From the NCBI GenBank assembly GCA_047602405.1, contig JASGHJ010000001.1, positions 1,504,001 to 1,568,000 on the forward strand: a stretch of 64,000 bases of DNA, read 5' to 3'. Shown here one piece after another: positions 1-64,000 of this stretch. The stretch's first letter is position 1, and each line of letters begins with the position of its first letter. A program made the translations under genes and the position numbers. Source of the stretch: Anaeromyxobacteraceae bacterium. GTDB lineage: Bacteria > Myxococcota > Myxococcia > Myxococcales > Anaeromyxobacteraceae. The notes beneath the pieces were generated by a model. The model worked only from the letters and a program-made list of their open reading frames with translations, made no database searches and had not been told where the DNA came from.

Positions 1-58
1 CACGAGGCCGGGGACCGGGTCCGGGCCGGGTGCTCGAAATCGCTGGGGCCTCCGTCGT

Positions 59-2044
59 TCACGCTGCCGACCCTCGCACCCCGCGGTGGGATTCGTTCCG
101 GGTCAACCAGGCCTGGAACATGAGCAGGGGCCAGAGCTGCGTGCCCCGCGACCGCTCGCCGGAGAGGTGTTCGCGCACGGCGCGCGCGACGACCTCGGGC
201 CGGAAGTGGCCCTGCCGGGCCAGCGCGTCCGTCGAGAGCAGGTCGAGCATCCAGGTCCGGAGCGGCCCGCGCAGCCAGGCGTCGACGGGGACCCCGAAGC
301 CCTGCTTGGGCCGCTCGACGAGCGCGCGCGGGACGTGGCGGGCGAGCACGCCTCGCAGCGGAAGCTTCCCGGCGAGGCCGTCGACCTTGAGCGCCAGCGG
401 CATGCGCCAGGCGAGCTCGACCACGCGGTGGTCCAGCAGCGGGACGCGGGCCTCGAGGCTGACGGCCATGCTCGCCCGGTCGACCTTCACGAGGATGTCG
501 TCCGGCAGGTAGCTGAGCGTGTCCCAGGCCATCATGCGCTCGACGAGCGGCCGGTCGAACCGCATGCGCTGGGCGGCGGCGAGGGACGACTCGACCCCGC
601 CGCCCTGGACGAGCACCTCCGCGGGCTCGTTCCACGGGGCGAGCAGCCCCGCGTAGAGCGCCTCCGGCGTGTCCCACCGCAGGAGCCTGGCGAGCCGGCG
701 GGCGTGGTCGGCCGGCGGCGCCGTGAACTTCACGCCGCGCAGGAGGGTGCGCCGGGCGAGCTCCATGCCCCCGGCCACGGCGCCCGGAGCGCGCCCGGCC
801 AGCCACCCCGCGGCGGAGGCCGCGGGGCCCGGGATCAGGGCGCGCCAGCGCCAGACCCGCCGCGCGATGGCGTACCGGCTGTAGCCGCCGAACAGCTCGT
901 CGCCCGCGTCTCCGGACAGGCTGACGGTCACGTGCTCGCGGGCGAGCTTCGCGACGAGGTAGGTGGGGATTTGGGAGGCGTCCGCGAAGGGCTCGTCGAA
1001 GATGGTGGGGAGGAGCGGTACGACGGCGAGCGCGTCCTCCGGCGTGACGTAGAGCTCGGTGTGGTCGGTGCCGAGGTGGGCGGCGACCGCCTTCGCCGCC
1101 TTCGCCTCGTCGAACTCCGCCTCGCCGAAGCCGATGGTGAAGGTCCGCACCGGGCGCGAGCTCTGCGCCTGCATGAGGGCGACCACGGTCGAGGAGTCGA
1201 TGCCGCCGGACAGGAACGCGCCGAGCGGCACGTCGGCCTGCATCCGCATCCGCACGGCGTCCCGGAGGAGCGCCTCGAGCGCGTCGACGGCCTCGCCCGC
1301 GTCGCCCCGGAACGGGTCCCGCGCGCCGTCGGCGACGGCGCGCTCGAGCGACCAGTAGGGCCGCGGCGTGGCCTCTCCGGGCCGGGCCGGGTTCACCTCG
1401 AGGAGGTGCGCGGCAGGAAGCTTCTGGACGCCGCGCCAGATCGCGTGCGGGCCGGGCACGTAGCCGTTCGCGAGGTAGAGGGCGAGTGCGCCCCGGTCGA
1501 TCTCGAGCCCGGCGCCGAGCGCGTGCGCGCGGAGCGCCTTCGGCTCCGAGGCGAAGAGGAACGTGCCCCCGAGCCAGCACCAGTAGAGCGGCTTCTCGCC
1601 GAGCCGGTCCCGGGCGAGGAGCAGGCGCCGCTCCACGCGATCCCAGAGCGCGAGGGCGAACATACCGTTGAACCGCTCGAGCGCCTGCTGGAAACCCCAG
1701 GTCGAGACCGCCTCGAGCAGCACCTCGGTGTCGGAGTGTCCGCGGAAGCGCGCACCGCGGGCGAGGAGCTCCTCCCGCAGCTCCGGGTGGTTGTAGATCT
1801 CACCGTTGAACACCACCATCCAGCGGCCGTCGGGCGACGCCATGGGCTGATGACCCTCGGGCGACAGGTCGACGATCGAGAGGCGCCGCTGGGCGAGCGC
1901 GAGGCCGGCGCGCTCGTCGGCCCACTCGCCCGCGTCGTCCGGGCCGCGGTGCTCCATCGTGAGCGCCATGCGCCGGACCTCGGCCGTGAGGTCGCCGGCC
2001 GCCCGGCCGGCGCGCGTGTCGAGGAGCCCGGCGATCCCGCACAT
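59..2044 (-). CDS. asnB: Asparagine synthase (glutamine-hydrolysing), polysaccharide-cluster type amidotransferase
   Basis: N-terminal MCGIAG (Ntn Cys), HRGPDD, NGEIYNH, LSGGIDSS, SGDAGDELFGGY, KVDRASMAVSLEARVP motifs. Confidence 0.93.
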   Translation of the reverse strand: MCGIAGLLDTRAGRAAGDLTAEVRRMALTMEHRGPDDAGEWADERAGLALAQRRLSIVDLSPEGHQPMASPDGRWMVVFNGEIYNHPELREELLARGARFRGHSDTEVLLEAVSTWGFQQALERFNGMFALALWDRVERRLLLARDRLGEKPLYWCWLGGTFLFASEPKALRAHALGAGLEIDRGALALYLANGYVPGPHAIWRGVQKLPAAHLLEVNPARPGEATPRPYWSLERAVADGARDPFRGDAGEAVDALEALLRDAVRMRMQADVPLGAFLSGGIDSSTVVALMQAQSSRPVRTFTIGFGEAEFDEAKAAKAVAAHLGTDHTELYVTPEDALAVVPLLPTIFDEPFADASQIPTYLVAKLAREHVTVSLSGDAGDELFGGYSRYAIARRVWRWRALIPGPAASAAGWLAGRAPGAVAGGMELARRTLLRGVKFTAPPADHARRLARLLRWDTPEALYAGLLAPWNEPAEVLVQGGGVESSLAAAQRMRFDRPLVERMMAWDTLSYLPDDILVKVDRASMAVSLEARVPLLDHRVVELAWRMPLALKVDGLAGKLPLRGVLARHVPRALVERPKQGFGVPVDAWLRGPLRTWMLDLLSTDALARQGHFRPEVVARAVREHLSGERSRGTQLWPLLMFQAWLTRNESHRGVRGSAA

Positions 2045-2050
2045 GTCGTC

Positions 2051-3235
2051 TCAACCTCCCAGGACTTCCGCGTAGACCTGCTCGAAACGCCGAGCGACGC
2101 CGGCGAGCTCGAACTCCCGCCCGATCCTCGCCCGCGCGGCGGCGCCGCGCCGCTGCCGCTCCGCCGGCGGGAGCGCGAGCACGCGCAGGACCGCGGCGCC
2201 GAACGCGTCCGGGTCCGAGACCGGGACGACCTCGCCGGTGTCGCCGACGATCGCGGCGGAGTCCCCGCAGTCGGTCACGACGCACGGGACCGCGCAGGCC
2301 ATGGCCTCGCCCACCACGTTCGGGAAGCCTTCGCCGCTGGCCGAGGACAGCCCCGCGACGTCCAGCGCCGCGACGAGCCGCGGGACGTCCTCGCGGCGCC
2401 CCAGGAGGTGGACGCGGTCCAGGATCCCGAGCCCCTCGGCGAGCCCGGCGAGAGCCGGGTTGCCGGGGTCGACCCCGGTGCCGGCGAGCAGGAAGTGCAC
2501 CTCGGGCCGGGCCCGGGCCACGACCGCCGCCGCCCGCAGGAACGTGGCGTGGTCCTTCTGCGGATTGTAGCGCGCGAGGAGGCCGACGAGGCCGGCCCCG
2601 GCCGGGAGGCCGAGCTCCGCGCGCACCGAGGCACGGTGCTCGGCGGAGGGCGCGAAGCGCGCGAGCTCGAAGCCGTTCGGGATGCAGATCATCCGGCCGC
2701 CGTCGTAACCCACCGCGGCGTGGACGCGGGCGCCCGCCTCCGAGTTGCACACGATGCGCGCAGGGACCCACCGCGACAGCCGCGCGCAGACGCGCTGCAC
2801 GAGCACGGTCCGGGCCTTGTACGTCGTGGCGTCGAGCGTCGAGTGGCGGATCCCCCAGACCACCGGCACGCCGGCGAGGCGCGCCGCGAGCCCGCCGAGG
2901 AGGTCGGCGTGGTACATCCAGGTCTGCACGAGCTGCACGCCGTCCGCGCGCAGGAGCCGGGCGAGGCGGAGGAGCGCGAGCGGGTTCGGGACGCCGCGGC
3001 TCATCCCGAGCCGCCGCACCGGGACGCCGAGCCGCGCGATGGCCTCGCCGATCGGCCCGTCCCCTGTGAGCGAGTACACGATCATCCGGAAGCGCTCGCG
3101 GTCCCGGGCGCCGAGCAGCTTGAGCAACATCCCCTCGGCGCCGCCCACCTCGAGGCCGGTGATGACGTGGCCGACCGTCCTCGGAGCCGGGGCCGGGGAC
3201 GACGCACGGGCCGATGGGGACGCGGGTACGCTCAC
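2051..3235 (-). CDS. Glycosyltransferase, GT4 family
   Basis: HVITGLEVGGAE, IPNGF, KDH, EGFPNVVGEAMACAVPCVVTDCGD motifs. Start placed at GTG 3235; the longer ORF-track start overlaps the divergent gene. Confidence 0.88.
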   Translation of the reverse strand: MSVPASPSARASSPAPAPRTVGHVITGLEVGGAEGMLLKLLGARDRERFRMIVYSLTGDGPIGEAIARLGVPVRRLGMSRGVPNPLALLRLARLLRADGVQLVQTWMYHADLLGGLAARLAGVPVVWGIRHSTLDATTYKARTVLVQRVCARLSRWVPARIVCNSEAGARVHAAVGYDGGRMICIPNGFELARFAPSAEHRASVRAELGLPAGAGLVGLLARYNPQKDHATFLRAAAVVARARPEVHFLLAGTGVDPGNPALAGLAEGLGILDRVHLLGRREDVPRLVAALDVAGLSSASGEGFPNVVGEAMACAVPCVVTDCGDSAAIVGDTGEVVPVSDPDAFGAAVLRVLALPPAERQRRGAAARARIGREFELAGVARRFEQVYAEVLGG

Positions 3236-3416
3236 GGGGCGGCACAGTCTACGAACAAGCGGCACGCCAAGGAACCGCAAGCGACCGCCTGGCGAGCCGC
3301 CGAGGCCGATTCCGCCCTGCTCGCCGCGTTGACCAGGAGTGCCCCTCCGTGCGTTACTTCGCGCCATTGCGGGCCCAACCCGGGCATCCGCCGAGTACCC
3401 AGCCCTCCCCGTGCGC

Positions 3417-4988
3417 ATGCGCTCCATCCCGTTCCGCGTGGTCGCCGCCGTCGTCGCGGCCTCGCCCCTGTTCTGGGCCAGTCCGGTCGCGCTCGCCCAG
3501 TCCCTCCAGCAGATGCCGTCCGGCGGCGCGGGGGCCCAGCCACAGCCGGCGCTCCCACCGAGCACCTTCACGCTACCCGCCGTCGAGACGGGCGACGCCC
3601 GGACGCGCCTCGCCCCGGGTGCGCCGCAGACGCCCTTTCCGCCGGTCGACTCGCCGATCGACCCCACGGAGTACGTCTGCGGTCCGGGTGACGTGCTCGA
3701 GCTCAACTTCTGGGGCCTTCAGAACTTCACGCAGCGCGTGACCGTCGACCTCGAAGGGCGCGCGTTCGTGCCGAAGGTGGGCTACCAGCCGGTGGGTGGT
3801 CGCTCGCTCGCCGAAGCGCGCTCCGCACTCAAACGGTCGGTCGGCGGGCTCTATCCGAAGCTCGGCTTCGACGTGACCCTCGCCGAGCCCCGAAAGTTCC
3901 TGGTGCAGGTGGTCGATAACGTCGAGAAGCCGGGGACCTACCCCGCGCGTGCGGTCGACCGGGTCTCCATCGCGGTGGCGGCGGCGGGCGGCTGGGGGCC
4001 ACGTCCTTCCAAGCGCGCTGTCGAGTTGCGGCGCCGCGACGGAACCCGGCGCGAGCTCGACCTCCTGCGCTTCGAGCAGACCGGAGATCTCGAGCAGAAC
4101 CCGTATCTGCTCGACGGCGACATCGTCCGGGTGCGGTTCGAGAAGGTTGCGGTGACCATCGCCGGGGGGGTCAACCGCCCCGGCCGCTACGAGCTCATCG
4201 GTTCCAAGGACCTCGACGAGCTCGTGGCCCTCGCCGGTGGCCTCTCGCAGTCGGTTGCGACGGGGGTTCCGGTGAGCCTGGTCCGACACACCGACGACGA
4301 CCGGCAACGCCAGACGCTTCATCCCTTCGGCCCCGCTGGCGCCATCCCGGACCTGAAGCTGCAGGACCTGGACCATGTCCAGATTCCGATGTTCCAGGAC
4401 GTCCAGCAGTCCATCTCCGTGGTCGGCGCGCTCTCCGGCGTCACCGGACCCACCGACCCGAACGGCGTCCGGCGGCTACCCTTCATCGTGGGAGACACGG
4501 TCCGCAACCTGCTCGACCGGATCGGCGGAGTCGGCCCGCTCGCTGATCTCGGCGGCTCGTACATCCTCCGCGGGGGCGTGCCCGTGCCGGTGGACCTCGA
4601 CGCGCTGGTCATGCGGCGCGACGTGAGCGCCAACCGCGCGCTCGAGCTCGGCGACACGTTCGTCGTGCCGTTCAAGCGCCGGGACGTCCTGGTGCAGGGG
4701 GCCGTCTTCGTGCCCGGCCTCTACCCCTACAACCCCACGTATTCGGTCGAGCAGTACATCGCGCTCGCGGGCGGGCAGAACCGCTTCGCCCGGGGACTCT
4801 CGGCCGTCCGGCTCGTGACCCCGGAGGGGCGGACGAGGGCGCTCGATCGAGACCTGCGGATCGAGCCCGGCTCGACCGTGGTGGTGCCGGAGCGCGATTT
4901 TTCCCGCGCCGAGGTGGTGCAGCTCATCATCAGCATCGCCGGTGTCGCGGTGAGCGGCGTCGCGGTGGTCCTCGCCGCCCGGAGGTGA
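3417..4988 (+). CDS. Polysaccharide export protein with repeated SLBB domains (Wza/KpsD-like)
   Basis: Signal peptide, YVCGPGDVL poly_export motif, repeated G-V-x-PG-Y and AGG SLBB motifs, C-terminal hydrophobic helix. Start uncertain. Confidence 0.8.
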   Translation: MRSIPFRVVAAVVAASPLFWASPVALAQSLQQMPSGGAGAQPQPALPPSTFTLPAVETGDARTRLAPGAPQTPFPPVDSPIDPTEYVCGPGDVLELNFWGLQNFTQRVTVDLEGRAFVPKVGYQPVGGRSLAEARSALKRSVGGLYPKLGFDVTLAEPRKFLVQVVDNVEKPGTYPARAVDRVSIAVAAAGGWGPRPSKRAVELRRRDGTRRELDLLRFEQTGDLEQNPYLLDGDIVRVRFEKVAVTIAGGVNRPGRYELIGSKDLDELVALAGGLSQSVATGVPVSLVRHTDDDRQRQTLHPFGPAGAIPDLKLQDLDHVQIPMFQDVQQSISVVGALSGVTGPTDPNGVRRLPFIVGDTVRNLLDRIGGVGPLADLGGSYILRGGVPVPVDLDALVMRRDVSANRALELGDTFVVPFKRRDVLVQGAVFVPGLYPYNPTYSVEQYIALAGGQNRFARGLSAVRLVTPEGRTRALDRDLRIEPGSTVVVPERDFSRAEVVQLIISIAGVAVSGVAVVLAARR

Positions 4989-6181
4989 TCGTGGTCACTC
5001 GAAAGCGCGATCTCTCCTGGCTGCGCAGCCTCGAGTCGTGGCGGCGCATGGCGCTCGTGACGGCCGGCATCGCCGCGGCGAGCGTCGTCTACGTCCTCGT
5101 GGCGCCCCGGTGGTACCAGGTCCAGGCCACGCTCGTGCCCGCGCGGTCGCAGCGTTCCGGAGGTTCGGGGATCGCGAGTCTCCTCGGCGGTGACCTCGCC
5201 AGCCTCGCCGGAGGGCTGGAGGCCGCGACCGGGGGAGGAGCGGACGTCCAGCGCATCGCCGCGGTGCTGAAGAGCGACACCGTCACCGACGCCGTCATCG
5301 GGAAGTTCGCGCTCAAGGAGCGCTACAGCGCGAAGTACCTGGAGTCGGCGCGCGAGGTCCTGTGGCGGCGGTGCGGCGTGAAGACCCTGCCGAAGCCCGG
5401 CCTCGTGCAGATCGCCTGCGAGGACAAAGATCCGCAGTTCGTCAAGCAGATGGTCGAGTTCTTCGTCGAGAAGGGTAACGAGGTCTTCAGCCGCGTCAAC
5501 GTCAGCTCCGCGACCGAAGAGGCCCGTTTCCTCGAGCGGCGCGTCACGGACCTGCGCAAGCAGGCGGCGGACTCGGCGCAGGCGATGCGTGAGTTTCAGG
5601 AGAAGTACAAGATCGTCGACCTCGAGACGCAGACCCGGGCGGTGGTGTCCGCGGTCGCAGGGCTGCAGACGCAGCGGATCAACCGGCAGCTCGAGCTCGA
5701 CTTCGCCCGCAGGTTTGCGTCCGCGGACGAGTCGACGTTGCGACAGCTGCGCTCCCAGATCGCGGTCGTCGACGGCCAGCTGGCCGAGCTCCAGGCCGCC
5801 GAGGCGGCGTCCCAGACGACCCCGCGTTCCCTCATGCCCCCGGCCCTCGAGGTTCCGCGCCTCCGCGAACAGTTTGAATCGCTCTATCGCGACCGGAAGG
5901 TCTCGGAGGCGACGCTGGTGTTCGCGCTCGAGCGGCTGGAGAGCGCCAAGGCCAACGAAGCCCGCGACGTCTCCACGTTCATGGTGCTCGATCCGCCCGC
6001 GCTACCGGACCGGCACAGCCGACCGAAGCGCACCCTCACGGTGGTCGGGATGACCGTGCTGGGGGGGCTCATCGCCTTCGCGTGGGAATGGCGCCGCCGC
6101 GGCGGGCTGCGCCTCGCGCCACTCGTCGATGCGCTGATAGGGCCGCCCGCCTCGGCGGACCAGCCGCCCCGTTCGTCCTAG
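4985..6181 (+). CDS. Polysaccharide co-polymerase / chain-length determinant (Wzz/GumC-like, no kinase domain)
   Basis: Two TM helices flanking a coiled-coil periplasmic region, VLDPPALPDRHSRPKR motif before TM2, GTGA overlap with the upstream export gene. Confidence 0.8.
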   Translation: MIVVTRKRDLSWLRSLESWRRMALVTAGIAAASVVYVLVAPRWYQVQATLVPARSQRSGGSGIASLLGGDLASLAGGLEAATGGGADVQRIAAVLKSDTVTDAVIGKFALKERYSAKYLESAREVLWRRCGVKTLPKPGLVQIACEDKDPQFVKQMVEFFVEKGNEVFSRVNVSSATEEARFLERRVTDLRKQAADSAQAMREFQEKYKIVDLETQTRAVVSAVAGLQTQRINRQLELDFARRFASADESTLRQLRSQIAVVDGQLAELQAAEAASQTTPRSLMPPALEVPRLREQFESLYRDRKVSEATLVFALERLESAKANEARDVSTFMVLDPPALPDRHSRPKRTLTVVGMTVLGGLIAFAWEWRRRGGLRLAPLVDALIGPPASADQPPRSS

Positions 6182-6242
6182 GGGCAGGGCCGGTTCGCTG
6201 CACCCGGGAGGTCACCCGCCCGGTTCGCGGTTAGACTGCCGC

Positions 6243-9200
6243 GTGATGCCTCTCCCCTCCCGGCGGGCCACCCCGCCGCGCCCGTCCAGCCTCGCCCTCG
6301 CGGCTCTCGCCGGGGTCCTCGTCGCCACCTCCGGCGCGGCCCCCCGCGCCGCCCGCGCCGCGCCCGCCCGGGGCGCCGCGGCGCCCGCGCCCGCCTACGC
6401 GGCCGACCCCACCGCCGCCCGCCTCCGCGCCGGCCTCGAGGAGCTGGCCCGCGACCGCCGCGGCCCCCGCGGCCTCGTGCCGCTCGCGCGCCTCGGCGAC
6501 CTCGAGGACGAGGCGCCCGATCTCTCGGTGCTCGCCCGCGCGTACGGCGACGCCGCGGGCGACCCGGCCGCCGACCCCGAGGTCCGCGCGCTCGCGCGGC
6601 TGCGCCTCGCGAAGGTCGAGCGGGCCCGGGGCAACCTGCAGCGCTCCGCGGCCGCGCTCCGGCACCTCGGCCTCGTCGCGCGCTGGAAGGTGATCGGGCC
6701 GTTCGACGACGAGGGGAAGCGCGCCCTCGACGTCGTGTACCCGCCGGAGAAGGGGCTCGACCTCGGTGCGGCCGCGCAGGGCAAGGCGCGGGAGGTCTCG
6801 TGGCGCGACCTCCCCGACGACGCCATCGACGACGGCTTCGTCCACCTCGGCGCCGCGGTCCGGCCGTCGCGCGAGGTGGCCGCCTACGCGGTCGCCTTCG
6901 TGGACTCGCCCCGCGACGAGCGGGTGGTGCTCTGGTTCGGCGCGAGCGGAGCCGCCAAGGTCTGGGTGAACGGGGCGCTCGCGCTCCAGGACCGGGGCTA
7001 CCACGTGGCCCGGCCCGACCAGCGCGGCGCACGGATCGCGCTCCGCCGCGGGACGAACGCGATCCTCGTGAAGCTCTGCCACCAGGACGGGCGCATGGGC
7101 TTCTGGCTCCGGCTCGCCGACGAGCGCGGGGAGGGCAAGGTGCTGCCTCCCGCGGCCGCGGCCTCGACCGGCGCGGGGCCGGCGGCGGTCCTCGCCGCGA
7201 CGGCGCCCGCGGCGCCTCCGGTCGAGGGCGCGGTGGCGAAGCTCGAGCGGCGCGCCGCCGCCGCGGCGCGCGCGGGGAAGGCCGCCGAGGCCGCCGCCCG
7301 GCTCGACCTCGCGATCGCGCTCGTGGAGCGCCAGAGCGCCGACCTGGGCGAGCGCCGGCCCGCCGCCGAGGCCCGCCGCGCCGTCGCGCTCGCGCCCTCC
7401 TCGGTGGAGGCGCGCCTCGTCGCCGCCCGGCTCGAGGACGACCACGGCCCCCGGCGCCAGCACCTCGACGCCGCGCTCGCGGCCGCCCCCGGGGACCCGG
7501 AGGTGCTGCTCGCCGTCGCCCGCGACGAGCTCGACCAGAACCGGCCACACGCCGCCCTCGCGCTCGTGGAGCGCGCCCGGGCCGCCGCGCCGGAGTGGCC
7601 GGCGGCGCGGGTCGTGCGGGTGGAGGCGCTCGCGCGGGCGGGGCTCGACGCCGGCGCGACGCTCGCCGCCTTCGAGGCGGCCGACCGCTGCGCCACGGTG
7701 CCGGACGCGGTGCGCGCCGCCGCCCGGGCCGCGCGCCGCCTCGGCCGCAGCGAGGAGGCCGCCGGCCGCCTGCGCACGCTGCTCGCGCTCCGCTTCGACG
7801 ATCCCGAGGCCCGGGGCTCGCTCGCCGGCTTGCTCGTCGACCGCGGCGACGTGGCGGGCGCGATCGCGCTCCAGCGCGAGGGGCTCCGGCTCGACCCGTC
7901 GGACCTCGGGCTGCGGCTGGCCCTCGCCGACCTCCTCGCCGCGAACGGGCGGATGGACGACGCCGAGGTCGCCTACGCCGCCGCCGCCGCGCTCGCGCCC
8001 GAGGAGGCCGACGTGCACGAGCGGCGCGGCCGCGCCCGGCTCTCGGCCGGCCAGGCCGAGGGCGCGCTCGCGGACCTGCGGCGCGCGCTCGAGCTCCGGC
8101 CGCAGGCGCCCGGCGTGAAGGAGCTCGTCCAGAGCCTCGAGCCCGCCCGCGAGCGCTTCGAGGCGCCGTACGCGCTCGACGCGCGGAAGCTCGCCGCGGA
8201 GGCCGCCTTCGACAAGGCGTCGGCCCGGGAAGCGAAGGAGGACGCGGTCGTGCTCGGGGAGCTCCAGGTCACCCGGGTCTTCCCCTCGGGCCTCTCGGCC
8301 GCCTGGCACCAGCAGGTGACGAAGGTGCTCACCCAGCGCGGCGTGGAGCAGCTCCGCCGGCACTCCATCGGCTGGACCCCGGACCGCCAGGAGGTGAAGG
8401 TCGAGCGCGCCCGGATCCTCAAGCCCGACGGGGCGGTGGTCGAGGCGCACGACGAGGCGGAGCACAGCGCGTCCGAGCCGTGGTACCGGCTCTACTACGA
8501 CACGCGGGTGAAGACGCTCTCGTTCCCGGCGCTCGCGCCGGGCGACGTGCTCGAGGTCGCGTGGCGGGTGGACGACACCGCCGGCGAGAACCTGCTCTCC
8601 GACTACTTCGGCGACCTCGCCTTCCTCGAGGATCCGATCCCGAAGCGGCGCTTCGAGTACGTGCTGCTCGTGCCCGGCTCGCGCCCGATCCACGCGAACG
8701 CGCCCGCGGGCGTCGAGCACACGATCCGCACGGTGGCCGAGGGCCCCGCCTCGAACGGCCTCGCCTCGAGCAACATCGTCGAGCACCGCTTCGTCGCGAA
8801 GGACGTCCCGAAGCTCGAGCCGGAGCCGGGCATGCCCGGGATGAGCGAGGTCGCCCGCTACCTGCACGTCTCGACCTACGAGAGCTGGGAGCAGGTCGCC
8901 CACTTCTACGAGGGGCTCGTGCGCGATCAGCTGAAGCCGGGCGAGGAGGTCCGCGCGGTCGCGCGGCGGCTCGCGGAGGGAGTGCTGGAGGCGCGCACGA
9001 GGCCGACCGTGAGGCGGGAGGGCCAGGGGCAGGGCCAGGGCCAGGGCCGCGGCGCCGCCGCGCTCGCCATCCCGCCGCCCGGCGGCTGGGACCGGGAGAC
9101 GAAGCGCGCGCTCGTCGAGGCCGCCTACGGCTTCGTCGTGACCCAGACCCGCTACGTCGGCCTCGAGTTCGGGATCCACGGCTACAAGCCGTACCGGGTC

Positions 9201-10178
9201 GAGCAGGTGCTGCAGCGCCGGTTCGGCGACTGCAAGGACAAGGCGAGCCTCCTCCACGCGCTCCTCGAGGCGATGGGCGTCGACAGCCGGCTCGTGCTCC
9301 TGCGCATGCGCCGGCTCGGCGCGATGCCCGAGGCCCCGGCCTCGCTCGCGATCTTCAACCACGCCATCGCCTACGTGCCGGACCTCGACCTCTGGCTCGA
9401 CGGCACCGCCTCGCAGTCCGGCACCCGCGACCTCCCCGGCGAGGACCGGGGCGCCACCGTGCTCGTGCTCGAGCCCGGGAAGCCGGTCTACCGGACCATC
9501 CCGGCCGCCCGCCCCACCGACAACGTGCTCGAGACGACCTTCGAGGTGACGCTCGCGCCCGACGGCAAGGCCGCGCTCGCCGGCCGCTCGCGCGTCGCGG
9601 GCGTGCAGGCGCCGGAGTACCGGCGCGCCTACCTCGCCGAGGGCGACCGCCGGGCCACGCTCGAGCAGGCCTTCAACCGGACCTTCCCCGGCCTCTCGGT
9701 GAAGGAGGTCTCCATCTCCGACCTCGGCCGCATCGAGGACGACGTCTCGATGCGCTTCCTCCTCGAGGTGCCGGACTACGCCCGGCGGGACGGCGACGGC
9801 CTGCGCTTCACGCCCTTCGGGGCGGGCCTGCGGTACGCCGAGGCGTTCGCCTCGCTCTCGAAGCGCAAGCAGGACCTCGTCATCGGCGATCCGTCCGAGA
9901 CCCGCTTCACGTACCGTTACCGGCTGCCCCCGGGCTGGGCCGTGACCGAGCTGCCGGAGCCCGCCTCCGGCGACGGCGAGGCGGCCGCGTTCGAGGTGCG
10001 CTACCGCCAGGAGCCCCCTGTCGGTCTCGAGGGCGGGGCGCTCGTCGCGGAGGGCCACGTGACCTTCAAGGCCGGGCGCGTCCCCGCCGCGGGCTACCGC
10101 GCGTTCCGCGACCTGCTCGGCCAGCTCGACCGCGCCTTCGACCGCAAGGTCCGGATCGCGCCCAAGGAGAAGCCGTGA
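6243..10178 (+). CDS. Secreted TPR + DUF3857 + transglutaminase-like protein
   Basis: Signal peptide, WKVIGPF domain, TPR-like repeats, FPALAPGDVLE (DUF3857-like), GDCKDKA / FNHAI / WLDGT Cys-His-Asp triad. Confidence 0.8.
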   Translation: MMPLPSRRATPPRPSSLALAALAGVLVATSGAAPRAARAAPARGAAAPAPAYAADPTAARLRAGLEELARDRRGPRGLVPLARLGDLEDEAPDLSVLARAYGDAAGDPAADPEVRALARLRLAKVERARGNLQRSAAALRHLGLVARWKVIGPFDDEGKRALDVVYPPEKGLDLGAAAQGKAREVSWRDLPDDAIDDGFVHLGAAVRPSREVAAYAVAFVDSPRDERVVLWFGASGAAKVWVNGALALQDRGYHVARPDQRGARIALRRGTNAILVKLCHQDGRMGFWLRLADERGEGKVLPPAAAASTGAGPAAVLAATAPAAPPVEGAVAKLERRAAAAARAGKAAEAAARLDLAIALVERQSADLGERRPAAEARRAVALAPSSVEARLVAARLEDDHGPRRQHLDAALAAAPGDPEVLLAVARDELDQNRPHAALALVERARAAAPEWPAARVVRVEALARAGLDAGATLAAFEAADRCATVPDAVRAAARAARRLGRSEEAAGRLRTLLALRFDDPEARGSLAGLLVDRGDVAGAIALQREGLRLDPSDLGLRLALADLLAANGRMDDAEVAYAAAAALAPEEADVHERRGRARLSAGQAEGALADLRRALELRPQAPGVKELVQSLEPARERFEAPYALDARKLAAEAAFDKASAREAKEDAVVLGELQVTRVFPSGLSAAWHQQVTKVLTQRGVEQLRRHSIGWTPDRQEVKVERARILKPDGAVVEAHDEAEHSASEPWYRLYYDTRVKTLSFPALAPGDVLEVAWRVDDTAGENLLSDYFGDLAFLEDPIPKRRFEYVLLVPGSRPIHANAPAGVEHTIRTVAEGPASNGLASSNIVEHRFVAKDVPKLEPEPGMPGMSEVARYLHVSTYESWEQVAHFYEGLVRDQLKPGEEVRAVARRLAEGVLEARTRPTVRREGQGQGQGQGRGAAALAIPPPGGWDRETKRALVEAAYGFVVTQTRYVGLEFGIHGYKPYRVEQVLQRRFGDCKDKASLLHALLEAMGVDSRLVLLRMRRLGAMPEAPASLAIFNHAIAYVPDLDLWLDGTASQSGTRDLPGEDRGATVLVLEPGKPVYRTIPAARPTDNVLETTFEVTLAPDGKAALAGRSRVAGVQAPEYRRAYLAEGDRRATLEQAFNRTFPGLSVKEVSISDLGRIEDDVSMRFLLEVPDYARRDGDGLRFTPFGAGLRYAEAFASLSKRKQDLVIGDPSETRFTYRYRLPPGWAVTELPEPASGDGEAAAFEVRYRQEPPVGLEGGALVAEGHVTFKAGRVPAAGYRAFRDLLGQLDRAFDRKVRIAPKEKP

Positions 10179-13100
10179 CCGCCCCCTGCGTCCTCGTCCT
10201 CGCCGCAAGCCTGGGCCTCGTCGCCTGCGCCGGCCCCCGCGGCGCCGGCGCGCCTCCGGGCGAGGTCACGCCCGGCGACCGCGCCGCCCGCCCGATCGCG
10301 GGCCGCCTCGTCCTCGAGAACGAGGCCGAGAAGGCGACCCTCGCCGCCCGCGAGGCGCTCGTCCGCCGCCACCCCGACGCCTGGAGCCTCGTCGGCGCCG
10401 CGCTCCTCGACCGGCGCGGCCTCGACGCCGCCGCCGAGATCAAGCACCTCGCCGCCGCGGTCGCGGAGGCGCCCGAGGCGCCGGTGGCGCTCGTCGCGCT
10501 CCGCCGCCTCTCCGAGCTCGCCGAGACCTCGCCCGACCGCGCGCGCGACGTGGAGGCCGCGGTCGCGCCGCTCCAGCCCCGGCTGCACGGGCTCGCGGCC
10601 TACCGCGGCCGCGTCGCGCGGGTGACCGCCGCCGAGGTGCTCGGCGACCACGCCCGCTCCGCCGCGCTGCGCCTCGAGAACGGCGCCATCCGGGGCTGGG
10701 CGCTGTCGGGCCCCTACGGCCTGCACGCCGCGATGGACTTCGAGACCGCCTTCGCCCCGGAGCGCGGCGAGCTCCCGCGGAGCCTCCCCGGCCCGCTCGG
10801 CCTCCCGCCGCGCGAGACCCGCCCGCTGCCCGCGCCCGACGGGACCATCTCCATCGAGGGCGAGCCCGCCGACGGCGACGTGTTCTACCTCGCCGCCGAC
10901 CTCGTGGCCGAGCGCGGTGGGCTCTACATCGCGACCTTCGGCACGCAGATGTCGGTGCGGGCCTGGCTCGACGGCGTGCCCATGCTGGAGCGGCGCGCGT
11001 GGACCGGCCACCTCCCCACCATCGCGCACGTGCCGGTGAACCTCACGCCGGGCGCGCACCGGCTCGTCGTGAAGGTGGCGCACGGTGATCGCCGCGGCGG
11101 GCTGCACGCCGCCTTCGCCCGCGAGGACGGCGCGCCCTCCGACGTGCGCGGCGCCGCGTCCGCGCCCGGCCCGGTGCCCGCCGTGGTGGCCCGCGCCGTG
11201 CCCGCGCCGCTCTTCAGCGCACGCGACATGGTCCGGCTCCTCGAGCCGGCCGCCGGCGCGGCGCTCGCCCGGCTGTTCGCCGGCCACGAGGTGGTCTCGA
11301 ACGACCGCGAGTCGGCGAAGGCCCTCCTCGCGGAGGCGCTCGCGCTCGCGCCGGCATCCGCGGCGATCCGCGCCGCCCGGGCCGACGCGCTCGACGGCGA
11401 CCCCAGCCTCGACGAGGCGGCCGCGCGGGCGCGCGTGGAGTCGGACCTGCGCGAGGCGCTCCGGCGCGACCCCGGGAACGCCGAGGCGATGGTGGACCTC
11501 GCCACGCTCCTCGTCCGCGCGGAGCGGCTCGACGACGCCGACGCCGTGCTCGCGAGGCTCCCCGCCGCCGCGGCGGCCCGCCCGGCCGGGCTCGAGGCCC
11601 GTGCCCGCGCCGCCGAGGCGCGCGGCCTCTCCGAGCGCGCGGAGGCGCTGCTCGCCCAGGCGGGCGCCGGCGCGACCTGCGGCGCCATCGACCTCGCCTA
11701 CAACCTCGCCGGCCGCCGCCGCGCGATCTCGCGCGAGGACGAGCTCGCGGCGCTCCGGGCGACCTGCCGCGGCGGGCGCGAGCGGCTCGCGCACCACCTC
11801 CGCCAGCGGGGCGACGCGTCCGGCGCCGAGCGCGCGCTCCGCCCGACCGTCGAGGCGAGGCCCTGGGATCTCGAGCCCGGGCTCGCCCGCGCCGCCGCGC
11901 TCGTGGCGGCCGGCGACGCGAAGGGTGCCGCGGCCGCGGTGGAGGCGCTGCTCGCCATCTGGCCGCGCTCCGCGCGCCTGTGGGTGAAGCTCGGCGAGCT
12001 CCGGCAGCTCGCCGGGGACGCGCGGGGCGGGCGGGCCGCGCGCGAGCGGGCGCTCGTCCTCGACGGCGCGGACCTCGCGGTCCGGCGCGCGCTCGCGGCC
12101 GAGGACGGGAAGGAGCTCCTCTCCGACCTCGCCGAGGACGGTGACGCCGCGCTCCGCGCCTACGCCGCGGGCGCCCGGCGCACCGACGCCTCCTCGGCGA
12201 TGGTGCTCGACGCCGCCGCCGTGGAGCTCCACCCCGGCGGCTTCGCCACCGAGCGGACCCACCAGATCATCCACGTGCTCGACCAGAAGGGCGTCGAGCA
12301 GTTCGGCGAGGTCACGGTGCCGGCCGGCGCGGACGTGCTCGTGCTGCGCACCGTGAAGGCCGACGGCCGCAAGCTCGAGCCCGAGCGCGCGGGCGCGGCG
12401 AAGGGCTCGGTGTCGCTCGCGGGGCTCGAGCCCGGCGACTTCGTGGAGACCGAGTGGCTGAAGGCCGAGCGCGGCACCGCCGCTGGCTACGCGGCCGACC
12501 CGTTCTTCTTCCAGGTCGCCGGCACCCGCCTCGCGCGGTCGGTGTACGCGGTGGCCGCCCCCGCGGGGCTCGGGCTCGCGGTGGACGCCCACGGCATGCC
12601 CGCGCCGCCCGTCGAGCGGGTCGGCGACCGCGACGTCCTGCGCGCGGAGGCCCGCGACGTGGCCGCCTTCCAGCTCGAGCCGGGCGCGACGGCGTCGACC
12701 GAATACCTCCCGTTCCTGCAGGCCGGCGTCGGGGCCGGGCGGGACGCGCTCATGCTCGGCCTCGCCGAGGCGATGAGCGACAACGCGCGCTCCACCGTGG
12801 AGCTCGCCGCGTTCGCGCGCGAGGTGCGCGCCGCCGCCGGCGGGTCCGGCGCGCCGCTGGCAGCGCTCGTCAGGACCGCGTACGCGCGGGTCGCGAAGGC
12901 GGTGAACGGGCAGGGGGGCGGGCTCGGCGACGACGCGAGCCAGGTGCTCTCGCGCGGCCGGGGCAGCCGGCTCGTGCTGCTCCTCGGCGTGCTGAAGGAG
13001 CTCGGCGTGCCCGCGCGGCTCGCGGTCGTGAAGCCCTTCGGCTCCGACGAGGCGCCCTACCGGTTCCCGTCCTTCGCGCTCTACGGCCAGCCGGTGCTGA

Positions 13101-13927
13101 AGGTCGAGGCGGGCGGCGAGACCTTCTGGCTCGAGCCGTCGAGCCGGCTCGCGCCGTTCGGCGCGCTCTCCGCCGCCGCCCGCGACGTGCCGGCGGTGCT
13201 CCTCCCCGGGCCGGGCGAGCCGGTCAAGGAGGTGCGGACGCCGGCGGGTGCGCCCGACGCCGAGCGCCGCGACCTCGAGGTGCGGATCGCGCTCGAGGCG
13301 AGCGGGTCCGCCCGGCTCTCCGGCGCCGACACCTACCGCGGCATGCTCGGCGCCGGCGTGAAGGCCGCGCTCGAGCGGCTCGACGCGCGGGCGCGGCGCC
13401 AGGCGGTCGAGGCGATGCTCGCGCGGAGCTTCCGCGGCATCGAGCTCGAGGAGGTCACGTTCTCCGGTGAGGACGACCCCGACGCGCCGCTCGTCATCCG
13501 CTGGAAGGGCCAGGCGCGCGACGCCGCGCGCGCGCTCGCGCAGGGGTTCGCGCTCGACGGCACGCCGTTCGCGGCGCGGCTGGGGGCGCGCTTCGTCCAG
13601 CTCGCGGCGCGGCGCACGCCGCTGCTCGTCGGCGCGGAGGAGCGCACCCGGCTGCGGCTGGAGGTGGTCCCACCACCTGGGTACGTCGCCGGCGCGCAGG
13701 CCGAGGAGTCGGTCGCCACCCCGTTCGGCACGTACTCGCGGCGCGATCGGACCGCGGAGGGCGGTGCGCTCGTGCGCGAGGAGGACCTCGTGCTGGCTCG
13801 CGCGCGGGTGGCGCCCGGCGACTACGCCGCGTTCGCGCGCTTCGCGAGCGCGGTCGACGCCGCGCAGGAGCGCCCGGTGATCGTGACGACCCGGGGTGAG
13901 TCGTCACCCTCGATCCCGCGGTCCTGA
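10175..13927 (+). CDS. TPR + DUF3857-like lipoprotein, partner of the upstream gene
   Basis: GTG start overlaps the upstream TGA; lipobox-like LVAC; TPR-like repeats; GLEPGDFVE motif; same architecture as the upstream gene but no GDC cysteine. Confidence 0.72.
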   Translation: MTAPCVLVLAASLGLVACAGPRGAGAPPGEVTPGDRAARPIAGRLVLENEAEKATLAAREALVRRHPDAWSLVGAALLDRRGLDAAAEIKHLAAAVAEAPEAPVALVALRRLSELAETSPDRARDVEAAVAPLQPRLHGLAAYRGRVARVTAAEVLGDHARSAALRLENGAIRGWALSGPYGLHAAMDFETAFAPERGELPRSLPGPLGLPPRETRPLPAPDGTISIEGEPADGDVFYLAADLVAERGGLYIATFGTQMSVRAWLDGVPMLERRAWTGHLPTIAHVPVNLTPGAHRLVVKVAHGDRRGGLHAAFAREDGAPSDVRGAASAPGPVPAVVARAVPAPLFSARDMVRLLEPAAGAALARLFAGHEVVSNDRESAKALLAEALALAPASAAIRAARADALDGDPSLDEAAARARVESDLREALRRDPGNAEAMVDLATLLVRAERLDDADAVLARLPAAAAARPAGLEARARAAEARGLSERAEALLAQAGAGATCGAIDLAYNLAGRRRAISREDELAALRATCRGGRERLAHHLRQRGDASGAERALRPTVEARPWDLEPGLARAAALVAAGDAKGAAAAVEALLAIWPRSARLWVKLGELRQLAGDARGGRAARERALVLDGADLAVRRALAAEDGKELLSDLAEDGDAALRAYAAGARRTDASSAMVLDAAAVELHPGGFATERTHQIIHVLDQKGVEQFGEVTVPAGADVLVLRTVKADGRKLEPERAGAAKGSVSLAGLEPGDFVETEWLKAERGTAAGYAADPFFFQVAGTRLARSVYAVAAPAGLGLAVDAHGMPAPPVERVGDRDVLRAEARDVAAFQLEPGATASTEYLPFLQAGVGAGRDALMLGLAEAMSDNARSTVELAAFAREVRAAAGGSGAPLAALVRTAYARVAKAVNGQGGGLGDDASQVLSRGRGSRLVLLLGVLKELGVPARLAVVKPFGSDEAPYRFPSFALYGQPVLKVEAGGETFWLEPSSRLAPFGALSAAARDVPAVLLPGPGEPVKEVRTPAGAPDAERRDLEVRIALEASGSARLSGADTYRGMLGAGVKAALERLDARARRQAVEAMLARSFRGIELEEVTFSGEDDPDAPLVIRWKGQARDAARALAQGFALDGTPFAARLGARFVQLAARRTPLLVGAEERTRLRLEVVPPPGYVAGAQAEESVATPFGTYSRRDRTAEGGALVREEDLVLARARVAPGDYAAFARFASAVDAAQERPVIVTTRGESSPSIPRS

Positions 13928-13986
13928 GGGTCCTCGAAGATCGAGTGATCTCGGGCGAGAAGGCGTCTGGGCCGGCTCCGGCGGGC

Positions 13987-14002
13987 GGGCACGCCTGCTG
14001 CA
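13987..14002 (+). promoter_or_regulatory. Putative sigma54 (-24/-12) promoter
   Basis: GGGCACGCCTGCTGCA: GG-N10-GC with GGCACG core, close to the TGGCACG-N4-TTGC consensus. Confidence 0.55.
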
Positions 14003-14012
14003 AAAGAGCGTT

Positions 14013-14237
14013 CCCGTGCGTAGCGTCGTCCGGCTCCTGGAGGGAATCCTGCAGATCGCCCTGCGTGCGACTTGCTTCCCCCGTTCCCTCCTGGCGGCCG
14101 TACCCGTTCGCGTCGATCGCGGGCTCCCCTCCCGCGCACACCGGCGCATCGGGTAGTCCCCCGGCGCGAAGCACCGGCCTCTCACCCCCTGGAGAGACCG
14201 AAGGCGGTCGTCCCCCCTGGCGACCGCCTTCTTTTTT
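14013..14237 (+). ncRNA. Candidate structured small RNA (or small-ORF mRNA with structured 3' end)
   Basis: Bounded by the sigma54-like promoter and an intrinsic terminator; consecutive hairpins with loops ACCCCCUG and UCCCCCCUGG. Confidence 0.4.
14200..14237 (+). terminator. Intrinsic terminator
   Basis: GAAGGCGGTCG / CGACCGCCTTC 11-bp stem followed by T6. Confidence 0.8.
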
Positions 14238-14366
14238 GCCCTCCATCTTGACTCTCCGTTCGGGTACCGGGCCGACGCCGCGGCCCGAGGCCCGTTCGCG
14301 AGGCGTTCATCGGCCGCGTGGTCTCCTCCGGACCGTCTCATCCCCCCGGTCCCGAAGGAGCCCCAC

Positions 14367-15422
14367 ATGAACGCCCTCGTCCTCGCCCTCGCGGTCGCCG
14401 CGTCCCCCGCGGCGGACGCTGCACTCGCCGCTGCACACGCCGCCGATCCCGTCCTCCACGAGGCCCGCGACACCTTCCAGCCCCTCCCGGCGGCGCCCCC
14501 GCCCGCCGCGCCCGGGCGCATCGAGCTCGGGAAGGCGCTCTACTTCGATCCGCGCCTGTCGGCGTCCCAGCTCATCAGCTGCAACACCTGCCACAACGTC
14601 GGGCTCGGCGGCGCCGACCTGCAGGCGACGTCCGTCGGGCACGGCTGGCAGCGGGGCCTGCGCAACGCGCCCACCGTGCTGAACGCGGTCCACAACGCCG
14701 CGCAGTTCTGGGACGGCCGCGCGGCGGATCTCGCCGAGCAGGCGAAGGGGCCGATGCAGGCCCCCGTCGAGATGGCGAACCCGCCCGCCCGCGTGCTCTC
14801 GACGCTCCGGAGCATCCCCGGGTACCCGCCGCTGTTCGCGCGCGCGTTCCCCGGCGAGAAGGACCCCGTGACGCTCGACAACGTCGCGGCCGCGATCGCC
14901 GCGTTCGAGGCGACGCTCGTGACGCCCCGCGCGCCGTTCGACCGCTGGCTCTCCGGCGAGGCGGAGGCGATCTCGGGCGAGGCGAAGGCCGGCGCGCGGC
15001 TCTTCATGGAGAAGGGCTGCGCGACCTGCCACGGCGGCGCCGGCGTGGGCGGCTCCGGCTACTGGACGTTCGGGCTCGTCGAGGCGCCGCCGGAGGCGGT
15101 GCGTCCCGCCGCGGACGTGGGCCGCATGAAGGTCACGAACGACCGGGCGGATGCGTACGCCTTCCGCACGCCGAGCCTGCGCAACGTCGCGCTCACCGCG
15201 CCGTACTTCCACTCCGGCGCGGCCTGGACGCTCGAGGAGGCGGTCGCGATCATGGCGACCGCGCAGACCGGCACGAGGCTCGAGCCGGGCGAGGTCGCGA
15301 AGATCGCCGCGTTCCTGCGCACGCTCACCGGCGAGCAGCCCCAGGTCTCGCACCCGGTGCTGCCGCGGAGCGGCGCGGGCACGCCGAGGCCCGCGCTCGC
15401 GGTCACGGTGGCGGAGCGCTGA
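14367..15422 (+). CDS. Diheme cytochrome c peroxidase (CcpA/MauG family), copy 1
   Basis: Signal peptide, LGKALYFDPRLS, CNTCH and CATCH heme motifs, QFWDGRA, TAPYFHSG; GGAG RBS. Confidence 0.92.
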   Translation: MNALVLALAVAASPAADAALAAAHAADPVLHEARDTFQPLPAAPPPAAPGRIELGKALYFDPRLSASQLISCNTCHNVGLGGADLQATSVGHGWQRGLRNAPTVLNAVHNAAQFWDGRAADLAEQAKGPMQAPVEMANPPARVLSTLRSIPGYPPLFARAFPGEKDPVTLDNVAAAIAAFEATLVTPRAPFDRWLSGEAEAISGEAKAGARLFMEKGCATCHGGAGVGGSGYWTFGLVEAPPEAVRPAADVGRMKVTNDRADAYAFRTPSLRNVALTAPYFHSGAAWTLEEAVAIMATAQTGTRLEPGEVAKIAAFLRTLTGEQPQVSHPVLPRSGAGTPRPALAVTVAER

Positions 15423-15569
15423 AGGCAGGGGCGTGGCGCGCGGACGCGGGCGGGCGCCGCGTCGACGGATCGTCCGGGCGCGGCGGGGCTGCGACCACCT
15501 GCCGCTCCCGGCCCGGCCTCCTCCGCAACAAGAATCGGGCTCCCAACCCCGAACCGGAGGACACCTCGG

Positions 15570-16637
15570 ATGATGCTCACCCTCGCCCTCGCCCTCGCCC
15601 TCGGCGCGGGCCCCGCCCCCGCCGGCCACGCGGCCGACGCTGCGCTGCAGAACGCCGTGCTGAAGGACGCCCGCTCCACCTTCCAAGTGCTGCCCGCGAA
15701 GGCCCCCGCCCTCGCGAAGAACCCGGCCTCCCCCGCCGCGATCGAGCTCGGGAAGGCCCTCTACTTCGATCCGCGCCTGTCGGCCTCCCAGCTCATCAGC
15801 TGCAACACGTGCCACAACGTGGGCCTCGGCGGCGCCGACCTGCAGGCGACCTCGGTCGGCCACGGCTGGCAGAAGGGCCCGCGCAACGCCCCCACCGTGC
15901 TGAACGCGGTCCACAACGGCGCGCAGTTCTGGGACGGCCGCGCGGCCGACCTGGCGGAGCAGGCGAAGGGCCCGATGCAGGCGTCGGTGGAGATGGCGAA
16001 CCGGCCCGAGCAGGTCGTCGCCACGCTGAAGAGCATCCCGGGCTACGCGCCGATGTTCCAGAGCGCGTTCCCCGGCGCGAAGGACCCGATCACCTTCGAC
16101 AACGTCGCGAAGGCGATCGAGCTCTTCGAGGCGACGCTCGTCACGCCCGGCGCGCCGTTCGACCGCTGGCTCGCGGGCGACGCGAAGGCGCTCCCGGCCG
16201 AGGCGAAGGCCGGCGCGAAGGTGTTCATGGACAGGGGCTGCGCCGCGTGCCACGGCGGCGTGAACGTGGGCGGCTCGGGCTACTACACCTTCGGCGCCGC
16301 CGAGGCGCCGTCGGTCGCGGTCCGGCCGGCGGCCGACGTGGGCCGCATGAAGGTGACGAACGACAAGGCGGACGAGTACGGCTTCCGCTCGCCGACGCTC
16401 CGCAACGTCGAGCTCACGGCGCCGTACTTCCACTCCGGCGCGGTCTGGAGCCTCGACGAGGCCGTCGCGATCATGGCGAAGAGCCAGCTCGGCCAGGACC
16501 TCCCGCCCGCCGAGGTCGCGCAGGTCTCGGCGTTCCTCCGGGCGCTCACCGGCAAGCAGCCGGTGGTGCCGTACCCGGTCCTGCCGCCGGGTGGCCCGGC
16601 GACGCCGAAGCCGGTGCTGACGGTGCAGCCGGGTTAG
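15570..16637 (+). CDS. Diheme cytochrome c peroxidase (CcpA/MauG family), copy 2
   Basis: Same motifs (CNTCH, CAACH, QFWDGRA); GGAGG RBS; tandem paralogue of copy 1. Confidence 0.92.
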   Translation: MMLTLALALALGAGPAPAGHAADAALQNAVLKDARSTFQVLPAKAPALAKNPASPAAIELGKALYFDPRLSASQLISCNTCHNVGLGGADLQATSVGHGWQKGPRNAPTVLNAVHNGAQFWDGRAADLAEQAKGPMQASVEMANRPEQVVATLKSIPGYAPMFQSAFPGAKDPITFDNVAKAIELFEATLVTPGAPFDRWLAGDAKALPAEAKAGAKVFMDRGCAACHGGVNVGGSGYYTFGAAEAPSVAVRPAADVGRMKVTNDKADEYGFRSPTLRNVELTAPYFHSGAVWSLDEAVAIMAKSQLGQDLPPAEVAQVSAFLRALTGKQPVVPYPVLPPGGPATPKPVLTVQPG

Positions 16638-16640
16638 CTC

Positions 16641-18083
16641 CAATGCCGCTCACTTAAGCCCTCGGCGTTTCCGGGGGTAGTTGCTCATCTTGATCTTCAC
16701 GGCCCTCGGGTAGGACCGCAGCCGTCGCTTCGGCAGGATGAAGTGCACGACGTCTTCCCGGAGGCGGCGGAGGTGCTCCGGGATGCGTCCCGCGCTCTCT
16801 AGGGAGAGCGTTAGGAGGGCGTGCTCGATGTACATGAGCGCGTTCTTGAAGCTGACGCGGTCGGGCGTGACGCCGGCGTCCTCGGCCATGCGCTCCATCT
16901 CGAGCCGGACGAGGTTGTACGCGAGGGCGAGGCCCCAGAGCTCCTGGGAGACGCCGCGAGGAGTCCTGCTGCGCGTCGTCTCCTCGCGGTCGAGCATGAC
17001 AGTCTTGACCTCGTCGTAGCCGAGCTCGATCTCCCAGCGCTCGTGGTAGAGCGCGACGATCTCGGCCGCCGGGTAAACCTCCGGGTCCGTCATCGACGTC
17101 AGCAGGGTCTGAGGCTTGAAGCCCTTCCGCTGATAGCGGATCGCCCGCATCTCCCAGCGCTCGGGGAGGTCAGGGTTCTCTCGGCGGGCGTCCCGGTGGA
17201 CGGTCTTCTCGACGAGCCAGTCGCCGCGCCCGAGCGAGCGGACTACCTTCCAGGCCGTGTCGCTCTTCGCGCGGATGAGCCAGTGCCTTCGATGCCCGTG
17301 GCTCGCAATGCCGATGAGCAGCGCCGACGAGAGGAAGTTGCGATCCACGATGCACAGCGACTCGTCCGGCACGAGCGGCCACAACTCCCTGGCGAGAGCG
17401 ATCTCGCTGCCCGACTGTGGACCGAAGCGGGCCGCCGCCAGCAGGTGCGAGCGGAGGGCCATCAGCGTGACGAGGCGTGCCATCGGATACGCGCTCTCGC
17501 CTCGGGAGCTCACGGCGTAGCCGAAATGATCGCGGTTCGCTTCGGAGTCCGGGAGACGGACGGTCGTGCCGTCCACGCCGTAGACGGCGAGCCCGCGCCA
17601 CGCGTGCCGGCGCGCACTCTCGTGCGCCCACTTTTCGGCGCTGCGTTCGAACAGCCAGCGGATGGGCTCGCTGCCCAGCCGCTCGCGCGCCTGGGTCACC
17701 GAACTCGAGGCCGCGCGCGGGCGCCGCCCCGGTAGCGCGAGATCGAGCTCCGCGACGATCTCGGCGATGGGCTTGTTACGGTAGATGCCCATCCCGAGCA
17801 CGAGCCAGACGACCTGCTCGGCTGGAAGGCGGCGCCGGCGGATGGTGGCCGTCCCGGTGGCCTGAAGGGCTTCCTCGATCCATTCGGGATCGAGGCTCGC
17901 CTGGAACCTATCCAGCAACTCGCCCGAGCTGTCCTCTTGGGCGGAAACGGGGCGACGCGGCATGGGATCGCCCTCCGGGCGATCGCCGCATCATGATCTC
18001 CTGGATCGCCGCGGCAACTCTGCTGCCCCGGCCTCCAAAATCCCCATCGGTCTCGATCGGTTGGCGCTAACCGATCGGCATTG
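16641..18083 (-). mobile_element. IS4-family insertion sequence, 1443 bp
   Basis: Imperfect terminal IRs CAATGCCGCTCACTTA / CAATGCCGATCGGTTA (13 of 16 match; resemble E. coli IS4 ends); 10-bp direct repeat GGGTTAGCTC at 16631-16640 and 18084-18093. Confidence 0.93.
16650..17963 (-). CDS. IS4-family DDE transposase
   Basis: RRRRLPAEQVVWLV N-terminal motif, GVDGT, IVDRNF, YHERWEIELGYDEVK (YREK signature). Confidence 0.95.
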   Translation of the reverse strand: MPRRPVSAQEDSSGELLDRFQASLDPEWIEEALQATGTATIRRRRLPAEQVVWLVLGMGIYRNKPIAEIVAELDLALPGRRPRAASSSVTQARERLGSEPIRWLFERSAEKWAHESARRHAWRGLAVYGVDGTTVRLPDSEANRDHFGYAVSSRGESAYPMARLVTLMALRSHLLAAARFGPQSGSEIALARELWPLVPDESLCIVDRNFLSSALLIGIASHGHRRHWLIRAKSDTAWKVVRSLGRGDWLVEKTVHRDARRENPDLPERWEMRAIRYQRKGFKPQTLLTSMTDPEVYPAAEIVALYHERWEIELGYDEVKTVMLDREETTRSRTPRGVSQELWGLALAYNLVRLEMERMAEDAGVTPDRVSFKNALMYIEHALLTLSLESAGRIPEHLRRLREDVVHFILPKRRLRSYPRAVKIKMSNYPRKRRGLK

Positions 18084-18086
18084 GGG

Positions 18087-18704
18087 TTAGCTCGGCGCGC
18101 CCGCCGGCGGCAGCTCGGCGACGAAGCTCACCTTCGCGAACCCGAGCCCCAGGAGGAGGCCCCGGATCGCCCGCTCCGCCGAGGCGCGGGCCCTCTCCTG
18201 GAGCGCGCGGTCGCGGCCCACCTCCTCCTCGAACGCGCGCTTCGCGAGCTCGAGGAGGCGGGCGGTCTCGGCGGAGTCGAGGTTCGAGCCGAGGACCTCG
18301 GTGTCGCCCGGCCGGAGCTCGACCCGCACCGCCGCCGGCGGGAGCACCACGAACACCTCGCGGCCGGCGACGCGCAGCGCCGAGCCGTCGAGCCGCGAGA
18401 GATCGAGCCCGACGCTCGCGTCGGCGAAGACGATCGCGCGGCCGCGGGGCGCGTTCAGCGAGTAGCGCACCCACCCCGCGACGTCCTCGGCGAGGGTCCT
18501 CCCCGCCTCCGGCTCCGGCGCGAACGAGATCTTCTTCCAGAGCCGGACGTCGAGCGTCTCGAGCCGGGCGACCTCGCGGACGGCGACGACGACCGCCGGC
18601 GGGTCGGGGAGGGCGGTCGCGTTCGAGCGGCCGAGGCGCAACACGAGCCCGACGCCCACGCCGATGGCGAGGCCGAAGAGGACGAGGAGGACGAGGCGGC
18701 GCAT
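18087..18704 (-). CDS. DUF4230-like membrane-anchored protein
   Basis: N-terminal TM helix; VREVARLET, GLDLSRL, LPPA and ARASAERAIRGLL-LGF patterns typical of DUF4230. Confidence 0.65.
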   Translation of the reverse strand: MRRLVLLVLFGLAIGVGVGLVLRLGRSNATALPDPPAVVVAVREVARLETLDVRLWKKISFAPEPEAGRTLAEDVAGWVRYSLNAPRGRAIVFADASVGLDLSRLDGSALRVAGREVFVVLPPAAVRVELRPGDTEVLGSNLDSAETARLLELAKRAFEEEVGRDRALQERARASAERAIRGLLLGLGFAKVSFVAELPPAGAPS

Positions 18705-18707
18705 GTG

Positions 18708-19202
18708 TCAGCTCTTCCGCTTCCTCGCGGACGTCGGCTTCTTCCGCGGCGCCGCCCGCTTCGGTGCGGGCTTCCTCTTCACGGCCGTCTTCTTCGCGGC
18801 ATTCTTCTTCCCGGCCGGGGCATTCTCCTTCGCCTTCCGCCGCTCCGCCTTCGCGCGCGCGGCGGCGTCCTTCGCCGCCTTCTTGCGGAGCGCCGCGGCG
18901 AGCCCGAGCTCCGCCCACGGCCGCATCGCCTCCGGGTCCTCGTGCGCCCCGTCGGGCGGCCGCCAGTAGCTCGTCTCCTCCATGCCGGCCCCGGGGTAGA
19001 CCCACATCCTGCAGCCCGCGTCGACGAACGTCGGCCGCGAGAGCTCGTCGGTCTTCACGAACAGCTCGTCGTCGTCGAGCAGGCCGAACATCACGCCGCG
19101 GCAGTAGACGCCGTGGCCGCCGAACATCCGCCGCGCCTGGACCGGGCCGACCGAGGAGAGGAGCTCGAGCGCGTGCTCGACGAAGGACGGGGCGTTCGCC
19201 AT
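18708..19202 (-). CDS. TfoX/Sxy N-terminal domain protein with Lys/Ala-rich tail
   Basis: ARRMFGGHGVY...MFGLLDDDELFVKTD motif. Confidence 0.85.
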   Translation of the reverse strand: MANAPSFVEHALELLSSVGPVQARRMFGGHGVYCRGVMFGLLDDDELFVKTDELSRPTFVDAGCRMWVYPGAGMEETSYWRPPDGAHEDPEAMRPWAELGLAAALRKKAAKDAAARAKAERRKAKENAPAGKKNAAKKTAVKRKPAPKRAAPRKKPTSARKRKS

Positions 19203-19248
19203 GGAGCCTCCGGCAGCGGATGCGCTGCGCCGATGGGAGACCACCAGC

Positions 19249-20433
19249 CTACTCGAACAGCCGCCCCGCGATCGACGAGTGAAGGTCCATCCCCCGGGAG
19301 GTGAGGACGAGGCGGGCCTGGCCGCCGCTGCCCGCCCGCCACACCGCGAGCCGCCGGGCCACGAGCCGCTCCGCCTCCTCGCGCTGCCGTGGCGTGAGCC
19401 CCGCGCCCGGCGCCCCGGCGCGCGTGCGGAGCGCGAGCATCAGCCGCTCGTTCGCCTCGGCCGCGTCGTCGAAGCGGTCTTCCTCCGCCGTCGGCAGCCT
19501 TCCCTCGGCCACCGCCGCCACGTACGCCCGCGCGTCCCGCAGGTTTCCCCACCGCACGGTGCCCTCGATGCTGCTGCCGATGCCGCTGCCGATGCTGCTC
19601 CTGCTCCTCGAGCATCCCCACGCGCCCGCGCCGACGCCGAGGTAGCTGTCGCCCGACCAGTAGAGCCCGTTGTGCACCGAGGCCCGGCCCGGCGCGGCGA
19701 AGTTCGAGATCTCGTACCGGCGGAGCCCCGCCCGCCGCAGCGCCGCGCGGATGGCGGCGCCCTGCGCGGTCGTCTCCTCGTCGGAGGGGAGCGGCAGCCG
19801 CCCCTGCCGCCGCATCCGGGCGAGCGGCGTCTCCTCGGCGAGCACCTCGGTGTCGAGCGTGAGCGCGTAGGCCGACACGTGCACCGCCCCGAGGGCGGCG
19901 GCGTGCGCGGCGTCTCTGCGCGCGGACTCGACCGTCGAGCGGCGCGCGCCGTAGATGAGGTCGACCGAGACGTTCGGGATCACGGCCGCGCACAGCCGGA
20001 TGGCGCGCTCGGCCGCCTCGGGCCCGTGGCGCCGGCCCAGCTTCGCGAGGACGCCCGGGTCGAACGACTGCACCCCGATCGACACCCGGTTCACGCCCGC
20101 CGCCCGCCACGCCTGCACCCGGCCGGGGTCGCAGGACTCGGGGTTGACCTCCAGCGTCGTCTCGGCGCCCTCCGGCAGCCCCAGCCGACGCGCTGCGCCG
20201 ACCACCTGGGCGATCTCCGCGGGACTCCAGAGCGACGGCGTGCCGCCGCCCAGGTACAGGCTCGCAGCCGACAGGCCCTCGAACGCAGCCGAGCGCGCGC
20301 GGAGCTCCGCGAGCACCGCGGCGACGTAGCTGCCGTCCCCCGGCACCGGGTCGGTCGTGACCGCGAAGTCGCAGTACGGGCAGCGGTGCGCGCAGTACGG
20401 GAAGTGGACGTAGATCCCGTACGGGAGGCCCAT
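19249..20433 (-). CDS. hemW: Radical SAM heme chaperone / coproporphyrinogen III oxidase family
   Basis: YVHFPYCAHRCPYCDF (CxxxCxxC), GGGTPS, RVSIGVQSF, YEISNFA, HNGLYW. Confidence 0.88.
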   Translation of the reverse strand: MGLPYGIYVHFPYCAHRCPYCDFAVTTDPVPGDGSYVAAVLAELRARSAAFEGLSAASLYLGGGTPSLWSPAEIAQVVGAARRLGLPEGAETTLEVNPESCDPGRVQAWRAAGVNRVSIGVQSFDPGVLAKLGRRHGPEAAERAIRLCAAVIPNVSVDLIYGARRSTVESARRDAAHAAALGAVHVSAYALTLDTEVLAEETPLARMRRQGRLPLPSDEETTAQGAAIRAALRRAGLRRYEISNFAAPGRASVHNGLYWSGDSYLGVGAGAWGCSRSRSSIGSGIGSSIEGTVRWGNLRDARAYVAAVAEGRLPTAEEDRFDDAAEANERLMLALRTRAGAPGAGLTPRQREEAERLVARRLAVWRAGSGGQARLVLTSRGMDLHSSIAGRLFE

Positions 20434-20577
20434 GGCCGTTGACATACGGCGGGCGCCGGACGAAGTCGACATCGGACGGGAGACGTGGTTTCCTCCCGCG
20501 GATTTCACGCACCTCTTTCCGCAGGTCCGCCGCCGCGGCCTGCAGCCCAGCAGCCCTGCTGCTCGACGAGGGAACGC

Positions 20578-22629
20578 ATGGCCGAGCCCGCGCTCAAGGA
20601 CTTCAAGCCCTACATCCCGGCCGAGACCGCCACGGTCGCCGAGTTCACGCCCAAGGCGATCGTCGCCGGCGCGCTCTTCGGCATCCTGTTCGGCGCCGCG
20701 ACCGTGTACCTCGCGCTCAAGGCCGGCCTCACGGTCTCGGCCTCGATCCCGATCGCGGTGATCGCGATCTCGCTCGGCCGGAAGTTCCTCGGCACGACCA
20801 TCCTCGAGAACAACATCATCCAGACCGCCGGCTCCGCGGGCGAGTCGATCGCCGCGGGCGTGGTCTTCACGCTGCCCGGCTTCCTCTTCCTCTCGATGGA
20901 CCCCGCGACCGGCGTCTCGGTCGGCGCCGGGTACTTCAACTACGTCACGCTGTTCATCCTGGCGCTCGTCGGCGGCATCCTCGGCGTGCTCATGATGATC
21001 CCGCTGCGCCGCTCCCTCATCGTGAAGGAGCACGGCCAGCTGCAGTACCCCGAGGGCACGGCCTGCGCCTCGGTGCTCATCGCCGGCGACAAGGGCGGCG
21101 AGTTCGCGAAGACCGCGTTCCAGGGCGTCGGCTTCGCGCTCGTCTACGCGATCCTCCAGAAGGTCTTCCACGTGATCGCGGAGGCCCCGGCCTTCATCAC
21201 GAGCCAGAAGAACAAGTGGCTGCCGAACGCCACGGTGAACGGCGAGATCACCCCCGAGTACCTCGGCGTCGGCTACATCATCGGGCCGAAGATCGCGGGC
21301 GTGCTGGTCGCCGGCGGCGTGCTCGCCTGGGTCGGCCTCATCCCGCTCCTCGCGGTGCTCGTCCCCGCGCACACGATCGCCGAGCAGCTCCCCAAGGTCG
21401 GCTCGAACCCCCTCGCCTACGGCTGGGACGCCGCGGCCGGTACCTTCACCGACCTCCCGAACGCGGTCTACCGCGCCTACATCCGCCAGATCGGCGCGGG
21501 CGCCGTGGCCGCCGGCGGCTTCATCACGCTCCTCAAGACCCTGCCCACCATCTGGGTCTCGCTGCGCGACTCCATCCGCTCGCTGAAGGACAAGTCCGCC
21601 GCGGCCGGCATCGCCCGCACGGAGCGCGACCTCTCCTTCGTGACGGTGATCATCGGGTCGGTCGCCCTCGTGCTCGTCCTCGTCGTGATGCCGCAGATCC
21701 CCGGCGAGAGCGTCTTCTCGAAGCTGATGGTCGGCCTCCTGGTCATCGTCTTCGGGTTCATCTTCGTGACGGTGTCCTCCCGCATCGTCGGCATCATCGG
21801 CTCCTCCTCGAACCCGATCTCCGGCATGACCATCGCGACGCTGATGGCGACCGCGATGGTGTTCGTGGCCTTCGGCTGGACCGGCAAGGTCTACGAGCCA
21901 ATGGCGCTCGTCGTCGGCGGCATGGTCTGCATCGCCGCGGCGAACGGCGGCGCGACGAGCCAGGACCTCAAGACCGGCTACCTCGTCGGCGCGACGCCGC
22001 GGTACCAGCAGATCGCGCTCTTCGTGGGCGCCATCGCCTCCGCGATCGTCATCGGCTTCACCGTGAAGCTCCTCGACACGCCGACCGCCGAGATGGCCGC
22101 GAAGGGCATCACCCACGCGATCGGCACGCCGCAGTTCCCGGCGCCGCAGGGCACGCTCATGGCGACCCTGATCAAGGGCCTCCTCTCCCTCAACCTCGAC
22201 TGGCACTTCGTGCTCGTCGGCGCGTTCATCGCGGTCACGATGGAGCTCTGCGACGTGAAGTCGCTCTCCTTCGCGGTCGGCCTCTACCTGCCGCTCTCGA
22301 CGACGCTCCCGATCTTCGCCGGCGGCGCGCTGAAGGGCGTCATCGACCGCTTCACCGCGAAGAAGGGCGAGAAGGCCGAGGACTCCGAGCTCGGCGGCGG
22401 CTCGCTCTTCGCGACCGGCCTCGTCGCGGGCGGCGCGCTCATGGGCGTGATCGTCGCGCTGCTCAACGTGAACGACAAGGTCAACGAGACGATCTCGAAG
22501 TGGAACGCGGAGCACGCGCTCCGCGGCGCGATCGGCGAGAGCGGCTACGAGCTCCTCGGCGTGGGCTTCTTCGCGCTGCTCGGGTTCCTGCTCTGGCGCG
22601 CGTCGAAGAAGGGCGCGCCGGAGGTCTAG
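20578..22629 (+). CDS. OPT family oligopeptide transporter
   Basis: YLALKAGLTVSASIP, ENNIIQT, YPEGTACA, NPISGMTI, QDLKTGYLVGATP, PAPQGTLM. Confidence 0.93.
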   Translation: MAEPALKDFKPYIPAETATVAEFTPKAIVAGALFGILFGAATVYLALKAGLTVSASIPIAVIAISLGRKFLGTTILENNIIQTAGSAGESIAAGVVFTLPGFLFLSMDPATGVSVGAGYFNYVTLFILALVGGILGVLMMIPLRRSLIVKEHGQLQYPEGTACASVLIAGDKGGEFAKTAFQGVGFALVYAILQKVFHVIAEAPAFITSQKNKWLPNATVNGEITPEYLGVGYIIGPKIAGVLVAGGVLAWVGLIPLLAVLVPAHTIAEQLPKVGSNPLAYGWDAAAGTFTDLPNAVYRAYIRQIGAGAVAAGGFITLLKTLPTIWVSLRDSIRSLKDKSAAAGIARTERDLSFVTVIIGSVALVLVLVVMPQIPGESVFSKLMVGLLVIVFGFIFVTVSSRIVGIIGSSSNPISGMTIATLMATAMVFVAFGWTGKVYEPMALVVGGMVCIAAANGGATSQDLKTGYLVGATPRYQQIALFVGAIASAIVIGFTVKLLDTPTAEMAAKGITHAIGTPQFPAPQGTLMATLIKGLLSLNLDWHFVLVGAFIAVTMELCDVKSLSFAVGLYLPLSTTLPIFAGGALKGVIDRFTAKKGEKAEDSELGGGSLFATGLVAGGALMGVIVALLNVNDKVNETISKWNAEHALRGAIGESGYELLGVGFFALLGFLLWRASKKGAPEV

Positions 22630-22696
22630 CGGCGTCCGCGAGCGGCGCGGCCGCTGCTCCTCGAGGCGAAGAGGGGCCGCGCCGCGCCGGTCACGC

Positions 22697-23428
22697 TCAC
22701 CGGTCGTAGCGGTCGTTCCGCCACGGGTGGGCGGTGTTCGAGTACCCGTTCCTCTCCCAGAGCCCCGGCGCGTCGTGGTCGAGCACCTCGATCCGGGAGA
22801 TCCACTTCGCGCCCTTCCAGGCGTAGAGCTGCGGGGTCACCATCCGCACCGGCCCGCCGTGGTCGCGCGGGAGCGGCGCGCCGTCGACCGTGTGCGCGAC
22901 GAGCACGTCGGGCTTCAGGGCCTCCTCGAGCGGCAGGTTCGTCGAGTAGCCGTCGTACCCGTGCACGAGGAGGTGGCTCGCGCGCGCCCTCGGCGCCGCG
23001 CGCTCGAGCAGGGTCGAGGCGAGGACGCCGCGCCAGGCGAGGTCCATCCGGCTCCAGCCGGTGACGCAGTGAAAGTCGGAGACCACGTCGACCTGGGGCA
23101 GGGCGAGGAGGTCCTCGATGGAGAGGTCGAGCGGGTGCTCCACCACGCCGTCGACGGCGAGCCGCCAGCGCTCGCGCACGACGCGCACCGGGCGGCCGAG
23201 GTCGAGCACCGGCCACTTCCTCGACGCGGTCTGCCCGACCGGCAGCTTCGGCATGCCGTGCCGGTTCGACGGGCCGGAGCCGAGCGGGCGGGGGTCCGCG
23301 ACGCCGGGCGTCGCCTCCATGCGGGCGAGGAAGCGCTCCCTCAGGCGCAGCCGCGCCTCGACGATGCGCCGCTCGCGCTCGGCGTCGGGCAGGTCGGCGG
23401 CGGAGGTGGGGTCCGTCTCGGGATCCAT
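22697..23428 (-). CDS. Molybdopterin-dependent oxidoreductase (sulfite oxidase-like)
   Basis: DFHCVTGWS, HGGPVRMVTPQLYAWKGAKW, GLWERNGY. Confidence 0.88.
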   Translation of the reverse strand: MDPETDPTSAADLPDAERERRIVEARLRLRERFLARMEATPGVADPRPLGSGPSNRHGMPKLPVGQTASRKWPVLDLGRPVRVVRERWRLAVDGVVEHPLDLSIEDLLALPQVDVVSDFHCVTGWSRMDLAWRGVLASTLLERAAPRARASHLLVHGYDGYSTNLPLEEALKPDVLVAHTVDGAPLPRDHGGPVRMVTPQLYAWKGAKWISRIEVLDHDAPGLWERNGYSNTAHPWRNDRYDR

Positions 23429-23492
23429 GCCCCTGAGTCTGTCCGGCGGGCTTCGCCGTTACAGGGCATGGATGGGGCCCCGGAGGAGCGGC

Positions 23493-25910
23493 TCAGCTCT
23501 CGCGCATCCCCTCGAGCTCCTTCGCGAGGTCGCGCGCCTTCTGCTGGAACCGCGCGACCTCCCCGTTCAGGAACACGTTCTCCTCGCGGAGGTCCGCGAG
23601 CTCGCCGGAGAGCTTCTTCGCCCGCGCCTTCAGCTCCTGCACGTCGGCGCCCTCGGCGGTGGCGGGGCGGGCCTTCTCGAGCTCGGCGGCCCGCGCGCGC
23701 AGCTTCGCGGCCTCGCGGGCGCCCGCCTCGAGCTTGCGCTCCGACTCGGCGAGCGCGGCCCGCAGCCGCGCGGTCTCGGAGAGGTGGCGCTTCTCGGCCT
23801 CGGCGGCCTCGAGCAGGCGCAGCTTCTGGGTGTCGACCTGCTTGCGCTCCACGGCCGCGTGCAGGTCGCGCTTCTCGGCCTCGATCGCCGCGAGCGCCTG
23901 GGTGCTCGCCTGCTCGGCGGCCGCGGCGCGCGCCCGGGCCGACTGGACCTCCTCGGCGAGGTGCGCGAGCTCGCCCTCGAGGCGGGCGCGCTCCGCGGCC
24001 AGGCGCTCCTCGGCGGCCTTGCGCGCCGCCTGCGCCTCGCGGACGGCTCGCGTCGCGGCCTCCCGCTGGGCCTTCTCGGTCGAGAGCGCCTTCGCGGCGG
24101 CGGCGAGCGACGCGTCGCGCTGCTTCAGCTGCTCGCGGAGCGCCGCGGCCTCGCGCTCGACCCGGGCCGCGGCCTCCTTCTCGAGGCCCTTCTCCCGCAC
24201 CGTGGCGCCCTGCAGCTTCTCCAGCCGGGCGACGTCCGCCTCGAGCCGGCGCGCGCGCTCGCGCTCGCTCGTCGCCTCCTTCTCGAGCGCCGCGGCGCGG
24301 GCCGCCACCTCGGCGAGCTCGCCCATCACCGCGTCGGCGCGGCCGCTCGCCTCGTCGGCGGCGTTCCGGAGCGCGGCCTCGGCCGCCTGCGCGGCCTCCT
24401 TCGCCTCGGCCTCCTTCGCGTCGCGGGCGGCGAGCTCCGCCTCGCGGCGGCGGACCTGCGCCGACAGCTCGTCGCGCTCGCGGGCGAGCGCGGAGGCCCG
24501 CTCCTCGGCGCGCACGAGCCGCTGCGCCGCCTCGGCGCGGTCGCGCGAGCGCTGCGCCTCCATCTCGGCGCGCTCGGCGTCGAACGCGTGGCGCTCCTCC
24601 GCCTGGGCCGCCTCGATGGCCTGCATCGCGCGCAGGTGCCCCTCGGCGTCCTCGGTGAGCTCCGCCTCGAGCCGCTGGCGCTCGGTCTCGGAGATCGAGA
24701 GCCGGTCGGAGAGCTCGCGCTCGGTGGCCTCGGCCTTCTGGAGCGTCTCGGAGAGCACCTCGGAGGCGGCCTGGCGGTTGACCTCGCTCTCCTGGAGCTG
24801 GCGGCGGAGATCCTCGAGCCGGGCGGTGGTCGCGGCCTGATCCTGCGCGGCCTCGGACAGCTTCCGCTCGAGCTCGCCCGTGCGGCGCCGCTCGGCGGCG
24901 AGGTCGGCCTCGAGCGCGTCGCGGGTGGTGGCCGCGTCGGCGCGGGCGGCCTCGAGCTCCTTCACCGCCTCCCTGACCTTCGCGATGAAGCCGTCGCGCG
25001 CGCGGAGCCGGTCGCGGAAGTACTCGAGCCGCTCCTCCGGGGTGCCCTTCGGCGGCTGCGGATCGCGCGGCTGCTCGGAGAAGACGTCGGCCGGGTCGCG
25101 CCCACCGGGCGGCCACGCCGGCCGGTGGACCACCGCCACGCGGCCGAGGACGGCCTGGCCCGGAGGCGGCAGCGGCGGCAGCGCGGGCGGCGTGGCGTGC
25201 GGCGGCTCCGGCGCGGGGGCCGCCTGCGACGGGCGCGTCGGCTCGGGCTCCGCCATCTCGATCGCGAGCTCGGGCTCCGGCTCCGGGATCGGCGCGGGGG
25301 TCGGCGCCGGTCCGGGCGCGGGGATGGGCTCGGGCGCCGGCACGACGCGCAGGTTCACGTCGGTCGAGCGGCGCTGCGGGACGCCGGGCTGGGCGCCGGC
25401 CCCGGGCTGCGGCGCGGCCACCCGCTGGAGGACCGGCGGGCCGTCGTGCACCGGCGGGGGCGGCTTCGCCGGGGGCGGCCGCTCGGCGGACGGGGTCGTC
25501 GCGACCGGCGGCGGCCCGGGGCGCGCCGCGCTCGGGGTCACGTCGGCGTGGATGAGCGACGCAGCCCGCGCGAGGAGCTCCGCCATGTCGAACGGCCAGC
25601 GGAGGTAGTCGTCGGCGTGGGTGCGGGTCGACCGGTGCGCCTCGATCGCGGCCTCGGTCGCCTCGGCCGTGTAGAGGATGAGCGGCACGGAGGCGTGCGC
25701 GCGCTTCAGCCGGTTGCAGACCGAGAAGCCGCTCATGTCCGGCAGCTCGGCCGCGAGGAGGATGAGGTCCGGCGCGGCCTCCTTGCACCGCTCCACGGCC
25801 GGCTCGCCGGCCGGCAGGGCGGTGACCGAGAAGCCCACGGGGTCGAGGGCCCGACGGATCTCGTCGGCGAAGCCTTGATCCGGCTCGACCAGGAGGACGC
25901 TGAGGGACAT
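23493..25910 (-). CDS. Pseudo-receiver + Pro-rich linker + long coiled-coil protein (AglZ/FrzS-like)
   Basis: N-terminal receiver fold with PDLILLAAEL (Ala at the phospho-Asp position), HADDYL motif, long E/A/R-rich coiled coil. Confidence 0.7.
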   Translation of the reverse strand: MSLSVLLVEPDQGFADEIRRALDPVGFSVTALPAGEPAVERCKEAAPDLILLAAELPDMSGFSVCNRLKRAHASVPLILYTAEATEAAIEAHRSTRTHADDYLRWPFDMAELLARAASLIHADVTPSAARPGPPPVATTPSAERPPPAKPPPPVHDGPPVLQRVAAPQPGAGAQPGVPQRRSTDVNLRVVPAPEPIPAPGPAPTPAPIPEPEPELAIEMAEPEPTRPSQAAPAPEPPHATPPALPPLPPPGQAVLGRVAVVHRPAWPPGGRDPADVFSEQPRDPQPPKGTPEERLEYFRDRLRARDGFIAKVREAVKELEAARADAATTRDALEADLAAERRRTGELERKLSEAAQDQAATTARLEDLRRQLQESEVNRQAASEVLSETLQKAEATERELSDRLSISETERQRLEAELTEDAEGHLRAMQAIEAAQAEERHAFDAERAEMEAQRSRDRAEAAQRLVRAEERASALARERDELSAQVRRREAELAARDAKEAEAKEAAQAAEAALRNAADEASGRADAVMGELAEVAARAAALEKEATSERERARRLEADVARLEKLQGATVREKGLEKEAAARVEREAAALREQLKQRDASLAAAAKALSTEKAQREAATRAVREAQAARKAAEERLAAERARLEGELAHLAEEVQSARARAAAAEQASTQALAAIEAEKRDLHAAVERKQVDTQKLRLLEAAEAEKRHLSETARLRAALAESERKLEAGAREAAKLRARAAELEKARPATAEGADVQELKARAKKLSGELADLREENVFLNGEVARFQQKARDLAKELEGMRES

Positions 25911-26028
25911 CGGCGCTCCATCGTACCGCACGCGGCGGCCGGGGCACGTTTCGCGCCCCCCGTCGGCCCCGGCCGGCCTGTGCGTCCTCGGCTTGGCCCC
26001 GGTGCCCGGGCCGGGGTAATGACCACAC

Positions 26029-26952
26029 GTGCCTACCTACGCGCTGCGGCTCGAGACCGGAAAGGACGAGGCGGAGGACCTCGCCGCGACCCTCATGATG
26101 GACGGGGCGAGCGGCGTGGAGGTCCGGGACGGGGAGGGGACCCCGATGCCGGGGGTCGACCGCCCGCCTGCTGGCCGGGCGTTCCTGGTCGCGTTCTACG
26201 CGGACCTCGAGGCCTGCGAGGCGGCCCGGGAGGAGCACGGAGGCTCACTCGAGCAGGTGCCGGACGAGGACTGGAGCGAGACCTGGAAGAAGGACCTGAA
26301 GCCCATGCTCGCGGGCAGGGTCTTCGTGCGGCCGTCCTGGATCACCGCCGCGCCGCCGCCGGGCGCGGTCGAGGTGGTGCTCGACCCCGGGATGGCGTTC
26401 GGGACCGGCTCCCACCCGACCACGTCGCTCTGCCTGAGGGCGCTCTCGGACGCGCTGCCGGCCGCCGGAGGCGCGGCGGGGGTCGCCGTCCGGCAAGGCG
26501 CGGCGGTGCTCGACGTCGGCACCGGCTCCGGGCTCCTCGCCATCGCGGCCAGGAAGCTCGGCGCGACGACGGTGGCCGGGAACGACGTGGACCCGGTGGC
26601 CGTGGACGTCGCCCGCGAGAACGCCGCCGCGAACGGGGTGAGCCTCGGTGCCGACTTCGAGCTCAGGGCCGAGGGGCTCGAGCGGCTCACCGGGCCGTAC
26701 GACGTCGTGGTCGCGAACATCCTCGCGAACACCCTCGTCGAGCTCGCGCCCGAGATCGCCGCGCGGCTCGCGCCGGGCGGGCTCCTGTTCCTGTCCGGCA
26801 TCCTCGCCGGCCAGGAGGGCGAGGTGCGCGACGCGTACGTCGCCCGCGGGCTCGCGGCGCGCCTCGACCTCGATCGGGCCGAGGGCGAGTGGCGGCTGGT
26901 CGCGCTGGAGCGGGCGGATCCCCGGCGGCCCGTCCCGGAGCGCCGGCCGTGA
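26029..26952 (+). CDS. prmA: Ribosomal protein L11 methyltransferase
   Basis: DWSETWKK, LDPGMAFGTGSHPTT, VLDVGTGSGLLAI, ANILA. Confidence 0.93.
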   Translation: MPTYALRLETGKDEAEDLAATLMMDGASGVEVRDGEGTPMPGVDRPPAGRAFLVAFYADLEACEAAREEHGGSLEQVPDEDWSETWKKDLKPMLAGRVFVRPSWITAAPPPGAVEVVLDPGMAFGTGSHPTTSLCLRALSDALPAAGGAAGVAVRQGAAVLDVGTGSGLLAIAARKLGATTVAGNDVDPVAVDVARENAAANGVSLGADFELRAEGLERLTGPYDVVVANILANTLVELAPEIAARLAPGGLLFLSGILAGQEGEVRDAYVARGLAARLDLDRAEGEWRLVALERADPRRPVPERRP

Positions 26953-27704
26953 CCTCGCGCCGCGTGTTCCTCCCGCCGGCCGCGCTGCATGGTGATCACG
27001 CGGTGCTCACGCCGGAGGCGCGGCACCACCTCGTGGACGTGCTGCGCCTCCTGCCCGGCGAGGCGATCGAGGTGTTCGACGGCCAGGGCGGCGCGTGGGA
27101 CGGGACGCTCGCGCCCGGTCTCGACGTGCTCGCGCTCGGCCCGCGCCGCGAGGCCGCCCGGCCCGGCGCCGACGTGCGCCTGCTCGTCGCGCTCGCGAAG
27201 GGCGAGAAGATGGACCTCGTCGTGCAGAAGACGACCGAGCTCGGCGTCACCGCGGTCGTGCCGTTCGAGGCGGAGCGGTCGGTGGTGCGGCTCGAGGGCG
27301 AGCGCGCCGAGGAGCGGGCCCGCCGGTGGCGGCGCATCGCCGAGGAGGCCGCGCGGCAGTGCGGCCGCGCCGACGTGCCGGACGTGCTCGCGCCGCGCTC
27401 GCTCGCGAAGGCCCTCGCGGCGATTCCGGCCGGCTTCGCGCTGCACGTGTTCCACGTCGAGGCGGGCGAGGCGGCTGGGTCGAAGCCGCCGGCGGCGGCC
27501 GCGCCCGGCCACGCGCTCGTCGTCGGACCCGAGGGCGGACTGACCGCGGGTGAGGTGGCCGCGTGCCTGGCCGCCGGTGCGCGCCCCGCGACGCTCGGAC
27601 CGCGCGTCCTGCGCGCCGAGACCGCGGCGATCGTGGCGGTCGCGCTGGCGCAGGCGAGGCACGGGGACCTCGCCGGTGCCTTCCTTGACCAGCCCCCCCG
27701 GTGA
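26949..27704 (+). CDS. rsmE: 16S rRNA m3U1498 methyltransferase
   Basis: HHLVDVLRL, KMDLVVQKTTELGV, EAARQCGR, VGPEGG, LGPRVLRAETA; GTG start overlaps the prmA stop. Confidence 0.93.
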   Translation: MTSRRVFLPPAALHGDHAVLTPEARHHLVDVLRLLPGEAIEVFDGQGGAWDGTLAPGLDVLALGPRREAARPGADVRLLVALAKGEKMDLVVQKTTELGVTAVVPFEAERSVVRLEGERAEERARRWRRIAEEAARQCGRADVPDVLAPRSLAKALAAIPAGFALHVFHVEAGEAAGSKPPAAAAPGHALVVGPEGGLTAGEVAACLAAGARPATLGPRVLRAETAAIVAVALAQARHGDLAGAFLDQPPR

Positions 27705-27719
27705 CCGTAGCTTCGGGCC

Positions 27720-29444
27720 GTGAAGTGCCCGCGATGTGGACGCGATTCGACCGACGGCGCGGCGATGTGCCGTCGCTGTGGCGCGCCCCTCGCCATCCCC
27801 GACGAGCCCCGCCCCGCGCGCCTCGACGCCCCGCTCGACCTCGACCGGCGCGCGCGCACGACGCTCCCCGGTCCGCCCGCCGGCGCCGCCCCTCCGGTCC
27901 GCCCGCCGGTGCGACCTCCCGTGCGTCCGCCGCCGCAGGCCGTGCCGACTCAGGCCGTGCCGACTCAGGCCGTGCCTCCTCAGGCTGTGCCTCCTCAGGC
28001 TGTGCCTCCTCAGGCTGTGCCTCCTCAGGCTGTGCCACCCGCGCCGAACCGGGCCGTCCCGCCTCCGAGGCCGCAGGCCCCGCCGACGCGTCCGCCGCCT
28101 CCGGTCGTGCGGCCGGCGGCGGTGCCCCCGGAGGATCCTCCCGACTTCTTCGCGCCGCCCGTCACGCCGACGCCGCAGCCCCTCGCGCCGCTCGTGCTGC
28201 AGGGTGACGCCGATCCGACCGCCATCACCTCGCCCGGCCTCGTGCTCGGGTCCGGCGGTGCGGACCTCGGCCACCTGCCGCGCCAGTCGAACCCGCCCGG
28301 CTACGCCGCCGAGGACGGACCCTCCGAGGCCGAGCCCGCCGGCGCCGCCGACCTCGCCCGGCCCGCGTCCGATGACGACGCCGCCCTCGAGGAGGCCTCG
28401 CCGCTCGGCTCCGCCGAGTACGTGCTGGCGGACTTGCCCGAGGAGGATCCCCCGGGCCTCGCCGAGCCCGCGATGTCGGAGGCGGACCTCGCGTTCGCGG
28501 AGATCACCGATCGCGTGCGGGGCATGACCCCGCGTCCCGCGCCCGCCCAGCCCGGCTGGCCGATCGAGCTCGGACCGCCGCAGGCACTCCCCGGCGAGCG
28601 GCCCGCGATGGAGCTGTTCGACCCTACGCCGGCGCCGAAGGCACCGGTGGCGGCCTCTTCGCCTCCGACGAGGGCCCCGGCACCGCCTGTCGCGCCGCCC
28701 GCGCGAAGCGCCGTTGCTGCTCCGGTTCCAGCACCTGCACCAGCACCTGCACCAGCTCCAGCACCAGCACCAGCACCTCGACCAGCACCTGCACCTGCAC
28801 CAGCTCCCGTTGCCGTTGCTGCGCCCGCTCCTGCTGCCGCGGCGGTCCCGGCAGCGGGATCAGGACCGGGAGCGGGGCCCTCGGTCTCCGGGCTTCCGCC
28901 CCCGAGCGCGCTGCCGAGGACGCCGGTCCGTCGCGCGCCTCCGCGCCCGCCGGCGGACCTGGAGCTGCCCGAGGCCGACGTCACCTCCATCGAGGTCCAC
29001 GTCACCGTCGCACCCGCGTGGCGCCGCGCTGCGGCCTGGGCGGTCGACGGCGTCCCCTTCGCCGCCGGCGTGGCCGGCCTCGTCGCCTGGCTCTCCTCGC
29101 AGGCGCCCGGGAAGGGCGACCGACTGTCCGCGCTGGCCGAGCTCGCGCTCTCGCAGCGGGCGGTCGGCCTCTCGCTCGTCGCCTTCCTCGCGCTCGTCCT
29201 CTTCACCTACGGCACGCTCGCGCACGCCCTCGCCGGCGCCACGCTCGGCAAGCGCCTGCTCGGCCTGCGGATCGTCGCGACCGACGGCGGGCGCCCCTCG
29301 CTCCTGCGCTGCGCGGTCCGCTCGGCGCTCTCGCTCGTCTCGATGGGCCTCCTCGGGCTCGGGTTCCTGCTCGCGCTCTTCAACCGCTCCGGCCGGTCGC
29401 TGCACGACCTCCTCGCCGGGACGTGGGTCGTGGAGGCGCCTTGA
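27720..29444 (+). CDS. Zinc-ribbon + Pro-rich + RDD domain membrane protein
   Basis: CPRCG...CRRCG N-terminus; C-terminal RDD motifs WRRAAAWAVD, TLGKRLLGLRIV, LHDLLAGTWVV. Confidence 0.8.
   Translation: MKCPRCGRDSTDGAAMCRRCGAPLAIPDEPRPARLDAPLDLDRRARTTLPGPPAGAAPPVRPPVRPPVRPPPQAVPTQAVPTQAVPPQAVPPQAVPPQAVPPQAVPPAPNRAVPPPRPQAPPTRPPPPVVRPAAVPPEDPPDFFAPPVTPTPQPLAPLVLQGDADPTAITSPGLVLGSGGADLGHLPRQSNPPGYAAEDGPSEAEPAGAADLARPASDDDAALEEASPLGSAEYVLADLPEEDPPGLAEPAMSEADLAFAEITDRVRGMTPRPAPAQPGWPIELGPPQALPGERPAMELFDPTPAPKAPVAASSPPTRAPAPPVAPPARSAVAAPVPAPAPAPAPAPAPAPAPRPAPAPAPAPVAVAAPAPAAAAVPAAGSGPGAGPSVSGLPPPSALPRTPVRRAPPRPPADLELPEADVTSIEVHVTVAPAWRRAAAWAVDGVPFAAGVAGLVAWLSSQAPGKGDRLSALAELALSQRAVGLSLVAFLALVLFTYGTLAHALAGATLGKRLLGLRIVATDGGRPSLLRCAVRSALSLVSMGLLGLGFLLALFNRSGRSLHDLLAGTWVVEAP
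27936..28040 (+). repeat. In-frame 15-bp tandem repeat x7 (QAVPx)
   Basis: CAGGCYGTGCCNNCY units read directly in the sequence. Confidence 0.9.
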
Positions 29445-29476
29445 CCGGCGGCGAAGGGGGGTCCTACAAGGGCAAG

Positions 29477-32141
29477 GTGAGGAAGGACCTCGCCGCGCTG
29501 CTGGCGGAGGAGGGGACCCTGCCGGCGGAGGTGCTGGAGCGCGCGGTCCTGCGCCAGCGCGACGTCGGCGGCGCCCTCGACACCGCGCTCCTGGAGCTCG
29601 GGGCCCTCGACGAGGAGCGCCTCGTCGGGCTCCTGTCGCGCGCGTCCGGGCTGCCGGCCGCGCCCCCCGAGGCGTGGGCCGAGACCGACGCGCGCGCGCG
29701 CCGGGTCTTCCCGTCGCGGGTCGCCGAGCGCCACGGGCTCGCGCCGTTCCGGCTCGACGGCCGCGAGCTCCGGCTCGCCGCCACGCACCCGGTCGACCTC
29801 GCCATCCTCGACGAGCTCAGCTTCATGCTGTCGCTCCACCTCACCGCCCACGTCGGGCCCGAGTGGCGGGTGCGCCAGCTCATCCACCGGCTCTACGGCG
29901 GCGCGCTGCCGCCGCGCTTCGCCGCGCTCGCGAACGGCGGGCCGCCGGTGCCGCCGCTCCCCGCGCCGGCCGTGACGCCCGGGTCGCGGCAGGCCGGCTC
30001 GCGACAGGCGCAGCAGGCCGTCGCGGCGCCCGCCGAGCTCCTCGAGGGCCTCGACATCGAGGACGTGCTCGTCCCCGGACCCGAGGGTGACGCCGACGCC
30101 GCGCCCGGAGCAGGCCCTGAAGCAGGGCCCGCGGCCGGTGCGGACGCGGCCGAGGCGTTTCCCGGTGCCGCGGACCCGGGCGACGGCTTCGGTGCGCCCG
30201 AGCCCGCGGCGCTCACCGACGCGCGGAGCCACGAGCCGCCGCCGCTCCCGGCCGTCTTCGAGGACGGCGAGGAGGATCCCCTCGCCGCCGCGCTCGAGCA
30301 GGCGGTCGAGGCGGTCGAGCTCGGGTTCCTGGACGAGGTCGAGGTCGACGAGCAAACCGCCGACGAGGGGCACGCCGCGGCGGAGGAGCACGCCTCCCGC
30401 GCCTCGGAGCCGGAGCCCGCGCCGGAGGAGCTCGACCGGAGCGCGCCGCCGCGCTGGTCGCTCGGCGAGGCGCGCGCCGCGCTCGACGCCGCCCGCCACC
30501 GCGACGGGGTGGTGCTCGCGGCGCTCCGCTACACCCGCGACTTCTTCCAGTTCGCCGCGCTCTTCGCGGTGGCGCGGGACGCCTTCGCCGGGCACGACGC
30601 GCTCGGCGAGGAGGAGGGCGCGCGCGAGAATCGTCCGCACCGTCGCGCTGTATGCGAGCGAGCCCGGCGTCCTGCGCACCGTGATGGAGACCGGTGGGCC
30701 GTACCTCGGCCCGGTCACCCGCGAGCCCGGCACCGACGCCGTGCTGCGGGGGCTCGCCCGGCCGATGCCGCGCACCGTGTTCGTGTTCCCGGTGCTCGTC
30801 CGCGGCCGGATCGTCTGCCTCGTGTACGCCGACAACGGCGAGGCGCCGGTCTCGGCGCGCCGCCTGGGCGACCTTCTCACGATGCTGTCGGGCGTCGGCG
30901 GCGCCTTCGAGCGCGTGCTGCTCGCGCAGAAGAAGCGCGGCGCGGCGGAGGAGCCCGAGCAGCCCGAGACCTGGCGCACGCGCGAGCCCGCGAGGCTGCC
31001 GCAGCCGGACCCGGCCATCCTGGGCGGGGCCGAGGAAGTCCTGGCCGTCGCGACGCCCGAGGCAACGCCGGAGCCTGCCCCCGAGCCCATCCCCGAGCCC
31101 GCCGCGGCCCCGGCGTGGGAGGAGCCACCCACGGGCGAGATGCCGCTCGCCGCGCAGGAGCCCGCCGAGCCGCCGCTCGAGCTCGAGCCGGCGGCGCCCC
31201 TCGCCGGCGCCGATCCGGAGGCCGCCAGCTTCGCCGACGTCGCCGGTGACGCAGCCGCGGAGGCTGCAGCCGCTGCCGAGGCCGCCGCCGCCGCGGAGGC
31301 TGCCGCTGCCGCCGAGGCCGCCGCCGAGGCCGCCCAGCTCGAGCGCGCCACCGCCGAGGCGCTCGCCGCGGTCGAGGCTGCGCGGGCGCCGGAGGGACTC
31401 CCGCCGCGCCCGCGGCCCGCCGAGCCGCCCGTCCGCCCGCAGCCCACGACGCTCGTCGGCGTGCCCGCGGCGGTGGCTCCGGCCGCCGCGGCTCCCGTGC
31501 CCGTCGCGCCTCCCGCCCCGGAGCCCTCCGGCTCCCCCGACGTCGAGGTCACCTTCGTCGAGGCGCCGGACACCACCGACGAGGTCGCGCTTCCGCCGCC
31601 GGAGGAGACGCTCGGCTCGCTCGCCGACAAGGCGTTCTCGACCGACCCCGCCGTCGCGTCCGCCGCGGTCGCCCACCTGGCCGCGCGCCGCCACGAGCGC
31701 GGACTGCGGGACGCCACCGACCGGCTCCGCCGCGGGCTCCTCTCCGGGCTGTCGCTCCGCACCGCCTCCGCCGCGCGCGCGCTCGCGGCGCTCCGGGACG
31801 TCGAGGCCGTGCCGCTCATGGTGCAGGTGCTCGAGAATGCCGACCCGCAGGCCGCCGACGCCGTCGCGGCCGCGCTCCGGGCCATCACGATGCAGCCGCT
31901 CGGGAAGGATCCGATGCGCTGGCTGCTGTGGTGGAAGGAGAACCGCGGGCGGGGCCGTGCGGAGTGGCTCTTCGGCGCCCTCACGCACCCGCTTAAGGAG
32001 ATCCGGCTCGCCGCGTACGCGGAGCTGTCGGAGACCGCGCCGCCGCCGAGCGGGTACGACGCGGACTGGGACCTGCCGCGCCTGCAGCAGGCGACCGCGG
32101 ACTGGGCGGCGTGGTGGGCGAGGTCGGGCCTCGTGATCTAA
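29477..32141 (+). CDS. GspE/PilB N-terminal (MshEN-like) domain + HEAT-repeat protein (FrgA-like), +1 frameshift at ~30629
   Basis: N-terminal LDTALLELG / VAERHGLAPF domain; removing one A from GAGAATC joins two ORF frames (ARE-IVRTVALY); C-terminal HEAT-like repeats with WWKENRG. Start could be TTG 29441. Confidence 0.6.
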
Positions 32142-34075
32142 GAGCTGTCCCATAATTCGCCAAGCGGCGAGTGGGGCAGTCCGGTTCGCCATCGGGCCCG
32201 CTCGGACGTGGACTCTCGTGAGAGAGGCTCATCCCGGGTAGGGCCCGTGGCCGTTCCGGCGGTTCGCCGAGCCACCGGCGAAGAGGCCGGTGTGGACGTC
32301 CGCCACGCGGGGCAACTGGCCTCGCGGACGAAGAGGTCGTTTGACTCGGACCGGGTGTCTTGCCACCCGAGCGGCAGGTAGGGAGTGAGGAGGCGCTGGA
32401 GGTCGGGGCGGGACTCGCGCGCGGCGGCGTAGTCGACGCGCGCCGAAGCGGGTTCGCCGGGGAGGTCGAGCACGACGAAGCTCGCGAGCACCGCGGAGAC
32501 GGCGTCGCGGTCACCTTCGAGGCCGCAGCGCGGACAGCGGTGGACCCGGACGGCGAGGGTCTTCGGTACGCGGGCGCCACAGGGGCAGCGCTGGGAGAGC
32601 GTGGTCGTGCGGGTGGGGATCCGGACCACGCCTCCTCTGGCCTTGGCGACGGCTGCGACGGCCCGGGCCTCGCGGTCGATGGCCGAGACGAGCAGGCCCG
32701 GCGTGAAAGCGGCGACGCCGCGGCCCCAGTGTCGCGCCCAGGCGGAGATGGGGCCTTCCTCGACGAAGACCTTGTAGCCGTGCGTGCGGACGACCTCCGC
32801 GGCCACCCGCCGGGCACCGTCGCGCCGAGCCTGTGCAGCAGCGGCGGCGTCAGCGACCTCTTCCGCCCGGAGCCTCCGGTGACGACGGGTGAGCCGGTCG
32901 CCGCGGTAGGCCTGGAGCGGAGCGCCATCGGACCTCGCGACCCTCGGCCCCTGGGGGATGACCTCCACGGGCGGGAGGCCCGCGGCGGCGCGCCGACGGG
33001 CGCGCTTCTCCTGCCGCTTGGACAGCCGGTACTGCTCGCTGTTGGCGACCCGGCGGGAGCGCTCCAGGGCTCGCTGCCTGCGACGCTCGCGGCGTCCCCG
33101 GCCACGGTCCCGCTCCTTCGTGGCCGCGTCGCGCTCGATCCGCGTGAGCCGAAGATCGCCTCCCGCCACCTGGGAGGCGACGGTCAGGTTCGACACGTTG
33201 ACATCCACTCCAGCCACGCGGCCGGGCTCGGCGAGGGCGACCTCCGCGCGGCGCGCCCTCGTCGCAGGGGAGACGTAGGGCTCCTTCAGCACCATCAGGT
33301 GGGCTTCGTAGCGCCAGCCGCCAGGTACGTGTGGCGCTCGGGTGCGGACGACATCGACCTTGTGCCAGAGGCTCGGGTCGGCGAGGTGGTAGTCGAGGAT
33401 GGGTTGGTTGCAGGGAGCCGTGGGGAGTCGAACCGGAAGCACCAGCGTGCCGTCGGCGAGCCCGCTGAACACGAGCACCAGCGGACCCTGGTAGGCCCAC
33501 CAGTCGACGCGCCCGCTCGGAGCCGACGCGACCTCACGACGACCGACGAGCGAGCCGTGGAGCCGGAAGGTCTCCCACTTCCGATCCTTCGTATGCGAGC
33601 GCGCGCGACCGGGCAGCCTCCTGAAGTCGAACCACCGCCCGACGTGGAGCAGCCCCTGGCGTTTCCCGGTCGCGTCCGGAAACAGGTGCCGCTCCACCGC
33701 CGACCAGACCGAATCGGCGAGGTGCATCGCGAGCGCCTTCGTGACGAAACGCCGGAGGTAAGGCGCCGCGTCGAGGCAGGCGTAGGCGGCGTGTTCGAGC
33801 GCGTCGCGGCTGAGGCCGAGCCGGTCGCGCGTGCCCGCGCCATCCCGGGCCCGTTCGTGCCTCGCCGCCCAGTAGGCCCGCGCACGGTTGCGGGCCGCCC
33901 GCTGCAACGCCCGCCGCACCCGGTACGCGTCGGCGAACATCCTCTCGAGCCGCCTGCGCTGCAGGGGATCGTGGACGTCGAGCGCGAGCCGCAGGACCGA
34001 CACGCCGTCCTCCGGGCGGCGCGCCCAGGGCTCCTGGCGGTTCGGACCGCGGGTCCGCTTGGCCTCGACTTCCAC
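32138..34075 (-). CDS. tnpB: Large TnpB/Cas12-like RuvC nuclease (645 aa)
   Basis: RuvC-I VAGVDVN, Arg-rich bridge helix, RuvC-II VFVEEG, zinc finger SQRCPCG...HRCPRCG, RuvC-III DRDAVSA. Confidence 0.82.
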   Translation of the reverse strand: MEVEAKRTRGPNRQEPWARRPEDGVSVLRLALDVHDPLQRRRLERMFADAYRVRRALQRAARNRARAYWAARHERARDGAGTRDRLGLSRDALEHAAYACLDAAPYLRRFVTKALAMHLADSVWSAVERHLFPDATGKRQGLLHVGRWFDFRRLPGRARSHTKDRKWETFRLHGSLVGRREVASAPSGRVDWWAYQGPLVLVFSGLADGTLVLPVRLPTAPCNQPILDYHLADPSLWHKVDVVRTRAPHVPGGWRYEAHLMVLKEPYVSPATRARRAEVALAEPGRVAGVDVNVSNLTVASQVAGGDLRLTRIERDAATKERDRGRGRRERRRQRALERSRRVANSEQYRLSKRQEKRARRRAAAGLPPVEVIPQGPRVARSDGAPLQAYRGDRLTRRHRRLRAEEVADAAAAAQARRDGARRVAAEVVRTHGYKVFVEEGPISAWARHWGRGVAAFTPGLLVSAIDREARAVAAVAKARGGVVRIPTRTTTLSQRCPCGARVPKTLAVRVHRCPRCGLEGDRDAVSAVLASFVVLDLPGEPASARVDYAAARESRPDLQRLLTPYLPLGWQDTRSESNDLFVREASCPAWRTSTPASSPVARRTAGTATGPTRDEPLSRESTSERARWRTGLPHSPLGELWDSS

Positions 34076-34338
34076 ATCTTCACGCTACGCCAACCCCCTG
34101 ACAGGGCGTTCAGGTCCGGCCCTCGCGTGAACCGGGGCAACGCCCGAGATTTCACGATCCAGTAACCACGCATCCCCTGCCGACCCGCCGACTGCTCGTC
34201 CTCGCGGCCCTCTCCGGGCGCGACCTCGCTCGCTTCCGGCGCATGCTTCCCTCATCGCCGACGCGGCCGCCACCTCGCGGACACCGTGCCGCTGTCTCCG
34301 TCCCTCACAAGCTCAAGCGGGACTTATGGGACAGCTCT
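32141..34338 (-). mobile_element. Non-autonomous TIR-bounded element carrying a tnpB-like gene
   Basis: Perfect 15-bp TIR AGAGCTGTCCCATAA (32141-32155) / TTATGGGACAGCTCT (34324-34338); TA on both flanks reconstructing a CTAG empty site; no transposase inside. Confidence 0.8.
34082..34103 (-). promoter_or_regulatory. TGTCAG-N10-TA-N3-T promoter motif (PafBC/RecA-NDp-like)
   Basis: Minus strand TGTCAG GGGGTTGGCG TAGCGT, ending 6 nt before the tnpB GTG. Confidence 0.55.
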
Positions 34339-35221
34339 TAGGCGTGGGGGCCTTCCTTCGCCGCGGCGACCTCCCGCCAGCCGAGGATCCAGGTCAGCCT
34401 GTCCGGCGCGGAGCCGTAGACCCAGCCCCTCGTCTCCGCCGCCGCTAGGCGGCGGCTACGCTCGGGGCGTACGGACCCAGGGAATCCATCTCCGACCATC
34501 CCGAGCGTAGGCCCGCGGCAGCGGGCCGGAGTCGAGGGACGCCGACGCGTGAGCAGCCGGCCACCGTGCACTCGCCGCCGTCACGCACCATGATCGGGTG
34601 CGCGTTCTTCAGCTTCTCGTGCACGATCGGCGTCCAGACCTTCAGGCAGTGCCGCGCGATGGCCTCGATCGCGTCCGGGAGCGGGATCCACTGCCCCGCC
34701 GCCTTCCGGGCGGCCTGGACGGCCTCCGCGAGGAGGCCGTCGATCTCCTCGGTGACGAAGACGTCGAGGTAGTCCCTGTTCCACATCTGGCTGTGGAGCT
34801 CCGCCATCGTCTCCCGCTGGAGCGTGATGCAGGTCTTCCCGGCGGCCTCCTCGATCTTCGCGGCGACGTCCTCCGCCGTGGCGAGCTTCGAGACCAGCCG
34901 CGCCTGCTCGTAGGAGAGCTTCCCGGAGCGCATCGCCTCGCGGAGCTGCGGGAGCTCCTGGCACTTCTGCTCGAAGCGCACGAGCCGGCGCACGAAGGCG
35001 GCCTTGAGGCCCAGCTTCTCGCGCGCGAAGTCGGTGATCTGCGAGTAGCCGAGCTCGAGCTCGCCGGAGACGTCCATGAGCTCGCCGAGCTTCTGGCCGA
35101 TCGCGAGGTCGAGCGCGCCGCGATCGCGGGCGACGCGCACGGCGAGGGCGTCGAGCGCGACGAAGCCGCCGACGGGCGGGGTTTCGGAGCCGACCTCCGG
35201 ACTGGCGGAGCTCTCGACCAT
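34338..35221 (-). pseudogene. HNH endonuclease (DUF222-like N-terminus) disrupted by a REP-like doublet
   Basis: ELGYSQITDFAREKLG, LPQLREAMRSGKLSYEQARLV, RDGGECTVAGCSR; the repeat follows, and the tail WVYGSAPDRLTW resumes in another frame. No HH...N...HH core. Confidence 0.7.
34427..34540. repeat. REP/REPIN-like inverted doublet
   Basis: Two inverted units CCCTCGWCTCC-hairpin-CTACGCTCGGG; same family as 49940-50066. Confidence 0.8.
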
Positions 35222-35316
35222 GCTGCACGGGTGTACAGCGCGGGTCTGACATTTTCGTTGGGGCGCAGCGACAACCCCATCTGGGACCCCGCCCGGCACT
35301 CACGGGCGCCGCCGGC

Positions 35317-35402
35317 TCACCCTCGCGCAGGCCCCTGCAGCCTGAGCACGTTCCCATCGAGGTCGGCGACGTACAGCTCCCGGACGCCCCAGGTCTGGTC
35401 CG
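35317..35402 (-). pseudogene. C-terminal fragment of a VOC/glyoxalase-bleomycin resistance protein
   Basis: PDQTWGVRELYVADLDGNVLRL motif with no recognisable N-terminal half. Confidence 0.55.
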
Positions 35403-35447
35403 GCCGCGGTCCGCCGCCACCCGCCGCCACCCATCCGGCGACCGCCC

Positions 35448-35463
35448 CGGCACGCTGGCTGCA
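35448..35463 (+). promoter_or_regulatory. Putative sigma54 promoter
   Basis: CGGCACGCTGGCTGCA, GG-N10-GC with GGCACG core. Confidence 0.45.
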
Positions 35464-35476
35464 CTTCGATGGCCCC

Positions 35477-35686
35477 ATGCTCGCACTCGCCGCCGACTCG
35501 CTCGCCATGCTCGGGGTCATCGCCGCCATCGCCGCGTCGTGGGCCGGCGCCATCGCGCTCGTCGCGCTCGCATATGCCTCCGCCACGACGGGCCTTCGCG
35601 TCGCGGTCGCGCGCGTGCGCCGGCCGCGGCTCGCGCGCGAGGCCGCTGCGTGGACCGCCGCGCCGGGCCTCGCCGCGGCGAAGTGA
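35477..35686 (+). CDS. Small hydrophobic (membrane) protein, 69 aa
   Basis: MLALAADSLAMLGVIAAIAASWAGAIALVALAY...; high GC3; directly after the sigma54-like motif. Confidence 0.5.
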   Translation: MLALAADSLAMLGVIAAIAASWAGAIALVALAYASATTGLRVAVARVRRPRLAREAAAWTAAPGLAAAK

Positions 35687-35773
35687 CACGACCCCGCGGG
35701 GCTCGCGGCTGAACGGAAACCGGGCGCGCCGGTGCCGCCGGATCGGGCAGCGGCCTGCTCGTGGACGGGGGCG

Positions 35774-35824
35774 CCCCTCGTCTCCGCCGTGGCCCGAGGC
35801 CACGGCCACGCTCGGGACGAACGG
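35774..35824 (+). repeat. Single REP-like unit
   Basis: CCCCTCGTCTCCG-hairpin-CCACGCTCGGGACGAACGG. Confidence 0.7.
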
Positions 35825-35871
35825 GGAACGGCTACTTCTTCGGCACCGGCTCGTCGGTCGAGCGCGCCGCG

Positions 35872-36219
35872 CTACTTCGGAACGGGCTTCTCCGCCGCCG
35901 CCGGCGCCGGCAGCGTCGACTCCGGGTAGTTCACGGTCACGTCGAGCCACGTGAGCCCGTCCGTGCCCGCGCCGCCCGGCGCGAGGAACACCTTGTAGCG
36001 CCGGACCACGCCGCAGACGTCGAGGTCCTGCGTCGTGCCCCACGCGTCGGAGCGCAGCACGCGCACGCTCTGGACCGGGCAGCCGTGCTCGAACGCAGCC
36101 TGGTTCACGAGGATGGCCTGCGCGTGGCGGAAGTCGTGCCCGGCCATCGGCAGGTGGACGCAGGCGGCGCCGCCGAGGACGACGGCGGCGAGGAGGGCGA
36201 GGCGGAGCGGGGTGCGCAT
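35872..36219 (-). CDS. Hypothetical lipoprotein
   Basis: GGAGG RBS, signal peptide ending GAAC, AAFEHGCP...LDVCG Cys pair. Confidence 0.7.
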   Translation of the reverse strand: MRTPLRLALLAAVVLGGAACVHLPMAGHDFRHAQAILVNQAAFEHGCPVQSVRVLRSDAWGTTQDLDVCGVVRRYKVFLAPGGAGTDGLTWLDVTVNYPESTLPAPAAAEKPVPK

Positions 36220-36242
36220 GGTGACCTCCGGGGCCTTCGATT

Positions 36243-37145
36243 CTACCTCGCGAGGAGCGGCGCGAGGTCGTTCCTCGTCGCGAGCGAGCGCCACTTCTGC
36301 CGCATGGTGCACGCCCAGCGCGCGGCAAGCTGTCCCCACCGCACCGCCTCCTCGGGTGCCTTTCCGAGGAGCGCGTGCGCCGTGAGGAACCCCGCCGCGA
36401 GGCAGTCGCCCGCGCCGTTCGTGTCCACGACCGGCCGGCCGGGCAGGTCCTCCGGCGGGAACGTCCGGAACCGCCCGCCGTGGAGCAGCCCCGCGCCGCG
36501 CGCGCCCATCCCCACCACGATCGTGGCCCGCGGGTTCCGCGCGCGCAGCGCCTCCGCGAGCGCGGCGGGCTCGAGGTTCACCGCCGAGCAGAACAGGAAC
36601 TCCGCCGCCGCGATGAAGTCGGCGCGGTACGGATCGTCCACGCCCGACATGTCCTGGAGGTCCACCGACACGCGCACGCCGAGGTCACGGGCGATGGGCA
36701 GGAGCCGCCGCGCCCAGTTCGGCAGGTGGACGTGCGCGAGCTTCGCGCCCGCGAGGAACGCCCGGCACGCGGCGAGGTCCGGCGCGAGCGTCATGTGCGA
36801 CTTCCCGTCGTAGAAGTTCTTCCGGGTCCCGTCGCGCGCCATCAGGTTCACGCTGCGTGACGTGCCCGCGGGGTCCGTGAACAGCAGCCGGTCGACGCCG
36901 CCCGCGGCGAGCTCCTCGGCGATCCACCGGCCGAGCGGGTCGTCGCCCACGTGGCCGATGAAGCCGGTCCGCGATCCCAGCGCCGCGAGCGCGAGCGACG
37001 AGTACCCGCCGGCCTGCCCGATGGTGTCGAGGTCCTCGGTGAACGTGGACTCGAGCGCGCCGGTGAACCGGTCCGTGGGCAGGTAGACGTTCGTGTCGAC
37101 GCCGACGTTGCCGATCACCACGACTTCACGGAGGGAAGCAGCCAT
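36243..37145 (-). CDS. PfkB family carbohydrate kinase
   Basis: IGHVGDDPLG and VVDTNGAGDCLAAGF signatures. Confidence 0.9.
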   Translation of the reverse strand: MAASLREVVVIGNVGVDTNVYLPTDRFTGALESTFTEDLDTIGQAGGYSSLALAALGSRTGFIGHVGDDPLGRWIAEELAAGGVDRLLFTDPAGTSRSVNLMARDGTRKNFYDGKSHMTLAPDLAACRAFLAGAKLAHVHLPNWARRLLPIARDLGVRVSVDLQDMSGVDDPYRADFIAAAEFLFCSAVNLEPAALAEALRARNPRATIVVGMGARGAGLLHGGRFRTFPPEDLPGRPVVDTNGAGDCLAAGFLTAHALLGKAPEEAVRWGQLAARWACTMRQKWRSLATRNDLAPLLAR

Positions 37146-37274
37146 CCGCACCCAGGTTAGCCGGGGTCCGCGCGGCGCGTCACGCGTGTCCGGCACCATT
37201 CCCTTGCCACCCCGGAAGGGCCGTCAGTATGCTCGCGGCCCCCGAGTCTCACTCCACCCCGCCCAGAGGCCGCC

Positions 37275-38838
<1,564 letters not shown>

Positions 38839-38846
38839 GCGCGCGC

Positions 38847-38866
38847 CCTACGCTCGGGACGAACGG
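38847..38866 (+). repeat. Partial REP-like unit
   Basis: CCTACGCTCGGGACGAACGG just after the pccB stop. Confidence 0.65.
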
Positions 38867-38895
38867 GGGTTGTTCCCACCCGTGAGCGAACGGAC

Positions 38896-39522
38896 TCAGT
38901 GAACGAACGGCGCCGGCGCCTCCGCCCCCGTCCCCACCTCGGCGATCGGCCCGAGCGCGGCGCGGTCCACGCGCTCCTTGCCGGTGATCGCGCGGCCCGC
39001 GCGGCGGAGCAGCCACGCGAGACCCCTGCCCGCGTCGCGCGCGAGCCGGCCCGGGGCCTCCCTCGAGAAGAGCCCGGGGTTCTGCGCGGGCGGCCCGCCG
39101 AGCACCTTCACGCCGGCGCCGTGCGCGTAGACGATGTCGCCGCCGAGGTACGCGGTGTAGACCGAGGCCGCGGTCGCCACGATCGCGGAGGCCGCCGAGG
39201 TCGCGCTCGCCCGGTGGGCGCTCCGCCAGGCGGCGACGCCGAACGCCGCGGCGACGAGGCCGAAGTTCCCGATCCCGTGCAGGAAGAGCTTGTCGCGCGC
39301 CTGGGGGCTCTCGAGCTCGATCTCCTGGGAGGCGGCCATGCCGGTGAGGCCCACGAGGAGCGCGCTCCCGGCCGTCGTCCACCAGAGCCGCCGGCCGAAG
39401 CGGTCGAGCCGCCGGTCCCGTGGGCGCACCGCGGCGAGCACCTCCACCCCCGCCGCGAAGGGCAGGAGCGCGAGCGGGGCGTGGACGATCGCCGGGTGCA
39501 GCTCGTGGGTGCGGAGCGTCAT
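38896..39522 (-). CDS. DUF2231-like membrane protein
   Basis: LHPAIVHAP, HGIGN, YLGGDIVYAHG motifs; several TM helices. Confidence 0.75.
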   Translation of the reverse strand: MTLRTHELHPAIVHAPLALLPFAAGVEVLAAVRPRDRRLDRFGRRLWWTTAGSALLVGLTGMAASQEIELESPQARDKLFLHGIGNFGLVAAAFGVAAWRSAHRASATSAASAIVATAASVYTAYLGGDIVYAHGAGVKVLGGPPAQNPGLFSREAPGRLARDAGRGLAWLLRRAGRAITGKERVDRAALGPIAEVGTGAEAPAPFVH

Positions 39523-39589
39523 GCGTGAAACGTGGGGTTGACCCGGGCGGCGCCGCAACGGGCGCGCACGCGCCTGCTAGGATGCCCGG

Positions 39590-39790
39590 GTGGCGAAGAA
39601 GGACGACCTCACGCCGCTCTCGAGCACCGGCCGGAAGTACCTCGACGGCACGGCGCGGACACGCCTCCAGTCGCCCGGCATCGAGCACTACCCTTCGCGG
39701 GGCGGGGGCAGGGCGCGGACGATCGGCATCGCGCTCGCGCTCGCGGCCGCGCTCGTGGGGTTCATGCTGTGGGGGATGCAGGGGCGCTGA
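39590..39790 (+). CDS. Small hypothetical protein with C-terminal TM helix
   Basis: 66-aa ORF with coding-like codon usage and one hydrophobic helix. Confidence 0.55.
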   Translation: MAKKDDLTPLSSTGRKYLDGTARTRLQSPGIEHYPSRGGGRARTIGIALALAAALVGFMLWGMQGR

Positions 39791-39832
39791 CGTCTTTCGA
39801 CGGGCTCGGGACGCGCGGAGCCGCCGGACGAA

Positions 39833-39864
39833 CGAAAGCCCGGCCGCACGCTGGCCGGGCTCTC
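39833..39864 (-). terminator. Probable terminator of the cold-shock gene
   Basis: AGCCCGGCC / GGCCGGGCT stem, followed by TTTCGTT on the minus strand. Confidence 0.6.
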
Positions 39865-39891
39865 GCGCAAGCTACAGGGGGGAACTGCCGT

Positions 39892-40095
39892 CTACGTCTT
39901 GCGGACGTTCGCGGCCTGAAGGCCCTTCGGACCCTTCACGACGTCGAACTCCACCTTCTGACCCTCGGCGAGGCTCTTGAAGCCGTCACCCTGGATGGCG
40001 GAGTAGTGGCAGAAGACGTCCTCGCCACCGTTGTCCTGCGTGATGAAGCCGAAGCCCTTCGCATCGTTGAACCACTTCACGGTACCAGTCGCCAT
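39892..40095 (-). CDS. Cold-shock protein (CspA family)
   Basis: [24 protein letters not shown]. Confidence 0.97.
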
Positions 40096-40436
40096 TCAAC
40101 GTCTCTTTCGCTGGAAACGACCGCCGGCATGACGTTCGGTCCGCCCCGAACCGGCGGACCCGAGATCCCTATCCGAAAAAATCGAAGGCGGAAAGAGATC
40201 ACGCTCCGTGCACGGATCGTACTCATCTGGGATATCGCCAGCCGTGAACTAGACCTGAGCGGTCAGGTTCACGTTCCGTCGCCCAGACGTTCTGTGGGTG
40301 GCCGTCCGAGCAAGCCCAGGTCTCACGCCACGCTGCGCCAAGCCCCCGGGGAGCCCGTCCTCCGGATCACCGCCGCCGACCACCGGGATCCCGCCCCGAG
40401 ACCTGCGGGCCACCCTGCGCTAGGCTCCCCGCCTTC

Positions 40437-41792
40437 ATGACCTCGAGCGTCACGCCCGCCGCGCAGCAGCCCCTCGTCGTGGCGGTCGACATGGGCTACG
40501 GCCACATGCGCGCCGCGACGCCGCTCGCCCGCATGCTCGGCACGGAGGTCGTGCAGGTGGACCGGCCGCCGCTCGTCGGGCCGGAGGAGGTGCGCACCTG
40601 GACGCGCCTGCGCAACGCGTACGAGACGGTCTCCCGGCTCTCCCAGGTGCCGATCGTGGGCGCGCCGCTCCGCTACGCGCTCGAGAGCGTGACCGACATC
40701 CCGCGGCTCTACCCGTACCGCGACCTCTCGGCGCCGACGCGCGGCGTGCGCACGCTCCACGGGCTCATCGCGAAGCGCGGGCTCGGCCGCGCGCTCGTCG
40801 AGCGGCTGCGCGAGACGGGGCAGCCGCTCCTCACGACCTTCTACTCGCCCGCCATCGTCGCGGACCACCACGGGCTCGACCGCGTCTTCTGCGTCGTCAC
40901 CGACACCGACCTCAACCGCGTCTGGGCGCCGCTCGACCCCCGGGCGACGCGCATCCAGTACCTCGTGCCCACCGCGCGGGCGCGCCGCCGCCTGCGCTCC
41001 TACGGCGTGCCGGCGGAGCGGATCACCGAGACCGGCTTCCCGCTGCCCCACGAGCTCCTCGGCGGCCCGGGGCTGCCGATCCTCAAGCGCAACCTCGCCG
41101 CCCGGCTCGTCCGGCTGGACCCGAAGGGCGAGTTCCGGCGCTCCATCCCCGAGGAGCTCGCGCACTTCCTCGGCGCGCTGGCGGCGGAGGAGGCCGGCAA
41201 GCCCGCCCACGTGGTGTTCGCGGTGGGTGGCGCGGGCGCGCAGTCCGAGCTCGCGGCCCGCTTCCTGCCGTCGATGCGCCGCGCGATCGAGGAGCTCCGG
41301 ATCCGTGTGACGCTGGTCGCGGGCGTGCGGCCCGAGGTCGAGGCGCGCTTCCGGGAGATCCTCCGCGGCGCGCGGCTCGAGCCGCTCCTCGGCCGCGGCG
41401 TCGACATCCTGCGCGGCGACGGCTTCGACGACTACTACGCGCGCTTCAACGCGCTCCTCGCCGGCGCGGACGTGCTCTGGACGAAGCCCTCCGAGCTCGC
41501 GTTCTACGCGGCGCTCGGGATCCCGCTCCTGTTCTCGAAGCCGGTGGGCGTGCACGAGCGCTACAACCGGCGCTGGGTGGTCGAGGCCGGCGCGGGGCTC
41601 AAGATGCGCGGCCTCGACAGCGCCGGCGAGTGGCTCTCCGACTGGCTCTCCGACGGCCTCCTCGCCTCGGCGGCGTGGTCGGGGTACATGCGCCTGCCGA
41701 AGTTCGGGCTCTACCGGATCCTGGAGGCGGTGGGCGCCTCGCCGCACGGGCGCGTCGGCGGCGGCACCGCGGCGACGCGGCTCGGCCTCTAG
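40437..41792 (+). CDS. Putative GT-B glycosyltransferase (MGDG synthase/UgtP-like)
   Basis: DMGYGHMRAA, VVTDTD, TGFPL, VGGAG, DVLWTKPSE, HERYN motifs parallel GT28 enzymes. Confidence 0.55.
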   Translation: MTSSVTPAAQQPLVVAVDMGYGHMRAATPLARMLGTEVVQVDRPPLVGPEEVRTWTRLRNAYETVSRLSQVPIVGAPLRYALESVTDIPRLYPYRDLSAPTRGVRTLHGLIAKRGLGRALVERLRETGQPLLTTFYSPAIVADHHGLDRVFCVVTDTDLNRVWAPLDPRATRIQYLVPTARARRRLRSYGVPAERITETGFPLPHELLGGPGLPILKRNLAARLVRLDPKGEFRRSIPEELAHFLGALAAEEAGKPAHVVFAVGGAGAQSELAARFLPSMRRAIEELRIRVTLVAGVRPEVEARFREILRGARLEPLLGRGVDILRGDGFDDYYARFNALLAGADVLWTKPSELAFYAALGIPLLFSKPVGVHERYNRRWVVEAGAGLKMRGLDSAGEWLSDWLSDGLLASAAWSGYMRLPKFGLYRILEAVGASPHGRVGGGTAATRLGL

Positions 41793-41813
41793 CGCGGGTG
41801 GTCCCGGGGAACC

Positions 41814-42554
41814 ATGCTCGTCGCCGTCTCGATCGCCTTCTGGGTCTTCTTCGTCGGCTCGCTGCCGGTCTTCTGGCTCGGCGCGGTGGTGGTCTTCCTC
41901 GCCACGGCCGCGTTCGATCGCCGGCGGACCGCGCTGCACCTCTACTCGTGCTTCTGGGCGTACCAGTACGTCTGGATGAACCCGCTCTGGCGGGTGAGGT
42001 TCACCGGGCGCGAGAAGCTGCCCTGGCGCGGCGCCGCGGTGATCGTCGCGAACCACCTCTCGCTCCTCGACGTGCTCGTGCTCTACGGCCTGTTCCGCCC
42101 GTTCAAGTGGGTCTCGAAGGCCGAGGTCTTCAAGGTGCCGTTCATCGGCTGGAACATGCGGATGAACGACCACGTCGCCGTGCTGCGCGGGAACCCGGAG
42201 AGCGTGCGGGACATGATGGATCACTGCCGCGCGCACCTCGCGCGCGGCACGCCCATCCTGATCTTCCCGGAGGGCACCCGCTCGCGCGACGGGCGGCTGC
42301 AGCGGTTCAAGGACGGCGCCTTCCGGCTCGCCGCCGAGGCGGGCGTGCCGGTCATCCCGCTCGCGGTGGTGGGGACCGGCGACGCCCTGCCGAAGCACGG
42401 CCTCGTGCTGCGCCAGGGGATGCGCGGGCACGTGACGGTGCTCGATCCGATCCCGCCCTCGAAGGACGCGGACGCCCTGCGCGAGGCCGCGCGCGCGGCG
42501 CTCATCGCGGCGCTGCCCGAGCACAATCGACCGCTGCCCGATCAGCGCGGCTGA
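41814..42554 (+). CDS. plsC: 1-acyl-sn-glycerol-3-phosphate acyltransferase (PlsC family)
   Basis: NHLSLLD (HX4D), FPEGTRS, FKDGAF. Confidence 0.85.
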   Translation: MLVAVSIAFWVFFVGSLPVFWLGAVVVFLATAAFDRRRTALHLYSCFWAYQYVWMNPLWRVRFTGREKLPWRGAAVIVANHLSLLDVLVLYGLFRPFKWVSKAEVFKVPFIGWNMRMNDHVAVLRGNPESVRDMMDHCRAHLARGTPILIFPEGTRSRDGRLQRFKDGAFRLAAEAGVPVIPLAVVGTGDALPKHGLVLRQGMRGHVTVLDPIPPSKDADALREAARAALIAALPEHNRPLPDQRG

Positions 42555-43684
42555 CGCGGCAGCCGCACCGTCATCACCACCTCGCCCTCGGCGGCGCGGC
42601 CGGTCACGTCGCCGCCGTGGGCGCGCGCGATCTCGCGGGCGATGAACAGGCCGAGCCCGAGGCCGGAGGCCTTCTTCGACTCCGCGTCCGGCGGGCGCGA
42701 GAACGGCTCGAAGAGCTGCGCGGCGACCTTCGGCGGCAGCTCGCCGGCGTTCCGGACCTCGAGCTCGACGCGGTCCTCCGCGCCGCGCACCGCGACGCGC
42801 ACCGGCTGGCCCGGCTCGCCGTGCTCGACGGCGTTCGCGAGCAGGTTCGAGGCGAGCTGCTCGAGCCGGTCCGGGTCCCACGCGCCCGCGGGGTCGCCCT
42901 CGAGCGTGAGCTCGAACCTTCGATCGGGCGACTGCGCCTCGAGCTCGTCGGCGACCTTCCGCACGATGGCGTCGAGCCGCGCCTCGCGGCGCTGCACCGG
43001 CAGGCCCGCGCCGAGGCGGGCGCGGGTGTACGAGAGCAGGTCCGCGATGATCCGCCCCATGCGCCCCGCGGAGGAGCGCACCCGGTCGACCGCGCGCGCC
43101 TGCCAGCCCTCGAGCCCGCCGCGCCCGTGGAGCAGCGCGGCCGACATGCTGATCGCACCGAGCGGGTTGCGCAGGTCGTGGCCGACCACCCCCAGGATGA
43201 AGTCCACCGCGCGCCGCCGCTCGTCGTCCCCCGCCGGGGCGCTCCTGTCCGGCACCGCCCGCGCGAGCCGGGCCTCGAGCGCGGCGAGGTCGGCCTGGGC
43301 CGCCGCGACCCGGAGCAGGGCCTCGGCCTCGGGGCCCGGGCCGTGCCGCCCCGCCATGGCGAGCACCACCGCGCCGCGCGAGAGCCGGAGCGGCGCGGCG
43401 GCCGCGGAGCGCGCCGACCGGGTGAACGGCGCGCCCGCCGGCCGCCCGCGCACGAGGCGACCGCGGCGCAGCGCGTGGGCGGCGATCGGCGGGGCGGGAC
43501 CGTCCGGCGCCACCCCGGCGCCGGCGGCGACGCGGAGGCGCCCGCCGGTCTCCAGCGCCACGAGCGCCCCGTCCGAGTCCGGCACCGCCTCCGCGAGCGC
43601 GACGGAGAGCGCGCGCAGCGCCCCGTCGCCGGGAGCGACGGCCAGGAGCCGTTCCAGGCCCGAAGCGGGGGCGCGGAGATGCAT
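42542..43684 (-). CDS. Sensor histidine kinase
   Basis: HDLRNPL H-box, NLLANAVEHG N-box, LFEPF, GLGLGLFI; start uncertain. Confidence 0.85.
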   Translation of the reverse strand: MHLRAPASGLERLLAVAPGDGALRALSVALAEAVPDSDGALVALETGGRLRVAAGAGVAPDGPAPPIAAHALRRGRLVRGRPAGAPFTRSARSAAAAPLRLSRGAVVLAMAGRHGPGPEAEALLRVAAAQADLAALEARLARAVPDRSAPAGDDERRRAVDFILGVVGHDLRNPLGAISMSAALLHGRGGLEGWQARAVDRVRSSAGRMGRIIADLLSYTRARLGAGLPVQRREARLDAIVRKVADELEAQSPDRRFELTLEGDPAGAWDPDRLEQLASNLLANAVEHGEPGQPVRVAVRGAEDRVELEVRNAGELPPKVAAQLFEPFSRPPDAESKKASGLGLGLFIAREIARAHGGDVTGRAAEGEVVMTVRLPRQPR

Positions 43685-43797
43685 CCGGGCGAAAGGGTGT
43701 TACCGCCGGTGCGCGACCGGAACCCCCGCGACGGGCCCCGTGACGCAGGGCGTCGTCCTTTACCTGTCCGGGTGCCACGGCTATCGTGGCCGTCCTC

Positions 43798-45336
43798 ATG
43801 ACCACGACCGGAAAGCCGATCGCGAAGGTGCTCGTCGCCAATCGCGGCGAGATCGCCGTGCGCGTCATGCGCACGTGCCGGGAGATGGGGATCCGCACGG
43901 TGGCGGTCTACTCCGACGCCGACCGCGGCTCCCTCCACGTGCGCACCGCGGACGAGGCCGTGCACATCGGGCCCTCGCCCTCGCGCGAGAGCTACCTGGT
44001 CATCGAGAAGATCGTCGACGCGTGCAAGCGCACCGGCGCCGACGCCGTGCACCCGGGGTATGGGTTCCTCTCCGAGAAGGCCACCTTCGCGCGCGCCCTC
44101 AAGGACGCGAAGATCACCTTCATCGGCCCGCCCGCCGAGTCGATGGACGCCATGGGCGTGAAGACCACCGCCCGCGCCAACATGAAGAGGGCCGGCGTGC
44201 CCACCGTGCCGGGCTCCGAGGGGCCCATCGCCGACGCCGACGAGGCGAAGCGGTACGCCGACTCGATCGGCTACCCGGTCATGATCAAGGCCGCGGCCGG
44301 CGGCGGCGGCAAGGGCATGAAGAAGTGCGAGCGGGCCGAGGACTTCCCGACGCTGTGGGCGTCGGCGAAGCGCGAGTCCGGCTCCGCCTTCATGGACGAC
44401 CGGCTCTACGTCGAGAAGTTCCTCGAGAAGCCGCGCCACGTCGAGATCCAGGTCTTCGCCGACGAGCACGGCGACGCGATCTGGGTCGGCGAGCGCGAGT
44501 GCTCGGTGCAGCGCCGCCAGCAGAAGGTCATCGAGGAGAGCCCGAGCTGCATCCTCGACGAGAAGATGCGCCAGGCGATGGGCGAGGTGGCGGTGCGCGC
44601 CGCCAAGGCGGTCGGCTACCGCGGCGCCGGCACGGTCGAGTTCCTCGTCGACGCCCACCGCAACTTCTACTTCCTCGAGATGAACACCCGGCTCCAGGTC
44701 GAGCACCCGGTGACCGAGCTCACCACCGGCCTCGACCTCGTGAAGCTGCAGATCGAGGTCGCCCAGGGCGGCCGCATCCCGCGCCAGGAGCAGATCGTCC
44801 GCCGCGGCCACGCCATCGAGGCCCGCATCTACGCCGAGGATCCCTCGAAGGGCTTCGCGCCGTCGCCGGGCCGCATCAACTACCTGCGCATCCCGAGCGG
44901 CCCGGGCGTCCGCGACGACTCGGGCGTGTACGGCGGCTGGATCGTCCCGCAGTTCTACGACCCGATGCTCTCGAAGCTGCTCGCCTGGGCGCCCACCCGC
45001 GAGGAGGCCATCGCGAAGCTCGTCCGCGCGCTCGAGGAGTACATCATCACCGGCATCACCGCGAACGTCGGCTACCTCGCCCGCGTGCTGCAGCACCCCG
45101 CCTTCCGGTCGGGCGACTACGACACCGGCTTCTGCGCGAAGTACGAGCGGGACCTCCTGCCGCGCAACGACCCGAAGCACGAGATGCTCGCGGTCGTGGC
45201 CGCGGCGATCTCGGCCCACACGACCGACCGGGCCGAGGCGGAGGCGTTCGCGGCGCGGAGCGGCCAGAGCGCCGCCACGTCGCGCTGGGTGAAGCTCGGC
45301 CGCGCGCGCCAGCTGCGCGGGGGGGGATCTAGATGA
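43798..45336 (+). CDS. Biotin carboxylase subunit of acyl-CoA carboxylase
   Basis: KVLVANRGEIA, HPGYGFLSE, GGGGKGM, RECSVQRR, EMNTRLQVEHPVTE. Confidence 0.93.
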   Translation: MTTTGKPIAKVLVANRGEIAVRVMRTCREMGIRTVAVYSDADRGSLHVRTADEAVHIGPSPSRESYLVIEKIVDACKRTGADAVHPGYGFLSEKATFARALKDAKITFIGPPAESMDAMGVKTTARANMKRAGVPTVPGSEGPIADADEAKRYADSIGYPVMIKAAAGGGGKGMKKCERAEDFPTLWASAKRESGSAFMDDRLYVEKFLEKPRHVEIQVFADEHGDAIWVGERECSVQRRQQKVIEESPSCILDEKMRQAMGEVAVRAAKAVGYRGAGTVEFLVDAHRNFYFLEMNTRLQVEHPVTELTTGLDLVKLQIEVAQGGRIPRQEQIVRRGHAIEARIYAEDPSKGFAPSPGRINYLRIPSGPGVRDDSGVYGGWIVPQFYDPMLSKLLAWAPTREEAIAKLVRALEEYIITGITANVGYLARVLQHPAFRSGDYDTGFCAKYERDLLPRNDPKHEMLAVVAAAISAHTTDRAEAEAFAARSGQSAATSRWVKLGRARQLRGGGSR

Positions 45337-45842
45337 GCTCGTACGTGGCCCTCCTCGACGGGGGCAAGCGCGAGGTCAAGGTCGAGGTCAAGGAGACGAG
45401 CCCCGGCATCTTCGAGGTGAAGGCGGGCGACGAGGTCCACGTCGTCGACGTGCACTTCGGCCGGCACCTGCTCCAGCTGCTCGTGGACGGGGCCTGCTAC
45501 CAGGCGGTCCTCGACCCGCGCGGCGACCAGCTGCGCGTGCGGGTGGGCGACTCCACCTACCCGATGGAGCTGCTCGACGAGCGCCGGCTGCGCCTGCGCC
45601 ACGCCGCGGGCAAGTTCCACGCGGAGGGCAAGCAGAACCTCACCTCGGCGATGCCCGGCAAGGTGGTCAAGATCCTCGTCAAGGTCGGCGACGAGGTGAA
45701 GGAGGGCCAGGGGCTCGTGGTCGTCGAGGCGATGAAGATGGAGAACGAGATGAAGAGCCCGAAGGACGGCAAGGTCGTCGAGATCTTCGTCGACGAGGGC
45801 GAGGCGGTGGAGGGCAACTCGAAGCTCCTCGCCGTGGAGTAG
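45333..45842 (+). CDS. Biotin carboxyl carrier protein
   Basis: EAMKMENE biotinylation motif. Confidence 0.93.
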   Translation: MSSYVALLDGGKREVKVEVKETSPGIFEVKAGDEVHVVDVHFGRHLLQLLVDGACYQAVLDPRGDQLRVRVGDSTYPMELLDERRLRLRHAAGKFHAEGKQNLTSAMPGKVVKILVKVGDEVKEGQGLVVVEAMKMENEMKSPKDGKVVEIFVDEGEAVEGNSKLLAVE

Positions 45843-45905
45843 GAGCAGGAGCAGAAGCAGCAGCGCAACAGCGGTGCCATCGTTCCGGGCAGAAAGATCC
45901 AAAGG

Positions 45906-47561
<1,656 letters not shown>

Positions 47562-47567
47562 GGGCGA

Positions 47568-49469
47568 GTGTCGTCCGACCCGCCGAAGCGCCCGGGGGGG
47601 CCGCCCCCGGGGCCACCCAGACTCGACCGCGTGCCCGAGGGCTACCGTCCCCCGGCGCTGCGCCCTGCCGTGCCGGCGTCCGCGCCGGCGGCCCCGGGCG
47701 CAGCGGCGGGGCCCGGCGCGCCCGCGGCGCCGGCCGCACCGGCCGCCGCCGGCGGCCCGCCGCCCCCCGAGCCCGCCCGGAAGTACGTCCGCGGGTACGT
47801 CGAGGCGGGGCTCGAGGTCACGCCCGACGCCGCGATGGCCGCGGGCATCCCGCTCACCGGCAACCTCGACCTCGCCTCGCCGCTCCGCCTCTTCTCGCTC
47901 GCCGCCGCCATGCAGGCGAACGGGATGCTCTCGATCACCGACGACGTCGCGACCCGGGCGCTCGTCTTCCGGCGCGGCACGGTCGAGCACGCCTCCTCCA
48001 CCTCGGCCGAGGACGACCTGTTCGCCTTCCTGGTGCGCAAGGGCGCCCTCAAGCCCGAGGTGCTCCCCGCGGCCGAGGCCGCGCGCAACGCGGCCGGTGG
48101 CGACGCGGTGGCGGGGCTCTTCGCGGCGCAGCTCGTGAGCGCGTCCGGGGTGGCCGCCCTCCTCGCCGAGCACGGCGCCGCGGTCGTGGCCCGCGCGCTC
48201 GCCTCCGAGCACGGCGGCTGGCGCTGGGAGCCCAACGTGCCGCCGCCGCCGTCGGGCTTCCCGCTCGGCAACTCCTACGGGCTCCTCTGCGCCGCCGCCC
48301 GCGCGCTCGACGTCGGCGCGGTCCGCCTGCGGCTCGGCGAGCGCGAGACCCGCGCGGCCTCCCGCATGGGCAGCCGCATCCGGCTCGAGGACCTGAAGCT
48401 CACGCCCCAGGAGGCGCGCGTCGCGGCCGCCTTCGACGGGCGCAGCCCCGAGGAGATCGCGGCGCTCGCCCCGGCCGACGCGCCGACCATCATGCGGCTC
48501 GCGCTCCTCCTCGCGGAGTGCGACCTCCTCACCTTCGGCGCGGTGCGGGAGGTCCCGAAGGTCACCCCCGCCACCGCCCCGCCGCCTCCGGCCCCGGCGG
48601 CGCCCGCGCCCGCCGCGGCGGCCACCGCCCCGCCGCGCGCGACCCCGGTCCCGCGGCCCGGCACGGCCCCGGCGCCCGCCGCCGCGCGGCCTCCGGCGCC
48701 CCGGCCCGCGACGACGCCCGCCCCCGTGCCGAACAAGGCCGCGTCTCCCGCGCGGTCACCCGCGCCCGTGCCCGCCCCGGCGAAGCCCGCCGCGGCGAAC
48801 CTCGACGTCGCGGCCCTCCGCGCGCTCGCCGCGTCCCTCGGCGAGAAGGACCACTTCGAGGTCCTCGGCGTGAAGCGCGACGCGCCCGCCGCCGCCGTGA
48901 AGGCCGCGTACTTCTCCCTCGCGAAGGCCTACCACCCCGACGCCGTGCCCGCGGGCGCGCCGGACGAGGTCAGGAAGCTCGCCGCCGGCGTGTTCGCCCG
49001 CATCGGCGAGGCCTGGGGCGTGCTCTCCGACGAGGCGCGCAGGAAGGCCTACCTCGACGAGCTCGCGAGCGGCGGCCCCGCCGACGTGGACGTCGCCGCG
49101 ATCTTCGGCGCCGAGAACGCGTTCCAGCTCGGCACGCTGCTCGTGAAGGCGCGCAAGTACGACGAGGCCATCCAGAAGTTCGACGAGGCCATCGGGCTCA
49201 ACGCGACCGAGCCCGAGTTCGGCATGTGGAAGGCCTGGTGCGAGTTCCTCCTCGTCGAGGACCGCAAGAAGGCCTACCCGCCGAAGGCCGCCGCCATCGA
49301 GGCCCTGCTGAAGCAGAACCCGCGCTGCGCGCAGGGCTACCTGTTCCTCGGCCAGATGTCGAAGCTCGTCGGCGAGCCCAAGGTCGCCGAGAAGCACCTC
49401 AAGCGCGGCCTCGAGGTCGCGCCCGACCACGCCGAGCTCCAGCGCGAGCTCAAGTACCTCGGAAAGTAG
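47568..49469 (+). CDS. DUF4388-like + DnaJ domain + TPR protein
   Basis: DHFEVLGV...AKAYHPD J-domain; C-terminal TPR-like helices. Confidence 0.82.
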   Translation: MSSDPPKRPGGPPPGPPRLDRVPEGYRPPALRPAVPASAPAAPGAAAGPGAPAAPAAPAAAGGPPPPEPARKYVRGYVEAGLEVTPDAAMAAGIPLTGNLDLASPLRLFSLAAAMQANGMLSITDDVATRALVFRRGTVEHASSTSAEDDLFAFLVRKGALKPEVLPAAEAARNAAGGDAVAGLFAAQLVSASGVAALLAEHGAAVVARALASEHGGWRWEPNVPPPPSGFPLGNSYGLLCAAARALDVGAVRLRLGERETRAASRMGSRIRLEDLKLTPQEARVAAAFDGRSPEEIAALAPADAPTIMRLALLLAECDLLTFGAVREVPKVTPATAPPPPAPAAPAPAAAATAPPRATPVPRPGTAPAPAAARPPAPRPATTPAPVPNKAASPARSPAPVPAPAKPAAANLDVAALRALAASLGEKDHFEVLGVKRDAPAAAVKAAYFSLAKAYHPDAVPAGAPDEVRKLAAGVFARIGEAWGVLSDEARRKAYLDELASGGPADVDVAAIFGAENAFQLGTLLVKARKYDEAIQKFDEAIGLNATEPEFGMWKAWCEFLLVEDRKKAYPPKAAAIEALLKQNPRCAQGYLFLGQMSKLVGEPKVAEKHLKRGLEVAPDHAELQRELKYLGK

Positions 49470-49510
49470 GAGCCGTGCCCGCCCCGACGAACCCCAAGAA
49501 GAAGTCGCTC

Positions 49511-49885
49511 ATGCCGTCGAGCCCGCTCCGCCGCGCGCTGCGCGCCGCCGGGCACCACAAGGACCCGGTGGTGCAGGTCGGCAAGGAGGGGCTCACCGAC
49601 GCCGTGCGGAGCCAGCTCGACGAGCAGCTGCTGGCGCACGAGCTCGTGAAAGTGAAGGTCGGCGGCGAGAGCCCCGAGGACCGCTTCGAGGTCGCGGCGC
49701 TCCTCTCCGAGGGCACCGGCGCGTCCATCGCGCAGATCCTCGGGCGCACCGTGCTCGTCTACCGCCGCCACCCGCGCAAGCCCCGCTTCGAGCCCTGGGG
49801 CAAGGGCGAGACCCCGCCCGCGCCGCCGAAGCCGCCGGAGCGGAAGAAGCGGCTGATGCAGCGGAACCCGCGCCCGAAGCGGTAG
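49511..49885 (+). CDS. yhbY: YhbY/CRM RNA-binding protein
   Basis: LRAAGHHKDPVVQVGKEGLT, HELVKVKV, QILGRTVLVYR; alternative GTG start at 49475. Confidence 0.88.
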   Translation: MPSSPLRRALRAAGHHKDPVVQVGKEGLTDAVRSQLDEQLLAHELVKVKVGGESPEDRFEVAALLSEGTGASIAQILGRTVLVYRRHPRKPRFEPWGKGETPPAPPKPPERKKRLMQRNPRPKR

Positions 49886-49939
49886 CGCCCGCAGCTTCCC
49901 AGCGAAGCTTCCGCCGCAGCCGGAGGCTGCGGTCAGGCG

Positions 49940-50066
49940 TCCCTCGACTCCGGCCCGCGGAGCTTCGCTCCGCGGCGCCTACGCTCGGGATGAACGGAGC
50001 TGATCCAGGGGTGGGGTGCTCGCTCATCCCGAGCGTAGGCCCGCGCAGCGGGCCGGAGTCGAGGGA
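49940..50066. repeat. REP/REPIN-like inverted doublet between convergent genes
   Basis: TCCCTCGACTCCGGCCCGC pairs with GCGGGCCGGAGTCGAGGGA; GCCTACGCTCGGGATGA pairs with TCATCCCGAGCGTAGGC. Confidence 0.85.
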
Positions 50067-50087
50067 AGGCACCCCGTGCAACTCAGC

Positions 50088-50393
50088 TCAATGCAGATCG
50101 CCGTCGCGGCCCTTCACGTAGCCCGACTGGCCGTCGAGCTCGTGGCGAGCGCGCGCGGCCTCGACGTCCTCCTCGTCGGCGACGCCCTTCTCGACGAGCA
50201 GGTTCTCGGCGACCTCGCCGGAGACCGCCGCGCGGGCGACGTCCTGCTCGGCGAGCTCGAGGCGCGCGGAGACGTCGCGCAGCTCCTGGGCCAGCTCGGC
50301 GACGCGCAGCTCGAGCGTGCGCTCGTGGCGCCGCGCCCGGAGGAACAGGGCGGCGATGAGCACGAACGCGGAGGCGACCGTCAGGCTCAGCAC
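50088..50393 (-). CDS. Hypothetical membrane-anchored coiled-coil protein
   Basis: N-terminal TM helix then coiled coil; high GC3; start uncertain. Confidence 0.6.
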   Translation of the reverse strand: MLSLTVASAFVLIAALFLRARRHERTLELRVAELAQELRDVSARLELAEQDVARAAVSGEVAENLLVEKGVADEEDVEAARARHELDGQSGYVKGRDGDLH

Positions 50394-50539
50394 GGGGCGG
50401 ATGCTACCGACCGTCACGGCGCGCGGCAAGGACGGGGAGCGGGGGACTCGTGCGCCGAGGTGGGGGGGTGTCGGCGGTCAAAGACTTCCGGATTTGCCGC
50501 CCTTGCCGGAGGTGTAAGCCTGCGACACACTCCGAGCGG

Positions 50540-51154
50540 ATGCTGCTGCGGCTCAACATGACGCGCGCCGTGAAGGCGCTCATCCGGGACGTCGCGCGGC
50601 GCCTGCCCGAGCTCGAGCACGTGCGGCCGGCGCGGATCCTCGTCGTCGCCGGAGAGGCGCGCCGCGCCTCGCGGGCCACCATCCGGCCCGCGCACTACGA
50701 CGGCACCGGCGGCCGCGCCGGCCACGGCGCGCGCACGAAGCCGCTCATCCGCGTGAAGGGCCGCAAGATCCTCTACGTCATCACGCTGCGGCCGCTGTGG
50801 TTCCTCGACTCGACGCCGGAGGAGCGGATCCACACGATCCTGCACGAGCTCTACCACGCGGCCCGCGCGTTCGACGGCACGCTCGACCCCGCGCGCCGCC
50901 ACGCGCGCCTGCCGCTCGCGCGGTACGACCGCCGCATCGCGCGCCTCGTGGAGCGCTACCTCGAGCTCGCTCCGCCGGAGGTGCTCGCGCCCTTCGCGAC
51001 GAGCGGCATCGTGCGCGCGCGCATGTGGCTCGAGCGCCCCGCCGCGGCGTACGACGAGGAGGCCTACCGCGGACGCCGCACGTACACCGAGGAGCAGCTC
51101 TTCCTCGGCCACGTGCGGATGGTGAGCCGCAGGCGTCGCCGCACGGTGAACTGA
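50540..51154 (+). CDS. Putative zinc metallopeptidase
   Basis: TILHELYH (HEXXH) motif. Confidence 0.65.
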   Translation: MLLRLNMTRAVKALIRDVARRLPELEHVRPARILVVAGEARRASRATIRPAHYDGTGGRAGHGARTKPLIRVKGRKILYVITLRPLWFLDSTPEERIHTILHELYHAARAFDGTLDPARRHARLPLARYDRRIARLVERYLELAPPEVLAPFATSGIVRARMWLERPAAAYDEEAYRGRRTYTEEQLFLGHVRMVSRRRRRTVN

Positions 51155-51158
51155 GGCC

Positions 51159-51713
51159 TCACGGCGCCGTCTGCTGCAGGTGCAGGTTCGCTCCGTGCGC
51201 GTCCATCGTGACGACCGCGGGAAGCCCACGCACCTCGAGGTCCCAGAGGGCCTCGGCGACGCCGAGCTCGTCGAGGAGGTGCACGCCGTGCACCTTCACC
51301 ACCGACCGCGCGAGCGTCACCGCGAGGTCCGGCGGCGCGTGCAGGTAGACCGCGCCGTGCGCCGCGAGGGCCTCGCCGGTCGCCGGGCCCATGCCGCCCT
51401 TCCCGAGCAGGCCGCGCACGCCGTAGCCGGCGACGACCGCGGGGGTCCAGGCCTCCACGCGCGCCGACTCGGTAGGCCCCGCCGCCACGACGCGCCAGGC
51501 GCGGGTGCCGGGGTCGGAGACCACGACCGGCGCGCAGTGGTAGAGCACGCGCCCCCGGAGGAGCGCCCGGGCCTTCGGGTCGTCGGCCCGCGCGAGGTGC
51601 TGGTGCGCAGCCTCGCGCGCGGTGCAGAGGCGCCCCGACAGGCGCACCGCGTCCCCGACGCGCAGGGCGCGGATGGCCTCCTCGGAGGCGGGCAGGGTGA
51701 GCTCGTGCACCAT
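51159..51713 (-). CDS. Fe-S hydro-lyase (class I fumarase/tartrate dehydratase) beta-type domain protein
   Basis: LRVGDAVRLSG, AREAAH, AAGPTESARVE, GKGGMG, VVTMDAHG. Confidence 0.82.
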   Translation of the reverse strand: MVHELTLPASEEAIRALRVGDAVRLSGRLCTAREAAHQHLARADDPKARALLRGRVLYHCAPVVVSDPGTRAWRVVAAGPTESARVEAWTPAVVAGYGVRGLLGKGGMGPATGEALAAHGAVYLHAPPDLAVTLARSVVKVHGVHLLDELGVAEALWDLEVRGLPAVVTMDAHGANLHLQQTAP

Positions 51714-51746
51714 CGGGCCGGCGCCCAGGCTACCATCCCGGCCCGC

Positions 51747-52673
51747 ATGCGCCGCGAGATCCGACTCCCGTTGACCGTCGAGGGCCGCCTCGACCGCGCC
51801 CTCGCCGACGCGCTCGGCCTCGGGCGCGCCGCCGTGAAGCGCGCCTTCGGCCTCGGCGAGGTCCGGGTGCGCGGCAAGCGGGCGCGGGCGTCCGACCCGG
51901 CGGAGCCCGGCGCGCTCGTGGAGCTCGACGTCGAGGAGCCCGCCGGGCCGCCCGACCCGGAGCCGGACGCGCCGCTCACGGTGCTCGCGGAGGGGCTCGG
52001 CTTCGTGGTGGTCGACAAGCCCGCCGGCGTCGCGGTGCACCCGCTCGCGCCGGGGGAGGGCGGCACGCTCGCGAACGCGGTCGTGGCGCGCTACCCGGAG
52101 TGCGCCGCGGCCTCTCCCGAGGCGCGGGAGGGCGGGGCGGTGCAGCGGCTCGACCTCGAGACGAGCGGCTGCGTGCTCTTCGCGCGCGACCCGAACGCCT
52201 GGCAGGCCCTGCACGAGCAGCTCGGGGCCCGGGGGGTGGAGAAGGTCTACCGGGCCCTCGTCGTGGGCAAGGTGGTCGCGGGAGGCGTGTCCTCGGTGCC
52301 GCTCGCGCAGCGGGGCGGCCGGGCGGTGCCGGTGCCGGACACGCTCGCGGAGGAGCGGGCGCGCTCGAAGGGCCTGAAGCCCCGGCCCGCCGAGACCACC
52401 TGGGAGATCGAGCGACGCTTCGCGGGGCACACGCTGCTGCGGGTCGGCATCACGACGGGCGTCATGCACCAGATCCGCGCGCACCTCGCCCACGCCGGCT
52501 ACCCCGTGGCGGGCGACGCGCTCTACGGCGGGGCCTCGGCCGCGCTGCCGGGGCTCGGGAGGCACTTCCTGCACGCCGCCCGGCTCGGCTTCGACGCGCC
52601 GGCCGGCGGGCGGGAGATCGTGGAGAGCCCGCTGCCGCCGGAGCTGCAGCGGGTGCTGGATTCGCTGAGCTGA
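51747..52673 (+). CDS. RluA/RluD family pseudouridine synthase
   Basis: S4-like N-terminus, VDKPAG, QRLDLETSG, TGVMHQIRAH, GDALYG, LHA. Confidence 0.9.
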   Translation: MRREIRLPLTVEGRLDRALADALGLGRAAVKRAFGLGEVRVRGKRARASDPAEPGALVELDVEEPAGPPDPEPDAPLTVLAEGLGFVVVDKPAGVAVHPLAPGEGGTLANAVVARYPECAAASPEAREGGAVQRLDLETSGCVLFARDPNAWQALHEQLGARGVEKVYRALVVGKVVAGGVSSVPLAQRGGRAVPVPDTLAEERARSKGLKPRPAETTWEIERRFAGHTLLRVGITTGVMHQIRAHLAHAGYPVAGDALYGGASAALPGLGRHFLHAARLGFDAPAGGREIVESPLPPELQRVLDSLS

Positions 52674-52683
52674 GCTGAAACGC

Positions 52684-52713
52684 GAAAGGGCCCTGCCGGA
52701 GCAGGGCCCTTTC
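52684..52713. terminator. Bidirectional intrinsic terminator
   Basis: GAAAGGGCCCTGC-CGGA-GCAGGGCCCTTTC between convergent genes. Confidence 0.85.
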
Positions 52714-52733
52714 AGGTTTCCGTTCGTCCTGAC

Positions 52734-53210
52734 CTACTGCGGCGCCGGCGCGGGCGCCGGGGCGGCGCCGTCCGCCGCGGCCGCATCCGCGGTCATCGGC
52801 GGGTCGGTCATGATGGCGATCGTGTTCACGCCGACGATGTGCGCCTGGTCGAGCACGAACATGACCTGCTCGTACTTCGCCTTGTCCTCGGCGTTGAAGA
52901 ACATGACCTTCAGGTAGCGGTCCTTGAACGCCGGGCCGATGCGCTGCATCGCCTCGGCGACCGTCATCTCCTGCTTGTTCAGCAGCACGTTCCCGTTCAC
53001 GAGCGCGGTCACCACGGTCTGATCCGGCGGCTGCTGATCAGGCTGGATGACCTCCGGGTTCGGCACGTACTCGGGCACGCGGAGGTACTTCTGCTTCTCC
53101 GCGAGCGGCGTGAGCACCATGAAGATGATCAGGAGGACGAGGACGACGTCGATGAGCGGCGTGACGTTGATGTCGCTCGCCGGCTTCTTGGTCCCTAGCG
53201 CCATTCCCAT
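52734..53210 (-). CDS. exbD: ExbD/TolR family protein
   Basis: INVTPLIDVVLVLLIIFMV. Confidence 0.9.
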   Translation of the reverse strand: MGMALGTKKPASDINVTPLIDVVLVLLIIFMVLTPLAEKQKYLRVPEYVPNPEVIQPDQQPPDQTVVTALVNGNVLLNKQEMTVAEAMQRIGPAFKDRYLKVMFFNAEDKAKYEQVMFVLDQAHIVGVNTIAIMTDPPMTADAAAADGAAPAPAPAPQ

Positions 53211-53212
53211 GG

Positions 53213-53629
53213 CTAGCTCTTCTCCTTGATCTGGGAGGCGGCGAGGGAGACGCCCTGGAGCCCGCTCTTCGACATCTCGAGCATGAGCTCCCGGATGCGC
53301 TTGTACTCGACGTTCCGGTCGCCCTTCACGAGGATGGGCGCGCCCGGGTGCATCATCATCTCGACCTTCAGCGCCTCGGGGAGGTCGGGCAGGTTCGGCA
53401 CCTCGACCTTGTCGATCCAGACCTTCCCGTCCTGCGTCACCGACACGAAGATCGGGTCGCCGCCCTTGGTCGGAGAGACCTGGTGGGCGTCGGGGAGCTG
53501 GACCGGCTTGCCGCGCTGGAGCATCGGCGTGATCACCATGAAGATGATGAGCAGCACGAGCACGACGTCGACGAGCGGCGTGACGTTGATGTCACTCTTG
53601 ACTGACTTGCTGCCGACATCCATGGACAC
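53213..53629 (-). CDS. exbD: ExbD/TolR family protein
   Basis: INVTPLVDVVLVLLIIFMV, KGDRNVEY. Confidence 0.9.
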   Translation of the reverse strand: MSMDVGSKSVKSDINVTPLVDVVLVLLIIFMVITPMLQRGKPVQLPDAHQVSPTKGGDPIFVSVTQDGKVWIDKVEVPNLPDLPEALKVEMMMHPGAPILVKGDRNVEYKRIRELMLEMSKSGLQGVSLAASQIKEKS

Positions 53630-53665
53630 GGGTGGAGCTCCTTCTGCTCGAGGGGACCGGGACCC

Positions 53666-54430
53666 TTACTTCGAGTCCGCGCGCCCCTCCTTCATGAAGA
53701 AGTCCACGAGCTCGGTCGCGGAGTCGGTGATGTCCACCTGCATGTCCTCGACCCGGTTCGTGAGGTAGTTGAACATCATCACGGCGGGGATCGCGACGAG
53801 GAGGCCGAACGCGGTGTTCACGAGCGCCTCGGCGATCGCGCCGGACACCGTGCCGAGACCGCCGGAGCCGGTGGCGGCCATGTTCTGGAAGGCCTTGATG
53901 ATGCCCCACACCGTGCCGAGGAGGCCGACGAACGGGGCGGTGGAGCCGATGGTCGCGAGCGAGCCGAGGCCGCGGCGCAGGTCGTTGACCGTGCGGAGCG
54001 AGGAGCGGTCCACCGCGCGGTTCACGGCGGCGACGACGTCGAAGTCGCCGACGTCGTGCGGGCCCTGCGTGCGGAGCGCCTCGACCCCGCGGCGGTACTC
54101 GTCGATCGCGAGGCCGAGCACCTTCGGCAGGTGGCCGCGGTTGAGCTTCTTCGAGAGCTCGACGGCGTCCTGGAACTTCCCGGCCGGGAGGAGCTCGCGG
54201 AGCGCCTCGGCGAACTGGCGGGACGCCTTGCCGGCGCGCGCGTAGGTCACGAGGCGCTCGGCCATGACGCCGAGCGAGTAGACCGACATGAGGCCGAGGA
54301 TGACGAAGACGACGATGCCGAAGCCCTCGATCGACTTCACCATGTTGACTACGTCGAACGAGCCGGCCTGCGCATTGCCTTCAGCCGCGACGACCAGCTG
54401 GTTCACGGCATCGACGAAGGGAAACGACAT
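53666..54430 (-). CDS. exbB: ExbB/TolQ/MotA family proton channel
   Basis: LATIGSTAPFVGLLGTVWGI, EALVNTAFGLLVAIPA. Confidence 0.92.
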   Translation of the reverse strand: MSFPFVDAVNQLVVAAEGNAQAGSFDVVNMVKSIEGFGIVVFVILGLMSVYSLGVMAERLVTYARAGKASRQFAEALRELLPAGKFQDAVELSKKLNRGHLPKVLGLAIDEYRRGVEALRTQGPHDVGDFDVVAAVNRAVDRSSLRTVNDLRRGLGSLATIGSTAPFVGLLGTVWGIIKAFQNMAATGSGGLGTVSGAIAEALVNTAFGLLVAIPAVMMFNYLTNRVEDMQVDITDSATELVDFFMKEGRADSK

Positions 54431-54524
54431 CGGACTCTCCTGGGTTGGTTCGAATCTTGGTCGAACGAGGCTGCGTTCGGGTTCGTTGTCGTGCTGCCGG
54501 AAGCTGAAAGGAGCCGGGTGACGC

Positions 54525-55259
54525 TCAGCCTGAGGTGAAGCGCAGCGGCAGGATCACCCAGATGTTGGTGGGCCGGCCCTGGGGATCGGCGCCGGCGATC
54601 CACTTGCACTCCTGGATCGCCTGCCAGATCGCCGCCTGCACGCGATCGGGCACGCCGTTCGTGATGACGCTGTACTGGGCCGGCGACCCGTCGCGCATGA
54701 TGGCGAACTTCACGGTGATCGGGCCGGACACGAAGCCCGCGAGGTCGCGCGGGATGCGGGTCGTCTCCTGCACGCACTTCGGCTGCGCCATGGCGGGCTT
54801 GCGGTAGCCCGCGGTCGCGAAGGCCGGGGCGTCCTCGATGCCGCCGCCGCCGCCCGCGACGCCGCCGACCACGCCCTCGTCCCCGCCGGAGTCGGAGCCC
54901 CAGTCGTACTCGGGCTCCTTGTCGTTCGGGTCCGGCGCCTTCATCTCCGCCTTGATGTCCTGCGGCTGGATCAGGGCCGTGGGAGGCGGAGGCTTCGGCA
55001 GGTCGGTCCGCGGCTTGTCGGACGGCGGGCGCTTCGGCTTCGGCGCCGCCGGCGGAGGGGGAGGCTTCGGAGGGGCGGCCGCGGTCTTGACGAACTTCAC
55101 GTCGACCTTCGGCTCGTCGATGATCTTGGCCTTCACGTAGGCGGAGGCCGCCACCATGCCCGCGATGAGGGCGCCCTGGAAGAGGGTCGAGCCGAGGAAG
55201 AACCCGGCCCGCCTCGCGGCGCGCTTACCGCCTTCTTGCTTCGTGACTTCGTCGAACAC
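54525..55259 (-). CDS. tonB: Energy transducer TonB
   Basis: N-terminal TM helix, Pro-rich linker, GVVGGV motif, TonB_C-like domain; first gene upstream of exbBDD. Confidence 0.8.
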   Translation of the reverse strand: MFDEVTKQEGGKRAARRAGFFLGSTLFQGALIAGMVAASAYVKAKIIDEPKVDVKFVKTAAAPPKPPPPPAAPKPKRPPSDKPRTDLPKPPPPTALIQPQDIKAEMKAPDPNDKEPEYDWGSDSGGDEGVVGGVAGGGGGIEDAPAFATAGYRKPAMAQPKCVQETTRIPRDLAGFVSGPITVKFAIMRDGSPAQYSVITNGVPDRVQAAIWQAIQECKWIAGADPQGRPTNIWVILPLRFTSG

Positions 55260-55322
55260 GGTCTCTCGGACGCCTCGCGCTCGGGGGACGACGGAAAGAA
55301 GGCCCGGAAATTCGGAACGTGC

Positions 55323-55352
55323 TCTCTAGTCCCGCACCGGAGACCTTGTCAA
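55323..55352 (-). promoter_or_regulatory. Possible sigma70 promoter for the tonB operon
   Basis: TTGACA-N18-TAGAGA on the minus strand. Confidence 0.35.
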
Positions 55353-55687
55353 CAGCGCACTGCGACCCGGACGCCCGGTGCCGCGAGCCCCGTCTTTACA
55401 CGCAGTTCCACCGTCGCCGCCCGCAGGAAAATTGGAGCCTCCGCGCCGGCCGCGCAGATCCTTCCGCGATCTCCCGCACGCCCTGCGCCCGGGGCTCCCC
55501 GGAGGCCTGCAAAGGCTTCGTGATCGGATCAGGTCCGATCATGATCAAGAGCCGCGATCCCGCCCCCGCGTCGTCTTAATCCTAACGTGGCGGAACGCCG
55601 CGCCTTTCCCGAAAACATCCGTCGTTTTCAACGGTTGGTCCCCTGAAGGGGCATGTAGGCGTTGTACCTCGAACAAGCGGGTTCGCC

Positions 55688-55717
55688 TTGACATTCCTCA
55701 CAGCGGCTGCCTAGAAC
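55688..55717 (+). promoter_or_regulatory. Possible sigma70 promoter for the TonB-dependent receptor
   Basis: TTGACA-N18-TAGAAC. Confidence 0.35.
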
Positions 55718-55818
55718 GACCGTTCATTGGACCGGTCGGGTAACCGCCATGCGTGCGTACAAGCGCCTGGTTTTTGCCCGTACGGCTGCGGCTGAGTGCA
55801 CTCTCCCTGGAGGAAGTC

Positions 55819-58800
55819 ATGATGAAGAAGTTGCTGCGCCTCCTGCGGGTCGCCCCCATCGCGCTTGTCTTCGCTGGGGTCGCTTCCGCACAAACCACCG
55901 GCACCATCATCGGCGTGGTGACCGATGCCTCGACGGGCAAGCCCGTCGCCGGCGCGGTCGTCATCGCCACCAGCCCCAACCTGCAAGGTGAGCAGACGGC
56001 CGTCACCGACGGGAACGGCAATTACCGTCTGACCCTGCTGCCCGCCGGCGAGTACAAGCTCGCGGTCCAGCTCGAGGGGTACAAGCCCTCGGATCGGTCC
56101 GACATCCGGCTCTCCATCGACAAGACCCTCCGCGCGAACCTGGCGGTGGTCCCCGAGGCCGTCCAGATCGACGAGCAGGTCGTGAAGACCGGCACCGCGC
56201 CGGTCATCAACGTCGGCTCCGCCGAGTCCGGCTCGGTCATCTCGAGCGAGTTCGTCGCCTCCGTGCCGGTCGGTCGTACGTTCGACCAGATCGCGCGCGT
56301 GGCTCCGACGGCGTCCGCCGACGCCTACGGCACCGGCTTCGCCGGCGCCCAGTCGCCCGAGAACAGCTACATCCTCGACGGCCTCTCGGTCGGCAACCCG
56401 GTCAACGGCACGAACAACACCAACATCCTGTCGAACTTCGTGCAGGAGATCGACGTCAAGACCGGTAACTTCTCGGCCGAGTACGGCCGCGCCACCGGCG
56501 GCGTCATGAACGTCGTCACGAAGTCGGGCTCGAACGAGTTCCACGGCTCCGTGTTCGGCAACTTCACGCCCTCGTTCCTCATCCAGCCGGACGGCAAGGT
56601 CGCCGGCCGCGACGGCGAGGCGGTCGCTTCGCAGTCGAAGCCCTCGAAGGGCAACTACGACCTCGACCTCGGCTTCGAGGTCGGCGGCCCGATCATGAAG
56701 GACCGCCTCTGGTTCTTCGCCGGCTTCGCGCCGGTCATCACCGAGCGCTACACGGAGCGCTTCCTCCGCCGCAACCGTCAGTTCCTCTCGTCGACGATCA
56801 ACGGCACGGTCCGGCCCGGTGACGACCCGAGTACGCCGAACCTGACCGAGACCAACGCGGTCGCCCGCGACGCCAACGGCGCCGCACTCTGGGACAAGAT
56901 CGACGGCACGGACAAGATGTACAACACCGGCACCACGAGCTACCAGGCCGCCGGCAAGCTGACCTTCCTCCTCGACGAGAACAACCAGCTCTCCGCGTCG
57001 CTCTACGCGACCCCCGGCTCCGGCTCGGGCGTCCTGCGTACGAACGGCGAGCAGGCGGGTGACGGCCTCTTCAACCAGGACTTCGGCGCGACGAACGTCC
57101 TCGGCCGCTACGCCGGCAAGTTCCTCGACAAGAAGCTCATCGTCGAGGCGACCGCCGGCTACCACCGCTCCACGCTCGACGACCGGCCGACCTCGTTCCA
57201 GCGGAACACGCCCGCGTTCCAGTGGCAGCGCCAGATGGACCTGAAGCTCTTCAACACTGCCAACCCGACGGACGGCTCGGTGTACGAGTCGCTCTCCGCC
57301 GAGGCGCTCGCTGCCTGCACGGGCTCCACGGCCCGCCAGGGCACGACGGTCAACTCCTCCGAGAACGAGAACCTCTGCCGCGTGGCGACGTACACCACCG
57401 GTGGTTACGGCTTCGGCAACAACTACACGGCCGACCGCGTTCAGGGGAAGCTGTCCGCGTCCTACCTCCTCGAGCTCGCCGGCTCGCACAACTGGAAGGC
57501 CGGCGTCGACCTCGAGCGGAACGGGTACGAGCAGGCAAAGTTCTACTCGGGTAACGCGTTCTTCCGCGCTGACTCGAACCTCGCCCTCGGTGCGAACGTG
57601 TACAACACCCGCGGGTACGGTGCGGTCATCAACCCGGGCGGCCTGCCGGACGCGCAGGGCAACACGGTCGAGTGGATCCCCACGGAGACCTCGACGTCCG
57701 TCACCAACTCGTTCGCTTACTACCTCCAGGACTCCTGGTCAATCCCGAACTCCGGTTTGACGGTGAACGCGGGCATCCGCCTCGAGACGCAGTCGATGGA
57801 GGCGACGAACAAGGGCGGCATCAAGGGCCTCAACATCAACAACATGTGGTCGCCCCGCGTGCAGGCCGTGTGGGACTTCACGGGCACCGGCCGGTCGAAG
57901 GTCGGCGCCTCCTGGGGCCGCTTCTACTACGCGGTCCCGCTCGACATGGGCGATCGCGCGTTCGGCAACGAGCAGCAGGCGCAGGGCGCCTGGGACTGCG
58001 GCGATGGCAGCGGCGCCGCCGCGGCCCTCCCGGGTTCCATGCCGCGCGACCCGGCCGCCAGCGGCAACGGATACTGCGCCCTCCAGCAGAACTGGTGGAC
58101 GGACGTGTACGCCGGCGTCCCCAACTCCGACGGCAGCTCCGCGACCTACGGCAACATCGGCGGCATCACGCCGGTGGATCCGAAGCTCAAGGGTATCTAC
58201 GTCGACCAGTTCGGCGCGCAGTTCGAGTACGAGGTGCTCTCCGACCTGTCCGTCGGCTTCGATTACCAGGGCCGCCGCCAGGGCACGATGATCGAGGACA
58301 TGTCGGCCGACGACGGCAACAGCTACTTCATCACGAACCCGGGCCAGAACAAGCCGTTCGAGGCCACGTACTACCCGGGCTTCGCGTCGTCGTTCAAGGT
58401 CACCCAGAACTCGAAGCAGGTCGAGGCGCTGGATAACTTCACGCGCCGTCACGTGACCGTGGCGATGCCGAAGCCGGTCCGCGACTACGATGGTTACACC
58501 CTCAAGGTGACGAAGAACTTCAGCCAGAACTGGCTGGCTCAGGCGAGCTACACCTACTCGAGCCTGACCGGCAACGTGGCTGGCGTCTTCGACCCCGTCA
58601 CGGGCCAGCTGGATCCGGGCATCAACGCCGAGTACGACCTCGCCACCCTGATGGCGAACAAGACCGGTCGCCTGCCGGGTGACCGTCCGCACGTCTTCAA
58701 GCTTCTTCGGCGCGTACAACTTCAAGCTCTCGCCGAAGATGAGTTTGACGACGTCGGCCGCCTTCAACGCCCAGTCCGGTATCCCGGTGGGCGCCAACGG

Positions 58801-59224
58801 CTCGCACCCGCTCTACGGCAACGGCTACGCCTACCTCGTCCAGCGCGGTGGCGCGGGCCGCACGCCCTTCACCACCAACCTCGATGTCGGTGGCCGCTTC
58901 GAGTACACGATCACGCCGCCGTACGCCGTCAAGGTGTCCGTCGACGTGTTCAACGTGCTCAACAGCCAGGAGATCACCGCGATCGACAACAACTACACGT
59001 TCGACGCGGTTCAGCCGATCGCGAACGTGAAGTGCGACGTCGCCGCGGCGGGCTCCTCGAACCCGATCGGCAAGCTGCAGTCGTCCTGCCCGCAGCTCGC
59101 CTACCTGAAGACGGTGGACGGGCGCCCCGTGACCGTCAACCCGAACTACGGCCGCGCGGTGGCGGCGACGTCGTCGTTCCAGGCGCCGCTGTCGCTCCGC
59201 ATCGGCCTCGCGCTGACGTTCTAG
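55819..59224 (+). CDS. Oar-like TonB-dependent outer-membrane receptor, +1 frameshift at ~58703
   Basis: GGAGG RBS, signal peptide, AQTTGTIIGVVTD carboxypeptidase-regulatory-like domain, AEYGRATGGVMNVVTKSGSNEFHG, C-terminal RIGLALTF; deleting one T restores DRPHVFKLFGAY. Confidence 0.88.
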
Positions 59225-59246
59225 ACCGAGCGAGAGGGAGATCATC

Positions 59247-59912
59247 ATGAAGAAGACGCTCATCACGTTGGCAGTGCTCGGCCTGGCCGCCGTCGGGTGC
59301 GATCCCTACAAGGATCCGCCGAGCGGCACCCCGGCCGTCATCTCGGCGGTCATCACCGGCCGCAACGCCGGTCTCGAGGACCTCGTGTTCGGGTGGGACC
59401 CGAACTACGTCGGGCCGTACAACGGGACGCTCTCCGGGGATACCTGGACGAACTTCCTGAACGGCGACGAGACCACCCCCGCCGCTGACCGCCACGGCCC
59501 GACTCGGTCCCCGTCGGCGGCGACCTACGGCCGCATCCTGGTGTTCACGACGAACCGGCTGCTCGACGGCGCTTCCGTCGAGCAGACGCCGAACTCGTGC
59601 CTCCCGGTGACGTCGGCGAACTGGACGTTCACGGGCACCGGCCCGACGGCGCTCGCGACCGCCTTCCCCACGGGCTCCTGGTACACGTGCTACTACCCGT
59701 CGTCGCCGACCGACACGATCGGCGCCTCGGTGTACGTGTACTACGCGGGCACCCCCGCGGCGGCCCCCGGGCCGTCCACGGCGGCGATCCCCATCCGCGC
59801 CGGCCGCATGGTCGTTGGAGACTACGTGATCTCCGGCACGGTCAAGACCGACAGCGGCCAGGACCTGGCCCTGAAGGCGCAGTTCACGGTGATCGAGCCT
59901 GTGATCCCGTAA
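59247..59912 (+). CDS. Lipoprotein downstream of the receptor
   Basis: GGGAG RBS, MKK...LAAVGC lipobox. Confidence 0.8.
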   Translation: MKKTLITLAVLGLAAVGCDPYKDPPSGTPAVISAVITGRNAGLEDLVFGWDPNYVGPYNGTLSGDTWTNFLNGDETTPAADRHGPTRSPSAATYGRILVFTTNRLLDGASVEQTPNSCLPVTSANWTFTGTGPTALATAFPTGSWYTCYYPSSPTDTIGASVYVYYAGTPAAAPGPSTAAIPIRAGRMVVGDYVISGTVKTDSGQDLALKAQFTVIEPVIP

Positions 59913-59935
59913 GGGCAGCGCGTCCAAGCTGAATC

Positions 59936-59973
59936 GAGAGGGCCGGCGCGCGAGCGCCGGCCCTTTCCTTATT
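59936..59973 (+). terminator. Intrinsic terminator
   Basis: AGGGCCGGCGC / GCGCCGGCCCT stem followed by TTCCTTATT. Confidence 0.7.
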
Positions 59974-60895
59974 GAGCGGTCCGAAGCAGGTCGCCAGCCA
60001 CGCCCGCTGCTGGAGCGTCGGCGAGGACGTCCGCCACGAGAGCCACGACGAGGGCGTCCTCGCCCAGAAGCCACGTGCCGCAGCCGGTCGGCTCCCCGCA
60101 GGGCTCGACGGCCTCGGCCAGATCGGATTGCGCTGCTTCAAGAGCCCGCTACCTCGCACTCCACGATCTCGCCTTCATCGACTTGGAAGGTGTGCCGCCA
60201 GCACGCGGCCACCTGACCGACCCCGCCTTCACCTGGAGGCTGCCGTTCACCCGGCCGCCGACAGGCGGACCCCGATCACGCCGCCGCGCGGTGCGAAAGC
60301 AAATGGCGACTGCCTCCGCACCACCGGCCGGGCCTCCGGGTCTCGGTGTTCTCGAAAAGGCGCAAAGCGCCGGGGTCAGCTCTTCTTGCGGCCCCCCTCC
60401 AGTGCCGAGCGGCACGCCGAGTCGGGCGCCGCCCTGAGAGCGGAGTGACCCGCGGCGGACCCTCCGCGATGGAGGGGTCGCTGAGGTTCCAATGGTGTCA
60501 CGGGGGGGGGGGGCACTCTTGCTCCTGCCCCCACGCCTGGGCCACCCGCCCTCGCCTCCACCACGGCCCCGCCCCACAGCCGCCGCGCGGGGTCTCTCCG
60601 CCCACAGGGCCCTCCGGCAGGCCCGCCCAAGATCGCAGCCGCGATCTGCACCAAGCGTGACAGCCGAGGCGGCCCTCACGCCCGCCTTCGTCACCGCCCT
60701 GCGCCCGTCACGACGTCCCCTGCCTCGGCTGGCGCGCGTGGTGGTGCCGCGGCGTTCCCCTCCGCAGCGACGTCTCCACCATCCCCGACGCGGCGGGACT
60801 TTGCCCTGAGGGCCCGAGGACGGAGAGACCCCGCGCGGCGGCCATCCGAGACGTCACCAGGGCGGCCGAGGGAACCGCTGGCAGCAGGGGAAGAC

Positions 60896-60928
60896 GAAGC
60901 CCCGGTCCGCTCGCGCGGCCGGGGCTTC
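60896..60928 (-). terminator. Probable terminator after tsf
   Basis: GAAGCCCCGG / CCGGGGCTTC stem just downstream of the tsf stop. Confidence 0.6.
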
Positions 60929-60952
60929 GGGAAACGGTGCTGGAAGGAGGAC

Positions 60953-61612
60953 CTAGGCCTTCACGCCCGTCATCTTCTGGACCTCTTCCGCGAGGTTGTC
61001 CTGCTTCTTCTCGAGCCCCTCGCCGAGGACGTACCGGGAGAACCGGCGGACCTGGATGTTCTCGCCGATCTTCGCGACGGCGTCGGTGAGGACCTCGGAG
61101 ATCTTCTTCTTGTCGTCCTTCACGAAGGCCTGGTCGAGCAGGCAGAACTGCTCGTAGTACTTCTCGACCTTGCCCGTCGCGATCTTCTCCATGATCGCCT
61201 CGGGCTTCTTCTGGTCCTTCATCTGGGCCTTCGCGATCTCGAGCTCCTTCGCGATGATCTCGGCCGGGACCTCCTCGCGGCGGACGTACAGCGGGGCCGC
61301 GGCGGCGATGTGCATCGCGAGGTCCTTCACGAGGCCCTGGAAGCCCTCGGTGCGGGCCACGAAGTCGGTCTCGCAGTTCACCTCGACGAGCACGCCGATC
61401 TTGCCGCCCATGTGGATGTACGAGGCGACGGCGCCCTCGGTCGCGGCGCGGGCCGACTTCTTGGCGGCGGCGGCGAGGCCCTTCTTGCGGAGCACCTCCT
61501 CCGCCTTCGCGAAGTCGCCACCGGCCTCGGTGAGCGCCTTCTTGCAGTCCATCATGCCCGCCCCGGTCTTCTCCCGGAGCTCCTGAACGACCTTCGCGGT
61601 GATCTCGGCCAC
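60953..61612 (-). CDS. tsf: Elongation factor Ts (short form)
   Basis: [26 protein letters not shown]; downstream of rpsB. Confidence 0.96.
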
Positions 61613-61667
61613 GGTGCTTCTCCCTGTTCCCGCCGTCGGGCGGTCAAAGCTGCGTTCGGTAAAGGAA

Positions 61668-61716
61668 CGGGGCGGGCCAGCTGGCCCGCCCCGCAAGTCC
61701 TGAGCCTGTCGAAGGG
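61668..61716. repeat. Intergenic palindrome plus REP-like half unit
   Basis: CGGGGCGGGCCAGCTGGCCCGCCCCG perfect palindrome, then GTCCTGAGCCTGTCGAAGGG. Confidence 0.55.
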
Positions 61717-61738
61717 CTCGGCCCAGTGAGGGGCGGAG

Positions 61739-62776
61739 TTACTCCGGCGCGGTCTCGCCGGCGGCGGCGGCCGGGGCGGCAGCGACCTCGCCCTTGCGCA
61801 CCACCTCGACGTTCGCGCTCGCGGCGGCGCGGTCCTCGCGCGGCTCGCGGCGCTCGCGGGGGCCACCGCCACGGCGGTCACGGCGGTCGCGGCGGTCCTT
61901 CTGGCCGCGCTCCGAGGCCGCGTCGCGGTCCGGCTCCTGCGCCCGCTTGTCCTCGGCCGGGTGCTCCGCGGCCCAGGCGCTGTAGCGCTGCTTGCCCTCG
62001 AGGCACGCCTCCGCGATCTTGCCGGTGAAGAGCCGGATCGAGCGGATGGCGTCGTCGTTCCCGGGGATCACGTAGTCGATGCCCTCGGGGTCGCAGTTCG
62101 TGTCGACGACCGCGACGACCGGGATGCCGAGGCGGTTCGCCTCGTGCACCGCGATGTGCTCCTTCTTCGTGTCGATCACGAAGATCGCGGAGGGGAGCCG
62201 GGAGAGCTCCTTGATGCCGCCGAGGTTCTTCTCGAGCTTCTCGCGCTCGCGCTCGAGCGACGCGATCTCCTTCTTCGGGATGCGGTCGTAGGTGCCGTCC
62301 TCCTTCATCTTCTCGATCGTCTTGAGCCGCTCGATGCCCTGCTTCACCGTCTTGAAGTTGGTGAGCGTGCCGCCGAGCCAGCGGTTCGTGACGTGGAACA
62401 TGCCGGAGCGGGTGGCCTCCTCGCGGATGGCGTCCTGCGCCTGCTTCTTCGTGCCCACGAAGAGGACCGAGCCGCCGTGCGCGCAGGCGTCCGAGACGAA
62501 CCGGAGCGCGTTGCGGGCGAGGCCGACCGTCTTCTGCAGGTCGATGATGTAGATGCCGTTGCGGGCGCCGAAGATGTACGGCTTCATCTTCGGGTTCCAG
62601 CGCTTGGTCTGGTGGCCGAAGTGGACGCCGGCCTCCAGGAGCTGCTTCATCGTGATGGCCGTGCCGCTCGAGGAGAGCGCGTTCGCCATCGCGTCGGCCG
62701 GGGCGGCCTCGGGCGCGGGAGCGGGGGCCGGCGGCGGGGCCGCGGGCGTGGTCGGATTCTGCTGCTGGGTCTCCAT
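61739..62776 (-). CDS. rpsB: 30S ribosomal protein S2
   Basis: [48 protein letters not shown]. Confidence 0.97.
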
Positions 62777-63019
62777 CTCGTTCTTCTCCGGTTAGGGTGT
62801 CCGCCACCTTCCGTGATGGGCTCGCCTTCGCTCCTGGTCGGCTCGCGCTGTTCTGCGAGGGGCGTCGGGAGCACCGGGGCGGGTCGAGGAAGGTGTGTGT
62901 ATTTGCTGCGGTTACGGCTGCTTGCCGGATCGAAGCCTGCCGATCCGGGGGACGGTCAATTAACACGTCCTGTCAGGGGCCGCAAGCGGGGTCCCACCCA
63001 CGTCAAGGGCCCGGGACCT

Positions 63020-63976
63020 CTAGCCTTTTTGCCACCAACCGAGCTCCACGAGCCCCCCGCCGTACGCGCGCCACGCGACCGGCCGGTCCGGGCCGCCCGC
63101 GCAGCGGTGCCGGACGAGCCGCTCCCCGGCCCGGATCACGCGCCCGCCGCAGTCCGGGCACCGGAAGCGGCCCTCGAGCCCGGCGCGCTCGGCCTCGGTG
63201 AGCGGCCCCTCCGGTCCGGCGCCGCCGCCGGACGCCGGAGGCGGCCCGTGTCGGACGACGGCCGGCCCGAAGAGCCCCCGCGCCCGGTAGGCCTCGAGCT
63301 CGGCCAGCTCCGCCGCCTCGCCGCCCTCGGCGCGGTCCACGTCCGCGCGCGCGAGCGCCCGGCACGCGTCGCACGGCGGGAAGCCCGCCGAGCGCACCGG
63401 CAGCACCGTCGCCCCGCCGGTGCGGACCTCCTCCCAGTCCTCGCGGGCGTCGATCTCGACGACCGGCACGCCCGCGGCCGCGAGCGCGTCCTCCTTCAGG
63501 GGCCCGACCTCGTGCGTGACCCGCACCTCGAGCGCGAGCGCGGGCCTCCCGCCGCGGGTGACGAGCACGTCGGCCCTGTACTGCAGGCGTGCGCCCTCGG
63601 CGGGCGCGGGCGCGCCGATCGCGCCCTCCGGCACCGCCGCGTCGCCGAGCGCCGCGAGGTCCCGCGGCGCGAGCCGGCGGCAGCCGGGGCACCGCGTCGC
63701 GAGCGTCACCTCCAGCCGGCCGGCGAAGGCGTCCGCGCAGAGCGCGAGCAGCCGCTCCTTCGCGTCGAGGTGGAGGATCGTCTCCGGCGCGGTGAGCGGG
63801 CAGGAGGAGCCGGGCTGGTGCGCGAAGTGCCGGGCGCGGACGGTCCCGAGGTGCGGCACGAGCGGCTCGCCGCAGCCGAGGCAGGTGAAGGGGGCCCGCC
63901 GCCGGCGGTCGCGCGGGTCGAGCCGCTTCGCGTCCACCTTCTCGCCGGCCGCGTCGCGGGCCCAGGCGAGCAGCAC
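63020..63976 (-). CDS. CoiA-like zinc-finger / PD-(D/E)XK nuclease-family protein
   Basis: FTCLGCGEPLV...HFAH, ETILHLDAK, YRADV...ALEV; additional CxxC pairs. Confidence 0.65.
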   Translation of the reverse strand: MLLAWARDAAGEKVDAKRLDPRDRRRRAPFTCLGCGEPLVPHLGTVRARHFAHQPGSSCPLTAPETILHLDAKERLLALCADAFAGRLEVTLATRCPGCRRLAPRDLAALGDAAVPEGAIGAPAPAEGARLQYRADVLVTRGGRPALALEVRVTHEVGPLKEDALAAAGVPVVEIDAREDWEEVRTGGATVLPVRSAGFPPCDACRALARADVDRAEGGEAAELAELEAYRARGLFGPAVVRHGPPPASGGGAGPEGPLTEAERAGLEGRFRCPDCGGRVIRAGERLVRHRCAGGPDRPVAWRAYGGGLVELGWWQKG

Positions 63977-64000
63977 GCGCCCATCCGACAGGCGGCGCCC

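What the first reader, a model, noticed from the sequence alone, without database searches (positions are those of the whole stretch)
32138..34341. Transposase-free element with DDE-type ends (15-bp TIRs, TA duplication in CTAG) carrying only a large, intact TnpB/Cas12-like nuclease
Seen: AGAGCTGTCCCATAA at 32141-32155 and its exact reverse complement at 34324-34338, each flanked by TA, so the empty site reads ...ATCTAGGCG.... The only long coding-like ORF inside is 645 aa with RuvC-I D (VAGVDVN), RuvC-II E (VFVEEG), a CxC/CxxC zinc finger and RuvC-III D (DRD). It reads through the TIR and takes its TAG stop from the target site. Known: canonical TnpB (about 400 aa) travels in IS200/IS605 or IS607 elements, which lack TIRs and make no target duplication. 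TIRs plus TA/CTAG targets are typical of DDE elements of the IS5 and IS630 families, and TIR-bounded hosts are common for eukaryotic Fanzors. Inference: an RNA-guided nuclease carried by a non-autonomous DDE-type element and mobilised in trans. Alternative: a tnpB element nested inside a small TIR MITE.
Basis: partly seen in the sequence, partly recalled or inferred. Interest (0 to 1): 0.9.

Follow-up and report, generated by a model that had tools for sequence, protein, structure and literature searches.

The report
IS5 transposon carrying RNA-guided TnpB nuclease
This 2.2-kb element is a transposase-deleted copy of an IS5-family cut-and-paste transposon that carries a large TnpB-like nuclease and a conserved folded RNA sequence ending at the duplicated target bases, and the nuclease likely uses that RNA to cut the empty CTAG site so that the element would be copied back; the pairing is already catalogued, but my searches found no experimental test of it.

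Summary
Observation confirmed. The element has exact 15-bp TIRs, a TA duplication (a same-genus genome holds the empty CTAG site) and an intact 645-aa TnpB-fold ORF that stops on the target's TAG.

It is not transposase-free by origin. The genome holds six near-full copies; two encode an intact IS1373-like IS5 DDE transposase divergent from the nuclease. This copy keeps that gene's two ends around a ~580-bp deletion.

The last ~232 nt show a covarying ωRNA-like fold whose predicted pseudoknot pairs with the last TIR bases plus the T of the duplicated TA. All 126 relatives' 3' ends found read TTAG, none CTAG. By the ISDra2 register this predicts a CTAG TAM, with the filled site spared by one base. 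Cleavage, expression and homing are inferred, not shown.

DDE-associated TnpB with TIRs and solo copies moved in trans is in print (Altae-Tran 2023), and this scan noted an IS5-type case on another genome (e1-9851431). The value lies in a precise, testable mechanism for a pairing that a 2026 review lists as needing characterisation.

The parts
32138..32140 (.). Target C plus duplicated TA at the nuclease 3' end; read on the - strand as TAG, it is the nuclease stop and the predicted last three bases of the ωRNA scaffold
   Evidence: single CTAG in the empty orthologous site
32141..32155 (+). Terminal inverted repeat at the ωRNA end; on the - strand its GGGACAG is predicted to form the last stem and its TCT to join the pseudoknot
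34324..34338 (-). Terminal inverted repeat at the transposase end, exact complement of 32141-32155; similar to the end of IS1373
34339..34341 (.). Duplicated TA plus target G; also the TAG stop of the transposase remnant
32138..34075 (-). 645-aa TnpB/Cas12f-fold nuclease: D291 (codon at 33205), E439 (32761), zinc finger C497/C499/C514/C517, D524 (32506). Residues ~566-645 are a low-confidence tail overlapping the RNA
32138..32369 (-). Predicted ωRNA scaffold (~232 nt; true 5' end unknown): hairpin 32352-32369 with loop AAGA (32358-32361) pairing with 32140-32143; long-range helix 32344-32351 with 32266-32272; terminal stem 32173-32179 with 32145-32151
   Evidence: no Rfam match
32120..32137 (-). 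Predicted guide: host flank directly after TAG (length unknown)
   Evidence: conservation ends after TAG; register inferred from ISDra2, PMC10097598
34160..34341 (+). Remnant of the IS1373-like DDE transposase gene (start approximate); ~580 bp deleted between 34256 and 34257, the same junction as in copies B and E
   Evidence: intact in copies C and D
30087..32141 (+). Host ORF (weak HEAT-like hit, start uncertain) whose TAG stop was the target; it now ends in TAA, so the protein is unchanged

Best explanation
The element is a deletion derivative of a ~2.8-kb IS5-family (IS1373-like) insertion sequence that carries a divergently oriented TnpB-like nuclease gene, is likely moved in trans by intact sister copies, and likely uses the nuclease to cut its own empty CTAG site so that repair would copy the element back. 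Shown in sequence: the two-gene anatomy, the CTAG target with TA duplication, conserved catalytic residues, and a covarying RNA fold over the last ~232 nt. Inferred: (1) that region is expressed as an ωRNA running into the host flank; (2) its pseudoknot uses the last three TIR bases and the T of the duplicated TA, which by the ISDra2 register puts TAG in the scaffold, starts the guide after it and makes the TAM CTAG (CTA is the runner-up); (3) the filled junction reads TTAG and so would be spared; (4) excision followed by end joining would regenerate a single CTAG, and the nuclease would cut it and force recombination from a filled allele.
For: Anatomy: six copies, two with an intact transposase (PF13359 E 4e-9, PF01609 E 1e-10). 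A divergent transposase hit lies next to the nuclease in 73 of 111 related loci with at least 900 nt upstream (43 of 45 metagenomic). Transposase and nuclease distances correlate across 47 loci (Mantel rho 0.64). In 301 same-phylum genomes the transposase matched only in the three genomes that also hold the full-length nuclease. Nuclease: D291 and E439 in 120 of 120 homologues, D524 in 119 of 120; core dN/dS 0.19-0.23 in 6 of 6 pairs; best structural matches ISDra2 TnpB Z 13.2 and ISFba1 TnpB Z 13.0. RNA: 41 pairs, 92.5% of cells paired against 77.0% shuffled and 30-43% slid, 27 pairs with two-sided changes (39 sequences); pseudoknot 97.4% paired; its outer pair is A-U, G-C or C-G, with at least 3 changes of the G-C state forced by well-supported branches; dS is lower in the tail than in the core in 6 of 6 pairs. 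Asymmetry: 126 of 126 3' ends read TTAG, while 13 of 68 5' ends start with G, as do 2 of 5 equivalent ends of nuclease-free IS1373-like elements. Precedents: retention by TnpB (PMC10055086, passages); precise, NHEJ-dependent excision of PIF/Harbinger-type mPing (PMC4561436, abstract); the host has Ku.
Against: No expression, cleavage, excision or homing was shown. The invariant T can be explained by pseudoknot pairing alone; the neighbouring G-C pair is also invariant. Only 1 of 4 pseudoknot pairs shows two-sided change, and 8 of 125 parsed loci do not pair at the outer position (4 A·C in two lineages, 1 G·A, 3 probably mis-parsed). The structure was partly read from the sequences it was scored on, and the loci are related. 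The fold model is mediocre (pLDDT 62.6, pTM 0.48, whole-chain rmsd ~20 Å), and the protein scores far below curated TnpB cut-offs (29 against 100 bits). PMC13565253 (section 20) notes that DDE excision already leaves a break, so the benefit of a nuclease may be small. How IS1373-type elements excise was not established here.
Confidence: 0.65

Rival explanations
1. The nuclease is an active RNA-guided enzyme with the same TAM, but its benefit is not rescue after excision. It would mainly convert or destroy empty alleles on sister, incoming or plasmid DNA (gene drive or competitor killing), while excision breaks are mended by ordinary recombination.
For: PMC13565253 argues that DDE excision already leaves a break resembling the cut state. 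A preprint on TnpB-driven IS gene drive in plasmids exists (PMC11870625, search listing only). Family members occur on plasmids (5 records). Transposase-deleted copies keep an intact nuclease core (A, B, E, F).
Against: Deleted copies can still be excised in trans. The closest mechanistic precedent (PIF/Harbinger-type mPing) excises precisely through end joining, and the host has Ku.
Confidence: 0.2
2. The RNP binds DNA but its main role is regulatory or helps transposition (repression, or steering or protecting the transposase) and not cutting.
For: The protein is ~250 aa longer than typical TnpB, with insertions of unknown role. The two genes are divergent and close together. No homologue was found to have been assayed.
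Against: All three catalytic residues are kept in 119-120 of 120 homologues. Target choice is explained by a fixed CTAG shared with nuclease-free IS1373. The six guides have no CTAG-adjacent match longer than 7 contiguous bases in the genome.
Confidence: 0.1
3. One reading: an ordinary IS605/IS607-type tnpB element nested inside a small TIR MITE.
For: The protein's weak HMM hits are to IS607 and IS200/605 TnpB models.
Against: Conservation and the RNA fold end exactly at the TIR and TAG. Every TIR match in the genome belongs to the six copies or one fragment that still holds nuclease sequence. The outer element is a two-gene IS whose genes co-diverge.
Confidence: 0.02

Closest known systems
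DDE-transposase-associated TnpB branches DDE-1 to DDE-6 (Altae-Tran et al. 2023, PMC10691335); hosts listed as ISL2, IS630 and IS1031 in PMC13565253
   Same: TnpB inside inverted terminal repeats with a DDE transposase; solo copies with near-identical ends inferred to move in trans.
   Different: Only DDE-6 (IS630) is described in the text read. Target, TAM, ωRNA fold and self-protection are not given in the parts I could read. Whether this clade is their ISL2-linked branch could not be checked: Fig. 4 and Additional Files 10-11 are not held.
IS1373 (Streptomyces IS5-family element; placement in the ISL2 subgroup is recalled, not tested)
   Same: Transposase 48% identical over the matched part, HTH_Tnp_4 plus DDE_Tnp_4; ends CTAGAGGTTGTCCCGTA against CTAAGAGCTGTCCCATA here; CTAG target.
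   Different: IS1373 is ~0.85 kb with no nuclease and reads CTAG at both ends. Here a ~2-kb nuclease and RNA cassette sits between the upstream TIR and the transposase start, and that end reads TTAG.
ISDra2 TnpB and ωRNA (IS200/IS605; PDB 8h1j; PMC10097598)
   Same: Fold (Z 13.2, rmsd 20.2 Å over 331 residues); canonical RuvC-II E ~58 residues before the zinc finger; RNA overlapping the ORF tail; loop-to-3'-end pseudoknot.
   Different: 645 aa against ~408; scaffold ~232 nt against a 116-nt core; TIRs and a TA duplication in place of Y1 hairpin ends; the predicted scaffold includes target-derived bases.
Fanzor1 and Fanzor2* in eukaryotic TIR transposons (PMC10711439)
   Same: TIR and TSD built into the guide scaffold; Fanzor2* is predicted to keep the pseudoknot.
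   Different: Bacterial, with canonical E placement and DVN in place of DPG, so not of the pro-Fanzor type; likely a convergent solution. Fanzor1 lost the pseudoknot, while this family appears to keep it.

Membership tests
TnpB / OMEGA nuclease | RuvC D-E-D triad and C4 zinc finger | tested here: met
   D291, E439 120/120; D524 119/120; four cysteines 119-120/120. RuvC-II to RuvC-III aligns to ISFba1 TnpB, E 4e-6.
TnpB / OMEGA nuclease | TnpB/Cas12f fold | tested here: met
   Foldseek top hits Cas12f and TnpB, E 2e-10 to 5e-9. VIA-align Z 13.2 (8h1j, rmsd 20 Å); N-lobe 3.7 Å over 183 residues; RuvC 3.9 Å over 139. Model pLDDT 62.6.
TnpB / OMEGA nuclease | Structured RNA at the element's 3' end with a pseudoknot next to a variable guide | tested here: met
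   Covariation; conservation stops after TAG. Predicted, not observed as RNA.
TnpB / OMEGA nuclease | Score above curated TnpB family cut-offs | tested here: not met
   NF040570 29.4 against 100; NF038280 27.1 against 350; NF038281 15.1 against 425. Only PF07282 passes.
TnpB / OMEGA nuclease | RNA-guided, TAM-dependent DNA cleavage | not testable with these tools
   Needs a TAM screen or in vitro assay.
IS5 family (IS1373-like) | Short HTH plus DDE transposase | tested here: met
   Copies C and D intact; PF01609 and PF13359 above cut-off. Best NCBIfam hit NF033581 IS5, 47.6 bits, below its 140 cut-off. The window copy is deleted.
IS5 family (IS1373-like) | TIRs and a short duplication in a fixed target | tested here: met
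   6 of 6 copies in C-TA...TA-G; C before TA in 69 of 70 5' ends; empty allele; IS1373-like ends.
IS5 family (IS1373-like) | Placement in the ISL2 subgroup | not tested
   Recalled for IS1373; one search gave no source that I read.
DDE-associated TnpB (Altae-Tran DDE-1 to DDE-6) | Adjacent DDE transposase, ITRs, solo copies with the same ends | tested here: met
DDE-associated TnpB (Altae-Tran DDE-1 to DDE-6) | Falls within one of the named branches | not testable with these tools
   Figure 4, Tables S1-S2 and Additional Files are not held; only the SI text was searched.
IS200/IS605 and IS607 elements | Y1 or serine TnpA, no TIRs, no duplication | tested here: not met
   TIRs, TA duplication and a DDE partner.
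Fanzor / pro-Fanzor | DPG in RuvC-I and E six residues before the zinc finger | tested here: not met
   DVN; E439 lies 58 residues before C497; signatures.
CRISPR-Cas12 | Adjacent CRISPR array | tested here: not met
   No array among the repeats listed for window 31000-35500; related loci were not screened.

The most novel reading that the evidence does not exclude
A bacterial TnpB lineage independent of Fanzor has become tied to the CTAG tetramer and not to one transposase. Its guide scaffold is finished by the host's duplicated bases, its TAM is the whole CTAG target, and one TIR base (C to T) gives self-immunity. It has moved between two IS5 subgroups that both insert at CTAG: IS1373-like in Myxococcota and some Actinomycetota, and DUF4096/DDE_Tnp_1_2-type in Dactylosporangium. 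It would be a first worked case of homing by a prokaryotic cut-and-paste element, viable because IS5/Harbinger-type excision is precise.
Probability: 0.35. Interest if true: 0.75.

Novelty: new member of a known kind. Interest (0 to 1): 0.5.

Why it matters
Why RNA-guided nucleases rarely ride DDE transposons in prokaryotes, but often do in eukaryotes, is posed as open in PMC13565253 and PMC10711439, and the review asks for mechanistic work on OMEGA systems outside IS200/IS605 and IS607. This family gives a complete, recently mobile bacterial test case with sharp predictions: TAM CTAG, guide starting after TAG, a pseudoknot that needs a target-derived U, and one-base self-protection. It also supplies over 1,100 homologues (1,136 hits among 8,000 candidates scored) of a large TnpB with a predicted GC-balanced TAM, mostly annotated as hypothetical protein or transposase. 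The pairing itself is not new.

Tried and rejected
Rfam gave no match at E<=1. Single-sequence folding was weak (z -2.0) and was not relied on. The PDB sequence search with the close alignment A1 found nothing; the diverse alignment A5 found TnpBs. No relative was found in viral contigs. No RNA holder was listed among sequencing runs, all with small word shares, and none was laid; this says nothing on expression. The promoter and terminator scan found 0 sites. No empty allele of any of the six copies exists within the genome itself. The generic inverted-repeat finder gave many chance pairs and was replaced by motif-anchored searches. The G after TA is fixed by construction but was free, where it was still G. 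Of the 70 5' ends, two C-start hits are probably false and were left out of the 13-of-68 count, and one G-start (L059) belongs to a neighbouring IS, so 12 of 67 is the stricter figure. The Fisher p of 5e-7 overstates, because loci are related; 120 of 126 right flanks are distinct. IS630 membership was rejected (E 0.06). The outgroup of the nuclease was not found: only the top 150 of 894 hits were listed. The tree used 75 rows: the non-A-U loci plus 40 A-U loci drawn at random. Literature searches showed no experimental study of an IS5-borne TnpB; the library lacks most subscription papers.
Full report
Observation. The 15-bp repeat at 32141-32155 and its exact complement at 34324-34338 are present, each flanked by TA, with C outside left and G outside right. 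The ORF 32138-34075 (-) is 645 aa, has the quoted motifs and stops on the target-derived TAG. A same-genus genome (G010) has the orthologous site empty, with a single CTAG followed by homologous right flank, which confirms a TA duplication. The target was the stop codon of the upstream host gene, whose protein is unchanged. CTAG is rare in this genome (1,073 sites, 0.23 of expectation).

What the element is. The genome holds six near-full copies and one 3' fragment; 6 of 6 sit in C-TA...TA-G. Copies C (2,792 bp) and D encode an intact ~240-260-aa transposase divergent from the nuclease, also ending through its TIR. It hits DDE_Tnp_1 and DDE_Tnp_4 above cut-off, and its best NCBIfam model is IS5, below cut-off. 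Its nearest nuclease-free relatives on plasmids are Streptomyces IS5 transposases, some annotated IS1373 (48% over the matched part), whose ends read CTAGAGGTTGTCCCGTA. The window copy, B (2 differences from it) and E (91%) share one ~580-bp deletion inside the transposase gene. That the same deleted form sits at three different CTAG sites implies movement in trans (inference).

The family. The protein search gave 1,136 hits among 8,000 candidates scored; the nearest named ones are from Anaeromyxobacter. I fetched 160 loci, named ones mostly Myxococcota and Micromonosporaceae. A divergent IS1373-like transposase lies next to the nuclease in 73 of 111 loci with at least 900 nt upstream (43 of 45 metagenomic, 30 of 66 GTDB); most GTDB misses are Micromonosporaceae loci. 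Both ends were called in 50 loci, mostly 2.7-2.8 kb apart. The same layout occurs on 3 of 4 actinobacterial plasmid loci examined. Gene distances correlate over 47 loci (rho 0.64). In 301 same-phylum genomes the full nuclease and the transposase matched in the same three only. Many Dactylosporangium copies are solo, with different and imperfect TIRs but the same CTAG target. Their ends resemble a neighbouring DUF4096/DDE_Tnp_1_2 IS5 element, and two loci hold divergent broken remnants of that transposase type. A second host transposase is therefore likely, but no intact example was seen.

The nuclease. D291 and E439 are kept in 120 of 120 homologues and D524 in 119. Core dN/dS is 0.19-0.23 in six pairs. 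The model (pLDDT 62.6) matches TnpB and Cas12f best, with lobes misplaced (rmsd ~20 Å) but the N-lobe and RuvC at 3.7-3.9 Å. The E lies 58 residues before the zinc finger and RuvC-I reads DVN, so it is not Fanzor-like (signatures). It falls far below curated TnpB cut-offs. The last ~80 residues are low-confidence, yet 93 of 126 loci keep the frame to the target TAG.

The RNA. From 32369 to the TAG, 39 diverse sequences share a fold: 41 pairs, 92.5% of cells paired against 77.0% shuffled and 30-43% slid, and 27 pairs with two-sided changes. The structure was partly read from these sequences, so the controls lean favourable. Synonymous divergence is lower in the tail than in the core in all six pairs. 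The loop of the first hairpin (AAGA) is complementary to the terminal UCU plus the U of the duplicated TA: 97.4% of 156 cells pair, but only the outer pair covaries. Over 125 parsed loci that pair is A-U 84, G-C 30, C-G 2, G-U 1, and unpaired in 8; well-supported branches force at least three changes of the G-C state. In ISDra2 the canonical pseudoknot pairs are -5 to -3, with a looser pair at -6 (PMC10097598, passages). The same register here makes TAG positions -3 to -1, so the guide would start after TAG and the TAM would be CTAG; flanks show no strong bias beyond the C. IS607 TnpB and Fanzors likewise absorb fixed flanking bases (PMC10711439, sections 25-26 and passages).

Self-protection. 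All 126 3' ends found read TTAG (34 of 160 loci gave no end, mostly through truncation), whereas 13 of 68 5' ends start with G (12 of 67 without one misassigned end), as do 2 of 5 equivalent ends readable in 8 nuclease-free IS1373-like loci. C or T would be synonymous in the protein. A CTAG TAM would be absent at the filled junction. The pseudoknot alone could also fix this base, so the two causes are not separated. Two single cases fit self-avoidance: L021 has G in the loop yet keeps T, and the one own-genome 3' end reading CTAG is a fragment that has lost almost all of the nuclease.

Mechanism. Shown: anatomy, target, conservation, covariation. Inferred: expression, cleavage, TAM, excision to a single CTAG and recombinational restoration. 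TnpB-driven retention is established for IS200/IS605 (PMC10055086, passages). Precise end-joined excision is reported for mPing (PMC4561436, abstract); its kinship to this IS5 group is recalled, not tested. The host has Ku. Against this, DDE excision may already leave a recombinogenic break (PMC13565253, section 20), which keeps the gene-drive rival alive.

Novelty. PMC10691335 (passages, sections 5 and 9, SI text search) reports six DDE-associated TnpB branches, all with ITRs, and solo copies moved in trans. PMC13565253 names ISL2, IS630 and IS1031 hosts. Figure 4 and the additional files, which could show this very clade, were not available. Searches showed no experimental study and no account of the TAM or pseudoknot for an IS5-borne TnpB. 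This scan noted an IS5-type case on another genome (e1-9851431), seen after my analysis and not counted as support. Verdict: a real and well-formed system of a catalogued but apparently untested kind, with sharp predictions; interest 0.5.

Noticed in passing
G000:C2:797490-801975 (L003, copy D): A 1,684-bp second IS with a ~447-aa DDE-looking frame is nested between the transposase and nuclease starts, flanked by a short direct repeat; another copy lies at C1:661275-662958. Copy D's nuclease is frameshifted near residue 470.
   Followed up: partly
window 34350-35299: The right flank belongs to a repeated gene family (ORF 34445-35299, no Pfam hit) with paralogues at C1:366556, C1:1362059 and C2:819621, also present beside the empty site in G010, where an HNH-like motif is visible; possibly another mobile repeat.
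   Followed up: no
L013:3232-3244 and 5459-5472: No 5' TIR was found; CTAG plus the first 9 predicted guide bases recur 270 nt upstream of the nuclease. It was the only such self-match among 65 GTDB 3' ends checked.
   Followed up: partly
L059:91-1145: A two-frame DUF4096/DDE_Tnp_1_2 IS5 element with CTAG at both ends lies 14 bp from a solo nuclease element and shares 12 bp of end sequence with its 3' end.
   Followed up: partly
G000:C2:2661892-2662052 (L005): A 160-bp 3' fragment of the element whose end reads CTAG, not TTAG, with the ωRNA interior and nearly all of the nuclease deleted.
   Followed up: partly
L182:1714-4498, L184:1149-3981, L185:1382-3924: The same two-gene element on Euzebya, Mycobacteroides and Mycobacterium plasmids, where the nuclease is annotated as 'transposase'.
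   Followed up: yes
P0162, P0165, P0168: Distant full-length family members (29-33% identity) keep the motifs and a long tail; their genomic context could not be fetched.
   Followed up: no
window 31233-31334: 18-bp coding repeats (AAAAAE-type) in the host gene upstream of the insertion.
   Followed up: no
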